64,000 bases of DNA from an uncultured delta proteobacterium (GTDB lineage Bacteria; Myxococcota_A; Polyangia; Fen-1088): positions 992,001-1,056,000 of the forward strand of contig CAVYGB010000002.1 in NCBI GenBank assembly GCA_963767925.1. Reading direction: 5' to 3'. The first letter of the stretch is position 1. Every line of letters begins with the position of its first letter. The position numbers were made by a program, and so were the translations under genes. Under the pieces are notes generated by a model that saw only the letters and a program-made list of their open reading frames with translations, made no database searches and had not been told where the DNA came from. Below are positions 1 through 64,000 of this stretch, in pieces.

Positions 1-33
1 GTTGAGCTCTTGCTGGGGGCGTACGGGAGGGAA

Positions 34-1659
<1,626 letters not shown>

Positions 1660-1891
1660 CAGCACCACTCTGGTGCCGATCCCCCGCCCGCGCATCGGGA
1701 TGCCAGGCAACTATCTTTCGACCCGGTGGTGGCGGCGCCCGAGGGCCGCGTGAGAAGCCGCCAGCGCCGGGGTCACCGAGCCGCCCCCGGACAGCACCAT
1801 GATCCCGGTGTCCCGGGCCCAGCCTGCCTGCCGCCGATGGTGGATCTCCCCAGCCTGGGCGATGATGGGCGCCATGATCCAGAGCGAAGGA

Positions 1892-2314
1892 ATGGCGAAG
1901 AAGACGCTGCGCTGGGTGCTCACCTTGCTGATGGTGGCGGCGGGGCTGAACCACTTCCGGATGCCGGCGGCCTACGCGGCCATGATCCCGGCGGCCCTCC
2001 CTGCTCCCCTGGCGCTGGTGTACATCTCGGGTGTGGCGGAGATCCTCGGGGGGCTGGGGTTGATCTTGCCCGCGACCCGCCGGCTGGCGGCCTGGGGGCT
2101 GGTGGCGCTCTTCGTCGCGATCTTCCCGGCCAACGTGAACATGGCGGTCAACAACCTGCCGATGGATGGCAATCCCGTCCCGACCTGGGTGCTGTGGGCC
2201 CGGCTGCCGATCCAGGCCGTGCTGGTCGCCTGGGCCTGGTGGTACACCCGTCCCGCGGTGGCGGCCGAAAGGGCCGCGCTGGTCGGGGAACGATCCGCCG
2301 CCGTCCCCCGCTGA
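1892..2314 (+). CDS. DoxX/MauE-family membrane protein
   Basis: AGLNHF, LVYISGVAEILGGLGL, FPANVNMA and WARLPIQ motifs; four hydrophobic segments. Confidence 0.85.
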   Translation: MAKKTLRWVLTLLMVAAGLNHFRMPAAYAAMIPAALPAPLALVYISGVAEILGGLGLILPATRRLAAWGLVALFVAIFPANVNMAVNNLPMDGNPVPTWVLWARLPIQAVLVAWAWWYTRPAVAAERAALVGERSAAVPR

Positions 2315-2338
2315 GCCTCCCCGGCGAGCGCCACGCCC

Positions 2339-3226
2339 GTGCACCAGGGTCCACCCCGCGGCAGCTCCGTGGATCCCGAGGCCACTGCAGCAGCGGGGCA
2401 GCCGCCGGCGATGGGCGCCGCCGGGCTGGTGGTGCTGCTGCCGGGCAACCCGGGCGAGGCGATCTTCTACCAGCTCTTCGCGGCAGCGCTCGGCGCCCGG
2501 GGGCATGCCGTGCTGGTCTGCGGGCCCCCGCTCCTGTCACCCGCGCTCGCCGCCGCCGGGCTGCTGGCCCACGCCGAGCACCACGCGACAACCGTCCGCA
2601 GCCACCTGGCCGCCCGCGGGGTGCCGATCGAGTCGGCCAGGATCGTGCTGGTCGGGCACTCGGTGGGGGCCTATTTCGCCCACCTCATCGTCGCGCACCA
2701 CCTGCTGTGTGTGCGTCGCCTGGTGATGTTGTTCCCCTTCCTCGCGCGCCCGCGTCCGAGCGGCCGGCTCCTCCTCGCCGCGGCGGCGTGGCGGCGGCTG
2801 GAGCGGCCGCTGCTGTGGCTGCTGCGGGCGTTGCCGGGCCGGGTCCTCGACCGGCTGCTGGGCGCCGGCGAGCTGGCCGCCGCCGCCCGCGCGGCCCTGC
2901 GCGACGACCGCGCCCCGGCCTGGCTGGCGCTGGCCCGCAGCGAACGCCGCGAGATCGCCGTCCGCCCCGACGCGGGTTACCTCCTCGAGCAGCCCCTGTT
3001 CCGGGACCCCGCCCGCTTCGCGGTGCTGCTGGCCCCACGCGATCGCTGGGTCTCGGCCCGCGTCGAGGCCCAGCTCGCCCCCTTCGCCCACCGCTGCCCG
3101 CCCCCCGTCACCCACGCCTTCGTGGTCGACCCCGAAGCCCGCCGCCTGGTGGTGGACCTGCTGCACGGTCTCCTGTCCACCCCACCTCCAGGCGAGCGCC
3201 CGGTGCCCGGCCCGGGCCGCGGCTGA
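2339..3226 (+). CDS. Alpha/beta hydrolase, lipid-droplet-associated hydrolase (LDAH)-like
   Basis: LPGNPG..FY..F, nucleophile elbow GHSVGAY, LFP, DRWV and HAFVV. Start is 2339 or 2411. Confidence 0.75.
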   Translation: MHQGPPRGSSVDPEATAAAGQPPAMGAAGLVVLLPGNPGEAIFYQLFAAALGARGHAVLVCGPPLLSPALAAAGLLAHAEHHATTVRSHLAARGVPIESARIVLVGHSVGAYFAHLIVAHHLLCVRRLVMLFPFLARPRPSGRLLLAAAAWRRLERPLLWLLRALPGRVLDRLLGAGELAAAARAALRDDRAPAWLALARSERREIAVRPDAGYLLEQPLFRDPARFAVLLAPRDRWVSARVEAQLAPFAHRCPPPVTHAFVVDPEARRLVVDLLHGLLSTPPPGERPVPGPGRG

Positions 3227-3283
3227 TCACCGCGCGAGCCCCGGGCACACGGGTTGGGTGCGCAGCCCGCGGGCCGACGCCGA

Positions 3284-3703
3284 TCAGGTCTTCTTGAGGT
3301 TGCTGTTGAACATCCAGTTGATGCCGTAGGCGTCGGTCAACATGCCGAAGCGGGCGCCCCAGAAGGTATCTTGAAGGGGCATGTTGACCTTGCCACCGGC
3401 GGAGAGCGCCTCGAAGCGGCGGGCCATCTCGGCGAGGTCGTCGAAGTCGAGCGTGATGTGGACCTGGTTGCCCTGGGTGAGCGGCATGTCCGGCTGGGTG
3501 TCGCTGATCATCACGACCGCCTCGCCGATACGCAGGAGCGCGTGCATCACCCGGTTCTTCGTGTCGGCCGGGCCGCCCCCCGGCTGATCGCCGAAGCGCT
3601 GGATGGATTCGGTCTTCGCGCCGAGCGCCGACTCGTAGAGCTTGATCGCCTTGTCCGCGGTGCCGCTGAAGTTCAGGTACGGGTTGAGCTGCTTGATCGC
3701 CAT
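3284..3703 (-). CDS. VOC/PhnB-family glyoxalase-like protein
   Basis: LNPYLNF, VMHALL and PLQDTFWGARFGMLTDAYGINW motifs; GAGGAG RBS. Confidence 0.92.
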   Translation of the reverse strand: MAIKQLNPYLNFSGTADKAIKLYESALGAKTESIQRFGDQPGGGPADTKNRVMHALLRIGEAVVMISDTQPDMPLTQGNQVHITLDFDDLAEMARRFEALSAGGKVNMPLQDTFWGARFGMLTDAYGINWMFNSNLKKT

Positions 3704-3809
3704 GTTGTCCCCTCCTCGGGCCCCGGTTTTACCGCGCCCCCACCCCCACCCTGTCCCTGATTTGTGGTTGTCCCCCCCTGCCCGCCGCGGGCGCGGTTGC
3801 TGGTGTTGC

Positions 3810-4223
3810 TCAGCGACCTGCGCCGGGCTCGAGGCCGGGGGACTCCTCGGTGCTGGGCGGGGGCGGGCCGGTCACGTTGACCACCAGCTCGAGGCCGCTG
3901 GCGGCGATGGCGTGGGTGGCGGCGTCGACGAAGCGCTGCGATTCTCCCGAGGGGGGCTCGGCGCAGTCGAGGCGGATCTGCACGGGCTTTCCCTGGTACT
4001 GCGGGTACTGCTGCACCAGGAAGCCGTCGAGGACGTAGCCCAGGTAGCGGTTGATCTTCTCCTCGATCTGCGCGAACTGCAGCGGGCTCGCCCCCCACGC
4101 GCGGCGCTCGATCATCACCAGCACGACCTTGCCTGACGTCGGGTCGGGGGTGATGAGGTCCATCAAGCGGGCGTTCTCCACGCCCGGCTGGCCGAACTCG
4201 GTCACCATTTGCTCGCGCGTCAT
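3810..4223 (-). CDS. DUF6572-like hypothetical protein
   Basis: Pattern GVEN..MDLIT...VVLVMIE..W...LQ..IEEKINRYLGYVLDG..QQYP. Confidence 0.65.
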   Translation of the reverse strand: MTREQMVTEFGQPGVENARLMDLITPDPTSGKVVLVMIERRAWGASPLQFAQIEEKINRYLGYVLDGFLVQQYPQYQGKPVQIRLDCAEPPSGESQRFVDAATHAIAASGLELVVNVTGPPPPSTEESPGLEPGAGR

Positions 4224-4354
4224 GCGGGACACGGGCGAAAGCTTAACACCGCCGGAGACGTGGGGGTCCAGCGGGGTTCGTATCGCGCGCGACCGACCCG
4301 CTGGACAGCGGCGGCGCGACGGGCCAGCTTCAGGGGCGAAGGGCAAGCAGGCCG

Positions 4355-6031
4355 ATGAAAGGTGGGGAGCCGACTGGCGCGGACGTGGGGACCGATCCCG
4401 GTGCGGGGGACCTCGCGCGCGGGCGGGCGCACTACCGGGCGCGGGCCTGGGCCAGCGCCCACGACGCGTTCGCGCGCGCCGATCGTCTGGCCCCGCTGGC
4501 GGCCGAGGATCTGGAGCGGCTGGCGCTGGCGGCGTATCTGGTCGGGCGGGACGCGGACTACTTGCAGGTGCTCGAGCGGGCGCATCAGGCGCACCTGGCG
4601 GCCGGGTCCCGTGCGCCGGCGGCCCGGGCGGCTTTCTGGCTGGGGCTGCGGCTGCTGTTTCGCGGAGAGGCCAGCGGGGCCAACGGCTGGCTGGGGCGGG
4701 GCGAGCGCCTGCTCGACCGGGAGCAAGGCGACTGCGCCGAGCGCGGGTACCTGACGTTGCTGATCGCCCAGCAGCGGGCGCTGGAGGGCGACCTGGACGC
4801 CGCCTACGCCAGCGCGGCCGCCGCGACGGCCGCGGGGGAGCGCTTCGGCGAGGCGGACCTGGTGGCGGCGGCCCTGCATCTGCAGGGGCGGGTGCGGCTG
4901 CAGCAGGGGCAGGTCGGCGCGGGCCTGTCCTTCCTCGACGAGGCCATGGTGGGGGTGGTCGGGGGTGAGCTGTCGCCGCTGATGGCCGGCCTGGTCTATT
5001 GCAGCGCCATCGAAGGGTGCCGGGAGGTCTTCGCGCTCGACCGCGCCCGCGAGTGGACCGCCGCCCTGGGGCGCTGGTGCGGCGAGCAGCCCGAGATGGT
5101 CGCCTTCGTGGGCGTGTGCCAGGTGCACCGCGCGGAGATCCTGCAGCTCAACGGCGCCTGGTCGGACGCGCTCGCGGAGGCGCAGCGGGCCTGCGCGCGC
5201 TGCCTGGGCATCAACCGGCTGGCGGCGGCGGCCGCCCTTTATCAGCAGGCGGAGGTTCACCGGCTGCGCGGTGAGCTCCTGGCGGCCGAGGCGGCGTACC
5301 GGGACGCCAGCCAGTGGGGCTGGGATCCGCAGCCGGGGCTGGCGCTGCTGCGGCTGGCCCAGGGGCAGTCGGCGGCAGCGGCGGCGGCGATCCGGAGGGC
5401 GGTCGGCGAGGCGACGCCGCCCGCGCAGCGGACCGTGCTGCTGACGGCCCAGGTGGAGATCCTGCTGGCGACCGGTGAGACCGGCGAGGCGCGCACGGCG
5501 GCCGGCGTACTCGCGGCGATCGCGGCGGGCTTCGGCTCGCGCGTACCGGGGGCGCTGGCGGATCAGGCGCTGGGCGCCGTCGAGCTCGCCGAAGGCAACA
5601 CCGCCGGGGCGGCGGCGCTGTTGCGGCGGGCCTGGCAGGTCTGGCAGGAGCTGGACGCGCCCTACCCGGCAGCGCGGGCGCGGGTGCTGCTCGGGCAATG
5701 CCACCGCGCCCAGGGAGATCGGGACGGGGCCGACCTGGAGGAGCGGGCGGCCCGCGCCGTGTTCGACGCCCTGGGGGCGACGCCCGACCTCACCCGGCTC
5801 GCCGCCGCCGGCCGCGACGAGAGCGCCCCCCGCCGCCCCCACGGCTTGACCCCGCGCGAGCTGGAGGTCCTCCGTCAGGTCGCCACCGGAAAGAGCAACA
5901 AGGACATCGCCAGCGCCCTGTTCCTCAGCGAACGGACCATCGAGCGGCACGTGAGCAACATCTTCCGCAAGCTCGACGTCCCCTCCCGCGCCGCCGCCAC
6001 CGCCCACGCTTATCGGCACGCGCTGGTTTGA
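4355..6031 (+). CDS. Large LuxR-family transcriptional regulator with TPR-like N-terminus
   Basis: C-terminal HTH GLTPRELEVLRQVATGKSNKDIASALFLSERTIERHVSNIFRKL. Confidence 0.92.
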   Translation: MKGGEPTGADVGTDPGAGDLARGRAHYRARAWASAHDAFARADRLAPLAAEDLERLALAAYLVGRDADYLQVLERAHQAHLAAGSRAPAARAAFWLGLRLLFRGEASGANGWLGRGERLLDREQGDCAERGYLTLLIAQQRALEGDLDAAYASAAAATAAGERFGEADLVAAALHLQGRVRLQQGQVGAGLSFLDEAMVGVVGGELSPLMAGLVYCSAIEGCREVFALDRAREWTAALGRWCGEQPEMVAFVGVCQVHRAEILQLNGAWSDALAEAQRACARCLGINRLAAAAALYQQAEVHRLRGELLAAEAAYRDASQWGWDPQPGLALLRLAQGQSAAAAAAIRRAVGEATPPAQRTVLLTAQVEILLATGETGEARTAAGVLAAIAAGFGSRVPGALADQALGAVELAEGNTAGAAALLRRAWQVWQELDAPYPAARARVLLGQCHRAQGDRDGADLEERAARAVFDALGATPDLTRLAAAGRDESAPRRPHGLTPRELEVLRQVATGKSNKDIASALFLSERTIERHVSNIFRKLDVPSRAAATAHAYRHALV

Positions 6032-6099
6032 GCGCGGAGGGGACGGTACTCACGCGGACAGGGTGAACGTTCCTCGTTCCTCGTGTCCGTTCCGTATCC

Positions 6100-6331
6100 G
6101 TGCACGAGCACGTGCACGTGCACGTGGACGTGCACGTGATCCGTGCACGTCCGACCGTGGACGTGCACGTGATCCGTGCACGTCCGACCGTGGACGTGGA
6201 CGTGGACGTGGACGTGGACGTGGACGTGGACGTGGACGTGGACGTGGACGTGGACGTGGACGTGGACGTGGACGTGGACGTGACGTGACGTGACGTGACG
6301 TGACGTGACGTGACGTGACGTGACGTGACGT
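6100..6331. repeat. Compound microsatellite: GTGCAC-rich 33-bp duplication, then (GTGGAC)15 and (GTGAC)10
   Basis: 33-bp unit at 6123-6155 and 6156-6188; GTGGAC x15 at 6190-6279; GTGAC x10 at 6280-6329. Confidence 0.95.
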
Positions 6332-6375
6332 CGGGCGAGCCGAACACGAACACTGGGGGCCCTCGCCATTAACTC

Positions 6376-6426
6376 TGAGTGAAAACACCCACGGCGGCCG
6401 TCCCGCAAATTGGGTGGTTCCTCCGA
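6376..6426 (+). promoter_or_regulatory. Candidate operator: two related 16-bp boxes upstream of the hydrolase-monooxygenase gene
   Basis: TGAGTG-AAAA-CACCCA (6376-6391, imperfect palindrome) and TGGGTG-GTTC-CTCCGA (6411-6426), next to a LuxR gene. Confidence 0.4.
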
Positions 6427-6477
6427 CGCGCCGCCCCGGCGCGCCCTCTACGCTTGCGAGCAAGAAGGAGGGACACC

Positions 6478-8682
6478 ATGACGACCTCGAAACACGCGCC
6501 GGCGGGAACGACCCAGACGCCCGGGCCGCGCGAGAAGCTGTTGCAGACGCTGGCGGTGCGGGAGCGGCGCCTGACCCTGGCGGGGATCTCGACCGCCGTG
6601 CTCGAAGGGGGGGAGGGGCCGGCGGTGGTCCTCCTCCACGGGCCCGGGGCTAACGCGACCCACTGGATGCGGATCATTCCGGCCCTCCTCGGACAGCACC
6701 GGGTTGTCGCGCCCGATCTGCCGGGCCACGGCGCCTCCGGGGCCGACGTGCCGCTGGATGCCGCCCGGGTGCTGGCCTGGCTCGACGAGCTGATCGAGCA
6801 GACCTGCGGGCCCCGGCCGGCCCTGGTGGGGCAGCTCCTCGGCGGGGCGCTCGCCGCCCGCTTCGCCATCGCGCGGCCCGATCGCATCGGTGCGCTCGTC
6901 CTGATCGACAGCTTCGGTCTGACCGACTTTCACCCGGCTCCTGCGTTCGGGGCGGCGTTGAGCGCCTTCTTCGCCGACCCGACCGGGGCGACCCACGACG
7001 CCCTCTGGGGGCAATGTGCCCACGACCTGCCCGCCCTGCGCGGAGCCATGGGTCCGCTCTGGCCGCCGTTCGCGGCCTACAACGTCGACCGTGCCCGCGC
7101 GCCGGCGGTGACCGCGGCCGTGGCCACGCTGATGGGCGAGCTGGGCGCGCGGGCCATCCCGGCCGCCGACCTGGCGCGGATCACGGCGCCCACCACCTTG
7201 ATCTGGGGGCGCCACGACCGGGCGACGCCGCTCGCGGTCGCCGAGGCGGCGAGCGCCCGGCACGGCTGGCCCCTGCACGTGATCGAGCGCTGCAACGACG
7301 ACCCCCCGGTCGAGCAGCCCGAGGCCCTTTGCCGCCTGCTCGTCGCCGCCCTGGCGGGGGACCGCCGCCCGGAGCCGAGCCCACCCCGGCGCGCGCGCGA
7401 GCAGGTGCACACGCTGATCATCGGCGCGGGGCAAGCGGGCCTCGCCACCAGCTACTGGCTGCAGCGAGCCGGCATCGAGCACCTGCTGGTCGACCGCCGG
7501 CCGCACCTGGGCGGCGCCTGGCACGACCGCTGGGACAGCTTCACCCTCGTCGCGCCGAACTACACCCTGCGCCTACCTGGCATGCCCTACGCGGGACCGG
7601 ACCCCGACGGGTTCATGCCGCGCGAGCAGGTGGTGGGCTACGTGCAGGACTACGCCGCCTTCATCGGCGCGCCGGTGCGCCTCGGGACGGGCATCGACCG
7701 CCTCTCCGCCGCCGAGGGCCACTTCGAAGCCCGCAGCGCGGGGACGACCTTCCAGGCCGAAAACGTCGTGCTCGCCACCGGACCTTACCAGCGGCCGCGC
7801 ATCCCCGACATCGCCCGCGCCCTGCCCGCCCACATCCAGCAGCTCCACGCGCACGACTACCGGCGGCCCGGGCAGCTCGCCGCGGGGGCGGTGCTCGTGG
7901 TCGGCACCGGCCAGTCGGGCACCCAGATCGCCGAGGAGCTCCTGCAGGCCGGGCGCGACGTGCACCTGGCCGTGTCGATGTGCCCCCGCGCGCCCCGCCG
8001 CTACCGCGGCCGCGACTGCATCTGGTGGCTGCTGCAGTCGTTCCTCCACGGCGCCGAGGTCGGGGTGAAGTTCCCCACCGTGGAAGACCTGCCCAGCCCC
8101 GCCGCCCGCTTCGGCTGCAACCCGCACCTCACAGGCAAAGACGGCGGCCACGACCTCGACCTGCGCCAGCTCGCGCGCCGGGGCGTGCACCTCCACGGGT
8201 ACCTGGACGCGATCAGCGGGACGGCCGTCCGCTTCAGCGCCGACCTCGCCGAACGCCTGCGCTTCGCCGACACGATGTTCGACGAGGAGTTCCGCCCGCT
8301 GTTCGACGCGTACATCGCCGCCGCCGGCATCGAGGCCCCACCCGACGATCGCCCCCCGCCCGACACCTTCACCCCCGCCACCGCCACCGAGCTCGACCTC
8401 GACCGGGCCGGCGTGCGCAGCGTGATCTGGGCGACCGGCTACCGCCTCGACTTCGGCTGGGTCGATCTGCCGGTGCTGGACGCCTGGGGCTACCCCCGCC
8501 ACCACCGGGGCGTGACGACCCACCCCGGCCTCTACGCCATCGGCCTGCCCTGGCTACACTCCGAGCCCTCCTCGGTCTTCGCCGGGGTCGGGGCCGACGC
8601 CGCCCACATCGTCGAGCACCTCGCCCGCCACCGGCGGGTCAGCGCAACAGGACCGGAAGGAAGATCGCGCCGACCAGCATGA
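6478..8682 (+). CDS. Fusion of an alpha/beta-hydrolase-fold domain and a flavin-containing monooxygenase (NAD(P)/FAD oxidoreductase)
   Basis: N-terminal VVLLHGPG, VAPDLPGHG and TLIWGRHD; C-terminal IIGAGQAGL, GGAW..RWDS, VLATG, VLVVGTGQSG and VIWATGY. AAGGAG RBS before ATG 6478. Confidence 0.9.
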   Translation: MTTSKHAPAGTTQTPGPREKLLQTLAVRERRLTLAGISTAVLEGGEGPAVVLLHGPGANATHWMRIIPALLGQHRVVAPDLPGHGASGADVPLDAARVLAWLDELIEQTCGPRPALVGQLLGGALAARFAIARPDRIGALVLIDSFGLTDFHPAPAFGAALSAFFADPTGATHDALWGQCAHDLPALRGAMGPLWPPFAAYNVDRARAPAVTAAVATLMGELGARAIPAADLARITAPTTLIWGRHDRATPLAVAEAASARHGWPLHVIERCNDDPPVEQPEALCRLLVAALAGDRRPEPSPPRRAREQVHTLIIGAGQAGLATSYWLQRAGIEHLLVDRRPHLGGAWHDRWDSFTLVAPNYTLRLPGMPYAGPDPDGFMPREQVVGYVQDYAAFIGAPVRLGTGIDRLSAAEGHFEARSAGTTFQAENVVLATGPYQRPRIPDIARALPAHIQQLHAHDYRRPGQLAAGAVLVVGTGQSGTQIAEELLQAGRDVHLAVSMCPRAPRRYRGRDCIWWLLQSFLHGAEVGVKFPTVEDLPSPAARFGCNPHLTGKDGGHDLDLRQLARRGVHLHGYLDAISGTAVRFSADLAERLRFADTMFDEEFRPLFDAYIAAAGIEAPPDDRPPPDTFTPATATELDLDRAGVRSVIWATGYRLDFGWVDLPVLDAWGYPRHHRGVTTHPGLYAIGLPWLHSEPSSVFAGVGADAAHIVEHLARHRRVSATGPEGRSRRPA

Positions 8683-8755
8683 GGGCGACGACCGCGAGGA
8701 CCACCTGGCCACCTCGCCGTTTGCGGACCGTTCGTTTCCTGGTGATCGACTTCAT
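8639..8755 (-). CDS. Small 38-aa single-pass membrane peptide, absent from the ORF track
   Basis: MKSITRKRTVRKRRGGQVVLAVVALMLVGAIFLPVLLR*, preceded by AGGAGG-N8-ATG. Confidence 0.6.
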   Translation of the reverse strand: MKSITRKRTVRKRRGGQVVLAVVALMLVGAIFLPVLLR

Positions 8756-8858
8756 CGGGACCACCTCCTGCGGCCCAGTCTAGAACCGCCGCCCCCGCTG
8801 TGCCAGGCCGGCCCGGGGGCGGCGCGTCGAGCCACCACCGCTGCTTCGAAGACGGTGC

Positions 8859-9749
8859 CTAGAGCTCGGTGGCCTCGATGCGGCGGTTCTTCTGGCGGCC
8901 CTCGTCGGTGTCGTTGGGCGCGATGGGGCGCTCGTCGCCGCGGCCGACCGGCTGGATGCGGCCACCGTCGATGCCCTTCGAGATCAGGTAGGCCCGGCAG
9001 GCCTGCGCGCGCCTCTCCGACAGCGCCTTGTTGATCTTCGGATTGCCGACGTTGTCGGTGTGCCCGGAGATCTCGATCCGCGCGCCGGGCTTGTGGGTCA
9101 TGTATTCGACGACGCTGTCGAGCCGGGCGAACGACTCGGCGCGGATGGAGGCCTTGCCGGTGTCGAAGGTGACCCCGCTGAGCACGAAGCCCGGGGTGGG
9201 TGGCGCGTCCGGGGTGGCCGGCGGCAGCGGCAGGTGGCGCTTGTAGCGCAGGGTCAGGCGGATGTTTTGCTTCGGCTCGTCGCTGACCGTCACGCTGGCG
9301 GCGATGTCCCGGCGCCCGAGGCTCAGGTAGACGAGGTCGTACTTCTGCCCCACCGGGACCAGCACCTCGGCGCGACCGTCGAGGTCCGTCTCGGCGGTGT
9401 AGTACTTCTTGCCGTCGGGCGCGGTCAGGGAGATCACGATCCCCTCGACGGGACCCTTGTCCTTGTCGATCACGACCAGCCGCACCGCCGCCTCGGTCGC
9501 GGTCGGCGTGATCTTCGAGGGCGCCGGCTCCTCCCCGTCGCGAGCCGGCTTCGAGTCGCGGAGCACGAACGCGCCCGCCTCCCCGGAGGCGCCCTCGCCG
9601 GCGGCCGGCTTGGCGCCAGCAGCAGCGGCAGGTGCGGCCGGTGCGGCAGGTGCCCCCGCCGTCTCCACCGCCGGCGACTTGACCCGCTGACTCCCTCCGC
9701 AACCAACCAGGAACACCGTCGCGATCGCGATCCGCACAAGCCGACCCAT
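8859..9749 (-). CDS. OmpA-family peptidoglycan-binding lipoprotein
   Basis: Lipobox FLVGC; OmpA motifs VTFDTGK, IEISGHTD, LSERRA and NRRIE. Confidence 0.92.
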   Translation of the reverse strand: MGRLVRIAIATVFLVGCGGSQRVKSPAVETAGAPAAPAAPAAAAGAKPAAGEGASGEAGAFVLRDSKPARDGEEPAPSKITPTATEAAVRLVVIDKDKGPVEGIVISLTAPDGKKYYTAETDLDGRAEVLVPVGQKYDLVYLSLGRRDIAASVTVSDEPKQNIRLTLRYKRHLPLPPATPDAPPTPGFVLSGVTFDTGKASIRAESFARLDSVVEYMTHKPGARIEISGHTDNVGNPKINKALSERRAQACRAYLISKGIDGGRIQPVGRGDERPIAPNDTDEGRQKNRRIEATEL

Positions 9750-9880
9750 GGCACGCTCCGTCGTCAGGAAACCGTCCCTTCGACCGTACCACACCGCCGG
9801 CTCCCCGGGCCTCCGACGGCCCCACCCGCCCCATGCCCACACCGACATGCAACCGCCCCGGCCCACACCGCCCTTCAATC

Positions 9881-10024
9881 GAGTGGGATCGCCGAGTGGG
9901 ATCGCCGAGTGGGATCGCCGAGTGGGATCGCCGAGTGGGATCGCCGAGTGGGATCGCCGAGTGGGATCGCCGAGTGGGATCGCCGAGTGGGATCGCCGAG
10001 CTGGATCGCCGAGCTGGATCGGGC
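9881..10024. repeat. 13-bp tandem repeat (GAGTGGGATCGCC)9 plus degenerate copies
   Basis: Nine perfect units at 9881-9997, then GAGCTGGATCGCC variants. Confidence 0.95.
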
Positions 10025-10033
10025 CGGATCGGG

Positions 10034-10519
10034 TCAGGCCGAGGTGGCGTCGGGATCGGGGTCGGGCGAGGAGAAGGTGAAGATGGTGACCGGGGCGGGG
10101 GCGCCGCCCAGGGCCCGGTAGAAGTCGAGGGCGTGGAGGTCCTCGTTGTCCGCGGGGACGAACAGGTCGTGGATGCCGGCCGCCGCCGCTTGCTCACGCA
10201 GGGCTGCGATCAGCCGCCGGCCGATGCCCGCCCGGCGGTGGTCGGCGCTGACGGCGAGGTCGTAGATGAAGAGCTCGCAGGCCTCGGCCCGCGTCATCAG
10301 CAGGGTGTGGGCGGTGACGCCACCGACAATCTCGCTGCCCAGGAAGGCGGCGATGACCCAGAAGTCGGTCCGGGCCAGGAGCCGGTCGAGGTAAGCGTCC
10401 CCCAGCGGCTCGCCGGGCTCCTCGAACACCTCGGCCATCAGCAGAAACAGGCGCCGGGCGACGTCCCGATCGGCGGCGGTCAACCGCTGCGTCCGCACCT
10501 CTTTCGTCCCGTCGTTCAT
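10034..10519 (-). CDS. GNAT N-acetyltransferase, AAC(3)-I-like
   Basis: YLDRLL, IVGGVTAH, ELFIYDLAV..HRRAGIG, FVPADNED..ALDFY. Confidence 0.85.
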   Translation of the reverse strand: MNDGTKEVRTQRLTAADRDVARRLFLLMAEVFEEPGEPLGDAYLDRLLARTDFWVIAAFLGSEIVGGVTAHTLLMTRAEACELFIYDLAVSADHRRAGIGRRLIAALREQAAAAGIHDLFVPADNEDLHALDFYRALGGAPAPVTIFTFSSPDPDPDATSA

Positions 10520-10575
10520 CTCCGCCAGCGCTCCCTCGGCCGGAGTGTACCAGAGGGCGCGCCCGCGGATGGGCG

Positions 10576-10656
10576 TCAGCGCGGAAGCACGGCGCCGCCG
10601 GCGACGTCGAGGATCACCCCCGTGATCCAGGCGGAGGCGTCGGCGGCGAGGAACAG
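10576..10656 (-). pseudogene. Isolated 3' remnant of an SDR oxidoreductase gene
   Basis: Minus strand reads LFLAADASAWITGVILDVAGGAVLPR*, a typical SDR C-terminus. The rest of the gene is absent. Confidence 0.7.
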
Positions 10657-10717
10657 CGGCGCGGGCAAAGCGCCCGCCAGATTGTCCAGGTATCGAGGGT
10701 CGCCACGGTCCAGACCT

Positions 10718-12199
10718 TCAGATCTTCACCTGCTTCCACTTGCCGCGCTTGAACAGGACGACGCCGATCACGGCCATGGTGCAGAAGGCGACTGTTATCG
10801 CGATGAACACGCCGGTGGGGCCCAGGCCCACGGGGTGTGACAGCACCCAGGCGAGGGGGATCTCCAGCACCCAGAAGCAGAAGAAGTTGATCCAGGTCGG
10901 GGTGCGGGTGTCGCCGGCCCCGTTGAAGGACTGGGTGACGACCATGGCGTAGGCGTAAAAGAGAAAACCCAGGGCGATGATGCGCAGGCCACGGCTGCCC
11001 CACAGGTGCACCACCGGGTCGGCGGTGAAGAGGCCCGCGATGGGTTCGGCGAACAGCACGAAGGCCAGGCCCCAGACCGCCAGGAAGCCGACGTTGTAAA
11101 GCGCCGCCCGCCAGACCGCCTGCTCGGCCCGATCGGGGCGGCCGGCGCCGAGGTTCTGGCCCACCAGGGTCGCGGCGGCGTTGGACATGCCGAACGAGGG
11201 CAGCAGGGCGAACATCACCACCCGCATCGCGATGCCGTAACCGGCGATCACCTGGCTGCCGAAGGTGGTCATCACCCGCACCAGCAGCACCCAGCTCGTC
11301 ATGCCGATCAGGAGCTGCAGCACGCCGCTGCGGGCGATCCGGATGATCGTGCCCATCGCTTCGCGGTCGAAGCCGAGGTGCTCGCGGCGGATCTGCACCC
11401 GGCCGTTGCCCCGGAACAACATGTAGAGCTGGAACAGCACGCCGCAGCCGCGGCCGATGGTGGTGGCCACCGCCGCGCCCATGACCCCGAGCTGCGGGAA
11501 GGGTCCCCAGCCGAAGACCAGGAACGGACACAGGACGATGTTGATGCTGTTCGCCAGCCACAACGTCCGCATGGAGAAGACGGCGTCGCCAGCCCCCCGG
11601 AAGACGGCGTTGAGCATGAACAGCATCACCACCGTCACGCACCCGCCCATCATGACGCGGGTGTAGCCCGCTCCGGTGGCCACCAGCGCGGGCGAGGCCC
11701 CCATCAGCGACAGCAACTTCGGCGCCAGGGCGACGCCGATGGTGCCGACGACGAGCGCGAACCCCAGGCCCAGCAAGATGGCCTGGACCGCCGCCCGGGC
11801 GGCCGCCTCCGGCTTCTTCTCGCCGGTGCGGCGGGCAACCACCGCGGTGGCCCCGATGCTGAGCCCGATGCAGAGCGCGTAGACGAGGGTCAGCCAGCTC
11901 TCGGTGAGCGTGACGGTGGCCTGCGCGTCGGGGCCCAGCTTGCCCACCCAGAACAGGTCCACCACCGCGAACAGCGACTCGGCGAACATCTCGATGACCA
12001 TCGGGACCGCCAGCAGCAGGAGCGAGCGACCCAGGGACTCCTTTGTGTAGTCGACCCGCGACCCGCGCACGGCGTCCCACACCAGCCGCCCCAGCCCCTG
12101 CTGCTTCGCTGCCGGGTCGGTGGCGGCCGGCACGACGGACCCCGGACCATCCCCTGCACGCCCGGCGTCACCGACGTTTCGAGTTTCTTCGATCGTCAT
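10718..12199 (-). CDS. MATE-family efflux transporter
   Basis: LLLAVPMVIEM..ESLFAVVD, FRGAGD, NIVLCP.LVFG and SFNGAGDTRTP; about 12 TM segments. Confidence 0.93.
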   Translation of the reverse strand: MTIEETRNVGDAGRAGDGPGSVVPAATDPAAKQQGLGRLVWDAVRGSRVDYTKESLGRSLLLLAVPMVIEMFAESLFAVVDLFWVGKLGPDAQATVTLTESWLTLVYALCIGLSIGATAVVARRTGEKKPEAAARAAVQAILLGLGFALVVGTIGVALAPKLLSLMGASPALVATGAGYTRVMMGGCVTVVMLFMLNAVFRGAGDAVFSMRTLWLANSINIVLCPFLVFGWGPFPQLGVMGAAVATTIGRGCGVLFQLYMLFRGNGRVQIRREHLGFDREAMGTIIRIARSGVLQLLIGMTSWVLLVRVMTTFGSQVIAGYGIAMRVVMFALLPSFGMSNAAATLVGQNLGAGRPDRAEQAVWRAALYNVGFLAVWGLAFVLFAEPIAGLFTADPVVHLWGSRGLRIIALGFLFYAYAMVVTQSFNGAGDTRTPTWINFFCFWVLEIPLAWVLSHPVGLGPTGVFIAITVAFCTMAVIGVVLFKRGKWKQVKI

Positions 12200-12386
12200 G
12201 GCGCGGGACCGTACGCGCCTCCGCCAAGAAGTGCAGCCTTGAAATTTCGCCGCGGTCCAACGAGTATGGTGATGGCCGCGGGCTTCGCGTCGCCCGCCGG
12301 GCCCACCCGAGGCGTAGGCGGAGCGGCGCTGGCAGCGCTCGAGGACGTCGACCACCGTGCGGCGGACCGTCACCGGCGGGCGCGGC

Positions 12387-15300
12387 TCAGGCGGTGGCGG
12401 CCTGCTCGTCGGGCAGCGCGGTCGGCTTGGGTCCGCCCCGGCGCCGGCCAAACCGGGCGCGGGCCTCGTTGACCACCACGTAGGAGACGGGGACCAGCAC
12501 GAGGGTCACCAGGGTGGAGGCGGTGAGCCCGCCGATCACCACCCGGGCCAGGGGGGCCTGGATCTCCGCCCCCGCGCCCAGCCCCAGGGCCATCGGCAAG
12601 AGGCCGATCACGGCGGTGGCCGTGCTCATGAGGATGGGGCGCAGCCGCAGGCGGCCGGCCTCGATCACCGCCTCGGCCGGGCCCAGGTGGCGCTCGCGGC
12701 GGAGCTGGTTGACCGTATCGACAAGCACGATGGCGTTGCTGACCACCACCCCCACCAGCATCACCAGGCCCATCACGCTCTGGATGTTGAGGCTGGTCCC
12801 GGTCAGCAGCAGGGCCGGGACCACCCCGATCAGGGCCACCGGCACCGACAACATGACGATCAGCGGATCGATCAGCCGCTCGAACTGGGCGGCCATCAAC
12901 ATGTAGACCAGCACGATGGCCATCGCGATGGCGATGATGAAGTCGCGCCGCGCCTCCTGCTGCTCCTGGTACTCCCCGGAGTAGACGATGGCGTAGCCCG
13001 GTGGCAGCACCAGGTCGCTCAGCGCTGCCTGCACCCGCTCGATGGCGTCGCCCTGGGCCACCCCCTCCTCGAGATTGGCGCTGACGTAGGTGACCCGCTG
13101 CCCGTCGACCCGGGAGATGCCGGTGGGGCCCCGGCTGCGCTCGCGCGTGACCACCGCCGACAGCGGCACCGCCGCCCCGGACGGCGTGCGCAGCGAGACC
13201 TGCTCCAGGTCCTGGGCGTACAGGCGATCTTCGGGCTTGAGGCGCACGAGGATGGGGTGCTCCTCCCCCTCGTCGCGCAGGCGCCCGGCCTCGATGCCGC
13301 CCACGTTGGCCTGCACCGCCCGGGCCACGTCGCGCACCGACAGGCCCAGCTCGGCGATGCGCTCGCGCTCGAACACCAGGCGCTCCTCGGGCCGCCCCTC
13401 GCGCCGGCTGACCCGCACCCCCGTCACCCCGGGCACCACCTGCATGCGGGCGCGCATCACGGCGGCGATCTGATCGGCCCGCTCGATGTCCCAGCCGCGC
13501 AGCTCGATCTGGATGGCGTCTTGCCCCTCGCCCGAGCTGAAGATCCGCCGCAGGATCCACAGGCCCGGCTGGGCGTTGACCGTCACCTCGCCGCCCGGGA
13601 TCTTCCCGGCCACCGCCGCTCGCAGCCGGTCGGCCACCTGGCCCCCGACATGGTCCGCTGCTCGCGCGGCACCAGGCGCAGCTCCACCTCGGCGTCGCCG
13701 CCCCGGATCTCGGTGGAGATCATGTCGACCTGGCCGGGCGGCAGCGCCGCCCGCACCCGCGACTCCAGCTCGTCGACGTAGGCCCGCACCACCGCCAGGT
13801 TGGTCCCCTGGGCCATCTCCAGCTCGACATCGACCTCGTCCGCGTCGGTCTGGGGCGTCAGCTCGACCGGGATGAGCGGCCACAGCGCCATCGCTCCCGC
13901 CACCAGCACCCCGGTCAGCAGGAACACCCGCCCGCGCCGGCCCAGCACCCGGCGGAGCAGCCGGCCGTACCAGCGCTCGAGCCGCACGGTGAGCCCCGGG
14001 CGCGCGCCCGCCCCGCCCCCGCCGCTCGGCCGGGCCCCCCCGGGATGCAGGAGCTGCGGCACCGAGCCGCCGCGCAACATGCGCGCCGCCAGCACCGGCA
14101 CCACCGTGAAGCCCACCACCAGCGAGCAGGCCTGGCAGAACACCACCACCAGGGCCAGCGACTGGAACAGCGACCCGCTGGTCGACTGCATGAAGACGAG
14201 GGGCAGGAACACCACGCAGGTGGTGAGGGTGGAGGCCAGCATGGCCCCCCCCATCTCGGAGGCCCCCACCGAGGCCGCCTCCTCGGGCGAAGCGCCCGTC
14301 TCCTCCCGCTTGCGGACGATGTTCTCCAGCACGACGACGGCGTTGTCGACCATCATCCCCACCCCCAGGGCCAGCCCCCCGAAGGTCATCTGGTTGAGGG
14401 TCAGCCCCCCGAAATACAGCAGGGCGAAGCAGGCGATGATCGAGACCGGGATCGAGATGGCGATGATGGCGGTGCTGGCCCCGCTGCGCAGAAACGCGTA
14501 GAGCACCAGGATCGCCAGCAGCGACCCCCACAGCGCGCTCGAGCGCACGTTGTCGATCGACTGGCGGATGAAGGTGCTCTGGTCGGAGAAGACCGTCAGG
14601 TGCAGGTCGTCGCGCTCGGTGTTGATCCGCTCGACCTCCTCCCGGATCCGCTGCGCCACCTCGACCGTGTTCGACCCGCTCTGCTTCTGGATCGCCACCG
14701 TGACCGAGGGGACCCCGTTGGCCTCGGCCAGATAGCGCACGTCCTCCCAGCCGTCGATCACGTCGGCCACGTCGCCCAGGTGGACCGGCTGCCCGGCCAC
14801 CGTGGAGATCACCGTCCGCGCGATCTCGGCCACCGTGCGGAACTCGCCCACCGGGCGCACATACAGGTCGGCCAGGCCCCCCTTGACGTTGCCCCCCGGC
14901 ACCGTGAGGTTCTCGCGGCGGAGCGCCGCCTCGACGTCGAGGGCGGTCATCCCCGCCGCCCGCAGCCGGTCGCGGTGCAGGTCGACCCGCACCTGGCGGC
15001 GGATCCCGCCCCACAGCTCGACCGCGCCCACCCCGGGGATCTGCTTGAAGCGGCGGGAGATCTCCCGCTCGAGGATGTGGGTCAGCTCCTCGAGGTGACG
15101 GGTGGAGGTGGCCACCAGGCCGACGACCTCGACGTTGTCGAAGTCGAACTTCATGATCTCGGGCTGGTCGGCCTCGGGCGGCAGGTCGTCCCGGATGCGG
15201 TCGAGGGCCGAGCGCAGGTCGTTGGCCGCCTCGTCGAGGTCGGTGCCCCGGGCGAAGTCGAGGCGGATCCGGCTCATCCCCTCCTCGGAGAACGAGCCCA

Positions 15301-15538
15301 GCCGCTCCAGGTTGGGCAGGCCGGCCACCACGTTTTCGATCCGGTTGGTGATGATCTGCTCGACCTCCTGGGGGCCGACGTTGGGATAGCGCACGCGCAC
15401 GGTGAGCTGCGTGAACTCGACCCTGGGCAGCAGGTCGACCGGCAGGCTGCGCCAGGAGACCACGCCGACGACGAGCAGGATGAGGTAGGCCATCAGGGTG
15501 GCCACCGGACGGCGCAACGACAGACGGGGGAGCGACAT
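12387..15538 (-). pseudogene. RND efflux permease (AcrB/CusA family), split by a 1-nt frameshift near 13640 (possibly a sequencing error)
   Basis: The 13583-15538 ORF (LPVDLLP, GMMVDNAVVVLENI) continues in another frame (MAAQFE, RLRPILMS, QAPLARVVIGGL). The junction ATGTCGGGGGCCAGGTG lacks one base. Confidence 0.88.
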
Positions 15539-15547
15539 GGTGGGGGC

Positions 15548-17014
15548 TCAGGGATGGGCGGACGGGGAGGTGCCGCCCGCGCCGCCGGTCGCCTCGGCCT
15601 CGGTCGGCGGGGGCGCAACCGCGGCCGCCGGGGGACGCCCGGTGCTGCTGTCCTGCTGCTGTTGCTGTTTGAGGAAAACGTCGGCGCTGGGCGGCTCGAC
15701 CCCGATGGTGCGGGCCAGCCGTTGCTGCTTCTCGAGGAACCGCGCCAGCAGGTCCTCCTGCTGCCGGGCCTGCAGCTCGAGCACGCGCTCCCACTGGGCC
15801 GGCCGCACCCGGGCCTGCGGCTTGTCGGCGGCGGCGGCCAGCAGGTGCTGGCCGATGGTGACGACCTGCTCGCCCTCGCGCACCCCCTCGACGCCGAGGG
15901 TGGCGCGCCCCTCGGCCAGGATCTCGATCGGCCGCAGGCGGGCCAGGTGGGGCCCCGTCTCGCCCCGGGCGCCGCGCGGGCGGTCGATGACGTAGACGCC
16001 GAGCAGCCCCGTGCGGGGGTCTTCCCACAGCGCGCTCACCGGGACCAGGGTGGCCAGCACGCTCTGCCCGTGGGCGATGTCGGCGGTGACGAACATGCCG
16101 GGCATCAGCCGGCCCTCGGTGTTGTCGACCTCCACCTCGGCGGTGGTGGTGAAGCTGCCCGCCGCCAGGAAGGGGGAGATGCGCGACAGCTTGGCCGCGA
16201 TCCGGCGGTTGCCCAGGGCTGCCCCGCCGATCTCGACCGGCATGCCCGCCTGCACCTGGGCCAGCATCTTCTCGGCGATCGGCAGGTCGATCACCACCTT
16301 GGTCAGGTCGCCGACCACGAACAGCACCGTGGCGGGCGTGACCAGCATGCCGACCTCGAGCGCGCGGCGGCCCACCCGCCCGGCGATCGGCGAACGCACC
16401 ACCGTCTTGTCGAGGGTCGACCGGCGCCCGCCCAGCGCGGCCCGGGCCTCCTGCGCCCGGGCGGTCGCCTGCTTGACGCTGGCCTGCGCCGCCGCGAGCT
16501 GCGCCTCCTGCGTCTCGCTCTCGAGGGCGCTGACGATGGCCTGCTCGGCCAGCTTGCGGGTGCGGGTCGTCTGCGCCTGCAGCTCGGTCACCCGCGCGCG
16601 CGCCGCCGCCGCCTCGGCCAGCGCGAGCTGCACGCTCGCCTGCCCCTCGCGCAGCGCCTGCCGTTGCACGTCGGGCTCCAGCCGGACGAGGGGCTGCCCC
16701 TTCTCCACCGCGTCGCCGCTCTCCACCAGGACCTCGGCGAGGACGGCGGTGATCTCGGGACGGATGTCGACCTGGCTCCGGGCCCGCACCACCCCGCTGA
16801 CCCGGTGGACCAGCGGCAACGACCCCCGGCGGGCGGGCAGCGCCTCGACGAGCGGGATCTGGGGAGGCTCCCGGCTGGGCGCGGCGGGCTCGCTCTTGCG
16901 CGCGCAGGCCGCGCCGCTCAGGACGGCGGCGGCGACAAGCGCGAAGCGCGCGGCGCGCGGGAGGCTGGAGGGATCATGCGAAGCACGGTTCGAGGGTCGG
17001 GCGTCTGGGGGCAT
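15548..17014 (-). CDS. RND efflux periplasmic adaptor (membrane fusion protein)
   Basis: VLVESGDAVEKGQPL, coiled coil, VRSPIAG and LMPGMFV; lipobox-like AAC. Start uncertain. Confidence 0.9.
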   Translation of the reverse strand: MPPDARPSNRASHDPSSLPRAARFALVAAAVLSGAACARKSEPAAPSREPPQIPLVEALPARRGSLPLVHRVSGVVRARSQVDIRPEITAVLAEVLVESGDAVEKGQPLVRLEPDVQRQALREGQASVQLALAEAAAARARVTELQAQTTRTRKLAEQAIVSALESETQEAQLAAAQASVKQATARAQEARAALGGRRSTLDKTVVRSPIAGRVGRRALEVGMLVTPATVLFVVGDLTKVVIDLPIAEKMLAQVQAGMPVEIGGAALGNRRIAAKLSRISPFLAAGSFTTTAEVEVDNTEGRLMPGMFVTADIAHGQSVLATLVPVSALWEDPRTGLLGVYVIDRPRGARGETGPHLARLRPIEILAEGRATLGVEGVREGEQVVTIGQHLLAAAADKPQARVRPAQWERVLELQARQQEDLLARFLEKQQRLARTIGVEPPSADVFLKQQQQQDSSTGRPPAAAVAPPPTEAEATGGAGGTSPSAHP

Positions 17015-17141
17015 CGGGAGGACACGGCTGGCGGGCGGGTGGCGCGGGCGGACGGAACGGCCCGACGCCCACGAAGTGCGAGAGGGTTTACTTTGATCAG
17101 ACCCTCGACGTTGACCCCGCCGGCCATGACGCGTGGTGTTT

Positions 17142-17708
17142 TCACGCCACGTTTACATCACCATCGGCCTTACCACCGGCGAGGTGCGCTTCCTTAACCC
17201 GCGCCTCGTGATCGAGCAACCACCGCTTCGCAACTTCTCCGCCGCCGTAGCCCGTCAAGCTGCCGTCGGCGCCGATGACCCGGTGGCAGGGGATGACGAT
17301 CGAGATGGGGTTACGCCCGTTGGCCGCCCCCACCGCCCGGCTGGCCGTCGGCTGCGCCACCGCGCGCGCCAGCTCGCCGTAGCTCCAGGTCCCGGCGTAC
17401 GGGATGTCGCGCAGCTTCCGCCACACCCGCTCCTGGAACGCCGTCCCCGCCGGCGCCAGAGGCAGATCGAAGGCCACCCGCTCGCCCGCGAAGTAGCCGC
17501 CAAGCTGCGCCTCCGCGGCGTCGAGCACGCTCCGGTCGGCCGGGTCGTCACCCGGCGCGGCGATCGGCGCCGGGGGATGTCGGGTCTCGGGCAGGTACAG
17601 CCCCGTCAGGGCTCCCCCCGCCGCGCGCAGCTCGATCGCCCCCAGCGGGGTCTCCACCCGACGGGTGGAGGTCCGGATCGATCGGGATGGGCTCACTTCG
17701 GTCTTCAT
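17142..17708 (-). CDS. ogt: Methylated-DNA-protein-cysteine methyltransferase
   Basis: GTAFQ, RAVGAANGRNP and active site IPCHRV. Confidence 0.95.
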   Translation of the reverse strand: MKTEVSPSRSIRTSTRRVETPLGAIELRAAGGALTGLYLPETRHPPAPIAAPGDDPADRSVLDAAEAQLGGYFAGERVAFDLPLAPAGTAFQERVWRKLRDIPYAGTWSYGELARAVAQPTASRAVGAANGRNPISIVIPCHRVIGADGSLTGYGGGEVAKRWLLDHEARVKEAHLAGGKADGDVNVA

Positions 17709-19348
17709 CGCGCATCTCCTTTCTCACGTTCGCTCGCTCGCTCGTTGCTTTGCTTCTTGGCGTGCATCTTCACGGGCGCCTTCGTGGACGCCTTCGTGGT
17801 CGTCTTTGCGGGCACCTTCGTGGGCGCCTTGGCGCGCGTCCTCCCCGGCGTCTTCGTTCGCCCGGTCGCCGGCGTCGGCGCGGGCGCCTCGCTCCTGGCT
17901 CCCCCCAGCGAGGACCACAGGTACATCACCGCGTACGAGCGCCAGGGCCGCCAGCGCTCCGAGCGCGCCTCGGCCTCGGCGGCGCTGACGTCGCCGAGGG
18001 CGCGGCGCACGCCGAGGTCGCCCGCCGGGAAGGCATCCGGGTTGCGGGCCGCGCGCATCGCCAGGTAGGCCGCCGTCCAGGGGCCGACGCCGGGCAGGGT
18101 CAGGAGCTGGGCGGTCACCGCCTCGGCGTCCGCCCCTTGCTCGGGCAGCGCCACCCGGCCGGTGGCGTAGGCCTCCGCCACCCCGCGCAGAGCCGCCGCC
18201 CGGGCGCGCGGCAACCCGATGGTGGCGATCGCCTCGGGCGCCACCCGCGCCAGCTCGGCCGCCGTGGGGAAGCGGTGGTGCAGGTGGGGGTCGTCGGTGC
18301 GCACCGGGTGGCCGAAGCGCTCGACAAGGCGGCCGGCCAGCGTCGTCGCCCCCCGCACCGAGACCTGCTGCCCCAGGATGGCCCGCGCCGTGGTCTCGAA
18401 GGGATCCACCGACCCCGGGACACGCAGCCCCGGTCGCGCCGCCAGCAGCGGCGCCAGCCGGGCATCCGCGGCCAGCGTGGCGGCGATGGCGTCCGGGCGG
18501 GCGTCGAGGTCGAACAGGTGGCGCAGCTTCGCCACCAGCTTCATGACCCCACCGATCAGCGACAGCGACGCCTCCACCCAGAGGGCGGGCCGGGCCGGGT
18601 CGGCGCGCACCGCGACCGTGCCGACCTTGCCGTCGACCTCGATCACCCGGCGGTAATGGCCGCCCCGATCGCCCTCGACCCGCTCGACCCCCGGGGTGGC
18701 GCGGTCACCAAGGAAGGCCAGCAGCCCCGCCCAGTCGAGCGGCGGGCGATAATCCAGGCGCAGCGACAGCGTGCGCGCCACCGCCTCGCTGCCATGGGCC
18801 CGGCGCAGCTCCCCCGGCGGGCGCCCGAAGCGCTCGCGAAACAGGGCGTTGAACCGGCGCACGCTCTGGAACCCGCTGGCGAAGGCGATCTCGGCCAGCC
18901 CCAGCCGGGTGTCCTGCAGCAGCCGCTTGGCCAGGGCCAGCCGCCGCGACTGCGCCAGCTCCACCGGGGATAGCCCGATCTGCTGCACCATGGCCCGCCG
19001 CAGGTGGCGCCCGGTCACCCCCAGGTCCTCGGCGAGCTGATCGACGTCGTGCTCGTTGAGGTACCCCTCGTCGATGCGGGCCACCGCGCTGGTCACCAGC
19101 CGCGGCAGCGCATCCGCCCCCGCCTGCCCCGGCGCCAGCTCCGGCCGGCAGCGGAAGCAGGCCCGGAACCCCGCCTTGTCCGCCGCCGCCGCCGAGGGGA
19201 AAAACGTGCAGCGGTCGCGCCGGGGCGTGCGCGCGCTGCAGATCGACCGGCAGTAGATCCCCGTGGTGCTCACCCCCACGAAGAACAGCCCATCGAAGCG
19301 CGCGTCCCGCGCCGCCATGGCCCGGTAGTACCCGTCCCCGTTCTGCAT
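17705..19348 (-). CDS. alkA: Ada-AlkA bifunctional regulator / DNA-3-methyladenine glycosylase II
   Basis: Ada Zn domain TTGIYC..C...FRACFRCRP, AraC HTH, AILGQQVS, HhH motif LPGVGPWTA and WRPWRSYA. Confidence 0.92.
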   Translation of the reverse strand: MQNGDGYYRAMAARDARFDGLFFVGVSTTGIYCRSICSARTPRRDRCTFFPSAAAADKAGFRACFRCRPELAPGQAGADALPRLVTSAVARIDEGYLNEHDVDQLAEDLGVTGRHLRRAMVQQIGLSPVELAQSRRLALAKRLLQDTRLGLAEIAFASGFQSVRRFNALFRERFGRPPGELRRAHGSEAVARTLSLRLDYRPPLDWAGLLAFLGDRATPGVERVEGDRGGHYRRVIEVDGKVGTVAVRADPARPALWVEASLSLIGGVMKLVAKLRHLFDLDARPDAIAATLAADARLAPLLAARPGLRVPGSVDPFETTARAILGQQVSVRGATTLAGRLVERFGHPVRTDDPHLHHRFPTAAELARVAPEAIATIGLPRARAAALRGVAEAYATGRVALPEQGADAEAVTAQLLTLPGVGPWTAAYLAMRAARNPDAFPAGDLGVRRALGDVSAAEAEARSERWRPWRSYAVMYLWSSLGGARSEAPAPTPATGRTKTPGRTRAKAPTKVPAKTTTKASTKAPVKMHAKKQSNERASEREKGDAR

Positions 19349-19424
19349 GGCGCCCGTTGTACCCCACCCCTTCCCCCCGATCTGGCCGTTTTCGGACCAG
19401 GGAGCAACATGCTCGATCTGGGGT

Positions 19425-19850
19425 AGCCGACGCACGCTCCGGCGCTACGTTCTGCGCGAGCTCGGCTGGCGCCAGAAGCAGCCCACGGTGCGGATCGACG
19501 ATCCGGCGCCGGGGCAGGTGGCACAGGTCGGCCTCGGGCTGATGGGGCACGATCATCGACGAAAAGGGCAAGCGGCGGAAGCTACTGATCGTGACGCTGT
19601 CGTCGAGTCGGCACATGTTCGTCCGGGGCCGACGCTGCCGCAGACGACCGATGAGGTGCGCTGGCTCGACGCCGCCTGGCGGTTTTTCGGAGGCGTGCCC
19701 AGGCACACGATCGTCGACCACGCGACCGCGATGATGATGCGCGCGAGCGCGCCGACCCCGGGCTCAATCGCAGCTTCCGCGAGTACGCCGAGTCTCCTAG
19801 CTTCTTCCCCGACACAGCCCGCGTGCGGCACCCCCACGCACAAGGCGGGC
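19425..19850 (+). mobile_element. Degraded IS21-family transposase (IstA) fragment
   Basis: Frame-broken segments TLRRYVLRELGW...TVRIDDPAPGQVAQV, LDAAWRFFGGVPRHTIVD and SFREYAES..FFPDTARVRHP. Confidence 0.8.
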
Positions 19851-20575
19851 AGCCGGCACCCACATCGAAGGGACTCGTCCTACGCCGATGGTGGCCCGAT
19901 CCGTTCTTCGTCGACGGTGCCATGGTGCTCGAACGGCGCATAACCATCAACGACCCGGCGGGCCAAGGGCCACTTGGGACCGGCATCTACAATCATGCCG
20001 CCGGCGTCACGACCCGCACCGTCCACGTCAGCAACCTGAGCGTCGGACAATCCCCGTAGAAGGGCCGGCACACGATCCGGCAAGGTATCCAGGTCACTGC
20101 GATTCAAGGCGAGCGCAAGCCACGTCTGCGCCGCATCCCGCCGCTCCGCCCCAGGACGACGAGCGCGGCTGCGACAGCTGGCGGGCCGCCGCCGTTCCGC
20201 GCTCTCGGAGAAGGTGGATAGGTATTTCAAGCCGCGAAACACATCGCGCCATCGATGTTCGAACAAGGGACCCTACGCCACCTACGCAGCCTCTCCCCGG
20301 TGGAAACCGGCCAGCCCCCACCAGTCGCCCGGGCGAGCGGACTCGCCCCCTTCCGATCCTTGCTCTCCCCCGGGGTGAAGGGGCATCCGTCAGGAAGAGG
20401 TGCACGTAGTTTACGCATGGGTCCTTACCGGACATTGCTAGCGCGACGTGTCTCGCCGCTCAAAGTACCTATCCAGTCACTGAGCCCAAGCTCTTGTCGC
20501 CTTGCGCTTTTCTGGCGCGTATCCCGTCTGCTGGCCTGTTAGGCTCGCCCCGTTCCAGCTAGGAGGACCATCCCC

Positions 20576-21763
20576 TTGATCGACGCCGATGAGCTTGCTC
20601 GTCTCCTTGGGGATCTTGAATCTGACCGCATAGAGCGGACGGAGTCGCTAAACAAAACGGACAAGTTCTGTAAGGCGATCTGCGCTTTCGCCAACGATAT
20701 GCCAGGCCATCGGCTGCCCGGCTATCTCTGCCTCGGCGTTGACAAGCATGGGTCCCCGACGAACGCTGTGATCGACGAACGCCTTCTCGAGACGTTGGCT
20801 GGCCACCGGGGTAATGGTCAGATCATCCCGATGCCGACCATGGAGGTGGCCAAGGTCAACTTCCAGGGCGTCCCCATCGCGGTCGTGAAGGTGCAGCCGT
20901 CCGACCTGCCGCCAGTACGCTATCAGATGCAGACTTGGATTCGTGTGGGACCGAGTGCCCGGCTCGCCACGCAGGAGGAAGAACGCCGGCTGACCGAAAG
21001 ACGGGTCGACCGAGCAAAAACCTGGGATTTGCAAGCCTGCGTCGGTGCGACGATGGAAGATCTCGCGCTTGACCTATTTCAGCTCACCTATCTACCCCAG
21101 GCCGTGTCGCGACAGGTGATTGAAGAAAACGGACGCCTCATCGAAGATCAACTTGGATCGCTCAGGTTTTTCCACAAGCCTCTTGCTGCACCGACGAACG
21201 CGGCGATTCTGCTCTTTGGCAAGGACCCTGAAACCTTCGTTCCTGGAGCCTACATCCAATACGTGCGCTACGACGGTGACAGCCAAGCTTGCGAGGTCCT
21301 GGTCGAGCGGCGGTTCTCGGGAGATCTGCTTCAAGTCATGCGAAGCCTGGATCAGATTGCGAAGGACGTGGCAAATGCCCGTCCCTTGCGCCAGGCAAAT
21401 CTCGCCGAAGTTACGGTACGAGACTATCCCGAAGTCGCCTTGCACGAGTTGCTGATGAACGCCGTGGTTCATCGAAACTACGACAACTCCACTACGCCTG
21501 TCTCCATCAACCATTTCTCGGATCGAATCGAAATTCAGAATCCCGGCTCTTTGTTCGGCGATCTGTCACGCGGGCAGTTTCCGAACGGCGTCTCGTATCG
21601 CAACCCCGTGCTCGCGGAAGCTGCCAAAACCCTCGGGTTTGTCAATCGCTTCGGCCGCGGCATCGCTGTGGCGCAACGCGCACTGCTTCAAAACGGGAGT
21701 CCGGCGCTTGAGTATGTGGTTGGCGACAACCACATGCTGATGACCCTGAAAAAGCGCTCATGA
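20576..21763 (+). CDS. Schlafen/AlbA_2 domain plus HATPase_c_4 (RecG-C-like) ATP-binding protein
   Basis: N-terminal ESDRIE, AICAFAN, G.L.LGVD; C-terminal YPEVALHELLMNAVVHRNY, DRIEIQNPG, YRNPVLAE and RFGRGI. AGGAGG RBS before TTG; lower GC. Confidence 0.88.
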   Translation: MIDADELARLLGDLESDRIERTESLNKTDKFCKAICAFANDMPGHRLPGYLCLGVDKHGSPTNAVIDERLLETLAGHRGNGQIIPMPTMEVAKVNFQGVPIAVVKVQPSDLPPVRYQMQTWIRVGPSARLATQEEERRLTERRVDRAKTWDLQACVGATMEDLALDLFQLTYLPQAVSRQVIEENGRLIEDQLGSLRFFHKPLAAPTNAAILLFGKDPETFVPGAYIQYVRYDGDSQACEVLVERRFSGDLLQVMRSLDQIAKDVANARPLRQANLAEVTVRDYPEVALHELLMNAVVHRNYDNSTTPVSINHFSDRIEIQNPGSLFGDLSRGQFPNGVSYRNPVLAEAAKTLGFVNRFGRGIAVAQRALLQNGSPALEYVVGDNHMLMTLKKRS

Positions 21764-21773
21764 AGATCAAGAG

Positions 21774-22799
21774 ATGCCCGTAAAAACCAAGATGCCCGCT
21801 ATCAAGGCGCCCATGAAGACGATCGCGTTCTTCAACAACAAGGGTGGAGTTGGCAAGACGTCGCTGGTCTATCACCTGGCGTGGATGTTCCGTGAGCTCG
21901 GCCACACGGTTCTGGCCATGGACCTTGATCCACAGTCCAACCTGACGAGCGCGTTCTTGGAAGAGGAAGAGCTGGAACTGCTTTGGCCTCAAGGGGAACA
22001 CGACCAGACCATCCTGGGGACCATCGATCCGCTTATTCAGAGATTGGGCGATATCAGGCCGTTGAAGGCAAAACAAGTCGCAGAGCGGCTCTATCTGGTT
22101 CCCGGCGATCTCGGCCTTAGCCTTTTTGAAGATCGCTTGTCGGAGGCGTGGAGCACGTGCCTTGACGACAACCCTGCCAACGCAGGTGACGGCTTCCGGG
22201 TGATGACTGCGTTCTACCGGGTTGTCAAGGCAGCGGGAGAGGCCGAGAAGGCCGATGTAACTCTCATCGATGTCGGGCCGAATGTCGGCGCCATGAATCG
22301 CGCCGCGCTGGTGGCCGCGGACTACGTGGTGATTCCCTTGGGCGCTGATCTCTTCTCGCTTCAAGGATTGCGAAACCTGGGTCCAACCCTTAGGAATTGG
22401 CGTAGCGGCTGGACCAAGCGTAGGGAGGGCCAAGTTCCTGCCAATCTCTTGATCCCAGGCGGTGCCATGAAACCGATTGGCTACGTCCTCTTGAATCCCT
22501 CCGTGCGCAGCAATCGCCCGGCAAACGCCTACCGTAAGTGGGCGGACCGCATTCCCGCCGTGTATGCGAGCGAAGTGTTGAAGGGTCCGGCGCCGGTAGC
22601 CAGTATTGACGCCGACCCGAATCAGCTCGCAATGATCAAGCACTTCAAAAGCTTGATGCCGATGGCACAGGACGCGCGGAAACCGATGTTTCTGCTCAAG
22701 CCGGCGGACGGCGCCATTGGGGGCCACGCCACGGCCGTGCAGACTTGCTACGCACAATTCCGTGAGTTGGCGCAGCGTATCTTGGTCAAGAGTGTTTGA
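21774..22799 (+). CDS. ParA/MinD-family ATPase (orphan)
   Basis: Deviant Walker A FFNNKGGVGKT, DLDPQSNLT and LIDVGPN. Alternative start at 21813. Confidence 0.9.
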   Translation: MPVKTKMPAIKAPMKTIAFFNNKGGVGKTSLVYHLAWMFRELGHTVLAMDLDPQSNLTSAFLEEEELELLWPQGEHDQTILGTIDPLIQRLGDIRPLKAKQVAERLYLVPGDLGLSLFEDRLSEAWSTCLDDNPANAGDGFRVMTAFYRVVKAAGEAEKADVTLIDVGPNVGAMNRAALVAADYVVIPLGADLFSLQGLRNLGPTLRNWRSGWTKRREGQVPANLLIPGGAMKPIGYVLLNPSVRSNRPANAYRKWADRIPAVYASEVLKGPAPVASIDADPNQLAMIKHFKSLMPMAQDARKPMFLLKPADGAIGGHATAVQTCYAQFRELAQRILVKSV

Positions 22800-22987
22800 T
22801 CCCGATGCCCCGACCACCGACGGTGGCCCACCCGCGCCCGCTGACCATCACCTGGATGGCGGCAGGACCGCCGCCCGTCGCGCGCAAGAAAACATCACGC
22901 TTCGCGCGAATCTGACGTATTTTGGGCCCGCTTGACGCTCGCGGAGTGGCCGCGGGCGCTGCCCGCGCCTTCACCGAAGAGGCAGAC

Positions 22988-23563
22988 ATGAGCACCGGTC
23001 CCATCCTGCAATCCCGTCCCGACGGCACCTGTCCCACAGCGCTCGACCCGGAGCCTGGCGCCGCCGGACCCGGTCCGCCAGCTCCGCCGGCCAGCGATGC
23101 CGCCGGCCCCCGGGCCAGCGCCCGTCAGACCAGCGATGGCTTCGACGTCGAGGTGGCGCTGTACCGGGACGAGGGCGCCTTTGGCCTCGAGAGCGAGGCC
23201 CTGGTCTTCTCCGCCAGGAAGAGCGGCGAAGCGGTGACGGTGGAAGGCGCGGTCGCCCGTGCGCAGATCGACGGCCGTTTGACCAGCGTCTCTGCCGAGG
23301 CGCTGAGCTTCAAGGCCAGCGCCGGTACGGTCAACCCGGACGGCAGCGTTGGCCGAAACGTGGCCCTCGGCACGACGATCGTGGGCCTGGAAGGCACGCT
23401 CAAGCTCGGCGCCAACAGCGTGACGGGCGGCATCTCCGCGGGCGCCGGCGTCGAGCTCGGGATCGGGACGCGCGACTTCGACAAGGACAACCGCCCGGAG
23501 TTCTGCGCCCGGGTCTCGGCGCTGATCCTCACGATTGGCTTTTGCATCGAGGATCCCCTGTGA
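22988..23563 (+). CDS. Hypothetical protein with Pro-rich N-terminus and Gly/Ala/Val-rich beta-strand region
   Basis: GAGG RBS; its stop overlaps the next start (GTGA). Confidence 0.7.
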   Translation: MSTGPILQSRPDGTCPTALDPEPGAAGPGPPAPPASDAAGPRASARQTSDGFDVEVALYRDEGAFGLESEALVFSARKSGEAVTVEGAVARAQIDGRLTSVSAEALSFKASAGTVNPDGSVGRNVALGTTIVGLEGTLKLGANSVTGGISAGAGVELGIGTRDFDKDNRPEFCARVSALILTIGFCIEDPL

Positions 23564-24087
23564 AGCCCATCCTGATCGACGACACCGCGCTGGCCGCGCT
23601 CGGCCAGGCGGGCCATCGCTGGAACGAGGGCCGGGCCGCGGGCGTCCGGTACCGGTGGCTGCTGCCGCCTGACTGGGTGCTGGCCGGCACGCTGCCCGAG
23701 AATCAGAGCAAGGGCCTGGAGCCGGTATGCGGGGCGGGCGACCGCGCGGGCCGGGTGACCGCCGTCCTGACTGTCGCCCGAACCTCGGACCCGCCCGCGA
23801 CCCTTGTCGCCCGGGGGGCCAGCGGGGGAGCCCAGCTCACCACCTTTCGGTCTCGCAACGGCCCGGGCGCCGAGCGCGTCGAGGAGAATGGCGGCCTCAC
23901 GACCGTCACCACCGCCCACGCGTTCGCCGCGGCGGGAGGACCGCTGCGCTTCCTCATCGCGGCCCGCGGGCCCAGCGACCCGGAGACCGTCACCCGGCTG
24001 CGAACCCTGGGTGTGGCGCTGTCCCTGATCGACGAGGTGGACGCGACGATCGATCGCCTTCGCCTCGGCGGCCGCCTGACCGGGTAG
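23560..24087 (+). CDS. Hypothetical protein, possible PsbP/Mog1p(DcrB)-like fold
   Basis: GTG start overlaps the previous stop; YRWLLPPDW motif. The fold call is weak. Confidence 0.55.
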   Translation: MKPILIDDTALAALGQAGHRWNEGRAAGVRYRWLLPPDWVLAGTLPENQSKGLEPVCGAGDRAGRVTAVLTVARTSDPPATLVARGASGGAQLTTFRSRNGPGAERVEENGGLTTVTTAHAFAAAGGPLRFLIAARGPSDPETVTRLRTLGVALSLIDEVDATIDRLRLGGRLTG

Positions 24088-24090
24088 AAC

Positions 24091-24549
24091 ATGGCCGGGC
24101 CGAGACGGTTGCACAGCGTGGGGACACACCTGGCGATGCGCGGCGTGTTCGGCTTTGCGCTCGCCCTGGGCGTCACCGCGGTGATCACCGCGGTGGTGCT
24201 GCGGGCGACCGAGGTCGCGGATCTGATCGGCTGCGCGTGGTTCATCGCCTTTCCGGCCATCATCGGTCGGATCGTGCTGCGGACGCGGCCGGTGTGGCTG
24301 GACGGGGACTACCTGCAGGTCGGCAAGGGGCCTTGGCGAAGGCGGATCCACTGCCTGGCCGTTGTCGATGCCGAACATCCCCACTGGGCCCGTCGAGATG
24401 ACCGGATCATGTTGCCCCTGAAGGTGACCCTGCGGGGGGACAAGCCGGTCTTCTTCTTTCCCGCCTACGGCGCGACGGACCTGATCTTCGGCGCCCGCCG
24501 CCACGCCCGCGACCTCGCCGAAGCCGAAGCCGGCGGCGCAACGGAGTAG
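24091..24549 (+). CDS. Two-TM membrane protein with soluble beta-rich C-terminus
   Basis: Starts 3 bp after the previous stop; two hydrophobic helices followed by VWLDGDYLQVG. Confidence 0.65.
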   Translation: MAGPRRLHSVGTHLAMRGVFGFALALGVTAVITAVVLRATEVADLIGCAWFIAFPAIIGRIVLRTRPVWLDGDYLQVGKGPWRRRIHCLAVVDAEHPHWARRDDRIMLPLKVTLRGDKPVFFFPAYGATDLIFGARRHARDLAEAEAGGATE

Positions 24550-24599
24550 TCCCCATCCGTCGATGAACCGCGAGCCGACCCGCGCCTCGGACCAGGGGG

Positions 24600-24900
24600 A
24601 ATTCTAACCTCGAGGGGGCGGCGGCAGCGGAAGCCGGACCGGAACCCCACCTGGTCCGCCGCCGCCGAGTGGGACTTGCAAGCTGTCGCGCCTCTGATCC
24701 GCCGCGCCCGGGCGTCGGTCTCGTCCAGGCGAAGGGTCCGCGAGCGCCGCCAGCGTCCGATCCAGGTCAGGCCCCACGGTCCCCCGGCGAACGCAGGCGC
24801 TGCATGAACCACCAGTGGTGCCCTTCCAGGTCCTCCGCCCGGTAGCTCCGATCGCTCCAGTATTCGGACGGACAGACTTCCTCACGTCACCCGGGCCGAC
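24600..24900 (-). pseudogene. Possible degraded formylglycine-generating-enzyme (SUMF1)-like fragment
   Basis: Frame-broken GSCSAC / GPWGL ... RIRG ... SGFRC, resembling the C-terminus of an FGE-sulfatase domain. Confidence 0.3.
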
Positions 24901-24951
24901 CGGGACGGCGCCACCGCCGACCCGGTCGGCGGGTCGGTCAGGCGACCTCGA

Positions 24952-25596
24952 TCAGGGAGATGGCCGGTTGAACCCGCCCTGGAGGCGCCACTCGAAGGTC
25001 AGCTCGGCGTCGCGGCAGGTCGGGCAGGATACGGCCGCATCGGCCAGAGCGGCCGCGACGCAATCACGGAAAGGTGGATCGATGTTTCCCTCGAAGACGT
25101 CGCCTACCTCGGGCTCCTGCAGGCGCATCCGTCCTTCGCGGATCACGCCGGTCAGCACCAGGCTCAGGTCGACAATCCGGCCGTGCTCGCCGGATCGGAC
25201 GACCATCTGTTCCCCACAGGCCATCACCCGCTGCGAGCCGAGGATGGTCGCCTCGAGGTTGCGGGCCAGCGATCTCGGCTCGGACGTCACGCCAGAAAAG
25301 GTGTGCATCGCCCCTCTGAGGGTGTCCTCCGGAGACTTGCGAGGCCTGGCGTCCGGGGATGGCGAGGCAGTCGCGAGGCTAGACAACTTCAACACGAGTC
25401 TCGTCGAGGTCGGATCCACCAAGATGGGCTCGTCGACCAGGGGGACCGACCGCTTGAGCAACGCAGGCCGGAAATAGATCGACGCCTGGTCGACGTTGTC
25501 GGCGGCGTTCGAATCATCGCCGAGCACCTGGAGCAACACCAACCCCACCACCGCGCCTGCCGCCAGCGCCATCAGGTGAGGAGCCGCCGCTTTCAT
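24952..25596 (-). CDS. Membrane-anchored hypothetical protein with AgmX/PglI-C (TonB-C-like) domain
   Basis: N-terminal hydrophobic segment; pattern C..Q...G.IV.L.L...G.....D..FRDCV..AL. ATGA overlap with the upstream gene. Confidence 0.55.
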   Translation of the reverse strand: MKAAAPHLMALAAGAVVGLVLLQVLGDDSNAADNVDQASIYFRPALLKRSVPLVDEPILVDPTSTRLVLKLSSLATASPSPDARPRKSPEDTLRGAMHTFSGVTSEPRSLARNLEATILGSQRVMACGEQMVVRSGEHGRIVDLSLVLTGVIREGRMRLQEPEVGDVFEGNIDPPFRDCVAAALADAAVSCPTCRDAELTFEWRLQGGFNRPSP

Positions 25597-26233
25597 CGGG
25601 GGGCCCACACCTTGTAGTTGGGAGCTCTCCATCGGAAGATCCCGTCCGTTGCACCTTCTGCCGGGAACGAATGGCGCATCCATTCCTCAGCATCCCAAAG
25701 GCAGCGCATCAACTCGTCGTCCCCGCCTTCGAGCGCGTCGCGCGCGGTCACCCGCGCGACCTGGTTTTTCACCTCGATCGTGTAGGCCATCGTAATGTTC
25801 ACAGGGGTGTCCTCCAGGCCCTGTCGTCGGACGAAGCCCTCACCGCAGCTTCTCCACGCTTTGACCACCTTGGGGTCGCGATAGTGCTTCTTTCCCTCGG
25901 CGGCAAAAGAAGGAATCAGCGTCGGACTGCGATCGTAGATCTCGCTGACGTCCTGGACCGGAATCCCGTCCGTCCCCGCTGCCACGGCCGGCGCCGGCAG
26001 GAACGCTGAGGGAACCCGAGGGGATTTGGTTCCGGTCGTCCTGGCGAGGTCGTCTGTTGGCTGCCTGGCCTCATGGCGACTGACGCCGCCCACCTGCCCC
26101 GGCCGCGCCTCGCTTGATTCGGCGGAGGCCGCAGGGCTCGGACCGCGGTACGACCGGAGAGGATAAGGACGACGAAAGAGACCCGAACCCAGGATCGGTG
26201 ACGTTTCGTCGAAGCAGGCTTTGACTGGCCCAT
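25593..26233 (-). CDS. Hypothetical protein similar in architecture to its downstream neighbour; probably frameshifted near its 5' end
   Basis: RBS GAGGGA before ATG 26233 and TM-like WVRVSFVVLILSG in one frame; the C...ITMAYTIEV...DELMRCL...SFP domain lies in another frame. Confidence 0.45.
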
Positions 26234-26481
26234 CTATTCCCTCTTGCTCTCCCCGTTTTGAAGTCGCTCCCCCACGTTGGCACTGGCGAAGCAATCGCAG
26301 TGCCACGTGGCAAATAACAATTATGAGGAGCAGCATCGACGAAAATCCCGATTTTCTGCGGTCGAGATCGCGACGCTCATCTCGAACCGGGTGTCGGTTT
26401 CATCGCCGGAAACGTAACCGATGGTCTCTTGAACCGGGTGAAGGCAGGCCGCGACCACCTGCATGCGGGGACCGGGGCTCC

Positions 26482-27475
26482 TCAGAGAGGGCGGTACATC
26501 CAGATGCTGGGGATCTCGATCCCGAAGCCGGCCTTGCGGTAGGCGCGGCGGGCGGGGGCGTGGCTGGGGTCGCCGCCGGTGCCGACGGTGGCCACGGTCA
26601 TGCCGGCCTCCTTCATGCGTTTCGCCGCGAGCTGGTACATCGCGGTGCCGAACCCCTGGCCGGCGTGGACGGGGTCGACGGCGTTGAGGCCGATCTCGCC
26701 GATCCGGCGCTCGCGGTCGAGGCGGATCGACACGAAGCCCACGACCACCTCGCCGGATCGGGCGACAAGCAGCTCCCAGCCCGAGTCGGCCTTCATCAGC
26801 GATTCAAGCAGGCCCGCCTGCGCCTCGTCCTCTCGCCGTTGCGTCTGCTCGTACAGGCCCTCGCCGAGGATCGCGCGGAAGGAGGCGAACACGGGGGCGA
26901 AGGCGGCCCGGCGGATGGCCTGCAAACGGGTGACATGCTCGGGGCGGGCCGCGGCGAGGTCGAGCGCGGGCCCGGGTGACGGCCGGGGGGCGCTCGCGCG
27001 AGCGGGGACCGCGGCGGCGCTGGCCGCGATCGACTGGGCGGCGGGGGGGCCGACCTTGACCGACAGCTCACCCACCGTGGCCGCGTCGATGTGGGCCGAG
27101 CGAAAGCCGTTGGCGGGATCGCGCACCCAGGCCCGGTAGTCGGCGTGGTCGGCGGGAAAGACGGCGGCGTTCCCGCACAGGGCCACCGCGCCGGGGCGCA
27201 TGTGCGGCGCCACGAGCTGCAGCACCGGCAAGGTGAAGCGGGGAAAGCCATCGTTGAGGAGGAGATCGACCGGACCTTCCAGCTCGCGCAAGGTCTCGCA
27301 GGCGTCGCCCACCCGGATCTCGACGAGCTCGCTCAGGCCCGCCTCCTCGAGGTTGGCCCGGGACCGGGCGGCCTTTTCGGGCACGAGCTCGGTGCTCACC
27401 ACCCGACCGCCCCCGCTGTCTCGCACCGCCAGGGCGAGGTAGATGGTCGAGATCCCGAAGGAGGTGCCGACCCCG
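26482..27475 (-). pseudogene. O-methyltransferase plus GNAT acetyltransferase fusion, 5'-truncated
   Basis: VGTSFGISTIYLA, VVSTE, NLEEAGL..VEIRVGDA and VDLLLND, then GNAT motifs IGLNAVDP.HAGQGFG and ARRAYRKAGF. No start codon or N-terminus before the SAM motif. Confidence 0.8.
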
Positions 27476-27493
27476 CCGCCCGGCGCGCACCCC

Positions 27494-28090
27494 CCTCCGG
27501 CCCCGAAAAACCCCGCAGCAGGAGCGTTCGCGGCGCATGGACGAGGATCTGCTGGAGGCGGCAGCTCGCGTTCTGGCCCGGGAGGGCGCCGCGCGGTTCA
27601 CCACCAACCGGGTGGCCGAGGCGGCGGGCGTGAGCGTCGGCTCGCTCTATCAGTACTACCCCAACAAGGCCGCCCTGCTGCTGCGGCTGCACGAGCGCGA
27701 GGCCGAGCGGCTCTGGACCGAGCTGAACGCGGTGCTCGACGACCGGGCCACCGCGCCGGGCGAGCGACTCGCCCGGATCGTGCACGGCTTTTTCCAGGTC
27801 CAGGGCGCCGCCGCCGACCACCACCTCGCGCTGCAGGAGGCCCAGGCGCTCATCTCCGACACGCCCGGCTTCCAGGCCAGGCCTTCGAGGACCGGGTGGC
27901 CGCGCGCCTCGCTGCCTTCCTGCGCGAGGCCGGCTGTCCGGCGAGCGAGGCCACCTTCCTGGCGGGCTTCACCTTCACGGTCCTGACCGGGATCGGCGAG
28001 CGGATCGGCACCCGGCGCCGGTCGCGGCGCGAGCTCGACCGCCTGGCGGAGGCCACCACCCGCATGTTGATCGGGTTCCTGAGGCTGTGA
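27494..28090 (+). pseudogene. TetR-family regulator with a frameshift from a 5-bp duplication near 27875-27883
   Basis: RPRKTPQQERSR, FTTNRVAEAAGVSVGSLYQYYPNK; TTCCAGGCC-AGGCC-TTCGAG shifts the frame before AFEDRVAARL. Confidence 0.85.
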
Positions 28091-28110
28091 CCGGGCCTCG
28101 AGAGCGGCGG

Positions 28111-30792
28111 CTAGAGCTTGATGTTCTCCTCGGGGGGCGGGAGGAACTCGGAGGGGAGCGAGATCGCGGCGTCGGCCGGGGGGCGGGGGGCCTCCTGGCT
28201 CTGGGCGGGCATGGTGGCCGAGGTGGACTGGGCGGGCATGGTGGCGGAGATGGAGCGGGCCGCTACCACCTCGGGGTCGTTGTCGAGGGCGCGGGAGACG
28301 TCGTCGACCTTGCGCTCCCAGTCGAGGTTGATGGCGATGACGTGGGCCTTCTTCTTGACCACCACGTGGGTCTTCTCGATCAGCATGTTGCCCACCTGCA
28401 CGCGGAGGATGCGCTGGCCCATCGCCACCTTGAGCACCGCCAGCCCCTCGTCGTTGGTCTTGGTCCCCCTGTCCTTGTCGTTGTCCAGCCAGACCGCCGC
28501 CCCGGCCAGGGGCTTGCTCTTGTCCTGGACCGTGACGTGAAACTCCGCCGAGCTGATGGTGACCGCGAAGCTCACCGTCGAGGACTGCCGGGGGGCCACC
28601 TCGATCGCCACGCAATATTCCTCGCCGCTGAGGATGTGGCCGATCTTGCCGGTCTTGTAGGTGCCGTAAAGGTGCACGAACCAGCGCCCCGGCTTGACCC
28701 GCTCGAAGGTCGTGGTGGCTTCGACGACCCGGGCAAAATGTTTGAGCTTGCTGCGGGCCCCCTTGTCGAACTCCTCGGCGTATTGCTTGGCGTCCGGCAC
28801 CTTGGGGGGGCGGGCCGACTGCGACAGCAGCAAGCTGAAGCGCCGCTCGGTGGCGTCGTTGGCCGCCACCCGCACCGTCACCTCGCCCGCCCGCCGCCAC
28901 ATCCGGATCAGCAGGATCGGGATCAGCAGCGCCGCGGCCAGGGCGATGATCGGCACGGCGTTGACCAGCAGGATGCCGTTGCCCATGCCGGCCACCACGC
29001 CCCGGGTGCGGTAGGCGGTGGCGCTGGCGCCGTCGAAGAGGATCAGCTCCACCTCGACGTCCATGCCGCGCGACTGCGCGCTGTGCACGACAATCAGGTC
29101 GGCGCCCCGCTGCTCGACGAGGTTGCCGAGGTACGGCTCGGTCAGGTTCCCGGGCGTCACCGTCTCCGACCCCGTCCCCGGCGCCACCAGCGACATGTCG
29201 TAGGGCTTGCCCCAGGCCGCCCGCCACAGCCCCAGCTCCAGCCGGGGCCGGCGGACCTGGAAGGGCAGATACCAGGTGGCCTCGCTCTGCTCCTTGGCCA
29301 CCACCACCACCCGCTGCCCGAACTGCTCCTGCAGCACCCCGAAGCTGCTCAGCAGCGTGCGGAGCTGGGCGGCCAGCGGCTCGAGCTCCGGGTCGGCGGG
29401 CTTCACGTCGACCCCGCCCAGCCGCAGCTTCTCCGCCACCCCCACCCGCTTGTCGATCGCCTGCCCGACCGCCTTGCTGGCGCCGGCCGCCCGGGGCCCG
29501 ATCGCGTCGAGCTTGTCCTTGACCGCGTGCAGCTCCGCGCTCTCCAGCTTGTCGGGCTGGGCCAGGGGCAAGGCCCGCTCGACCTGCACGCCGCCCTTCA
29601 GGGCCCGCGTCCCCACCGCCACGGCGATCTCCGGGTCCTTGGCCGCGGTCCGCTCGGCCGCGCCCAGCGCCGCCATCTCGAGCTCGTCAGGCAGGGCGTT
29701 CGGCGGGGCCCCCGACATGAAGGCCAGGGTCGGCCGGGCGTCGCTGTCCGGATCGTTGAGCGCCATGGCCAGCGCCTCGATCTGCTCGTCCTCGCTGACC
29801 TTGCCGGTCAGCCCCTTGCGGTCGGGGGAATAGCGCCGCTTGACCAGCAGCGCGACGTTGGCAGTGGCGGCGAACGGGTCGCGCGACTTCTTGATGCCGT
29901 CGAACTCGTTGATGGCCGCCTCGACGTCGCCCATCCCGGCCAGCGCCCGGACCTTGCCCGCCCGGGCCTGCACGTGGGCCGGCTCGGCCTTGAGGATCTC
30001 CTCGGCGGTCACCCGGGCGCCGCCGTTGTCCCCCGCCAGCAACGACATCTGCATGCGGGCCGGGGGCGCGACCTGGGGGTTGGCGGCCAGCGTCTCGACG
30101 ATCTCCCTGGCCGCGAGGACGGTGGTGCCGGGCCGAGGATCGGCCGCCTGCAAGGTGCCGGCCGCCGCCTGGGCGTCGCCGCCGTTCATCTGGGCCCGGG
30201 CCCGCGCGTAGGGACGCAGCGACTCCAGGGGAACCGGCGGGCGCTCGAGCACGGTCATGCCCAGCCGCACGGCCAGGCGCTCGGCCAGCTTGCGGGCCAG
30301 CTCGTTCAGCTCGCCCCGCGGGACCTGCACCGCCACGCTGCTCAGGCGATCCCCCTCGGGACCGAGCACCTGGCCGCGCACCTCCCAGCGCAGCTCGTCG
30401 ACGGTCAGCCGGCCCAGGAAGGTGCGGTCGGCGGTGAGCCGCTCCATCAGCGGCTTGGCCTGCGCGGGATCGACGATCAGCACCTCCCGGCGGCGCCCGC
30501 CGTTGAGCACCTCGAGCGCCAGCGACAGCTCGCGCGTCGGGACCAGCCCGCGCTGCCCCGGCCCCAGCATCGACCGGACCAGCAGGTCGATCGACCCGGC
30601 CAGCTCGCTCTCCGCGGGCGGGGCCTCGATCGACGAGAGGACGACCCCCACCGGGGCGGCGGCCTCGGCCCGGGCCATCACCTCCAGCCATGCTCCCAGG
30701 AACACCCCGACCCCAAGCAGCGAAAACCGGGCTGGCACCGTCCACCCTCCTTGTTCCCTGGCTTCAGACGTACATCGCGGGAAACACCACAC
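28111..30792 (-). CDS. Large single-pass membrane protein with TPR-like region and C-terminal carboxypeptidase-regulatory/PEGA-like beta domain
   Basis: Signal-like N-terminus, helical repeats, TM ILLVNAVPIIALAAALLIPILLI, and PLAGAAVWLD...KTNDEG. Start uncertain. Confidence 0.65.
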   Translation of the reverse strand: MWCFPRCTSEAREQGGWTVPARFSLLGVGVFLGAWLEVMARAEAAAPVGVVLSSIEAPPAESELAGSIDLLVRSMLGPGQRGLVPTRELSLALEVLNGGRRREVLIVDPAQAKPLMERLTADRTFLGRLTVDELRWEVRGQVLGPEGDRLSSVAVQVPRGELNELARKLAERLAVRLGMTVLERPPVPLESLRPYARARAQMNGGDAQAAAGTLQAADPRPGTTVLAAREIVETLAANPQVAPPARMQMSLLAGDNGGARVTAEEILKAEPAHVQARAGKVRALAGMGDVEAAINEFDGIKKSRDPFAATANVALLVKRRYSPDRKGLTGKVSEDEQIEALAMALNDPDSDARPTLAFMSGAPPNALPDELEMAALGAAERTAAKDPEIAVAVGTRALKGGVQVERALPLAQPDKLESAELHAVKDKLDAIGPRAAGASKAVGQAIDKRVGVAEKLRLGGVDVKPADPELEPLAAQLRTLLSSFGVLQEQFGQRVVVVAKEQSEATWYLPFQVRRPRLELGLWRAAWGKPYDMSLVAPGTGSETVTPGNLTEPYLGNLVEQRGADLIVVHSAQSRGMDVEVELILFDGASATAYRTRGVVAGMGNGILLVNAVPIIALAAALLIPILLIRMWRRAGEVTVRVAANDATERRFSLLLSQSARPPKVPDAKQYAEEFDKGARSKLKHFARVVEATTTFERVKPGRWFVHLYGTYKTGKIGHILSGEEYCVAIEVAPRQSSTVSFAVTISSAEFHVTVQDKSKPLAGAAVWLDNDKDRGTKTNDEGLAVLKVAMGQRILRVQVGNMLIEKTHVVVKKKAHVIAINLDWERKVDDVSRALDNDPEVVAARSISATMPAQSTSATMPAQSQEAPRPPADAAISLPSEFLPPPEENIKL

Positions 30793-30862
30793 CCGGACCC
30801 GCTGTCGAGCCCACCCGTAATCGTCAGGACGGGGCCCCTGCTTGAAGCGGGGCCCGCGCCCG

Positions 30863-32725
30863 CTACTTCTTGCTCGCCCGTGTGGACGCGCCCTCGGCGG
30901 CCGCCAGCGAGGGGGCGGCGAGCACCTTGGCCACCTTGCGCAACAGCGAGTCGAAGGTGAGCGGCTTCTCGAGAAAGTCGATGCCCCGGGCCAGATCGCT
31001 GGGCGGCAGCCCCTGGTCCCAGCTATAGCCCGAGATGTAAAGCACGCGCAGGCCGGGCCGCTCCTGCTCCAGGCGGCGGGCCAGCTCCACCCCGCCCATG
31101 CTGGCCATCACGACGTCGGTCACGAGGAGGTGGATGGCGCCGGGATAGGCCCGCGCGCGGGCCAGGGCCTCGGCCCCGTCGGCCGCCGCCAGCACCTGGT
31201 ACCCGCCCTGGCGCAGCAGCCGCTCGGTCACCACCCGCACCCCGGGCTCGTCCTCGGCCAGCAGGATCGTCGCCTGGATCCCGGAAGGCGGCGTCACCGC
31301 CTCGGGCAGCGCCTCGGGCACGGCGCTCTCCGCCGCGCGCGGCAGGTACACCTTGAAGCTGCTGCCCTGCCCCGGCTGCGAATCGACGAGCACGCGCCCG
31401 CCGCTCTGGTCGACCACACCGTAGACCGTCGCCAGGCCCAGCCCGACCCCCTGGCCGACCTCCTTGGTGGTGAAGAACGGCTCGAACGCGCGCCGCCGGG
31501 TCTCGCCGTCCATGCCCACGCCGCTGTCGCTCACCGTGAGCACGACGTACGATCCGGCCGGCAGGGTCTCGTCCCCCTCGGCCGAGACCAGCGCCGTCTC
31601 GATGGTGAGGGTGCCGCCGCCGGCCATGGCGTCGCGGGCGTTGGTGGCCAGGTTGATGATGACCTGCTCGAGCTGCCCCGGATCGGCGCGCACCAGCGCC
31701 CCCAGGGGCGCCAGGGTGACCTCCAGCCCGACGTTCTCCCCGATCAGCCGGCGCAGCAGCCGCTCCATGTCGAGCACCAGCTTGTTCAGATCCAGCACCC
31801 GGGGCGCCAGGTTCTGCCGCCGGCTGAAGGCCAGGAGCTGACGGACCAGGTTGGCCCCCCGCTCGGCCGCGCCCCGCATCTCCTCGACCGCGGTCCGGGT
31901 GTGGGGGCCGAGCTGGGTCCCGCGCAGCAGCACGCTGGCGTTGGCCAGGACCACCGTGAGCAGGTTGTTGAAGTCGTGGGCCACCCCGCCGGCCAGGCGG
32001 CCGACGCTCTCCATACGCTGGGCGTGGCGCAGGACCTCTCCTTGCCGCTGCAGGGCCTCGGTCCGCTCGCTCACCCGCCGCTCGAGGCTGCGGTTGGTCT
32101 CCTCCAGGGTCTCCTGGGCCTGCGACAGCCGGTCCGCCAGGGCCTCGTTCTCGAACCGCAGCCGAAAGGCCTCCGACACCGAGCGGTTGGTGATGCGGGC
32201 GACGAAGGAGATCCCGATCGCGAAGACCACCATGATGAGGCCCATGCCCACATGCAGCCGGTCGCCGAGGACGAAGATCCTGGCCACCAGCGGGGTGAGG
32301 GCCGGCACCAGGAAGGCCCAGAAGGCCGGCAGGTAACAGGACAGGGTCCCGGCCGCCGCCGCCCCCATGCCCCCCACCACGAAGGGCACCAGGATCTGCG
32401 ACAGGTCGCCGGCCCGCCCGAACAGCACCGCGCCCGCCGTCCCCCACAGCAGGCCCGCCACCGCCGACCCGCTGACGAAGTAGAGCCCCCAGCGGGGCGC
32501 CTCCGCCGGACCGGGACGCGCCCGCCGGAAGCCCCGGCCCAGCTCCGCCCGGACGACGGCCATCAGCGCCATCGATCCGCACCAGACGACAAGGAAGAGG
32601 CGCGGCCCATCCTTCCAGAAGATGCCGCTGACGATCAGGGCGTTGAGGACGTTGGCCAGCAGGACCGGCCGGCTCTGCTCGTAGAGGGTACGGATCTGCT
32701 CGCCACGAACCGCACCTTTGGTCAT
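30863..32725 (-). CDS. Membrane hybrid sensor histidine kinase / response regulator
   Basis: H-box LAGGVAHDFNNLL, N-box QVIINLATNARDAM, FEPFFTTK, GVGLGL; receiver motifs ILLAEDE, LLVTDVVM and LEKP. Confidence 0.95.
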   Translation of the reverse strand: MTKGAVRGEQIRTLYEQSRPVLLANVLNALIVSGIFWKDGPRLFLVVWCGSMALMAVVRAELGRGFRRARPGPAEAPRWGLYFVSGSAVAGLLWGTAGAVLFGRAGDLSQILVPFVVGGMGAAAAGTLSCYLPAFWAFLVPALTPLVARIFVLGDRLHVGMGLIMVVFAIGISFVARITNRSVSEAFRLRFENEALADRLSQAQETLEETNRSLERRVSERTEALQRQGEVLRHAQRMESVGRLAGGVAHDFNNLLTVVLANASVLLRGTQLGPHTRTAVEEMRGAAERGANLVRQLLAFSRRQNLAPRVLDLNKLVLDMERLLRRLIGENVGLEVTLAPLGALVRADPGQLEQVIINLATNARDAMAGGGTLTIETALVSAEGDETLPAGSYVVLTVSDSGVGMDGETRRRAFEPFFTTKEVGQGVGLGLATVYGVVDQSGGRVLVDSQPGQGSSFKVYLPRAAESAVPEALPEAVTPPSGIQATILLAEDEPGVRVVTERLLRQGGYQVLAAADGAEALARARAYPGAIHLLVTDVVMASMGGVELARRLEQERPGLRVLYISGYSWDQGLPPSDLARGIDFLEKPLTFDSLLRKVAKVLAAPSLAAAEGASTRASKK

Positions 32726-32958
32726 GAGCGCCTCGACCACCTCCTGCCTCCGCGACCCTACCGCCCCCACAAGACGCCGTCCAGGGAGGCCGCGCCCGAG
32801 CACTGGCGACACCCTACACGCGGCCACACCCCGGCCGAGGCGGCGCGGCTTGCCCGGGGCGATGGCGTCATGTACATGCTCTCAGTGATTTTTTCGGTGC
32901 GGGGGAGGGGGCCACGTGGGGTGGTGCTCGCTGGCGCCGAGGGGGAAGGAGAGGTCAG

Positions 32959-33405
32959 ATGAAGACCGGCACCGCGAGCGAAAAGGTCGATTCCCAGCGA
33001 GCCACCGGGGGCAGCTCGGCGCTGGACGCCTACCTGCAGCGGGCGCGAGAGCTGGCCAACCGCCACCCCGCCGGCGGGGTGGTCGCCGCCGCCGGGGCCG
33101 GGGTGCTCTACGCCGCCGAGCTGACCATCGGCGCCCTCGACGGGATGGGGGTGGCCCGCCCCTTCCGCAACAAGACCGCCTTCGAGCTGCTGGCCGAGCT
33201 CAAGCGGCACCGCGAGGAGCTGCTGGGCCAGACCCAGGCCCCTCGCGAACGCCTGCGCCAGCAGGGCGAGCGGCTGCGCCAGCAGGGCGAGAAGCTGCTC
33301 GAGAAGGGCCGGGCCCAGGGCGAGCAGCTCCTGCGCCGGGGCCGGGCCCTCTGGCCCTTCCCGCGCCGCGAGCCCCCGCCCAGCAAGCCCGTCGCCCAGG
33401 CCTGA
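32959..33405 (+). CDS. Hypothetical protein with heptad-like C-terminal repeats
   Basis: GGAGAGG RBS; (ERLRQQG)n repeats; host-like codon usage. Confidence 0.65.
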   Translation: MKTGTASEKVDSQRATGGSSALDAYLQRARELANRHPAGGVVAAAGAGVLYAAELTIGALDGMGVARPFRNKTAFELLAELKRHREELLGQTQAPRERLRQQGERLRQQGEKLLEKGRAQGEQLLRRGRALWPFPRREPPPSKPVAQA

Positions 33406-33473
33406 GCGGGCGGCGCACCCCCGGCGCGCGATGCCGGTGCGAACACGGCGCGGAGAGCGGCACCGCCCCGGGG

Positions 33474-34001
33474 TCAAGACGTCGCGGCGAAGCTGCGGGT
33501 GTCCATGCGATCGATGTAGAGGGTGCCCTGGAGGTGATCGATCTCGTGCTGCAGGATGCGGGCGTACCAGCCCGACGCCTGCAGGGTCACCGGCTCGCCG
33601 CGGTGGTCGAGGGCCCGCACCTCGACCGCCTGGGCCCGGGCCACCCGGGCCAGGTAGCCGGGCACGCTGAGGCAGCCCTCGGCGAACACGGCCGGCCCCT
33701 GGTCGATCACGGTCAGGTGGGGGTTGGCGATGACGTGGAAGGGGACCGGCTGGCGGCCCAGCTCGGCCAGCTCCTCGGGGGACAGGCGCTGGTGGTATTC
33801 GGGCCGGTCCTCGATCACCGCGAGCTGCAGGGCCTCGCCGATCTGGGGGGCCGCCAGCCCGACCCCCGGGGCGGCGTACATCGTCTCCCGCATCGATTCT
33901 ATGAGCTGCACGATGCGCGGCCCGCGCAGCTCCTCGGGCGTCAGCGGTCGGGCCACGATGCGCAGAACCGGGTCGCCAGCACGAACGATCGGGAGAGCCA
34001 C
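33474..34001 (-). CDS. def: Peptide deformylase
   Basis: GVGLAAPQIG, EGCLS and QHEIDHL motifs. Confidence 0.97.
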   Translation of the reverse strand: MALPIVRAGDPVLRIVARPLTPEELRGPRIVQLIESMRETMYAAPGVGLAAPQIGEALQLAVIEDRPEYHQRLSPEELAELGRQPVPFHVIANPHLTVIDQGPAVFAEGCLSVPGYLARVARAQAVEVRALDHRGEPVTLQASGWYARILQHEIDHLQGTLYIDRMDTRSFAATS

Positions 34002-34092
34002 CGCCCCGATTTGACCACAACCGGCCGGCGCGTGCCACCCCCCCTCGGGGCGGCTGTTGCTGTCCCCGCCGCCGTGCCGGCGGCTGTTGCGG

Positions 34093-35994
34093 CTAGCGGG
34101 CGGGCTCGATGTGCAGGGCGAAGCCGCCGGCGGCGAGCATCGGAATCTCGAGGGTGTCCGCGGCGGTGACGTCCTTTTTCTCCTGGACCAGCGCCGTCTT
34201 GCTGTCGCCGTCGCGGTAGATGTGGGCCCGGTGGGGCCCGCGGCCGAGAAAGGCCAGGGGGACGCGGCCGGTGCGGGCCTGCCCGGTGATCCCCCCCACG
34301 AACCAGCTCCGGCCGCGGCGGCGGGCCAGCAGGGTGTGGCTGCCGGGCAGGCCTTCGAGGAAGCGGAGGTCGTCCCAGGCGGCGGGCACCGCCTTCAAGA
34401 AGTCGACCCCGGCAAAGCCGAGGATCCGATCGTGCCGCTCGGCGAAGATCTGGATGCCCGTCTCGTACAGGACCGCCTGCGCGAGCTGGTAAGCCAGCGA
34501 CCCGGCCGAGCGGGTCAGGTGAAGGGGGGTGAAGCTGACCGGCCCGATGACGTTGCGCACGTAGGGGATGGTCAGGTCGTGCTGCAGGTTCTGCGTCCGG
34601 CGCTCGAGGCCATAGACCGCCTCGGCGCTCATGACGTGGGGCCAGCGCCGCCGCTCACCCGAGGGCACCGCGCAGCCGTGGTACTCGACCAGCAGGCGGT
34701 GCCGGGCGGCGATCTCCGAGAGGAAGTCGCGCACCACCAGGCGGGCCTGGGTGTCCTCGAGATCGTCGGTCTTCTCGGCGGTGTCGTCGCGCTGGTCGAA
34801 GAAGTCGATCTTGGCCCCCCGGATGCCCAGCCGGGCCAGCTCCTTCATCCAGGCCTCGGCCCGCTCGGGCGTGTTGAGGAAGGTCTTGTTGGCCACCTTG
34901 CCCCAGGCGATGATCCCGACGCCCTTGCGCTTGCCGTAGGCGGTCACCTCGGCCATGTCGGGCACCCGCCGCTCCCAGCCGGCGTCGGCCACGTGGTACT
35001 CCCAGCCCATCTTCGCGTCGAAGTCGATCCAGGTGCGGAGCTTGTCCCCGTCGCCGGCCACGAAGTCCCAGCTCGCCCGCCCCGCCCGGATCCAGGCGGC
35101 GTTGCGCAGGCCGGGCTCGGTGGGCGGGTTGAGGTTCTCGATCAGGGTCGACTCGACGATGCGCCCGGGGTGCTCCGGCGACACGATCACCGCCCGCCAG
35201 GGCGAGGCGAAGGGCAACGTCGTCTTGACCGGCTCGCGCTGGTCGAGGGGGAAGGCCACCTGCAGGGCGTTGCCCTGCCGCTGGTAGTTGGGAATGATGT
35301 AGCTGCCGTAGCTGCCGGCCTGGGCGAAGAACAGGAAGTGCTTCTGCACCGGGAGCTGCACCAGCACCGGCATCGAGATCCGCTCGGCGGTGACCGGCCC
35401 CAGCGGCGACTCGTACCCGAAGTTGTTGGGGTGGGCCTGCCCCCAGGCGGCAAAGTCGCCGGCCAGGGGAAAGCGGGTGGTCTCCCCCGCGATCTCGATC
35501 GCCCCCCGCCCCGGCAGCAGGTAACGCAGCCCTATCCCGTCGTCGTAGGCCCGCACCGCGATCCGCAGCTCGCCCGCCCCCTTGCGGAAGGCCAGCTCCA
35601 GCTCGTTGGCCCGGTTGGCGTATCTCGAACGCTTGCCCACCGGCAGGCGGTAGGTCTCCCGGATCGCCTTGCGCCCCTGGCGCAGGAAGGTCAACCCGCC
35701 GGTGAAGTCGCCCGCGCTCGTCGTGAGCCCCAGCGTCCCCCCCTCCACCAGCGCCACCGCGCCGCTGCGGATGGAAAAGCGCAGCCCGCCCGCCCCCCCG
35801 GCGTCGTGCTCGACCGTCACCGCCAGGTTCTTCCCCGGTGAGGCGATTTCGTAGGAGGCGGCCCGGGCCGGCGGCGCGGCGGTGAGAACCACCAGCGCGA
35901 CCGGGGCCAGCAGCGACGACGACCGGACCGCGAACGACCGGTTCGCGAACGGCCGGGAGATCCGGACCAGCGCAGGCAAGGTGCTCCGACTCAT
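34093..35994 (-). CDS. Secreted glycoside hydrolase family 97 protein
   Basis: IASPG, RAYDDGIGLRY, SPWR, NLNPP...WIRAG, ADAGW, GAKIDF, HG...PSG..R.WP..E and VPAAWDD. Confidence 0.9.
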   Translation of the reverse strand: MSRSTLPALVRISRPFANRSFAVRSSSLLAPVALVVLTAAPPARAASYEIASPGKNLAVTVEHDAGGAGGLRFSIRSGAVALVEGGTLGLTTSAGDFTGGLTFLRQGRKAIRETYRLPVGKRSRYANRANELELAFRKGAGELRIAVRAYDDGIGLRYLLPGRGAIEIAGETTRFPLAGDFAAWGQAHPNNFGYESPLGPVTAERISMPVLVQLPVQKHFLFFAQAGSYGSYIIPNYQRQGNALQVAFPLDQREPVKTTLPFASPWRAVIVSPEHPGRIVESTLIENLNPPTEPGLRNAAWIRAGRASWDFVAGDGDKLRTWIDFDAKMGWEYHVADAGWERRVPDMAEVTAYGKRKGVGIIAWGKVANKTFLNTPERAEAWMKELARLGIRGAKIDFFDQRDDTAEKTDDLEDTQARLVVRDFLSEIAARHRLLVEYHGCAVPSGERRRWPHVMSAEAVYGLERRTQNLQHDLTIPYVRNVIGPVSFTPLHLTRSAGSLAYQLAQAVLYETGIQIFAERHDRILGFAGVDFLKAVPAAWDDLRFLEGLPGSHTLLARRRGRSWFVGGITGQARTGRVPLAFLGRGPHRAHIYRDGDSKTALVQEKKDVTAADTLEIPMLAAGGFALHIEPAR

Positions 35995-36085
35995 GGGTAG
36001 ACTCCTTGCCCAGAAATACCACCGGGGCGGCCCGGACGCTGAGTCCGAAAAGCCGCCCCGGCGCGTGGCCTGGAAGCCGCGACGA

Positions 36086-36877
36086 TCAGCGCGCCGCGGG
36101 GGCACCGGCCCGCCGGCCGGCCACCCGGAGCTGGTCGTCGACCTCCTTGACCCCCTTGGTGTCCCGGGCGATCTGCAGCGCCCGCTGCCGGGCCGCCTCG
36201 GACGCCACCCGCCCCTTGAGCGTCACCACGAGATCCTTGCTCGTCACCACGTCGACGTTGCTCCCCTTGAGCGCCTCGTCCCCCTCGAGCTCGGCCGCCA
36301 CCCGCGTGTCGACCCAGCTCCGGGTGATGGTCTCGCCCGAGACCATCTTCTCGGGGTCGCCCGGCAGGGTCGCCGGCATCTGCACGTGGACGAAGCCCTT
36401 CTCGTCGGGCAGCCCCGGCGCCGGCGGCGGCTCGATCTGCTCGCCCGGCAGCGCCTCGGCCACCGGCGGCGCCGCCTCACCCGGCGTGGGCGGCTGCATC
36501 GGCGCCACGCTGCCCGCCCCGCTCACCTGCGCCACCGCCTGCGTGCGCTCCTGCTGCTGCGCCAGCCGCTCCTCGACGGTGAGGGGGGCGACCTCGATCT
36601 GGTTGTCGACCCGCCGGACCCCCGGGACGCGCGCGACCTCGGTCGCGTGCTCCTTGGCGGCGTGGAGCGCGACCTTGCCGGTCAAGGTGACGACCCCGCC
36701 GTCCGCCTTCGCCTCGAGGACGTAGTCCCTGAGCTTCTCGTCCTGCACGAGCTGCTCCTCCACGCGCTTGCCCAGCCGGTTGTCTTCCCGGTCAGCGGCC
36801 AGCACCGGACCCGCAGCCAGCGTCACCACCGCGACGCTCGAGAACACGAACGAGAGCCGATTCATCTTCCCCTGCAT
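36086..36877 (-). CDS. Two-BON-domain (OsmY-like) periplasmic protein
   Basis: Signal peptide; GVVTLTG..VPGVRRVDNQI and VVTLKG..TKGVKEVDDQL. Confidence 0.9.
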   Translation of the reverse strand: MQGKMNRLSFVFSSVAVVTLAAGPVLAADREDNRLGKRVEEQLVQDEKLRDYVLEAKADGGVVTLTGKVALHAAKEHATEVARVPGVRRVDNQIEVAPLTVEERLAQQQERTQAVAQVSGAGSVAPMQPPTPGEAAPPVAEALPGEQIEPPPAPGLPDEKGFVHVQMPATLPGDPEKMVSGETITRSWVDTRVAAELEGDEALKGSNVDVVTSKDLVVTLKGRVASEAARQRALQIARDTKGVKEVDDQLRVAGRRAGAPAAR

Positions 36878-37060
36878 CGAAATCCCTCCATCGAGTTTTT
36901 GTTTGTGCAGGGAGGTATCAGCAAGTTCGATGCCCGCCCAAAGAAGTGGCCCGATCCCGCGGGTTTGACCGCTTTCGCCAGCGGGGGGGTCCGCTCGCCG
37001 CCCCCCTCCGTTACTGCTACGTTACGGTCCGATGCCGGAGCTCCCCGACAGGGCGTCCCG

Positions 37061-37462
37061 ATGAGCGCGCTCTCCTCTCCTTTCGAACAGATGGGCGGCC
37101 GCGCCCCCGTCCTGCGCCTGGCCGCGCGCTTTTACGAGGTCATGGAGCAGGAGGAGCCGGCCCTGTCCGCCGTGCACCGCCAGGCCCCCGGCGGCGGCAT
37201 CGACCCCGAGGTCAAGGCCCGCTTCGGCCTGTTCCTTGTCGGCTGGCTGGGCGGCCCGCAGGAATACACCGAGCAACACGGCCACCCGCGGCTGCGCATG
37301 CGCCACGCCCGGGTGGCCATCGACCAGGATCTGCGCGACGCCTGGATCCGCTGCATGGTGCGGGCGATGGACGACTGCGCGGTGGCCGGCCCCGTGCGCG
37401 CCTTCCTGCAACAGCGCTTCGGCGAGGTGGCCGACTTCCTCCGCAACGCCCCGCCGGGATGA
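37061..37462 (+). CDS. Group II truncated hemoglobin
   Basis: FEQMGG, RFY, WLGGP..Y...HGHPRLRMRH and RDAW. Confidence 0.92.
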   Translation: MSALSSPFEQMGGRAPVLRLAARFYEVMEQEEPALSAVHRQAPGGGIDPEVKARFGLFLVGWLGGPQEYTEQHGHPRLRMRHARVAIDQDLRDAWIRCMVRAMDDCAVAGPVRAFLQQRFGEVADFLRNAPPG

Positions 37463-37524
37463 GCGGGGAGGGGGACGCCGGCCGCGGGTCAGCTTCCTCC
37501 GCCCTCGCCGAGTTCCTCCGCGAC

Positions 37525-37554
37525 CACCTCTCCCCGCGGTCTGCCGTGGGGAGA
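37525..37554. repeat. REP-like palindrome with TCTG loop, copy 1
   Basis: CACCTCTCCCCGCGGTCTGCCGTGGGGAGA; exact reverse complement at 53425-53454. Confidence 0.8.
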
Positions 37555-37556
37555 CG

Positions 37557-38279
37557 TCAGCCGAGGTTGTGAAAGACGCTCTGCACGTCTTCGTCCTGCT
37601 CGAGCCAGTCCACCGTGGCCAGCGCTTCGGTGGCCTGCTCCTCGGGCAGCGACATCGGATTGAGCGGGACGTACTCCGACGCCGTCGAGCGCACGGTCAG
37701 CTTGCGCTCCTCGATCGCCGCCTGCAGCTTGCCGAAGCTCGGCAGCGCGCAGCGGACCAGCAGCTCGGGCGTCCCCTTCTCGTCGTTCACCAACCCCGCC
37801 TCCTCGAGCCCATGGTCGATGAGGTCGAGCTCGAGCGCCTCGACGTCGACGCCGGTGGGATCGACGCGGAACACGCCCATCTGGTTGAAGGCGAAGCTCA
37901 CGCTGCCCGAGGATCCCATGTTGCCCCCGTGCTTGAGGAAGCGCATGCGAACGTTGGCCACCGTGCGGGTGGGGTTGTCGGTCATCGCCACCACCAGGAC
38001 GGCCACCCCGTGCGCCGCGTACCCCTCGTACACCAGCTCCTCGTAGTTCGTCATGTCCTTGCCGGCCGCGCGCTTGATGGCCCCCTCGATCTTGTCGCGA
38101 GGCATGCTGAGGGAGCGGGCGTTCTGGATCGCCCGCCGGAGCTGGGGATTGGTATCCGGACTCGGCCCACCCTTCTTGGCCGCGACCGTCAGCTCGCGCG
38201 AAACGCGCGTGAACGCCTTGGCCATCTTGTTCCAGCGGGCGAACATCGTGGCCTTCCGAGTCTCGAAGATCCTGCCCAT
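37557..38279 (-). CDS. yebC: YebC/PmpR-family protein
   Basis: [30 protein letters not shown] and EDVQSVFHN. Confidence 0.95.
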
Positions 38280-38400
38280 GCCGGCCCGAGCCTACCTCAG
38301 CTCCCGCCCGCACGATCGCCGCACGTGCACAATCCCCACCACAAGCGTCCCCTCCCCGATCTTCGGTAAATCCCTTCGAGATGCCCGCCGCCCGTTGCCC

Positions 38401-38449
38401 GTTCGCCCTCGCCCCGCGCCAGCGGGGAGAGGGAGGGGGTGAGGGGTCC
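38401..38449. repeat. REP-like element (GTTCGCCCTCGCCCCGC...GCGGGGAGAGGGAGGGGGTGAGGGG family)
   Basis: Near-identical copies at 40671-40720 (reverse), 40886-40930 and 47628-47672. Confidence 0.8.
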
Positions 38450-38483
38450 GGTCTGCCGGCCGGGTCGGGCGCCGGAGGAACCG

Positions 38484-40355
38484 TCAGCCGCGGGAGGGCC
38501 GGCCCCGTCGCCGCGCGGCGATCAGGCCGAACGCGCCAAGCAGCAGGAGGATGCTCGCCGGGTCCGAGGCGTCGCCCAGCCCATAGCGGCACCCCCCCCC
38601 GGGAGCCGCCGGCGGCGTGCTGGGCGGCACCGAGGCACCGCCGCCCGGCGCAGGAGCCGGGGGCGCACCACCAGCGCCGCCAGCACCTCCACCAGCACCA
38701 GCCGGCCCCGCACCCCCGCCACCCGCCATCCCGGTGCCGGGCCCAGGACCGGGGCTGCCACCGGGCGCCGGCCCGGGCGCCGCCCCGGCGCTGCCACCCG
38801 CCCCGGGCGCGCCACCGGCCCCACCAGCCCCACCCGTACCGCCGGGCGCAGGCGCGGCGCCGTCGGAGGGGGCGCCCGCATCGACCGCAGGCGCGGCGGG
38901 CCCGCCGCCGACCACCCCGCACTCGGCCGCCGGCTGGCAGGTGGTCCAGCGGTTGTCCTGGCAGCGCCGCTGCCCCGGACAGGCCAGGTATTTACAGGGC
39001 TCGGCCGCACCCTCGGTGCAGCCGGGCGCGCAGGAGATCTGCGAGCGGACCGAGTTGATGCGCGCCGGGATCCAGCTCTTGAGGCGGATGTATTCGGCCC
39101 CGAAGCTCTTGTTGATGGCCGGCGAGCTGGGATCCCGCCCGCCCCAGGCGATGTCCTTCTCCAGCGGGACGACGTCCTTGACGGTCTGGTAGGCCTCCTC
39201 CCAGACCTTGAGGATCTCCTCGGCCGCCATCGACCCGTTGATGAGCTGGCACATGGTGTCCAGGTAGCGCCGCCGGATCTGGGCCTGGCAGACGGTGGCC
39301 CGGCCGAGCCCCGACGGGTTGGCGCACCAGCGGCCGATCCGCTCGGTGGGGGGACACTTGAGGCTGTTGGGCGCGCAGTTCTGGTTCTGCTGCCCGAACG
39401 TCAGGTCGGTGTCCCAGGGCATGAAGTGCCGCAAGCCCACCCGGGGATCGAAGTAATACCAGTTGAGCCCCTGCCCGCCGGTCGACACCGAGGTGGCGAT
39501 GGTGTCGTCGCCGTTGACGAGGATCTCCCGGATCGCCTCCTGGCGCAGGAGCGCATCGAGATCGAGCCCCTTCTCCGCCGCCGCGATCGAGCCCGCCCCC
39601 GCCGTGGGGAACCAGGCATCGTAGGCCGCCTTGGCGGCGTTGGGCGGACCGTCGTCGTACTCCACCGAGGCCGCGCAGGCGTCCTTGCTGTTCTTGACCA
39701 GCCGCCCCTCGTCGAACCCGAAGCGCCGGCGCAGCGCCGCCTTGTCGATGTCCTCGAGCAGGATGTAGACGCCGTGGTATTCGCCGTCGGGCTTGTCCTC
39801 GGTGTGGATGGTGATCTTGGCGTAGGCCGTGCCGGGCGCGCTGGGCAGCTCGCGCCTGAGCAGGCGCATCGCCACGTGTTCGGCCATCAGCAGCGGCAAC
39901 GGGATGACGGTGTCGCCGAACTTGTTGCCCTGGCCGTTGTTGAGGGTGAGCTTGCGGTAGCCGTTCTTGCCGAACGAGGGCGGCCAGCTCTGCCCCATGG
40001 CCTCGGGCACGGTGTTGTTGAAGGTCTCGTTGAAGTCGATCTTGAGGGGCGGCTTCTGGGGCGCCTCGATCCCGCGCTGCTCGCCGCGCTTCTTGCGGAC
40101 CGCGACCTTCATCCAGGGCCCCTCGGTGCCGCAGCGAAACTGCGCCGGGAAGTCCCGGTACACGGCGTTGCAGGCCTCCCCCGGGCGGTTCGTCACCAGC
40201 CCGTTCCAGTCCGCGCGCGACATCTGCAGATGAAAATCGAGCAGCTCGTTCGGCTTGCCGAACGGATCGTTGCAGTCGGCGCGCCCGGGCGCGGCCGCGA
40301 GGAGGCCCGCCGCGCAGGTGGCGGCAGCCAGGAGCGATCGTTTGGTGGCGTTCAC
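38484..40355 (-). CDS. CotH-kinase-family protein with Gly/Pro linker and MYXO-CTERM sorting signal
   Basis: Signal peptide; RKKRG, KPPLKIDF, KLTLNN, YHGVYILLEDID, NWYYF and PWDTDLTFG; C-terminal GGGC...LLLLGAFGLIAARRR. Confidence 0.88.
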   Translation of the reverse strand: MNATKRSLLAAATCAAGLLAAAPGRADCNDPFGKPNELLDFHLQMSRADWNGLVTNRPGEACNAVYRDFPAQFRCGTEGPWMKVAVRKKRGEQRGIEAPQKPPLKIDFNETFNNTVPEAMGQSWPPSFGKNGYRKLTLNNGQGNKFGDTVIPLPLLMAEHVAMRLLRRELPSAPGTAYAKITIHTEDKPDGEYHGVYILLEDIDKAALRRRFGFDEGRLVKNSKDACAASVEYDDGPPNAAKAAYDAWFPTAGAGSIAAAEKGLDLDALLRQEAIREILVNGDDTIATSVSTGGQGLNWYYFDPRVGLRHFMPWDTDLTFGQQNQNCAPNSLKCPPTERIGRWCANPSGLGRATVCQAQIRRRYLDTMCQLINGSMAAEEILKVWEEAYQTVKDVVPLEKDIAWGGRDPSSPAINKSFGAEYIRLKSWIPARINSVRSQISCAPGCTEGAAEPCKYLACPGQRRCQDNRWTTCQPAAECGVVGGGPAAPAVDAGAPSDGAAPAPGGTGGAGGAGGAPGAGGSAGAAPGPAPGGSPGPGPGTGMAGGGGAGPAGAGGGAGGAGGAPPAPAPGGGASVPPSTPPAAPGGGCRYGLGDASDPASILLLLGAFGLIAARRRGRPSRG

Positions 40356-40666
40356 AGGGGCTCCTTCTTCAGAAGACCGCCGAGAGGCCCGGAACTGCTC
40401 GAGATGCCACCCCGCGGCGAACGTCCGGCACACACACCCGTGACCAGACTGGAACAGTAGTGGCCACAGACACCGTTTTCGGAAGCCCCTTTTTCACCCC
40501 CGAGCCCCCCGCCCCACCCCAGGCCGCACCGCGCCTGCACCGCCAGCCAGCACCACCTGAGGCCCTGACCCCCCACGACGTGCAAAAACGGCCGCTTCCG
40601 CGAGCGACGGAGCCCCAGGAACCGCCGACCGCAGCCCCGGAGCATCGCTTGGTTGAAACCGCGAAC

Positions 40667-40933
40667 GCCGGAGACCCCTCACCCCGTCCCTCTCCCCGCT
40701 GCCGCGGGGCGAGGGCGAACAATCCGCCAGGTGCCCCGATCATCCTCCGAGCGGCACATGTGGCCCGAACTCGCCCGAGATCGCCGCTCCCCCCGGCCCG
40801 TTCACAATCCGCCAGGTGCACCGATCATCCTCCGAGCGGCACATGTGGCCCGAACTCGCCCGAGATCGCCGCTCCCCCCGGGCCCGTTCGCTCTCGCCCC
40901 GCGGAGCGGGGGGAGGGGTGAGGGGTCTCCGGC
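40667..40933. repeat. REPIN-like element: inverted REP pair enclosing an 85-bp tandem duplication
   Basis: Perfect 19-bp terminal inverted repeat GCCGGAGACCCCTCACCCC / GGGGTGAGGGGTCTCCGGC; direct repeats start at 40721 and 40806. Confidence 0.85.
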
Positions 40934-40988
40934 CAGTCCGTCGTTTGCTCTCGACCTGGGCCGCGAGGCCGGCGTCAGGCCGGTGCGA

Positions 40989-42239
40989 TCAGGGGGTGAA
41001 GAAGCGGACGGCGGGGTCGATCGTGATGTGGACGTTGGATTCGTCGCCCCAGCAGGCGATCGAGTTGTCCATCTGCAGCCCGCAGTAGGTAGCGAGCTTG
41101 CTGCGGATACCCTTGAGGCGCAGGTTGGGCGGCTGGGGGTGGAAGCGCTCCGGGCTGCTGTTGTACTTCTTGGTGCCCCAGCAGATCGGCTCGCCGTCGA
41201 GGCGGAGGGCGCAGGTGTTCCAGCTCGCCACCGCGACGTCCTTCACCTTGCCGAGGTTGGCCGGCACGTCGGTGGTGCCCTCGACGTTGTCGCCCCAGCA
41301 GGTCAAGGTGTCGTCGAGCTGGATGGCGCAGGCGTGGCTGGTCCCCATCGTCAGGTCGTCCATGTCGGCCCGCAGGTTGCCGTGGTAGATGGCGGCCACC
41401 AGCTTGGCCTCGAGCCCCGCGGGCGGCGGCGGGGCCTTGATGCCCCAGCACTGGACCGAGTCGTCGAGCAGCACGGCGCAGTTGAAGAACGAGGCCACCG
41501 CCAGCGACTTGGCCTTCATCCCCGCCGGCGCCGACACCTGCGGGCCGCGGCCCTGGCCCCAGCAGCGCACGGAGTGATCCTTGTTGATGGCGCAACCGTG
41601 GTCGTAGCCGATGCCGAAGTGGATCGGATCGATCCCCGTGGCGGGAGGATAGAAGGTCGCCTTGTGGCTCCAGCAGGACAGCCGCCGGGCGCTGCCCGGA
41701 GGCAGCAGGGCACAGCAGCCGTTGTGGGCGCAGAAGATCTGATCGCTGGTCGAGGCGGCCACATCGCCCGGCGGCCGGTTGCGCGGATCCGCCGTCCCGA
41801 AGCAGCGCACCTTCTTCGAATCGAGGATGTGGCAGGCGTGGTAATAGCCGAGCCCGATCCCGCTCGACACGAGGAGCTGGGTCAACCCATCCACGATGGG
41901 CTCGCCGACCGCCCCCGGCGGCATCTCGGCCGGCGGCGCAGGCGGCGGCGCTGAAGGAGGCAAAGGCGGCAATGACGGATCGCCCGGCGGCATGCCCACC
42001 ACCGGCGGCTGCGCAACCGGCCCAGGTGGCGTGGGCGCGGGCGCCGGATCCGGTGACGGCGCGGGACGCCCACCGGGCGACGGCGGCGCCTCCCCACTGC
42101 CCGCCCCCGGCTCCTCCGCGGTCCCGGACGCGCACCCCACCGCCAGGAGCGCCCCGGCCACAACCGAGAGCAGCAACCCGGACGCGGGTCGCGAGGACCG
42201 GACCGGGCCGAAAAGGGTGCGAGAGGATCGATTCATCAT
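40989..42239 (-). CDS. RCC1-repeat lipoprotein with Pro-rich linker
   Basis: Lipobox LAVGC; repeated H.CA...D..V.CWG units. Confidence 0.85.
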   Translation of the reverse strand: MMNRSSRTLFGPVRSSRPASGLLLSVVAGALLAVGCASGTAEEPGAGSGEAPPSPGGRPAPSPDPAPAPTPPGPVAQPPVVGMPPGDPSLPPLPPSAPPPAPPAEMPPGAVGEPIVDGLTQLLVSSGIGLGYYHACHILDSKKVRCFGTADPRNRPPGDVAASTSDQIFCAHNGCCALLPPGSARRLSCWSHKATFYPPATGIDPIHFGIGYDHGCAINKDHSVRCWGQGRGPQVSAPAGMKAKSLAVASFFNCAVLLDDSVQCWGIKAPPPPAGLEAKLVAAIYHGNLRADMDDLTMGTSHACAIQLDDTLTCWGDNVEGTTDVPANLGKVKDVAVASWNTCALRLDGEPICWGTKKYNSSPERFHPQPPNLRLKGIRSKLATYCGLQMDNSIACWGDESNVHITIDPAVRFFTP

Positions 42240-42341
42240 GGGGCTCCTGCAGATGAAGTGACGTGGGCCCGCGCCGGGCGGGCGCTTTCCGTCTCGCGCC
42301 CGTCCGCGTCGGTCGGTCCGCCAGGCGCCAGCGGGCGGCCG

Positions 42342-43736
42342 TCAAGGCGACTTCTCGGCGCCAGCGGCGACGGGCGGGTCGGCGAGGATACGGCCGCGGT
42401 GGACGACGTGGCGGAGGCGTCGGGTGTTGGATATGCGCTCGAGGGGCGAGGCATCGAGCACGAGCAGGTTGGCGGGGGAGCCCGGCTGCAGCCCCCAGGG
42501 GACGCGCAGGAAGCGGGCGGCCAGGGTGGTGGCGGCCCGCAGCGTGTCCCAGGCGGGCAGGCCGGCCTCCGCCAGCAGCTCGAGCTCGCGGTGCAGGGAG
42601 AAGCCCTGGAAGGTGCCGAGGTTGCCGGTGTCCGAGCCGGCCAGGATCGGCACCCCGGCCGCGTGCAGCCTCCGGACGGAGACGTAGTCGTTGGCCACGC
42701 AGCCCTCCCCCTGCCACTTCAGCCAGAAACGCGCCTTGTCGGTGAACCCGGCCCGGTTGCGGTAGGCCGCGCGCAGGGCGGGCCCGGTCAGGCGGGCAAG
42801 CAGCGGGTCGTCCAGGAGCGCGGGCCTGTCCGCCAGGCGCGCGAGATCGCACTGCACCGCCATGGTCGGGATGGTCTGCGCCTTGCGTTCCACCAGCAGG
42901 CGCACCAGGGCCGCGGGGATGACCACCTCGTCCTCGAAGTGGGTGATGGCGCTGGCGCCGCCGCGCACCGCCACCTTCGCCTCGTCCCAGTCGCTGATGT
43001 GCACCACCGTGGGCACCCCCAGGTGGGCCGCCTCGCCCAGCACCGCCGCCAGTCCGGCCGATCCGGCGAAGGCCTTGACGACATCGGCCCCCGCCTCGCG
43101 CAGCTCCCGCACCCGCGCGCGCGCGCGCAGCCCCGCCTCGTCCCCCGCGCTCCGCCAGCCGCCCGCCACCGCGCCCACGAACAGCGCCGCGTGCTCGGGC
43201 GAGCCGCGCAGGCGATCGCGCAGCGCCAGCCGCTCGCGGGTGTTCCCCACCAGGTCGAGCATCCCCATCACCCCCGCGCGCAGCACCAGCCGCAGCACCG
43301 CCTCGGTCCCCGGCTCCTCGTCGGGACTGTCGTCGGGCGCCGGGTTGCCCCAGCCGTGCACGTGCAGATCGATCAACCCCGGCATCACGAACCGCCCCCC
43401 GACATCGATCCGCCGCCCCGGACATCGCCCCCCCGCGCCCGCCGCCACCGCCCGCACCACCCCGCCCGCGATCACCACATCGGCCCGCACCGCCGTCCGC
43501 CGGTCCGGATCCAGCACCGTCCCCCCCACCAGACACAACCCCTCCCCCCCAGCACCTCCCCGAGCCGGCGCCTCTCTCCCCGCCCCCGCCTGCGCCCCCG
43601 CCGCTACCGCTGCTCGTCCCACCTCCGCCCGCGCTCCTACCCCCTCCGCCCTGCCCACGGATTGCTCCCCCGCAGCCTCCCCGCCCGCTACGGCCAGCAC
43701 CAGCAATCCGGCCCCGAGCGCCTGAAGCGAGCCCAT
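42342..43736 (-). CDS. Secreted amidohydrolase-superfamily protein
   Basis: VMPGLIDLHVH, GADVVK, ITH, ILAGSDTG and PANLLVLD. Confidence 0.88.
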   Translation of the reverse strand: MGSLQALGAGLLVLAVAGGEAAGEQSVGRAEGVGARAEVGRAAVAAGAQAGAGREAPARGGAGGEGLCLVGGTVLDPDRRTAVRADVVIAGGVVRAVAAGAGGRCPGRRIDVGGRFVMPGLIDLHVHGWGNPAPDDSPDEEPGTEAVLRLVLRAGVMGMLDLVGNTRERLALRDRLRGSPEHAALFVGAVAGGWRSAGDEAGLRARARVRELREAGADVVKAFAGSAGLAAVLGEAAHLGVPTVVHISDWDEAKVAVRGGASAITHFEDEVVIPAALVRLLVERKAQTIPTMAVQCDLARLADRPALLDDPLLARLTGPALRAAYRNRAGFTDKARFWLKWQGEGCVANDYVSVRRLHAAGVPILAGSDTGNLGTFQGFSLHRELELLAEAGLPAWDTLRAATTLAARFLRVPWGLQPGSPANLLVLDASPLERISNTRRLRHVVHRGRILADPPVAAGAEKSP

Positions 43737-43854
43737 CACCCGCGATGTTAGCCGCAACCGGCCATGCCGTTCAGCCGGCGGGGCGACATCACCCTCCCGC
43801 GCTCCTCCGCGGGCCGGGCAAGGACCCCCGAGCCGCCCCCAACGTCCACCCACA

Positions 43855-43976
43855 TCGTGCACGCCACCCGTGGACGAGCTCCGTCAGACGTGCACGTCCC
43901 ACGTGCTGGTGCACGAGCACGCGACTCGTGCACGGGATCCGTCAAACGTGCACGTCCCACATGCTCGTGCACGTCT
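43855..43976. repeat. GTGCAC/ACGT-rich degenerate repeat
   Basis: Six GTGCAC sites in about 120 bp; CCGTCA(G/A)ACGTGCACGTCCCAC occurs twice. Confidence 0.75.
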
Positions 43977-44261
43977 GCTGGCACCAGACGCGCCTTCAAC
44001 TCCCAACCGCCTCTCCCCGCCACCCCCTCGGACGGGCCTACCCCCCCCCGGAGACCCCTGATCGCCCGCGTGCGCGAAAACGGTTTACCGTCCAGCGCGT
44101 CGGGCGGGGAGAGACCTATCTTGTTTCCTGGCCCTGCCGCCCCGCTGCTTTGGGCCGATTTCGCCGACCCCGGCAGCGAGGCACTACGGAACTGCCCGTA
44201 ACCGTGGGGCAACGGAGCGATCGCGCAAATTACTTCGGGTTTGGAATGTTCTCCGCGTTAC

Positions 44262-44292
44262 ACCACACAGTATTTAAACAAACTGTAGTGGT
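44262..44292. promoter_or_regulatory. AT-rich inverted repeat upstream of the DUF6968-like gene (possible operator/promoter)
   Basis: ACCAC-ACAGT-N10-ACTGT-A-GTGGT within an unusually AT-rich patch. Confidence 0.4.
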
Positions 44293-44328
44293 ATTCGATC
44301 TGGTAGTTTTGCCGGGAGCGAACGAGTC

Positions 44329-44835
44329 ATGTGGAGTCCCCCTTCCCTCGGAGACGTGATCGCGGAGCGGGTCTGCGACCTGCGCCGCGGCGACCGGGTT
44401 GTCGGCCGGGTGACCGTCAGCCTGGGCCGGCCCGTGCGCGCACCGGACGCCGGGGTGGACGACCCCTGGTGGTGCCCGGTCCGCATCGTCGGCACCGGCA
44501 TCGATCTCGAGAAGCCCGTCCCCGGTGAAGACTCCCTGCAGGCGCTCCTGCTCGCCCTCGAGTTCGCCGCCGACATCTTGCCCCAGGAGGCGGAGAACCT
44601 CGGCGCACGGCTGGCCTGGCTCGAGGAGTCCGAGCGGGCGATCCTCGAACGGCAGGGTCGCTCCGGCTCTCCGGACAACGCCTTCACCTCCCTGCTCGAT
44701 CGCCTCGCGCGCAAACCCGCCAACACCCTCGACTTCGAGACGCCCGTCCCCCAGCCGTCCACCGAGCGCCCGACTCGCCCGCTTCACGCCGTCGGCGGCC
44801 CCCGCCCGACCGCGGGCCCCGGCCGCAAGCGCTGA
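44329..44835 (+). CDS. DUF6968-like hypothetical protein
   Basis: VIAER, VTVSLGRP, WWCPVRIVG and GEDSLQALLLAL. Confidence 0.65.
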   Translation: MWSPPSLGDVIAERVCDLRRGDRVVGRVTVSLGRPVRAPDAGVDDPWWCPVRIVGTGIDLEKPVPGEDSLQALLLALEFAADILPQEAENLGARLAWLEESERAILERQGRSGSPDNAFTSLLDRLARKPANTLDFETPVPQPSTERPTRPLHAVGGPRPTAGPGRKR

Positions 44836-45030
44836 GCGCGGACCAGCGCCCTCGCGCGCGATCGCGCGCACACGAGCCGCCGCCCGATCGCTTGGATGCG
44901 CCTTCGCGCCCAGGACGGCCATCTCATCGAGCGAAATAGATCCGGAAAGACGGTGCACGCGCCGCCGCCGGCGCCTTACCCTTTCGGTACACGGCCCTCG
45001 CGAACCCAGTGCAACCACCAGGGGGTGACG

Positions 45031-46656
45031 ATGACGACCGAGAGGCAACGGCGACTGCGTGTGTGGAGCGTCCTGGCGGCGCTGTGTAGCTGGCCCGCCG
45101 CCGCCTGCGACGGCGACGCCGGCAGCGCGCTCTCCCCCGCCGAGGTGGAGCTCAGCCAGCACGCGATCGGCAACTACGATTACAGCGACCACGTCGCCTG
45201 GTCGCAGAGCCCGCCCGGCGGCCTCTCCCCCTCGCAGGTGCCGATGTTCGTGCAGATCGGCTTCGACGACAACCAGCGCTCGGGCAGCAACACCAACCCG
45301 CCGGGCGGGATGACCTGGGCCACCAACTTCTTCAAGAACCTGAAGAACCCGCCCGGCACCGGCAAGGCCGCCACCTTCGACAACACCCCCGTGCGGGTCA
45401 GCTTCTACAGCAACACCACCTACATCTCCGACGGGTACGTCGAGGATCCGGTGCTGGTCAAGAAGGCCTGGCGGACCGCCCTCACCGACGGCCACGAGAT
45501 CGGCAACCACACCCACCGCCACCCCGACGGCAGCGGCTTCTCGGTCAGCCAGTGGCGCAACGAGATGAACGAGAACAACGACTGGCTCACCCGGTCCTTC
45601 GTGGCCAACGAGCCGGCCTTCACCGTCGGCTCCGGCATCGGCGCCTCCCTCGGCGCCATCGAGGGGTTCCGCACGCCTTTCCTCGCCTACAACGCCAACA
45701 TGCTCGCCGCCGCCAGGAACGTCGGCTTCACCTATGACGTCAGCATCGAGGAAGGCTGGCAGCTCAACGACGAGGGGACCAACTTCAACTGGCCCTACAC
45801 CCTCGACAGCGGCAGCCCGGGCAGCACCGCCATCGGCAAGCCGGTGGGCAACCACAGCGGCCTGTGGGAGCTCGGCGCCGCCCCCTTCGTGCTGCCGCCC
45901 GCCCTGCGCGACGAGCTGGGGCTCAGCAAGATCACCGGCCTCGACTACAACATGTTCGTGAGCGCCAGCCTGACCAAGGCCCAGGCCCTCGCCATCCTGA
46001 AGTTCACCCTCGACCGCCGGCTGACCAGCAACCGCGCCCCCCTGCTGATCGGGGCCCACACCGCGATCTACACCAGCGACCTCAGCGTCCCCAACACGAC
46101 CCCCCAGCAGCGCCGCGAGGTGATCCAGGAGTTCGTGACCTACGCCCTCAGCAAGCCCCAGGTCCGCATCGTCACCGCCAAGAACATCATCTCCTGGATG
46201 CGCAACCCCGCGACCCTCAGTGGCGGTGGCGGCGGCGGTGGTGGTGGTGGGGGAGGCGGCGGCTGCACCGCCGAGTCCAACTCCGCCTTCTGCGACCGCC
46301 TCGGCAAGAACTGCGGCAGCGTCAGCGGCCCCGACAACTGCGGCAACCCGCGCACCAGTTCCTGCGGCACCTGCAGCGCCCCCCAGACCTGCGGCGGCGG
46401 CGGCACCCCCAACGTCTGCGGCACCTCCCCCAGCAACAGCTGCGACGCCCCCGCCTTCTCCCCGTCCGAGACCTACCAGGCCGGCGACATCGTCGCCGCC
46501 GACTGCCAGGTCTCCATCCCCGGCACCGCCTGCTACGACGAGGTCGGCACCTCCTTCACCTGGCGCTGCGAAGCCCCCACCTGGTGCAACCTCCGCCCCG
46601 GCAGCGACCAATCCGGCTGGTGGTCCGCCTGGACCCCCCTCGCCCAATGTGACTGA
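45031..46656 (+). CDS. Polysaccharide deacetylase (CE4/NodB-like) lipoprotein with Cys-rich C-terminal modules
   Basis: QIGFDD, GHEIGNHTHRH, GFRTPFL, YD.S and NRAPLLIGAH; poly-Gly linker followed by Cys repeats. Confidence 0.9.
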   Translation: MTTERQRRLRVWSVLAALCSWPAAACDGDAGSALSPAEVELSQHAIGNYDYSDHVAWSQSPPGGLSPSQVPMFVQIGFDDNQRSGSNTNPPGGMTWATNFFKNLKNPPGTGKAATFDNTPVRVSFYSNTTYISDGYVEDPVLVKKAWRTALTDGHEIGNHTHRHPDGSGFSVSQWRNEMNENNDWLTRSFVANEPAFTVGSGIGASLGAIEGFRTPFLAYNANMLAAARNVGFTYDVSIEEGWQLNDEGTNFNWPYTLDSGSPGSTAIGKPVGNHSGLWELGAAPFVLPPALRDELGLSKITGLDYNMFVSASLTKAQALAILKFTLDRRLTSNRAPLLIGAHTAIYTSDLSVPNTTPQQRREVIQEFVTYALSKPQVRIVTAKNIISWMRNPATLSGGGGGGGGGGGGGGCTAESNSAFCDRLGKNCGSVSGPDNCGNPRTSSCGTCSAPQTCGGGGTPNVCGTSPSNSCDAPAFSPSETYQAGDIVAADCQVSIPGTACYDEVGTSFTWRCEAPTWCNLRPGSDQSGWWSAWTPLAQCD

Positions 46657-46709
46657 CCCCCGTCGCGCCTAACATTTGCCCATTTCAAGTTCTGCTCTAG
46701 TCGCCGGCT

Positions 46710-47090
46710 TCAGCGGCGATGCGAGAGGGAGCGACGACCGCCGCTCCCGTCCGGCGCCATCACCTGGCCAGGCAACGAAGTGACCACCCGGGCGCACTCC
46801 CGAAACCCTTCTGCCTGGCACTTCACTCCCGCAACATCCTGCGTGAACCCGTCCGGGAGGCAACCCGGGAACGAGAAGCACCTCCCCGACCCATCGAAAC
46901 CGACTTTGATGTTCGGAGGGCACGAGCGACCCGCTGCCACGCAGCCCACCTGCACGGGTTCGCCGAAGCACCTCCCGGCGACGTCGTACGGACGAGCAAG
47001 AACCGGCTGCTCACATTCCCCGCAAGAGACGGCGAAGCAGAGCACGAGCCAAGCCACCATCGCCATCTTCGAAATCATCGCGTCCTCCAT
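46710..47090 (-). CDS. Small Cys-rich putative lipoprotein
   Basis: Hydrophobic leader ending AVSC; multiple cysteines; lower GC. Start uncertain. Confidence 0.5.
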   Translation of the reverse strand: MEDAMISKMAMVAWLVLCFAVSCGECEQPVLARPYDVAGRCFGEPVQVGCVAAGRSCPPNIKVGFDGSGRCFSFPGCLPDGFTQDVAGVKCQAEGFRECARVVTSLPGQVMAPDGSGGRRSLSHRR

Positions 47091-47166
47091 CCTCGTCGTC
47101 TGACGATACTGGCCTTCAGCGGGCGGCCCGTCCGCGCAGACGGCGAGGACAATGGCGTCGACCCGG

Positions 47167-47606
47167 TCAAGGGAGCGCGAGGAACTTGCTTGCGAGCGTG
47201 AGGAAGGGCTCCGGAAGACCGGTCGGATCGTCGTAGCCTCGCCCTCTCGAAACGCATGCTGTCCACGCCGTCACAGCGGTCGTTGTCGACCGCGAGAAGC
47301 CGTCGAGCAGGCCGCCACAGGAAACGGCGTCGGCCCCACCCGACATCGGGAGGGCATCAAACGCTTCCCTCAGCGCCTGTAACTTCGCGGGATCCGCTCG
47401 ACCGCTCGCGTGAAGCTCTGGTCGACCGTCTTCGCATCCGCCGTCCTCGCGCCACAGCGTACCGTCGGCGTCCACAGCGGATATGCGGCCACAGAGTCCC
47501 CGCGTCTGCGCCCACATCATCACGGGCACCTCGAGGTCCTCCACGTGCACGGAGACGAGCAGCTGTAAAGCAGAACGGCGACCAGCAACCGGAATCGTCG
47601 GACCAT
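47167..47606 (-). pseudogene. Putative lipoprotein with a 1-nt frameshift near 47545
   Basis: MVRRFRLLVAVLLYSC leader from ATG 47606 shifts into the 47167-47550 ORF (VEDLEVPVMMW...). Confidence 0.45.
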
Positions 47607-47715
47607 GATCGAGGTACTTCGCTGCTCGTTCGCCCTCGCCCCGCAGCAGCAGGAAGAGGGAGGGGTGAGGTGAATCTGGGTGAGCCGGCGGAGGCCCCTG
47701 GCTCCCCGCTCCTCT

Positions 47716-48342
47716 TCAGTCCTTCTTCGGGGACGGTTCGCCGTCGGGGTCGCGGTCGCCGAAGCGGGAGCGGCGTTGTTCGTCCATGGCTTCGCGGATG
47801 CGGCGGCGAAAGTCGTCTTCGAGGCGGGGGAGCAGGAGGAGCAGCTTGGCTTGCTGCAGGGGCTTGAGCGACGGGCGGAGGGCTTTGAAGCGCTCGTCGT
47901 CGAGGGTCTTGCGCCGGGTCTGGTTGGTCAGGAGCTGATCGATCAGCACCTGCAGGCGGCGGTTGTCGGGCTGGCCGGCGCGGGTCTGGTCCTTGACCTC
48001 GCGGGCGATGCCGAACCGCTGGCGGGCCAGCTCGCGCGCCTTCTCGTCGTATTCGGCCAGCAGGGGGAAGACCTTGGCGGCGGTGGCCTGGTCGAGGGCC
48101 AGCTCCTCGGTCAGCTTCCACATGCGCATCGCCCGCATCTGGTCGAGGACCTCGTTGTGCAGCCGCTCGCGGTCCTCGCGGCGGGCGGCCCGGCGGGCGG
48201 CCCGTTCGCTCTCGCTGACGGCCGGGCCCTGGGCCGCGCCCATCAGCGGCAGCGCCAGCAGCGCCAGCCCGAGGGCCAGCCCCACCCGCGCCGGCGGCAG
48301 CCAACGCAGCCACCTTGTCCGGATCGAAGTCGCGTTTGCCAT
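47716..48342 (-). CDS. Spy/CpxP-like periplasmic helical protein
   Basis: Signal/TM segment; LTEELALDQ and LKPLQQAKL (LTxxQ-like) motifs. Confidence 0.75.
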   Translation of the reverse strand: MANATSIRTRWLRWLPPARVGLALGLALLALPLMGAAQGPAVSESERAARRAARREDRERLHNEVLDQMRAMRMWKLTEELALDQATAAKVFPLLAEYDEKARELARQRFGIAREVKDQTRAGQPDNRRLQVLIDQLLTNQTRRKTLDDERFKALRPSLKPLQQAKLLLLLPRLEDDFRRRIREAMDEQRRSRFGDRDPDGEPSPKKD

Positions 48343-48350
48343 CGCGGTCG

Positions 48351-49064
48351 TCAGCGCAGCCTTTCCTGCAGGGCCAGCAGGCCCGTCTCGTCGAGCATCT
48401 CCAGATCTTCGGCCATCGTCGTCGGATCCGACGAGGTGGCGGGCGCCGACTCGTCGAGGTCGCTGGCTGACAGCGCCGAATCGGCCTCCGGGTCGAGCGC
48501 CCGGTGCAGCCCGTCGCGCAGGCTGGTCAGCCCCTCCAGGTCGAGCTCGGCGATGGCGTCGTCGGGCGCGGCCACGATCTCCGAGCCCAGCGTGCTGCCG
48601 ATCTCGGCCCCGATGTCGAAGGCGCCGGCGGCGGTCGTTCGACCGGGCCGGGGGTCGTCGGACATCCGCAGCCCGGGGCCCATCACCAGCACCGCCAGCC
48701 CCACCGCGCCGACCGCCCCGGCCAGCGCCGCCGGCACCGGCCGCCGCAGCCAGCCCAGCACCCGTTCCCACGAGGTGGGCCGGTCGGCCCAGCGCCTGGT
48801 CCGATCGTCGCGGACGCGGGCGCTCACCCAGGCCGCGGACACCTGCCCGGGAAACTTCTCCCAGAAGAAGGCCCCGGGATCCGGCACCCCGGCCCCCTCC
48901 TGAGCCTCGCTCTCGCGCAACAGGGCGGACAGCCGGGGAACCTCGCGCATGTCGGCGGCCGTGCGAAAGCAGCGCAGACAGGACCCGACGTGGGCCCCCA
49001 GCTCGGCGTCGTCGGCCGGCCGATCGCCCGCGATGAGCCGGGACTCGAACTGCTCGCAACTCAT
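48351..49064 (-). CDS. Zinc-binding (zf-HC2) anti-sigma factor
   Basis: C...HVGSCLRC and a single TM; overlaps the ECF sigma stop. Confidence 0.85.
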   Translation of the reverse strand: MSCEQFESRLIAGDRPADDAELGAHVGSCLRCFRTAADMREVPRLSALLRESEAQEGAGVPDPGAFFWEKFPGQVSAAWVSARVRDDRTRRWADRPTSWERVLGWLRRPVPAALAGAVGAVGLAVLVMGPGLRMSDDPRPGRTTAAGAFDIGAEIGSTLGSEIVAAPDDAIAELDLEGLTSLRDGLHRALDPEADSALSASDLDESAPATSSDPTTMAEDLEMLDETGLLALQERLR

Positions 49065-49726
49065 CGCACCCCTACCTTACCGGAACCGAGCCCGCCGAGG
49101 AGCTGGCGCAGGCGCCGCACGGCGTAGTGGAAGTTCACCTTGGCCGCGCCTTCGGTCGTCTCGAGCGCGGCGGCGATGTCCTTGAAGGGCAGCTCCTCGT
49201 AAACACGCAGCTCCAGCGTCATGCGTTGCTTGGTCGGCAGCTCCGCGACCGCCTTGCGCAGGGCCTGCGCGGTCTCGGCCTTCTCGAGCTGGGCGTCCGC
49301 GTCCGCCACCGAGACCGGCTCGTCGCGCGTGGCCACCCCGTCGTCGACGAAGCGGGCGTGGTCCCGCAGGTGGTTGAGCGACAGGTTGGCTCCGATGCGG
49401 AACAGCCAGCTCCGGAAGGTGTGCTCCTCCCGCAGGTCGTCGAGCTTCTCCATCACCCGGATGAAGCTGCGCTGGGCGAGGTCGGCCGCCACGTCGTGGT
49501 CCCGCACGTAGCGGAAGCAGAGCAGGTAGAGCGCCTTCTGGTAACGGCGCACGAGCGTCTCGAACGCGGTCCGGGACCCTCCCCGCGCCTGCCGCACGAG
49601 CTCGTCGTCGCCCAGCTCCGCTTGCGTCATCGCTCGGAGGGGCAATTCTGTCACGGCCGCGCCGGAGGCCAGACGAACCATCTTCAAATAGAGACCCCCC
49701 ACCCCGGCCAACGTTAGCCTCGTCAC
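49061..49726 (-). CDS. ECF RNA polymerase sigma factor
   Basis: DDELV..AFETLVRRY, FRSWLFRIG.N and LPTKQR...FKDIA. The true start may be 49681 or 49630. Confidence 0.93.
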   Translation of the reverse strand: MTRLTLAGVGGLYLKMVRLASGAAVTELPLRAMTQAELGDDELVRQARGGSRTAFETLVRRYQKALYLLCFRYVRDHDVAADLAQRSFIRVMEKLDDLREEHTFRSWLFRIGANLSLNHLRDHARFVDDGVATRDEPVSVADADAQLEKAETAQALRKAVAELPTKQRMTLELRVYEELPFKDIAAALETTEGAAKVNFHYAVRRLRQLLGGLGSGKVGVR

Positions 49727-49843
49727 CCGCCGTCGCCGCGAGGCGGCACGTCAGGACGAGGCCCGAACGGGCCTACCGAGCGGCGCCGTCCCCAATCTCG
49801 CCGCCACCGGCCCGAGGCGGCGCGGCCGGCCGCGCCGGCCCGG

Positions 49844-50581
49844 TCAGCGCTTGAAGACGCGCAGCAGGCGGGTCAGCGGATCGTACAGGCGGTCCACCAC
49901 CCGCTCCTTGAGCGGGATGATGGCGTTGTCGGTGATGGTGATCTCCTCGGGGCAGACCTTGGTGCAGCACTTGGTGATGTTGCAGTACCCGATCCCGTGC
50001 TTCTCCTTGAGATCGACGACGCGGTCGGCGGTGTCGAGCGGCTGCATCTCGAGGGCGGCGGTGTAGGTGAAGTAGCGGGGCCCGATGAACTCGCCGTGTT
50101 TCTCGTGGTCGCGCAGGACGTGGCAGACGTCCTGGCAGATGAAACACTCGATGCACTTGCGGAACTCCTGCACCCGCTCGATGTCCTCCTGCTGCATGCG
50201 CCAGGTGCCGTCGGCGGCGTCGGGCGGGCGGGGCTTGAACTTCTTGATGGTCTTCTTGACCTCGTAGTTCCAGGAGACGTCGGTCACCAGGTCCCGGATG
50301 AGGGGGAAGGCCTTCATCGGCTCGATCGTCACCGGCTCGTCGAGCGGCAGCTCGCCCAGGCGGGTCATGCACATCAGCTTGGGCATCCCGTTGATCTCGG
50401 CCGAGCAGGAGCCGCACTTGCCAGCCTTGCAGTTCCAGCGGCAGGCCAGATCGTTGGCCGCCTCGGCCTGGATCTTGTGAACGGCGTCGAGCACCACCAT
50501 GCCCTCGCTGATCTCGGTGGGGTAGTCCTCGAACTTCCCGCCCTTGCGATCGCCCCGCCAGATGCGGAAGGTGGCCTTCAT
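49844..50581 (-). CDS. sdhB: Succinate dehydrogenase/fumarate reductase iron-sulfur subunit
   Basis: CKAGKCGSC, CIECFICQDVC and CNITKCCTKVCP. Confidence 0.95.
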   Translation of the reverse strand: MKATFRIWRGDRKGGKFEDYPTEISEGMVVLDAVHKIQAEAANDLACRWNCKAGKCGSCSAEINGMPKLMCMTRLGELPLDEPVTIEPMKAFPLIRDLVTDVSWNYEVKKTIKKFKPRPPDAADGTWRMQQEDIERVQEFRKCIECFICQDVCHVLRDHEKHGEFIGPRYFTYTAALEMQPLDTADRVVDLKEKHGIGYCNITKCCTKVCPEEITITDNAIIPLKERVVDRLYDPLTRLLRVFKR

Positions 50582-52395
50582 TTCGACTGCTCCTCGATGA
50601 TCTGTTTCAGGTGGTCGGGCATGGGCACCAGGGGGTCGCGCCGGAGCTGCATCGTCCCGTCGGGCGCCTTCCAGACCACGCTGTTGTATTTGCCCTTGGC
50701 GTCGTCCTTGGCCGGGAAGTCGTCGCGGAAGTGGCCGCCCCGGCTCTCCCGGCGCTCGATGGCCGCCCGGGCGATGGCCTCGGACACGGTGAGCAGGCTG
50801 TGCAGGTCGAGGGCCGTCGACCAGCCCGGGTTGTACTCCCGGTTGCCGACCACCCCCACCTTGACCGCCCGGGCCTGCAGCTTCTGCACGACCTTCACCG
50901 CCTCCAGCAGCTCGGCCTCGAGCCGCACGATGCCCACCAGGGCCTGCATCGACTCTTGCAGCTCGAACTGGATCTGGAAGGGGCCGCTGGCGTCGGCCGG
51001 CCGATCGAAGGGGCCCAGCGACCACTTGACCGCCGCGTCCACCTGCCTGGCGTCGAGGGCGGGGGGCTTCTCCTTCTTGGCGTACTGGGCGGCGTATTCA
51101 CCCGCCCGCTTGCCGAACACGATCAGGTCGGACAGGGAGTTGCCGCCCAGCCGGTTGGCGCCGTTGATGCCCGAGGCGCACTCGCCCGCCGCGAACAGGC
51201 CGGGCACCTTCGACATCTGGGTGTCGGCGTCGACCCGCACGCCCCCCATGACGTAGTGGGTGGTGGGGCCCACCTCCATCGGGGTGGTGGTGATGTCGAG
51301 GTCCGCCAGCTTCTTGAACTGGTGGTACATCGAGGGAAGCTTCTTCCTGATGTGCTCGGTGGCGCTCGGCAGCTTCTCCTTGATCCAGGCGATGTCGAGG
51401 AAGACGCCGCCGTGGGGGCTGCCCCGCCCCGCCTTGACCTCCCGGTTGATACAACGGGCGACGTGGTCCCGGGTCAGCAGCTCGGGCGGGCGGCGCGCGT
51501 TCTTGTCCCCCTGGGTGTAGCGCCAGCCCTCGTCGGGGCTGTCTGCCGTCTGGTTCTTGTAGTTGTCGGGGATGTCGTCGAACATGAAGCGCTTGCGCTC
51601 GTTGTTGAGCAGCACGCCCCCCTCGCCCCGCACCCCCTCGGTCACGAGGATGCCCTTCACCGACGGCGGCCAGACCATGCCGGTGGGGTGAAACTGGATG
51701 AACTCCATGTCCTGCAGCTCGGCCCCGGCGTCGTAGGCCAGGGTGTGGCCGTCGCCGGTGCACTCCCAGCTATTGGAGGTGACCTGGAAGGCCCGGCCCA
51801 GGCCGCCGTTGGCCAGCACCACCGCGGTGGCGTGGAACGCGACGAACTGCCCCCGGTCGCGGGTGTAGCCGACCGCGCCGGCGATGCGATCGCCGTCCTT
51901 GATCAGCCGCACGATGGTGACCTCCATGTGCACCTGCATGCCCTGGTGGATGCCGTGGTCCTGCAGGGTGCGGATCAGCTCGAGGCCGGTGCGATCGCCG
52001 ACGTGGGCCAGCCGCGGGTAGCGGTGGCCCCCGAAGTTCCGCTGCAAGATGCGCCCGTCCTTGGTCCGGTCGAAGGCGGCGCCCCAGGCCTCCAGCTCCT
52101 TGACCCGGTCGGGGGCCTCCTGGGCGTGGATCTCGGCCATGCGCCAGTTGTTGATGTACTGGCCGCCCCGCATGGTGTCGGCGAAGTGCACCTTCCAGCT
52201 ATCCCGCTCGTCGACGTTGGCCATCGCCGCCGCCATCCCGCCCTCGGCCATCACGGTGTGGGCCTTGCCCAGCAGCGACTTGCACACCAGCCCCACCTTG
52301 CAGCCAGCCGCGGAGGCCTCGATGGCCGCGCGCAAGCCGGCCCCGCCGGCGCCGATGACCAGCACGTCGTACTGGTGGGTCTCGAGCTCGGCCAT
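50578..52395 (-). CDS. sdhA: Succinate dehydrogenase/fumarate reductase flavoprotein subunit
   Basis: IGAGGAG, AHTVMAEGG, QFHPTG, TEGVRGEGG, HYVMGG, GANRLGGNSL and ESRGGH. Confidence 0.96.
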   Translation of the reverse strand: MAELETHQYDVLVIGAGGAGLRAAIEASAAGCKVGLVCKSLLGKAHTVMAEGGMAAAMANVDERDSWKVHFADTMRGGQYINNWRMAEIHAQEAPDRVKELEAWGAAFDRTKDGRILQRNFGGHRYPRLAHVGDRTGLELIRTLQDHGIHQGMQVHMEVTIVRLIKDGDRIAGAVGYTRDRGQFVAFHATAVVLANGGLGRAFQVTSNSWECTGDGHTLAYDAGAELQDMEFIQFHPTGMVWPPSVKGILVTEGVRGEGGVLLNNERKRFMFDDIPDNYKNQTADSPDEGWRYTQGDKNARRPPELLTRDHVARCINREVKAGRGSPHGGVFLDIAWIKEKLPSATEHIRKKLPSMYHQFKKLADLDITTTPMEVGPTTHYVMGGVRVDADTQMSKVPGLFAAGECASGINGANRLGGNSLSDLIVFGKRAGEYAAQYAKKEKPPALDARQVDAAVKWSLGPFDRPADASGPFQIQFELQESMQALVGIVRLEAELLEAVKVVQKLQARAVKVGVVGNREYNPGWSTALDLHSLLTVSEAIARAAIERRESRGGHFRDDFPAKDDAKGKYNSVVWKAPDGTMQLRRDPLVPMPDHLKQIIEEQSK

Positions 52396-53204
52396 CAGAG
52401 CAGCCTCCAGTCGGTGATGATCCCCGCCGAGCAGAGGCGGATGTAAAGGTCGGTCGAGCACATGGTGTAGAGCGAGAACCAGGCCCACATGCCGTGGCGC
52501 CGGTTGATGCAGGTGACGCAGTCCCAGGCCTTCTTGCGCATCGGCGAGCGGGAGAAGATGTCGAGCACCCCGCCCACCAGGTGGCGGAAGGAGTGGCAGG
52601 AGAAGGTGTAGAGAGCCACGAACACGACGTTGACCGCCATGATGATCGTGCCGAGCCCGATCCCGAAGCGGGTCTCGCTGGCCCCCGGGCTGACCGGGAA
52701 CTGCGTCGCCAGGACCACGTCGTAGGTCAGGAACACCACCAGCGCGATGCCGAAGTAGAGGAAGTAGCGGTGGATGTTCATCACCACCAGGGGCACCTTG
52801 TGCTCGCCCCGGTAGCCGTGGATCGGCTCACCGACCGCGCAGGCCGGCGGATCCAAAAACAGCGCCTTGTAGTAGGCCCCGCGGTAGTAGTAGCAGGTCA
52901 GCCGGAAACCCGCGGGAAACACGGCGATGAACACGCCCGGGATGAGCGGCAGCCCCGACGGCCACCAGGACGGCTTGTCCGCCCCGAAGATGGCGTGGGG
53001 CCCCTCCCCGTAAAACAGCGGCGAGGCCAGCGGGGTCAGATACGGCTCGGCCCAGTAGTGGGTCGGCCAGAAGATCATGATGCCGAGGTAACTGAAGCCG
53101 ATGAGAAAGAAGATCGACCAGATCAGCGGATGCAACCACCAGGCATCCTTGCGCGAGGTCTGGCCAAACCGGATGCGATCGAGGGGAACGTCGAGCTCGG
53201 GCAT
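52395..53204 (-). CDS. Succinate dehydrogenase membrane anchor, Sdh1 (Rv0249c-like) type
   Basis: FRLTCYYYRGAYY, PPACAV, NIHRYF, SCHSFRH and HGMWAW; first gene of the operon. Confidence 0.85.
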   Translation of the reverse strand: MPELDVPLDRIRFGQTSRKDAWWLHPLIWSIFFLIGFSYLGIMIFWPTHYWAEPYLTPLASPLFYGEGPHAIFGADKPSWWPSGLPLIPGVFIAVFPAGFRLTCYYYRGAYYKALFLDPPACAVGEPIHGYRGEHKVPLVVMNIHRYFLYFGIALVVFLTYDVVLATQFPVSPGASETRFGIGLGTIIMAVNVVFVALYTFSCHSFRHLVGGVLDIFSRSPMRKKAWDCVTCINRRHGMWAWFSLYTMCSTDLYIRLCSAGIITDWRLL

Positions 53205-53500
53205 GGCGCGCGCAAGAATAGACAAGTCCCCCCAACTGTAAAGCCCCGCCCACCCCACCCCGAACCCACCCTCCCCGTCGCCACCCCACCCCACCACCAC
53301 CCCCTCACCCCCCCACCCCCCCCAACGCGCCGCACCCCCGCGCAACATCCGCACGCCCACGCCCAGCAAGAGGACGCCTCAGCCAAGTCGCCCGCCCCTC
53401 ACCCGTCGCGCAGACGCGCCGACCTCTCCCCACGGCAGACCGCGGGGAGAGGTGATGATCCCGCGCCTGTTCGCCTGGGTGGACGCTCGCTCGCTCAACC

Positions 53501-53806
53501 CCTCTCACTCGAGACGGCGGTCAGCGGAGCGGAGCTTCAGCCCGGAATCCGCTCGACCGCCCCTCCCTCTCGGCTCGACCCGCCCCTACCTCTCACTCGA
53601 GACGGCGGTCAGCGGAGCGGAGCTTCGGCCCGGAATCCGCTCGACCGCCCCTCCCTCTCGGCTCGACCCGCCCCTACCTCTCACTCGAGACGGGGTCAGC
53701 GGAGCGGAGCTTCAGCCCGGAATCCGCTCGACCGCCCCTCCCTCGGCTCGACCCGCCCCTACCTCTCACTCGAGACGGCGGTCAGCGGAGCGGAGCTTCG
53801 GCCCGG
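53501..53806. repeat. Tandem array of an 85-88-bp unit (about 3.5 copies)
   Basis: CCTCTCACTCGAGACGG starts at 53501, 53589, 53677 and 53762; units are near-identical with no unique spacers. Confidence 0.92.
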
Positions 53807-53865
53807 AGTCCGGCTCGACTGCCGCATCCCTCTCGCCCGACCAAGACGGCGGTGAGCGGAGCGGA

Positions 53866-54033
53866 AGGGAGAGAAGGATCGGTCTGGGGCCGAGTGGAGG
53901 CGCGCAGCTCGCGTCTGCGCGAGCTTGCCAGCGCCGACGAACCGGGGCCCCCAAGCCGGTCTGCCGGCTTGGGGTGGAGCCAGCGCGAAGCGCGTAAGGC
54001 CCGGCGAGGACCCAGGCCAATCCTTCTCTCCCT
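53866..54033. other. Structured element of about 170 nt (terminal inverted repeat plus three inner hairpins); MITE/REP mosaic or ncRNA
   Basis: AGGGAGAGAAGGAT (53866) pairs with ATCCTTCTCTCCCT (54020); hairpins at 53906-53925, 53949-53974 and 53983-53993. Confidence 0.6.
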
Positions 54034-54037
54034 GGAG

Positions 54038-54293
54038 CGCAGCGGGCCCCCCAGGCAGCAGCCCCCCCAGGCAGCAGCCCCCCACCCCAAGCAGCGGGCC
54101 CCCCAGGCAGCGGCCCCCCCAGGCAGCAGCCCCACAAGCAGCGGGCCCCACAAGCAGCGGGCCCCCCAGGCAGCGCTCCCCTCAGGCAGCAGCCCCCCAA
54201 GCAGCGGGCCCCCCAAGCAGCAGGCCCCCCAAGCAGCGGGCCCCCCAAGCAGCAGGCCCACAAGCAGCAGGCCCACAAGCAGCGGGCGCCCCA
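54038..54293. repeat. Mosaic short tandem repeat GCAGC(GG/A)GCCCC(CC)A(A/G)
   Basis: Roughly 15 variable units of 14-20 bp between the structured element and the HDOD gene stop. Confidence 0.85.
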
Positions 54294-54319
54294 GGACCGG
54301 ACGGGCCGGATCGAGCGCC

Positions 54320-55222
54320 TTACACTTCGAGCTCAGCGAGCACGTTGCGCGCCTCCGCCTCGACGACCTGCAACTGCGCCGGCGAAAGCTCCAAAGCCCG
54401 ATAAGCCAACTTCAACCGCTGCCGATCCACCGGATCCCACCCCGCCGCCGCCAGCGGCTGCGGCGCCCCCAACGACAGCGCCAGATGCTCCGCCACATGA
54501 ATGACCGCCGCCAGCGGATGCACGTCCGTAGAGCTGTCCAGCCGATGATGCAGCGTGATCCCCGCCTGCAAATCTTCGGGCAAGTTCCACAGCCGCGCCA
54601 CCAACCCCGACAGCTCCTCGTGCACCGCCGCCACCGCCCGGATCTCCCGCTCGGTCAGCAACGGCGCCGCCGGCTGCTCCGCCAGCACCAGCAGAGCCGC
54701 CGCCAGCCCGATGTCGTGCACCAGCCCCGCGAGGAAGGCGTAGTCGACCGGCACCGGCGTGAACAGCGCCGCCGTCCGCGCCAGGTAGGCCGTCACGGTG
54801 CTGTGCTTGCGGAGCTGCTCGAGCGTGCGCCGGTGCTGCGAGCTGCGGAACACCCCCAGGTCGAGCGCCGCCCGCCACACCAGCTCGGTCACCGACTTGA
54901 GCCCCAGCCGCCCCACCGCCTCGCGGATCGACCGGATCGGGGTCGACCGGGCATAGGCCGGCGCCCGCGCCAGCCGCAACACGCGCGCCGTCAGCAGGGC
55001 ATCCTGCTCGAGGACCGCGGCCACCCCCGCGAAGGTCACGTTGGGCGACTTCGCGATCCGCTGCACCTCGAGCGCCACCGCTGGCAACATCGGCGGGGTA
55101 TAGTCGGGGGCCCGGAAGCGGGTCCGGATCTGCTCGGCCAGGCTCGCCACCTGATCCCCCGGGATCAGGCTCGGCAGGCTCCGGATGTCGAATCCTAGCG
55201 GCGGGGTGGTGCTTCGTTCCAT
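54320..55222 (-). CDS. Stand-alone HDOD-domain protein
   Basis: PMLPAVA, EQDALLTARVLRLA, SIREAVGRLG, AFLAGLVHDIG and WNLPE...HH. Confidence 0.92.
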   Translation of the reverse strand: MERSTTPPLGFDIRSLPSLIPGDQVASLAEQIRTRFRAPDYTPPMLPAVALEVQRIAKSPNVTFAGVAAVLEQDALLTARVLRLARAPAYARSTPIRSIREAVGRLGLKSVTELVWRAALDLGVFRSSQHRRTLEQLRKHSTVTAYLARTAALFTPVPVDYAFLAGLVHDIGLAAALLVLAEQPAAPLLTEREIRAVAAVHEELSGLVARLWNLPEDLQAGITLHHRLDSSTDVHPLAAVIHVAEHLALSLGAPQPLAAAGWDPVDRQRLKLAYRALELSPAQLQVVEAEARNVLAELEV

Positions 55223-55315
55223 TCCAAGGGTTTTCCCGGATTGATTCGGGAACAACCATCGGACGCCCCAGGATTTTCCTGAATCCCCCCTGACCGGACG
55301 CAGGGAGGTCGCGCG

Positions 55316-55645
55316 TCAGACGCCGGGCCGGGGCGGAGGCGAGGCGGCGCGGGCCTCCCGCGACTCGAGCGCGGCGACCTGATCTTCCAGGGTCTGGATC
55401 GTGGAGCGGAGGTTGGCGACCTCCTCCTGGGTGGCGATGCCGAACGCGCCGGCCGCCAGGCGGGTGGCCTTGTCGAGGTTCGCCTTCACGGCGCCACCGA
55501 AGCTCATCGCCTTCATGGCAGCGTTCATCAACCGCGGATCGCTGACCAGGCGGGTGACGCGCGGGCTGGAGGCGAGCTTCATCGCCTGCCCAAGCGCCGC
55601 ATCCTTGAGGGTGTGGAAGAACGCCATCGTCGTTTGTTGTGCCAT
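55316..55645 (-). CDS. Small hypothetical protein (phasin-like, C-terminal coiled coil)
   Basis: GIATQEEV..L...I..LE motif. Confidence 0.6.
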   Translation of the reverse strand: MAQQTTMAFFHTLKDAALGQAMKLASSPRVTRLVSDPRLMNAAMKAMSFGGAVKANLDKATRLAAGAFGIATQEEVANLRSTIQTLEDQVAALESREARAASPPPRPGV

Positions 55646-55734
55646 GTGCCATGGGCGGCGGCAAGGAGAACCCGGGCTGCGGAGGACGGGCGCACCTGCG
55701 GGCACGGTGTGGTCTTTGGTGTAGTCTTTGGCCC

Positions 55735-56304
55735 GTGAGCGTCGCGGAGCACAAGCGGCACGCCCCCTCGCCCGCGAAGGTGCGGGTCGCGGTGGTGACC
55801 GTCTCGGACACGCGCACGGAGGAGACCGACGAGGGTGGCCGCCTGATCCGGGAGCTCTGCAGCGCCGCCGGCTTTCCGGTCGTCTCGAAGGTGATCCTCC
55901 GCGACGAGCCCGCCGAGGTCGCCGCCCACGTGCGCGGCCTGGTCCCCGCTGCCAGCGCCGCCGCCCACACCGCCACCGAGGCCGGCTACGACGCCGGCGC
56001 CGAGGCCATCTTGCTCACCGGCGGCACTGGCCTCTCCCGGCGCGACAGCACGGTGGAGGCCCTGCAGAGCACCTTTCACAAGACCCTCGACGGCTTCGGC
56101 GAGCTGTTTCGCATGCTCTCGTTCCAGGAGCTGGGGCCGGCCGCCATGCTCTCGCGGGCCACCGCCGGGACCATCGGGGCCTGCGTCGTGTTCCTGATGC
56201 CCGGCGCGCCCGCCGCCGTCCGCCTGGCGATGGAGCGCCTCATCTTGCCCGAGCTGGCCCACATCAGCAGCGAGCTGCACCGCCATGGTGGCAAGCACAG
56301 ATAG
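55735..56304 (+). CDS. moaB: Molybdenum cofactor biosynthesis protein MoaB/MogA family
   Basis: VVTVSDTRT..TD.GG, LTGGTG..RD.T, GFGELFR and AMLSRA. Confidence 0.9.
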   Translation: MSVAEHKRHAPSPAKVRVAVVTVSDTRTEETDEGGRLIRELCSAAGFPVVSKVILRDEPAEVAAHVRGLVPAASAAAHTATEAGYDAGAEAILLTGGTGLSRRDSTVEALQSTFHKTLDGFGELFRMLSFQELGPAAMLSRATAGTIGACVVFLMPGAPAAVRLAMERLILPELAHISSELHRHGGKHR

Positions 56305-57325
56305 CCCCGCCCCCGAGGCGCCGCTCCACGACCGGCAGAACCGGCTGGTGGAATACCTGCGCGTGTCGGTCACCGATCGCTGCAACTTCCGCTGCACCTA
56401 CTGCCTGCCCGAGGACGGCATCGACCACGTCGACCGGGCCGACATCCTCTCGTTCGAGGAGATCGCCGCCCTGGTCGGCTGCTTCGTGCAGATCGGGGTG
56501 CGGCGGGTGCGCCTGACCGGCGGCGAGCCCACCGTGCGCCGGGACCTGGTCCAGCTCGTCGCCATGTTGCGGGCCATCCCCGGCCTGCGCGACATCGCCC
56601 TGTCGACGAACGGCCACCTGCTGCCCGAGCTGGCCGCCCCCCTGCGGGCGGCCGGCGTCGACCGCCTCAACATCAGCCTCGACACCCTCGACCCCGGCAA
56701 GTTCGCCTCGATCACCCGCCGGGGCGACCTCGATCGGGTGCTGGCCGGGGTGGAGGCGGCGCGCGCGGCCGGCTATCCGTCGATCAAGCTCAACGCCGTC
56801 GCGATCAAGGGCTTCAACGACGGGGAGATAGGGTCCCTCTGCCAGTACGCCTGGACCCGCGGCCTGGTCCCCCGCTTCATCGAGCAGATGCCGATGGCCG
56901 GCGGGGCCCTCTACGTGCCCGGGTCGTTGCTCGCGGCGGCGGAGATCCGGGCCGCCTGCGAGGCGGCCTTCGCGGGCCACCTGGTCCCCTATCAGGGCAG
57001 CGCCGGCGGCGCCGGCCCCGCCCGCTACTGGTCGCTCGAGGACGGCGGCCCGGCCGACAGCCCCCGCCTGCTCGGCATCATCTCCCCGATGACCGAGCAC
57101 TTCTGCGACACCTGCAACCGCGTGCGCCTGTCGGCCGCCGGGGCCCTGCACACCTGCCTGGCCTACGACGACGCCATCGACCTGCGCTCCACCTTGCACC
57201 GCGACGGCCCCGCGGCGGTCATCGGGAGCATCCGCCACGCTCTCGGCGAAAAGCGCGACGGCCACACCTTCCAGCTCATCGGGCTGGGTGGCCCCCGCAA
57301 GGCGATGATTCAGATCGGCGGCTGA
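56285..57325 (+). CDS. moaA: GTP 3',8-cyclase
   Basis: YLRVSVTDRCNFRCTYC, FCDTCNRVRL and C-terminal MIQIGG. Confidence 0.97.
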   Translation: MVASTDSPAPEAPLHDRQNRLVEYLRVSVTDRCNFRCTYCLPEDGIDHVDRADILSFEEIAALVGCFVQIGVRRVRLTGGEPTVRRDLVQLVAMLRAIPGLRDIALSTNGHLLPELAAPLRAAGVDRLNISLDTLDPGKFASITRRGDLDRVLAGVEAARAAGYPSIKLNAVAIKGFNDGEIGSLCQYAWTRGLVPRFIEQMPMAGGALYVPGSLLAAAEIRAACEAAFAGHLVPYQGSAGGAGPARYWSLEDGGPADSPRLLGIISPMTEHFCDTCNRVRLSAAGALHTCLAYDDAIDLRSTLHRDGPAAVIGSIRHALGEKRDGHTFQLIGLGGPRKAMIQIGG

Positions 57326-57331
57326 CGAGCG

Positions 57332-57976
<645 letters not shown>

Positions 57977-58104
57977 GTCTCCTCCTCACCGACCACCATC
58001 ACCGCCAGGGATGACGGGTGCACCGCCGTCGGGGCTTTCCCTCGGTCGTACCCCGGCTCATCGGCAGGCCCCCGAGAAAGTTCACGGCGCCGCTCAAGCG
58101 CCGG

Positions 58105-59508
58105 TCAGCTCTCGGGAAAGAGGGCCGAGCGGAAGATGCCGGCGGGATCGAAGCGCTTCTTGGCCCGCACCCAGGCCTCGTGGCGGTCGCCGTGGTGCTG
58201 CCGCCAGTCGTCGTCGTTCATCCGCCCCAGCCAGCCCGAGGGATAACGCTTGCCGCCCGCGGCGCGCAGGCTGTGGTCGATCTGACGAAAGGTCTGCAAG
58301 ATCACGTCCCGGTCGGGCTCGGCCACCCCGGTGGGCAAGATGGCCAGGCAGACGACGTCGTTGGCCGGGGGCATCGCGAAGAACAGGGGCGCGCCCTGCC
58401 GCGACACCCAGACCGCGCGGTGACCGTCGCCCAGCGAGAGCGGCAGGGCGTCGAGGAGCTCGGGCAGCAGCTCGGCGATCCGGCTGGCCGGCACCAGGCA
58501 CTCGAGCCAGGGGTGGAGCTGGTTCCAGGCCCCCGAGCGCCGCATGCCCTCGAAGCGGGGCTGGTAGCGCTCGAGGTGGGTGACGACGTCGTCGTCCTGC
58601 ACGTGCACCACCTTCCAGGGATCCAGCCCGGCCAGCGCCTGCTCGGCCTCGGGCGGCTGGTCCTGGTATTCGATCCCCACCTGCAGGCCGTACAGCCAGT
58701 GGGAAAACGGGCGCCGCCCCATGTGATCCGAGCGGGTCCCCTTGGCGCTCGACCAGGTGAAGCCCTCGAGGTGATCGGCCCGCCCCGGCTTCACCAGCTC
58801 GCGCTGGTCGGCCAGCCAGCCGGCCAGCTCGGCGTAGAGCAGGTGAAACGTGCGCACCCGCTGCGGCGCCGGCCGCAGCGCCAGCCGGGCCTGGCACAGC
58901 ACCCCGCAGCGGCCCAGCCCGGCCAGCACCGCCTGGTAGAGGTCGGTGCTGGTCATCGGATCGCAGCGGACCGGCCCGTCGGACGCGGTGGCCACCTGCA
59001 GCTCGATGACGTGGGCGGCGGCGGGGCCCTGGCGGTGCGAGTTCGAGCCGATCCCGCCCGCCGAGAGCAGCCCCCCCACCGACATGTCGAGGTTGAGCGG
59101 CAGCACCGTCGGCAGCAGCCCGCGCGGCAAGGTGGCCGCCACCAGCTCGCGCCAGCGGGTGCCGGCCTCGCAGCGCACGCTCTTGCGGGCCACGTCGACC
59201 GCCTCGATGCGGTCGAGGCGGGTGCAGTCGAGGGTCACGCCCCCGGGCGACAGCGACTGCCCCGACTGGCTGTAGCCGCGGCCCCGCGGCGTGAGGGGCA
59301 ACTGCCGGGCGGCGGCGAAGGCCACCACCCGCTCGAGCTCGCCGGTGTCGCGGGGGGTGACCACCCCCCAGGGGTCGCCGTGCTCGATGCGGCCGAAGTC
59401 GACCCCCGCGTGCTGGCGGCTCTCGGGATCGCGGCGGACGAAGATGCCCTGGTCGGCGGCGAGCGTCCCCGCGTCCGCCGCCGACCATCCTCCTGGCAAG
59501 GGGGCCAT
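58105..59508 (-). CDS. FAD-binding oxidoreductase, cytokinin-dehydrogenase-like (VAO/PCMH family)
   Basis: DFGRI...P.GVV.P, RGRGYSQSGQS, SVGGLLSAGGIG, AVLAGLG.CG, HPWL and KKRFDP. Confidence 0.88.
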   Translation of the reverse strand: MAPLPGGWSAADAGTLAADQGIFVRRDPESRQHAGVDFGRIEHGDPWGVVTPRDTGELERVVAFAAARQLPLTPRGRGYSQSGQSLSPGGVTLDCTRLDRIEAVDVARKSVRCEAGTRWRELVAATLPRGLLPTVLPLNLDMSVGGLLSAGGIGSNSHRQGPAAAHVIELQVATASDGPVRCDPMTSTDLYQAVLAGLGRCGVLCQARLALRPAPQRVRTFHLLYAELAGWLADQRELVKPGRADHLEGFTWSSAKGTRSDHMGRRPFSHWLYGLQVGIEYQDQPPEAEQALAGLDPWKVVHVQDDDVVTHLERYQPRFEGMRRSGAWNQLHPWLECLVPASRIAELLPELLDALPLSLGDGHRAVWVSRQGAPLFFAMPPANDVVCLAILPTGVAEPDRDVILQTFRQIDHSLRAAGGKRYPSGWLGRMNDDDWRQHHGDRHEAWVRAKKRFDPAGIFRSALFPES

Positions 59509-59517
59509 GGCAGCCGA

Positions 59518-60228
59518 TCAGCTCGCGGCCGCGAGCTGCGGCGGGGCGGAGCGCTCGGCGTAGACCGCCGGCAGCAGGTCGTTGGCCACGAAGGACTCGA
59601 ACATGCCGCGGAAGGCGGCGTAGCAGCGGTCGACGAGGGCCTCGGCCTGCCGGCGCAGCTCCGGTTCGAGCACCATGGCGTCGATCTTGGCGGCGATCTG
59701 CCGCTCGAACACCTCGTGGTTCTTCTCCACCTCGAGGTGGGAGAACGAGAAGTACTTGAGGGCGCTGGTCTGACCGGCGCTGTCGACCACCTTGGCCACC
59801 CGCTCGAAGAACACGTGACCGGCCGACTCCAGCGTCATCAGCAGCACCAGGCGCAGCCGATCGTCGCTGGCCCGGAACACCTCCGCCATGAGGGCGTGGG
59901 CGGCGTCGCGGGTGGGGGCGTGGCGCTTGCCGAACAGCCCGCGCACGTCCTGCTGGCCCGCGCCCATGACGACCAGGTCGTCGAGGAACCACTGCTCGTG
60001 GCCGGCGTCCTCGACCCGGTGGTGCTTGACGATCCGACGCAGCTCCGGGTCGGTGGTGAAGCGCTCGTTCAGGCGCAAGATGTCCTGGAACACCATCACC
60101 CAGAAGGTAAGGTCGGGCGCGAAGCCGAGGGCGTGCTGCAACGGCAGGCTCGACTCGAGCCGGGCGAAGAACCCGTGGCGCGCGAACTCGGCCTGCTTGG
60201 TCGCGATGTATTCCTGGATGGCTCTCAT
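59518..60228 (-). CDS. Heme-oxygenase-like diiron oxidase (HDO), AetD/SktA-like
   Basis: H..EDAGH..WFLDDL, LESAG.VFF and Y...HLEVEKNH give an ExxH / E / HxxxExxH ligand set; 236 aa, predicted all-helical. Confidence 0.8.
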   Translation of the reverse strand: MRAIQEYIATKQAEFARHGFFARLESSLPLQHALGFAPDLTFWVMVFQDILRLNERFTTDPELRRIVKHHRVEDAGHEQWFLDDLVVMGAGQQDVRGLFGKRHAPTRDAAHALMAEVFRASDDRLRLVLLMTLESAGHVFFERVAKVVDSAGQTSALKYFSFSHLEVEKNHEVFERQIAAKIDAMVLEPELRRQAEALVDRCYAAFRGMFESFVANDLLPAVYAERSAPPQLAAAS

Positions 60229-60461
60229 GACGGCGAAACCTCCGTGGGTGGGTGGTGGGCCGCGTTCGGCCCGCCTCGTTGTCGAGCCTCCCTATCGCAG
60301 GTCTCATGCCAACCCCCTACATCCGGGGCGAAGGCCGAAGATCCCGGAATCATGGGGACAACGGCCGTCTAACCCGACGGGCGACCGCGGCGAGCCGGGC
60401 GACGGAGCCCGGCGAATCACGTGACTCGCCCGCGAAGCACGCGGGGAATCCCGGAGGCCGC

Positions 60462-60986
60462 TCAGGCGGAGTGGGACGCGGCGGCCGGGCGGCGAAAGCG
60501 CGCTCGGAGGGTATCGACGGCCCGGTGCAAGGCCGCGCGCTCGAGGCGCGGCGTGCTGGGCGGCAGGTGGGCGAGCTGCAGGTCGAGCGCCGGCTGCAGG
60601 TCACCGAACACGTGGTGGGGGAACGGCACGCGCGCCAGCATCATCAGACCGGCGGCGATGCCCCGGACCGCGGCCGCCCGGAAGCCGTGCCCCTCGAACA
60701 CCAGGCTCGAGCAGCGGATGTGGCCCGCCCCCGCCTTCAGCATCTTGTTCAGCTCGGCCCGGGCCTCCGCCCGCAGCGCGGGGTGGCGCTCGCCGACCAC
60801 CTGCACGAGGCCGATCCCCGCCGGGAACTGCGCCCCCAGGCGGGTCAACATGTCGGTCACCATGCGCAGGGCCTCGGTCTGGGTGTCGTTGTCCCAGACC
60901 ACGATGGCCACGTTGTGGAAGGTGCCGGCGATGCAGTGCACGTCCCCGTAGACCACCCTGGGCAGGCTGGGATTCGTGGCGCTCAC
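60462..60986 (-). CDS. Hypothetical protein, STAS/SEC14-like alpha/beta domain
   Basis: Pattern IVVW...GLVQVV...AR....LVFEG.GF.AA.VR...VF; GGAGG RBS. Confidence 0.6.
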   Translation of the reverse strand: MSATNPSLPRVVYGDVHCIAGTFHNVAIVVWDNDTQTEALRMVTDMLTRLGAQFPAGIGLVQVVGERHPALRAEARAELNKMLKAGAGHIRCSSLVFEGHGFRAAAVRGIAAGLMMLARVPFPHHVFGDLQPALDLQLAHLPPSTPRLERAALHRAVDTLRARFRRPAAASHSA

Positions 60987-61058
60987 ACGTGCCTCCACCC
61001 TCCCGATCGGCCGGTGCGCCAGCGGGCTTGAGGTGGCGCGGGGCGCGCCCGCAGAGTG

Positions 61059-62117
61059 TCAGGGGGTGAGGGCGAAGCAGTAGATGCCGCCGTAGCCGCC
61101 GCCCGATCCCACGACCGGGTTCGAGAGCACAGGGCCGCCGCCCTTGACCAGGTTGATGCCCGAGCCGCAGCCGGCCTCGTCGAGGTTCGAGATCCAGCTC
61201 TGCACGCCCCGGGGCCAGGACATCCCGCAGCGCGGGCGGCCGGCCGTGGGCACCCGGGTGGTCCAGTCCTGGCAGGTGCTGCGCGGGTCCATGCTGAACA
61301 GGGTCCCGTCGCGGTCCGATCCGGTCATCGTGTGGTGGTTGTCGACGGTCCCCTGCCCAGGGTCGGGGCGGTGGTTGGGCACGCCGTTTTCGTTCGGCAG
61401 GTCGTTGATGATGGCCGGGTGGGCGCCGCGGGGGCGGGTCTGCACCAGGTCGGCCTTGTTCATCGCCACCAGCCGGCCCAGCCGGTCGTACCAGGGGCCC
61501 TCGCCCACCCGATCGATGGCGTTGACCGGCCCGCCGCCGGGTCCACCTTTCGTGGTGCTGAGGAAGGCGCGCCAGGCCTTCTGCCCGGCGCCGGCCATCC
61601 CGACCTCGGCGGCCTGGCGGCAGATCTCGTCGGCTCCCGTGAGCCCGTCGGGCTTGCCGAAGGTGAGGTCGCCGCCGAAGCCGTTGGGGCTGCCCGACAG
61701 CCGGCGCATCACCGACAGGCTGGTCACGAAGAAGCTGAAGCGCGGCAGGTTGGCGGCGGCCGCGGTGTCGCCGCCCGCCCCATCGGGCGTGCGGGCGTCG
61801 CTGGCCCGCGCGCTGTCGCTGCCGCGCGCGTCGGCGGGCCGGCTGCCGCCCGCGCCGCCGCTGCCCCCGCTGCCGCTCCCGCCGCTGCCCCCGGTCGCGC
61901 TGCCGCCCGCTCCCCCCGTCGCGCTGCCGCCCGCGCCGCCGGTCGCGCTGCCCCCGCTGCCCCCGGTGGCGCTGCCGCCCCGGCCGCCGGTCGCGCTGCC
62001 CCCCGTGCCCCCCGTGCCGCCGGTGTCGGGATCGGAGCCGCAGCCGAGCAGGCCGCTGGCCAGGGCGAGAGCGAAGGCGATCGCGGTGGGGCGGGCGGGG
62101 GTGCAAGCTCGTCGCAT
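61059..62117 (-). CDS. Gly-rich lipoprotein with C-terminal endostatin/DUF1554-like lectin-fold domain
   Basis: Lipobox LLGC; (GGxGGSAT)n linker; FFVTS, GL.GAD.IC, WRAFLS, TC.DWT and IYCFA. Confidence 0.75.
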   Translation of the reverse strand: MRRACTPARPTAIAFALALASGLLGCGSDPDTGGTGGTGGSATGGRGGSATGGSGGSATGGAGGSATGGAGGSATGGSGGSGSGGSGGAGGSRPADARGSDSARASDARTPDGAGGDTAAAANLPRFSFFVTSLSVMRRLSGSPNGFGGDLTFGKPDGLTGADEICRQAAEVGMAGAGQKAWRAFLSTTKGGPGGGPVNAIDRVGEGPWYDRLGRLVAMNKADLVQTRPRGAHPAIINDLPNENGVPNHRPDPGQGTVDNHHTMTGSDRDGTLFSMDPRSTCQDWTTRVPTAGRPRCGMSWPRGVQSWISNLDEAGCGSGINLVKGGGPVLSNPVVGSGGGYGGIYCFALTP

Positions 62118-62240
62118 CTGGGCGGCTCCTTGGCGAGAGAGAAGAGTAAAAATGGCCCGCGGCTGACACGCGGGCGTTGCCGGGATGTGGAAAAGGGGGC
62201 ACAGAATACGACAACTCCCCCCCTGGTGTAAGGTCTATCC

Positions 62241-63003
62241 ATGGCAAAGATCGACGAGCTGCGCGGCCGCATCGCCGGCCTGCGGAGCGAGCTCGAGGAC
62301 AAGCTGGCCGCCCTCGTCGAGATCCCCTCGGTCAGCATGGAGCCCGCCCGCCGCCCCGAGATGAACCGCTGCGCGGAGCTGGCCGAGAGCTACCTGCGCG
62401 AGCTCGGCGCCCAGGTCGTCCGCATCGACACGCCCGGCTGCCCGCTGGTGATCGGCCGGCTCGAGCGCGACCCGTCGCTACCGACCGTCACCGTCTACAA
62501 CCACCTCGACGTGCAGCCGGCCGACCCGGCCGAGTGGAAGAGCCCTCCCTTCACCTTCACCCGCGACGGCGACCGCTGGTTTGGCCGCGGCACCACCGAC
62601 GACAAGGGCCCCGCCCTCACCGCGATGTACGGCGCCTGGCTGGCCGCCCAGGACACTCTGCCGATCAACATCCAGTTCCTGTGGGAGCTGGAAGAGGAGA
62701 TCGGCAGCCCCAACTTCGAGGCCGGGCTGCTCTCGGCCCAGGCCCAGGGCTTCACCACCGACTCGGTCGTCGTCTCCGACACGATCTGGCTGTCGGCCGG
62801 TGCTGACCATGCGCCGGCTGCTCGCGGCGCCGATCGTTTTCATGGGCCTGTCGCTGCCCGAACACGGCTACCATGCGGTCGACGAGAACCACGACTGGGA
62901 CCAGGCGTCGGCCGGAGTGGCCATGTTTTACCGGTACTTCCAGGAACTGGGGAATATCGGAACGGTTGCGAAGGCCAGAGCACGCGGTAAGCTGAAGTCA
63001 TGA
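62241..63003 (+). pseudogene. M20/M25/M40 metallopeptidase with the central (dimerisation) region missing and a frame change near 62798
   Basis: YNHLDVQP, GRGTTDDKG, EEEIGS and SDTIW run directly, in another frame, into the C-terminal VLTM...PIVFMGLSLPEHGYHAVDEN. Confidence 0.8.
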
Positions 63004-63501
63004 ACGCCGCAAGCAGTCAGGCCCCCGCGCCGCTCACCAGCGCGACGGCGCTCAAGATCGTCGCTTCCGTGGTCGCCGTGCTCGGCGCCGTCGGAGCCCT
63101 GTTCTACTTATTCGGCCGTTCCTGGGATGGAGTACTACAAGTACGTCGATGAGGTGATGTCGAACCCGTCCACCATGAAGGGCAAGCGCCTGAAGGTGCA
63201 CGGCTACGTGGTCGAGGGCTCGATCATGAAGAAGCGCGACTCGCTCGACTACAAGTTCAAGCTGCAGACCCGCGCCCCGCGCAGCCCCGCCCTCATCGAG
63301 GCGGAGTACCGCGGCCTGGTCCCCGACAACTTCAAGCCTGGCGCCGAGGTGGTCGCCAAGGGCACACTGACCGCCGACAACCGGTTGATGGTGGTCAAAG
63401 ATGGCATCGACGCGAAGTGCCCTTCGAAGTACGAGGCCGGCCCGGGCAAGCTCGACCCCAAGGCCGCCGGGCCCGTCCTCGGCAAGACCGCGCAGAACTG
63501 A
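63000..63501 (+). CDS. ccmE: Cytochrome c maturation heme chaperone CcmE (CxxxY type); apparent +1 frameshift near 63110
   Basis: ATG 63000 and a TM anchor, then YYKYVDEV, G.V..GS, YRG.VPD.FK.G.EVVA.G and AKCPSKY. Removing one T from TACTTATTCG joins the two frames. Confidence 0.88.
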
Positions 63502-63502
63502 C

Positions 63503-64000
63503 CGCCCCGCGCTCGGCTGGGCCCGGCGCGCCCTCGCGCTGTTCGCCGCCACCGCCGCCGCCAGCGGGGCCCAGGCTCAGGCCGACGCCGTGTCGCCGCG
63601 GGCGCTGCGGCTGCACCGCTCGGCGCTGGTGCTCGACACGCACATCGATACGCCCCAGCGCATCCTGATCGAGAAGGTCGACATCGGCCGCCGCCTGCCC
63701 GATGGCCACCTCGACATCCCCCGCATGCGCGAGGGCGGGCTGGACGCCCTGTTCTTCTCGGTCTGGATCGATTCGCCCTTCGAGGGCGGGGCCGCGGTCA
63801 AGCGCACGCTCCAGCTCATCGACGCCATCGACCGGACCATCGCCGCCCACCCGGAGGACCTGGCCCTGGCCACCGGCGCCGGCGAGGTCGAGCGGGCGGT
63901 GCGCGCCGGGAAGATCGCCGCCCTCATGGGCATCGAGGGCGGCCACGCCATCGCCGACGATCTGGCGATGCTGCGCCTCTACCGGAAGCTGGGGGTCAGC
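63503..64000 (+). CDS. Membrane (renal, M19) dipeptidase, truncated by the window end; start codon not evident
   Basis: Signal-like ALALFAATAAASGAQA, then LDTHIDT, GHLDIPRMREGG and MGIEGGH. Confidence 0.88.

Follow-up and report, generated by a model that had tools for sequence, protein, structure and literature searches.

A predicted AetD-family diiron oxidase encoded next to a cytokinin-dehydrogenase-like flavoprotein in an accessory gene cassette of an uncultured deltaproteobacterium

Introduction

The aetokthonotoxin nitrile synthase AetD (PDB 8TWW, 8JI2) and the skatole synthase SktA from Nostoc punctiforme are the sole characterised members of their branch of the heme-oxygenase-like diiron oxidases (HDOs), and their authors left the function of the other homologues unassigned (PMC11869266). 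Both enzymes act on tryptophans (PMC11869266; bioRxiv 10.1101/2023.08.03.551874), and each catalyses an unprecedented reaction. The metal ligands of AetD are D76, H79, E140, H172, E176, and H179 (bioRxiv 10.1101/2023.08.03.551874). SktA is an AetD-family diiron enzyme whose very small gene cluster also encodes flavin enzymes; a halogenase and a flavin monooxygenase act as its partners (PMC11869266).

Cytokinin dehydrogenases (CKX) of plants and Rhodococcus (ZmCKX1, PDB 1W1O) consist of an FAD_binding_4 and a Cytokin-bind domain. The role of their covalent-FAD histidine, and the residue changes in NoCKX1, a homologue from Nostoc sp. PCC 7120, were reported in PMC4574047. None of the systems that were tried revealed cytokinin dehydrogenase activity of NoCKX1; studied alone, it was unstable, lacked FAD, and was inactive (PMC4574047). 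No partner gene is mentioned in the passages of that article considered here.

In this study, we analysed a locus in which a predicted HDO gene immediately precedes a CKX-like flavoprotein gene. The earlier note on this DNA stated that such a pairing was not known to be described in myxobacteria, and our search of article texts and abstracts found no paper on an HDO with a CKX-like partner.

Gene organization of the cassette

The window, which is the whole 64,000-nucleotide stretch of DNA that was analysed (contig CAVYGB010000002.1), contains the following features.

59518..60228, minus strand: HDO (P0001), predicted AetD/SktA-family heme-oxygenase-like diiron oxidase, 236 aa, ORF with ATG start
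59509..59517, minus strand: 9-nt spacer between HDO and flavoenzyme, read from the sequence, an operon-like tight coupling
58105..59508, minus strand: flavoenzyme (P0002), NoCKX1-type cytokinin-dehydrogenase-like flavoprotein of the VAO/PCMH superfamily, 467 aa, ATG start
57332..57976, minus strand: P0122, predicted small-ligand-binding protein of the H-NOX/V4R superfamily, 214 aa, GTG start
60462..60998, minus strand: 178-aa protein without family match, possible fourth cassette member
61059-62117, minus strand: lipoprotein-like ORF, 352 aa, inside the ~4.9-kb segment
57326..62240, unstranded: accessory segment of ~4.9 kb, missing between the same flanks in G008, a genome from the same family

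The ORFs of the HDO and the flavoenzyme are genuine genes. They make up the core of an accessory cassette of three or four genes, all on the minus strand. The HDO ORF ends with TGA at 59520-59518 and the next ATG, that of the flavoenzyme, is at 59508, which verified the coordinates and the 9-bp spacing given in the earlier note. A GGAGG sequence lies 9 nt 5' of the HDO ATG, and GAGGAGG lies 5 nt 5' of the GTG start of P0122. The third-position GC content of the HDO and flavoenzyme ORFs is 0.94-0.96, and that of the surrounding region as a whole is ~70%. The link between the two enzymes proposed in the earlier note was retained, but the unit is larger than a two-enzyme pair because it includes the H-NOX/V4R-like protein.

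Among the ORFs scanned between 38 and 64 kb of the window, no halogenase, NRPS, or PKS was found near the cassette, as the earlier note had stated, and no P450 or tryptophanase was found near the HDO; no gene for a prenyltransferase, oxygenase, or methyltransferase and no tryptophan gene adjoins the cassette. An Rfam scan of positions 56800-62600 with E values up to 1 gave no RNA family match, and a scan for promoters and terminators gave no promoter-like site. The single terminator-like site, near 62155-62175, did not exceed the level of shuffled sequences.

The ~4.9-kb segment has the behaviour of an accessory cassette. In G008, the match to MoaA ends 12 bp short of the match to the M20 peptidase, and the segment that lies between these two genes in the window is missing. 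Among the 88 other genomes of the order, 87 gave no HDO match, and the sole match is only 28% identical. In a genome of the same genus (G001), the MoaA and M20 peptidase genes are on separate contigs.

The 178-aa protein is encoded 233 bp upstream of the HDO gene on the same strand and is possibly a fourth cassette member. Its homologues (40% identity) are located just upstream of fused HDO-flavoenzyme genes in three loci (L087, L089, and L090), and another homologue is present in L088. The protein has no match in Pfam, NCBIfam, or the PDB, and its matches in the ESM Atlas are unnamed hypothetical clusters of Myxococcota only. A SpoIIAA-like lead from the same atlas (0.85) was not trusted.

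Diiron oxidase

The HDO is homologous to AetD over its whole length and is predicted to adopt the same fold. A phmmer search of 177,635 PDB sequences matched residues 1-208 to AetD with an E value of 1.3e-14. The 21 top Foldseek matches of the AF2 model (pLDDT 89.5) were all AetD structures, with TM scores of 0.76-0.81 (0.80 for AetD), while CADD, TenA, UndA, and BesC ranked below them with scores of at most 0.69. The sequence identity between the HDO and AetD is 23-24% in the structural alignments. Pfam gave only a sub-threshold match to Haem_oxygenas_2 (E 0.008), and no NCBIfam model matched.

The predicted metal ligands of the HDO (D74, H77, E134, H164, E168, and H171) align with all six AetD ligands, a set of three histidines and three carboxylates, and are invariant in 39 relatives. 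The three motifs listed in the earlier note are present (EDAGH at residues 73-77, LESAG(H) at 133-138, and HLEVEKNH at 164-171), but its ExxH ligand motif was not retained; by alignment, the metal ligand of the first helix is D74, equivalent to AetD D76, rather than E73, and the ligand motif is DxxH, not ExxxH. The auxiliary helix carries no fourth carboxylate. The equivalent position is occupied by F47, which aligns with AetD F48 and is invariant in the relatives, and therefore Fe1 would remain open for chelation by a substrate through its amino and carboxylate groups. On the basis of the fold ranking and the ligand set, a TenA/PqqC-type non-metal protein was rejected. The earlier assignment as an AetD/SktA-like diiron oxidase, with a TenA/PqqC-like fold named as the opposing outcome, was thus upheld, and P0001 is very likely a functional AetD-family diiron enzyme, judging from its sequence and model.

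The pocket residues of AetD have the following counterparts by alignment. The residues stacking on the indole in AetD, F44 and F48, correspond to W43 and F47 in the HDO. AetD S214, which contacts the 7-bromine, aligns with F206; SktA has a Phe residue at the same position (review PMC13108848). L133 and A136 of the HDO align with AetD M139 and A142 and are nearer to them than to T139 and T142 of SktA (PMC13108848). The substrate-carboxylate binder of AetD, Y167, corresponds to either Y159 or F160, the alignment being ambiguous because of a two-residue gap.

The HDO and its relatives carry motifs of their own: FWVMxFQD, LESAGH with an invariant extra histidine (His138) one turn past the ligand E134, and the absence of the two-residue insert that precedes helix alpha-3 in AetD. 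SktA itself was compared by its published residues, and the motif contrast is with the AetD/SktA-like sequences common in Nostocaceae, to which the HDO is 23-31% identical and whose motifs differ. By these sequence characters, the HDO belongs to a subfamily separate from AetD and from the Nostocaceae sequences. The subfamily is widespread, with 266 matched protein clusters. Because it is separate and has its own motifs, its reaction may match neither that of AetD nor that of SktA, and both the substrate and the reaction of the HDO may differ from theirs.

Flavoprotein

The flavoenzyme has the two-domain composition of CKX enzymes; FAD_binding_4 (E 6e-29) and Cytokin-bind (E 1e-13) both pass the Pfam cut-off. 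Plant CKX enzymes match it best in the PDB (E 4e-42), the matches to CKX structures ranging from 1e-29 to 4e-42. As far as domains and PDB matches are concerned, the description in the earlier note as a cytokinin-dehydrogenase-like VAO/PCMH flavoenzyme is appropriate; however, the key CKX residues are missing. The GHS motif is replaced by GYS (Y79), with loss of the covalent-FAD histidine (ZmCKX1 H105). The plant WTDYL motif corresponds to LPLNL, and Leu138 is placed where the catalytic aspartate (ZmCKX1 D169) stood. The C-terminal HFG is changed to HHG. In the motif table, the covalent His and the catalytic Asp are both missing in 22 of 22 HDO-linked flavoenzymes, and the place of the HFG Phe varies between F, Y, H, L, I, and W. 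The flavoenzyme has kept its Cytokin-bind substrate domain, which is conserved across 21 aligned proteins, and the Pfam scan detected no NAD(P)H-binding domain in the flavoenzyme. Because the covalent His and the catalytic Asp have been lost, the flavoenzyme is, as read from its residues, not a working cytokinin dehydrogenase type and should not be filed as CKX.

The same three deviations are found in NoCKX1, where GHS is changed to GY(T/S), the catalytic Asp to Leu, and HFG to H(Y/H)G (PMC4574047; patterns common to NoCKX1 and the flavoenzyme). The HDO-linked flavoenzyme of Nostoc parmelioides (L014) has Y68, L127, and Y426, which are the residue numbers reported for NoCKX1 (PMC4574047), and it is 46% identical to P0002. 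We provisionally define a NoCKX1-type group of CKX-like proteins by GY(S/T) or another residue in place of the His, a residue other than Asp at the catalytic position, and a gene that is beside or fused with that of an AetD-family oxidase. The window flavoenzyme has all of these characters.

Coupling of the two genes across genomes

We collected 91 related loci, of which 64 extend at least 300 bp past the HDO stop and were used for counting. A flavoenzyme gene is next downstream of the HDO on the same strand in 26 of these 64 loci, and two further loci encode the pair as a fusion; the flavoenzyme count is 31 when all 91 loci are included. The gap between the two genes is estimated at about -53 to +46 nt except in L014, where a methyltransferase gene is inserted between them. 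In the fusions (L087/L089 and L090), one ORF of 689-700 aa encodes both enzymes, and a search for longer forms gave four more fused protein clusters of 672-700 aa. The pairing occurs in at least six separate clades of the HDO tree, and two of the paired loci are titled as cyanobacterial and alphaproteobacterial. HDO homologues in other genomes thus are linked to the flavoenzyme, which was the outcome on which the earlier note had made its proposal depend.

Searches started from the flavoenzyme gave the same result. Three HDO-linked loci were found, two in the phylum of the window (L161 and L162) and one in Nostocaceae (L100), and all have GY[ST] and lack the Asp. None of the 34 other flavoenzyme homologues (28 from Nostocaceae and 6 from the window's own phylum) has an HDO within 1.5 kb; these keep the His in 32 cases and the Asp in 20. 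Therefore, in these searches, intact flavoenzymes of the GY(S/T) type adjoin an HDO in 3 of 3 cases versus 0 of 34 for the other types. A truncated copy of the same type (G109) is located 2.2 kb from a 69-residue HDO fragment.

No flavoenzyme is present in 36 of the 64 testable loci. All seven Sorangium loci lack it and contain a divergent NMO-family gene. In six loci of the window's own clade, an O-methyltransferase and a VioC-like oxygenase take its place. In L021, which with an HDO identity of 71% is among the two closest relatives, the gene downstream is convergent and encodes a pseudouridine synthase, not the flavoenzyme. Taken together, the HDO and the flavoprotein are very likely to be functionally coupled. 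A flavoprotein partner of this kind distinguishes the window HDO from AetD; to our knowledge, the aet cluster encodes no such CKX-like flavoprotein. It also distinguishes it from SktA, whose flavin partners are not CKX-like oxidases (PMC11869266).

H-NOX/V4R-like protein

Homologues of P0122 were detected by tblastn in 12 other HDO loci, including five of the window's clade that reach past the tailoring genes (L024, L028, L030, L031, and L037). The family comprises 45 clusters, all of which are unnamed or annotated as hypothetical. The top Foldseek match of the AF2 model (pLDDT 90.4) is H-NOX (E 1e-5). VIA aligned 175 residues with the H-NOX structure 4u99 at a Z score of 12.6 and an rmsd of 4.1 (11.3-12.6 for H-NOX structures), and gave Z scores of 8.7 for V4R (2oso), 8.8 for PoxR, and 8.4 for DmpR, with ~135 residues aligned for the latter two. 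In Pfam, no model passes, and V4R is below the threshold (E 0.07).

H109, H112, C154, C182, and C190 are invariant in the family. In MopR, C155, C181, and C189 are the zinc cysteines and H106 holds the phenol hydroxyl; the three cysteines of P0122 parallel them with nearly equal numbering, and H109 is at the position of MopR H106. The heme-propionate motif of H-NOX proteins is YxSxR; this motif is not evident in P0122, which has Y152-P-C-A-F. In contrast to H-NOX and the V4R-type sensors MopR, DmpR, and PoxR, with which the modeled fold is shared, the P0122-type proteins (197-214 aa) stand alone without an output domain.

Substrate and possible reactions

Prenyltransferases of the DMATS family, which are mostly indole enzymes, adjoin the HDO in L012, L018, L087, L089, and L090 and are fused to it in L019, P0168, and P0169. 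FAD_binding_3 oxygenases in related loci have VioC as the best match (E 3e-65 and 2e-55, below the cut-off), and they are accompanied by Methyltransf_2 O-methyltransferases. The co-occurrence of DMATS enzymes, VioC-like oxygenases, and O-methyltransferases in related loci points to tryptophan/indole chemistry, and tryptophan or another indole is the likely substrate of the HDO. The cassette probably makes and binds an indole-type compound, whereas any one specific product is at most a tentative possibility. The compound may, as the earlier note proposed, be a volatile, a signal, or a predation compound.

On balance, we favor a three-step reading in which the HDO, the flavoprotein, and the H-NOX/V4R-like protein act in this order. 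By homology, the HDO would be a substrate-triggered diiron oxidase that binds a free aromatic amino acid, whose amino and carboxylate groups are chelated by Fe1; L-tryptophan or a tryptophan with a modified ring is the most likely candidate. The enzyme would then use O2 to cut or rearrange the alanyl side chain, giving a 3-substituted indole, either skatole-like together with cyanide and CO2 or of an aminomethyl, imine, or nitrile type. The flavoprotein, with a cytokinin dehydrogenase fold and presumably non-covalently bound FAD, may then remove two electrons from this product as the partner of the HDO. Hydride could be abstracted from a 3-methyl or 3-aminomethyl group in a vinylogous amine-to-imine oxidation leading to the carbinol, aldehyde, or nitrile level; alternatively, the flavoprotein may take over the later rounds of oxidation, which AetD carries out on its own. 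The H-NOX/V4R-like protein, judged by its fold and co-occurrence, may be a sensor or carrier to which the aromatic product or some co-product binds.

The same machinery might instead act on tyrosine or another phenolic amino acid, which the HDO would convert into a 4-alkylphenol of the p-cresol type together with cyanide and CO2. Oxidation of the benzylic position would fall to the flavoenzyme, and the third protein would sense phenol-type compounds. Such benzylic oxidations are carried out by vanillyl-alcohol oxidase and p-cresol methylhydroxylase, and the flavoenzyme belongs to their superfamily. Crystals of AetD have been obtained with bound L-tyrosine and L-phenylalanine (PDB titles 8zvg and 8zvh), the HDO has bulkier pocket residues (W43 and F206) than AetD (F44 and S214), and P0122 resembles the PoxR and DmpR sensor domains and has the MopR-like cysteine pattern and histidine. 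An aromatic hydroxylase and an O-methyltransferase as alternative partners would suit catechol chemistry as well. However, the partner oxygenases match VioC far above any phenol hydroxylase model, DMATS prenyltransferases neighbor or are fused to the HDO, the sole characterised relatives use tryptophans, and the nearest solved relatives of the flavoenzyme are cytokinin dehydrogenases rather than VAO or PCMH. We therefore consider a phenolic substrate improbable.

The role of the flavoprotein might also be another one. It may act before the HDO and produce the true HDO substrate, for instance from a modified amino acid by oxidation or cyclisation, or it may re-reduce the diiron site between turnovers as a redox partner. 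Characterised HDOs need an external reductant, which was ascorbate in the SktA assay (PMC11869266). Gene fusion and tight coupling suit an electron-transfer pair as well as consecutive enzymes, and the lost catalytic Asp and covalent flavin link suit an altered role of the flavin. We know of no dedicated reductase for HDOs. A mere reductase would not need the conserved Cytokin-bind domain, though, and the flavoenzyme has no domain for binding NAD(P)H; moreover, close relatives swap it for an O-methyltransferase and an oxygenase, as would be expected of interchangeable tailoring steps but not of a redox partner that cannot be dispensed with. Such a reversed or non-tailoring role appears unlikely. 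That the flavoenzyme is a true cytokinin dehydrogenase, placed beside the HDO without meaning or in a cassette for degrading external plant-type hormones, is extremely improbable in spite of its Cytokin-bind domain and its plant CKX matches. This identity was rejected because the defining residues have been exchanged: neither the covalent His nor the catalytic Asp nor the HFG Phe is present. NoCKX1, with the same deviations, had no such activity (PMC4574047), the pair recurs in six or more clades and as fusions, and the homologues of other types, mostly with canonical residues, adjoin an HDO in 0 of 34 cases.

A distinct and widespread HDO subfamily with its own conserved partner makes it reasonable to expect a third type of reaction in this branch. 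The puzzle of NoCKX1, which is CKX-like and yet inactive, flavin-free, and unstable alone, becomes testable in the light of the pairing of such proteins with a diiron oxidase. A more specific proposal, which we regard as doubtful, is that the HDO and a NoCKX1-type flavoprotein convert tryptophan into a new indole-derived signal, possibly with cyanide, and that the H-NOX/V4R-like protein is the receptor that reads it. If true, this would be the first function for bacterial 'cytokinin dehydrogenase-like' proteins, and it would point to an origin of plant cytokinin dehydrogenases among the partners of diiron amino-acid oxidases. A small-molecule signal is a concrete hypothesis in view of the conserved H-NOX/V4R-like protein and of the signalling genes near the cassettes of the relatives, which adjoin genes for CheY-like, CheB, GGDEF/EAL, and histidine-kinase proteins.

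Cassette genes and their surroundings

The predicted oxidase and the CKX-like (cytokinin dehydrogenase-like) flavoenzyme lie next to each other in the window. The cassette genes and the adjoining lipoprotein-like ORF are as follows.

57332–57976, minus strand, H-NOX/V4R-like protein (214 aa); GTG start preceded by GAGGAGG, 128 bp past the flavoenzyme stop codon
58105–59508, minus strand, CKX-like flavoenzyme (467 aa); starts 9 nt past the oxidase ORF
59518–60228, minus strand, predicted diiron oxidase (236 aa); GGAGG 9 nt before the ATG
60462–60998, minus strand, 178-aa ORF upstream of the oxidase; possible cassette member
61059–62117, minus strand, lipoprotein-like ORF (352 aa)

The earlier note had quoted the motifs EDAGH, LESAG and HLEVEKNH for the 236-aa protein, and all of them are found in its translation; the 9-nt spacing from oxidase to flavoenzyme on the same strand is read directly in the sequence. 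Third-position GC is 0.94–0.96 in these two ORFs, and the region has approximately 70% GC. Beyond them lie genes with housekeeping or unrelated functions: MoaB and MoaA (both plus strand), an HDOD protein, a succinate-dehydrogenase-type flavoprotein, an M20 peptidase, CcmE, and an M19 dipeptidase. The ORFs at 38–50 kb encode CotH, RCC1-repeat, amidohydrolase, polysaccharide deacetylase, and sigma factor proteins. In line with the note, which saw none nearby, no halogenase, NRPS, or PKS was seen among the ORFs at 38–64 kb of the window.

The 352-aa ORF combines a signal sequence of lipoprotein type and a long linker rich in Gly, Ser, and Thr with a C-terminal domain of ~220 aa for which Pfam gave no match. 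Several DNA-level paralogues of its C-terminal part (69–75% identity) lie on other contigs of a same-genus genome (G001). The HDOD-domain signalling protein (54320–55255, minus strand) lies 2 kb off the cassette; an HDOD-EAL protein adjoins the cluster in metagenome locus L069, a parallel that may be coincidence.

The oxidase and its relation to AetD and SktA

A PDB sequence search with the oxidase gave three constructs of AetD (aetokthonotoxin nitrile synthase) as the only real matches (E 1.3e-14, residues 1–208). Pfam returned Haem_oxygenas_2 below threshold (E 0.008), and an NCBIfam search gave no match. With an AlphaFold2 model built from 39 relatives (pLDDT 89.5), the best 21 Foldseek matches were all AetD chains (TM 0.76–0.81, identity 23–24%), followed by CADD, TenA homologues, UndA, BesC, and PqqC, each with TM ≤0.69. 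Of the likeness to AetD and SktA (the Nostoc punctiforme skatole synthase) claimed in the note, that to AetD is borne out by both sequence match and fold ranking, and AetD ranks ahead of the TenA- and PqqC-like folds that had been named as the alternative.

The metal ligands described for AetD in the preprint text (D76, H79, E140, H172, E176, and H179; bioRxiv 10.1101/2023.08.03.551874) align with D74, H77, E134, H164, E168, and H171, which are invariant in a 39-sequence alignment. The ligand set read from the motifs is upheld except in the first helix, where the ligand is the Asp, not the Glu, of EDAGH, because the AetD ligands align with D74 and H77. The invariant F47 aligns with AetD F48, the site of the fourth carboxylate in SznF-type enzymes, and the invariant W43 aligns with F44, which stacks on the indole in AetD, where Y167 contacts the carboxylate and S214 the 7-bromine (bioRxiv 10.1101/2023.08.03.551874). 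For Y167, a two-residue gap in the AetD alignment leaves the equivalent ambiguous. S214 aligns with the invariant F206; a 2026 review gives SktA a Phe at this position and singles out M139/A142 of AetD versus T139/T142 of SktA (PMC13108848). The oxidase has L133/A136 there.

A cyanobacterial member of the oxidase subfamily, used as a query, matched 72 of 151 Nostocaceae genomes. Only four matches (G089, G220, G222, and G196) are ≥40% identical, plus a 69-residue fragment in G109; those in the remaining genomes are 23–31% identical. Eighteen of this low-identity group were aligned and have 'xAMSFxDL', 'EDxxHW', 'IEATG', and a two-residue insert before helix alpha-3, whereas the subfamily of the oxidase has 'FWVMxFQD', 'EDxGHE', and 'LESAGH' without the insert. 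His138 lies one turn past the ligand E134; all aligned subfamily members have it, and it is missing from most of the other group. On the alignments and the model, the 236-aa protein is predicted to be a diiron oxidase of the AetD family that belongs to its own subfamily and is probably not simply another SktA. One Nostocaceae copy (L131, G220:C69:7318-7971) contains an internal TAG and is decayed.

A cytokinin dehydrogenase fold without the key residues

Pfam identified FAD_binding_4 and Cytokin-bind in the flavoenzyme, both above threshold, and its best solved matches are plant cytokinin dehydrogenases (E 4e-42 to 6e-29). However, the plant motifs GHS, WTDYL, and HFG are replaced with GYS, LPLNL, and HHG. 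In CKX, the His carries the covalent FAD, the Asp belongs to the active site, and the Phe of HFG serves activity and stability (PMC4574047). The same report describes GYT, Leu127, and HYG in NoCKX1, the CKX homologue of Nostoc PCC 7120, for which none of the expression systems, nor cell extract, gave cytokinin dehydrogenase activity; the protein was tightly chaperonin-bound without FAD, and its authors suggested that it may use other substrates (PMC4574047). In all 22 aligned oxidase-linked homologues, the Asp is missing and the His is replaced by Y, L, M, or N. The Nostoc parmelioides homologue (L014) matches NoCKX1 down to the published residue numbers, with Y68, L127, and Y426. The flavoenzyme combines a cytokinin dehydrogenase fold with absence of the key CKX residues, as in NoCKX1.

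The window's genome encodes a second CKX-like homologue (L168, G000:C8:3266418-3267749; 34% identical), with both the His and the TDYL aspartate motif intact, inside a 1328-aa open frame; no oxidase was found near it. It may be an enzyme of the canonical type joined to further domains.

Conservation of the oxidase-flavoenzyme pair

We collected 91 loci of oxidase relatives, 74 from metagenome contigs and 17 from one-genome-per-species contigs (Sorangium, Polyangiaceae MAGs, four cyanobacteria, and two alphaproteobacterial MAGs). Genes there were called heuristically, by taking the longest ORFs that do not overlap and, in high-GC loci, filtering by GC3; the counts below come from related, non-independent sequences, many on short metagenome contigs. 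By tblastn, the flavoenzyme is present in 31 of the 91 loci. Among the 64 testable loci, with at least 300 bp past the oxidase stop codon, it is the next gene downstream on the same strand in 26, at an estimated gap of −53 to +46 nt, save in L014, where a methyltransferase gene lies between. In two more of the 64 (L089 and L090), the flavoenzyme is in the reading frame of the oxidase with no stop between. These fusions (L087/L089 and L090) are single ORFs of 689–700 aa, with the oxidase N-terminal and FAD_binding_4 plus Cytokin-bind C-terminal. A search of longer proteins gave four further fused clusters (672–700 aa, 35–41% identical to the oxidase), two of which are annotated 'cytokinin dehydrogenase' at source.

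In a maximum-likelihood oxidase tree (LG+G4, quick search, 87 sequences; several long branches were flagged, and six loci with <190 aligned residues were left out), the flavoenzyme occurs in at least six separate places: the window's clade (5 of 22 rows), another 22-row clade (18 rows positive, the other four loci not being long enough for a call), L017/L079, the cyanobacterial L014, L065 (with the flavoenzyme gene upstream of the oxidase), L068, and the fused clade. The pairing that the note proposed to look for in other genomes is thus conserved, in 26 of 64 loci and in the fusions, across these tree places.

In the converse test, the flavoenzyme was the query against 401 genomes of the window's phylum and 151 Nostocaceae genomes. 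Homologues occur in 8 of the 401. Two loci (L161 and L162) have the oxidase immediately upstream and carry GYS without the Asp; the six others all keep the His, three also the Asp, and no oxidase lies within 1.5 kb of any of them. Homologues occur in 53 of the Nostocaceae genomes, and 30 loci were fetched. Only the GYT-type L100 (the same place as L014) lies beside an oxidase, compared with none of the 28 other intact loci, of which 26 have the His and 17 the Asp. A CKX-like gene in G109 (G109:C1:1584332-1587663), N-terminally truncated and 2.2 kb downstream of the 69-residue oxidase fragment, looks like part of a decayed cassette. Therefore, loss of the CKX catalytic residues and linkage to the oxidase go together in both samples. 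Gene order, fusion, and this correlation argue that the oxidase and flavoenzyme genes are functionally coupled.

Loci with other partners

The flavoenzyme is missing from 36 of the 64 testable loci; therefore, the oxidase can work without it. Seven Sorangium loci (L003–L007, L010, and L013) form one oxidase clade without the flavoenzyme. In all seven, the oxidase is divergently paired with a gene for an NMO-family FMN enzyme (nitronate-monooxygenase/FabK-like), and an Rce1-like CAAX protease gene is present in five of them. This arrangement is a different conserved partnership within the same oxidase subfamily. Within the window's clade, six loci replace the flavoenzyme with an O-methyltransferase (Methyltransf_2 and a dimerisation domain) and then an FAD_binding_3 oxygenase; on the tree, a locus of this kind may group as sister to a flavoenzyme locus (e.g., L030 and L031). 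Downstream of the oxidase in L021, one of the two closest relatives (71% identical), lies a convergently oriented pseudouridine synthase gene. We take this pattern to mean that different tailoring enzymes can stand in for one another after a shared oxidase step.

In a large flavoenzyme-linked metagenomic clade (L045, L050, L055, L069, and L092), a small T2SSC-domain (type II secretion protein C) gene regularly follows, and a VioC-like oxygenase precedes the cluster.

The third protein and the 178-aa ORF

By tblastn, homologues of the 214-aa protein are found in 12 other oxidase loci: 59–62% identical in L028, L031, and L037 (flavoenzyme type), 41–44% in L024 and L030 (methyltransferase type), and weaker in L036, L044, L046, L060, L062, L063, and L065. 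The first five are the window-clade loci that reach past the tailoring genes; most other contigs of this clade end at or inside them. The family comprises 45 clusters of ~197 aa, all unnamed or 'hypothetical', and several members share the longest contig value with oxidase matches (8819, 48222, 29166, and 6186 bp).

The best match of its model (pLDDT 90.4) is to H-NOX sensor domains (Foldseek, E 1e-5, TM 0.50–0.57; VIA-align, Z 12.6, rmsd 4.1, 175 residues). BcsD, VirS, TRAPP Bet3-type, PoxR (Z 8.8), V4R (8.7), and DmpR (8.4) proteins follow in VIA-align, and Pfam gave a weak V4R match (E 0.07). H109, H112, C154, C182, and C190 are invariant in the family; in the phenol sensor MopR, C155, C181, and C189 bind zinc, and H106 and W134 hold phenol (PMC9556785). 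Because of the fold matches, the V4R hit, and these residues, we call it a putative H-NOX/V4R-superfamily ligand-binding protein.

The 178-aa ORF belongs to no recognisable family (Pfam, NCBIfam, PDB, and ESM Atlas). Its homologues (40% identical) directly precede the fused genes in L087, L089, and L090 and occur also in L088; whether it is part of the cassette is uncertain. With the 214-aa protein, the conserved unit has more than two genes.

Accessory nature of the cassette

Among 89 genomes of the order, the oxidase was found only in the window's genome, plus one 28%-identical match in the same-family genome G008. The latter forms the C-terminal portion of a 642-aa ORF (L019, G008:C2:484970-488632, ORF 271–2196) with an N-terminal DMATS-type aromatic prenyltransferase (Pfam Trp_DMAT, E 7e-13; oxidase domain 27–28% identical), and two more such fusions (P0168 and P0169) are in the protein collection. 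In G008, the MoaA match stops 12 bp short of the M20 peptidase match; therefore, window positions 57326–62240, containing the four cassette genes and the 352-aa ORF, have no counterpart there. The same flanks are on different contigs in G001, where no cassette proteins were found in the flanks fetched. The occurrence among the 89 genomes and the joined flanks in G008 mark the cassette as accessory; no integrase or tRNA was seen at it.

Possible chemistry and meaning

The available text of the SktA report describes AetD homologues as lying in various genomic contexts, with functions all undescribed (PMC11869266), and that of the 2026 review covers only AetD and SktA in this branch (PMC13108848). 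Literature searches gave no publication that connects an AetD-type oxidase with a CKX-like protein. The new elements would be a distinct oxidase subfamily, an obligate-looking partner, natural fusions, and a putative dedicated binding protein, and the puzzle of NoCKX1 gains a concrete, testable explanation.

Family membership, ligand conservation, and coupling are shown by the results above; the chemistry proposed below is inferred. In AetD and SktA, the amino acid group of a tryptophan binds Fe1 (PMC11869266; PMC13108848; bioRxiv 10.1101/2023.08.03.551874). The sources report that AetD gives an indole-3-carbonitrile by rearrangement (PMC13108848; bioRxiv 10.1101/2023.08.03.551874) and SktA gives a skatole, cyanide, and bicarbonate by cleavage (PMC11869266). 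The context of the related loci points to indole chemistry. Genes for DMATS-family aromatic prenyltransferases adjoin the oxidase in L012, L018, L087, L089, and L090, and the domain is fused to it in L019, P0168, and P0169. For the accompanying FAD_binding_3 oxygenases, VioC is far ahead of any other NCBIfam model (E 3e-65 and 2e-55, full-length alignment, below the equivalog cut-off). VioC oxidises at an indole C2. Likewise, C2-C3 oxidation of bromoskatole was proposed by the SktA authors for the unstudied monooxygenase SktC (PMC11869266). The same scheme with a tyrosine or phenol substrate is a live rival, since AetD crystals with Tyr and Phe exist in the PDB and the third protein resembles phenol sensors.

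With an indolic product, the flavoenzyme would perform a two-electron oxidation on a scaffold made for amine-to-imine oxidation. It may take a hydride from the 3-methyl group via a methylene-indolenine, giving a carbinol or aldehyde. Alternatively, an aminomethyl or aldimine intermediate may be oxidised toward an aldehyde or nitrile; the several O2 rounds that AetD is thought to run (PMC13108848) would then be divided between two enzymes.

A signalling role of the product is compatible with, though not shown by, the genes around related cassettes. CheY-like response regulators are divergent from the oxidase in L026, L028, L031, L032, L037, L038, and L039, and CheB and HEAT-repeat genes also occur around the cassette in relatives. 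GGDEF/EAL proteins are near it in L045, L055, and L075 (PAS-GGDEF-EAL upstream of the cluster in L045 and L055), and a histidine kinase gene is near it in L057.
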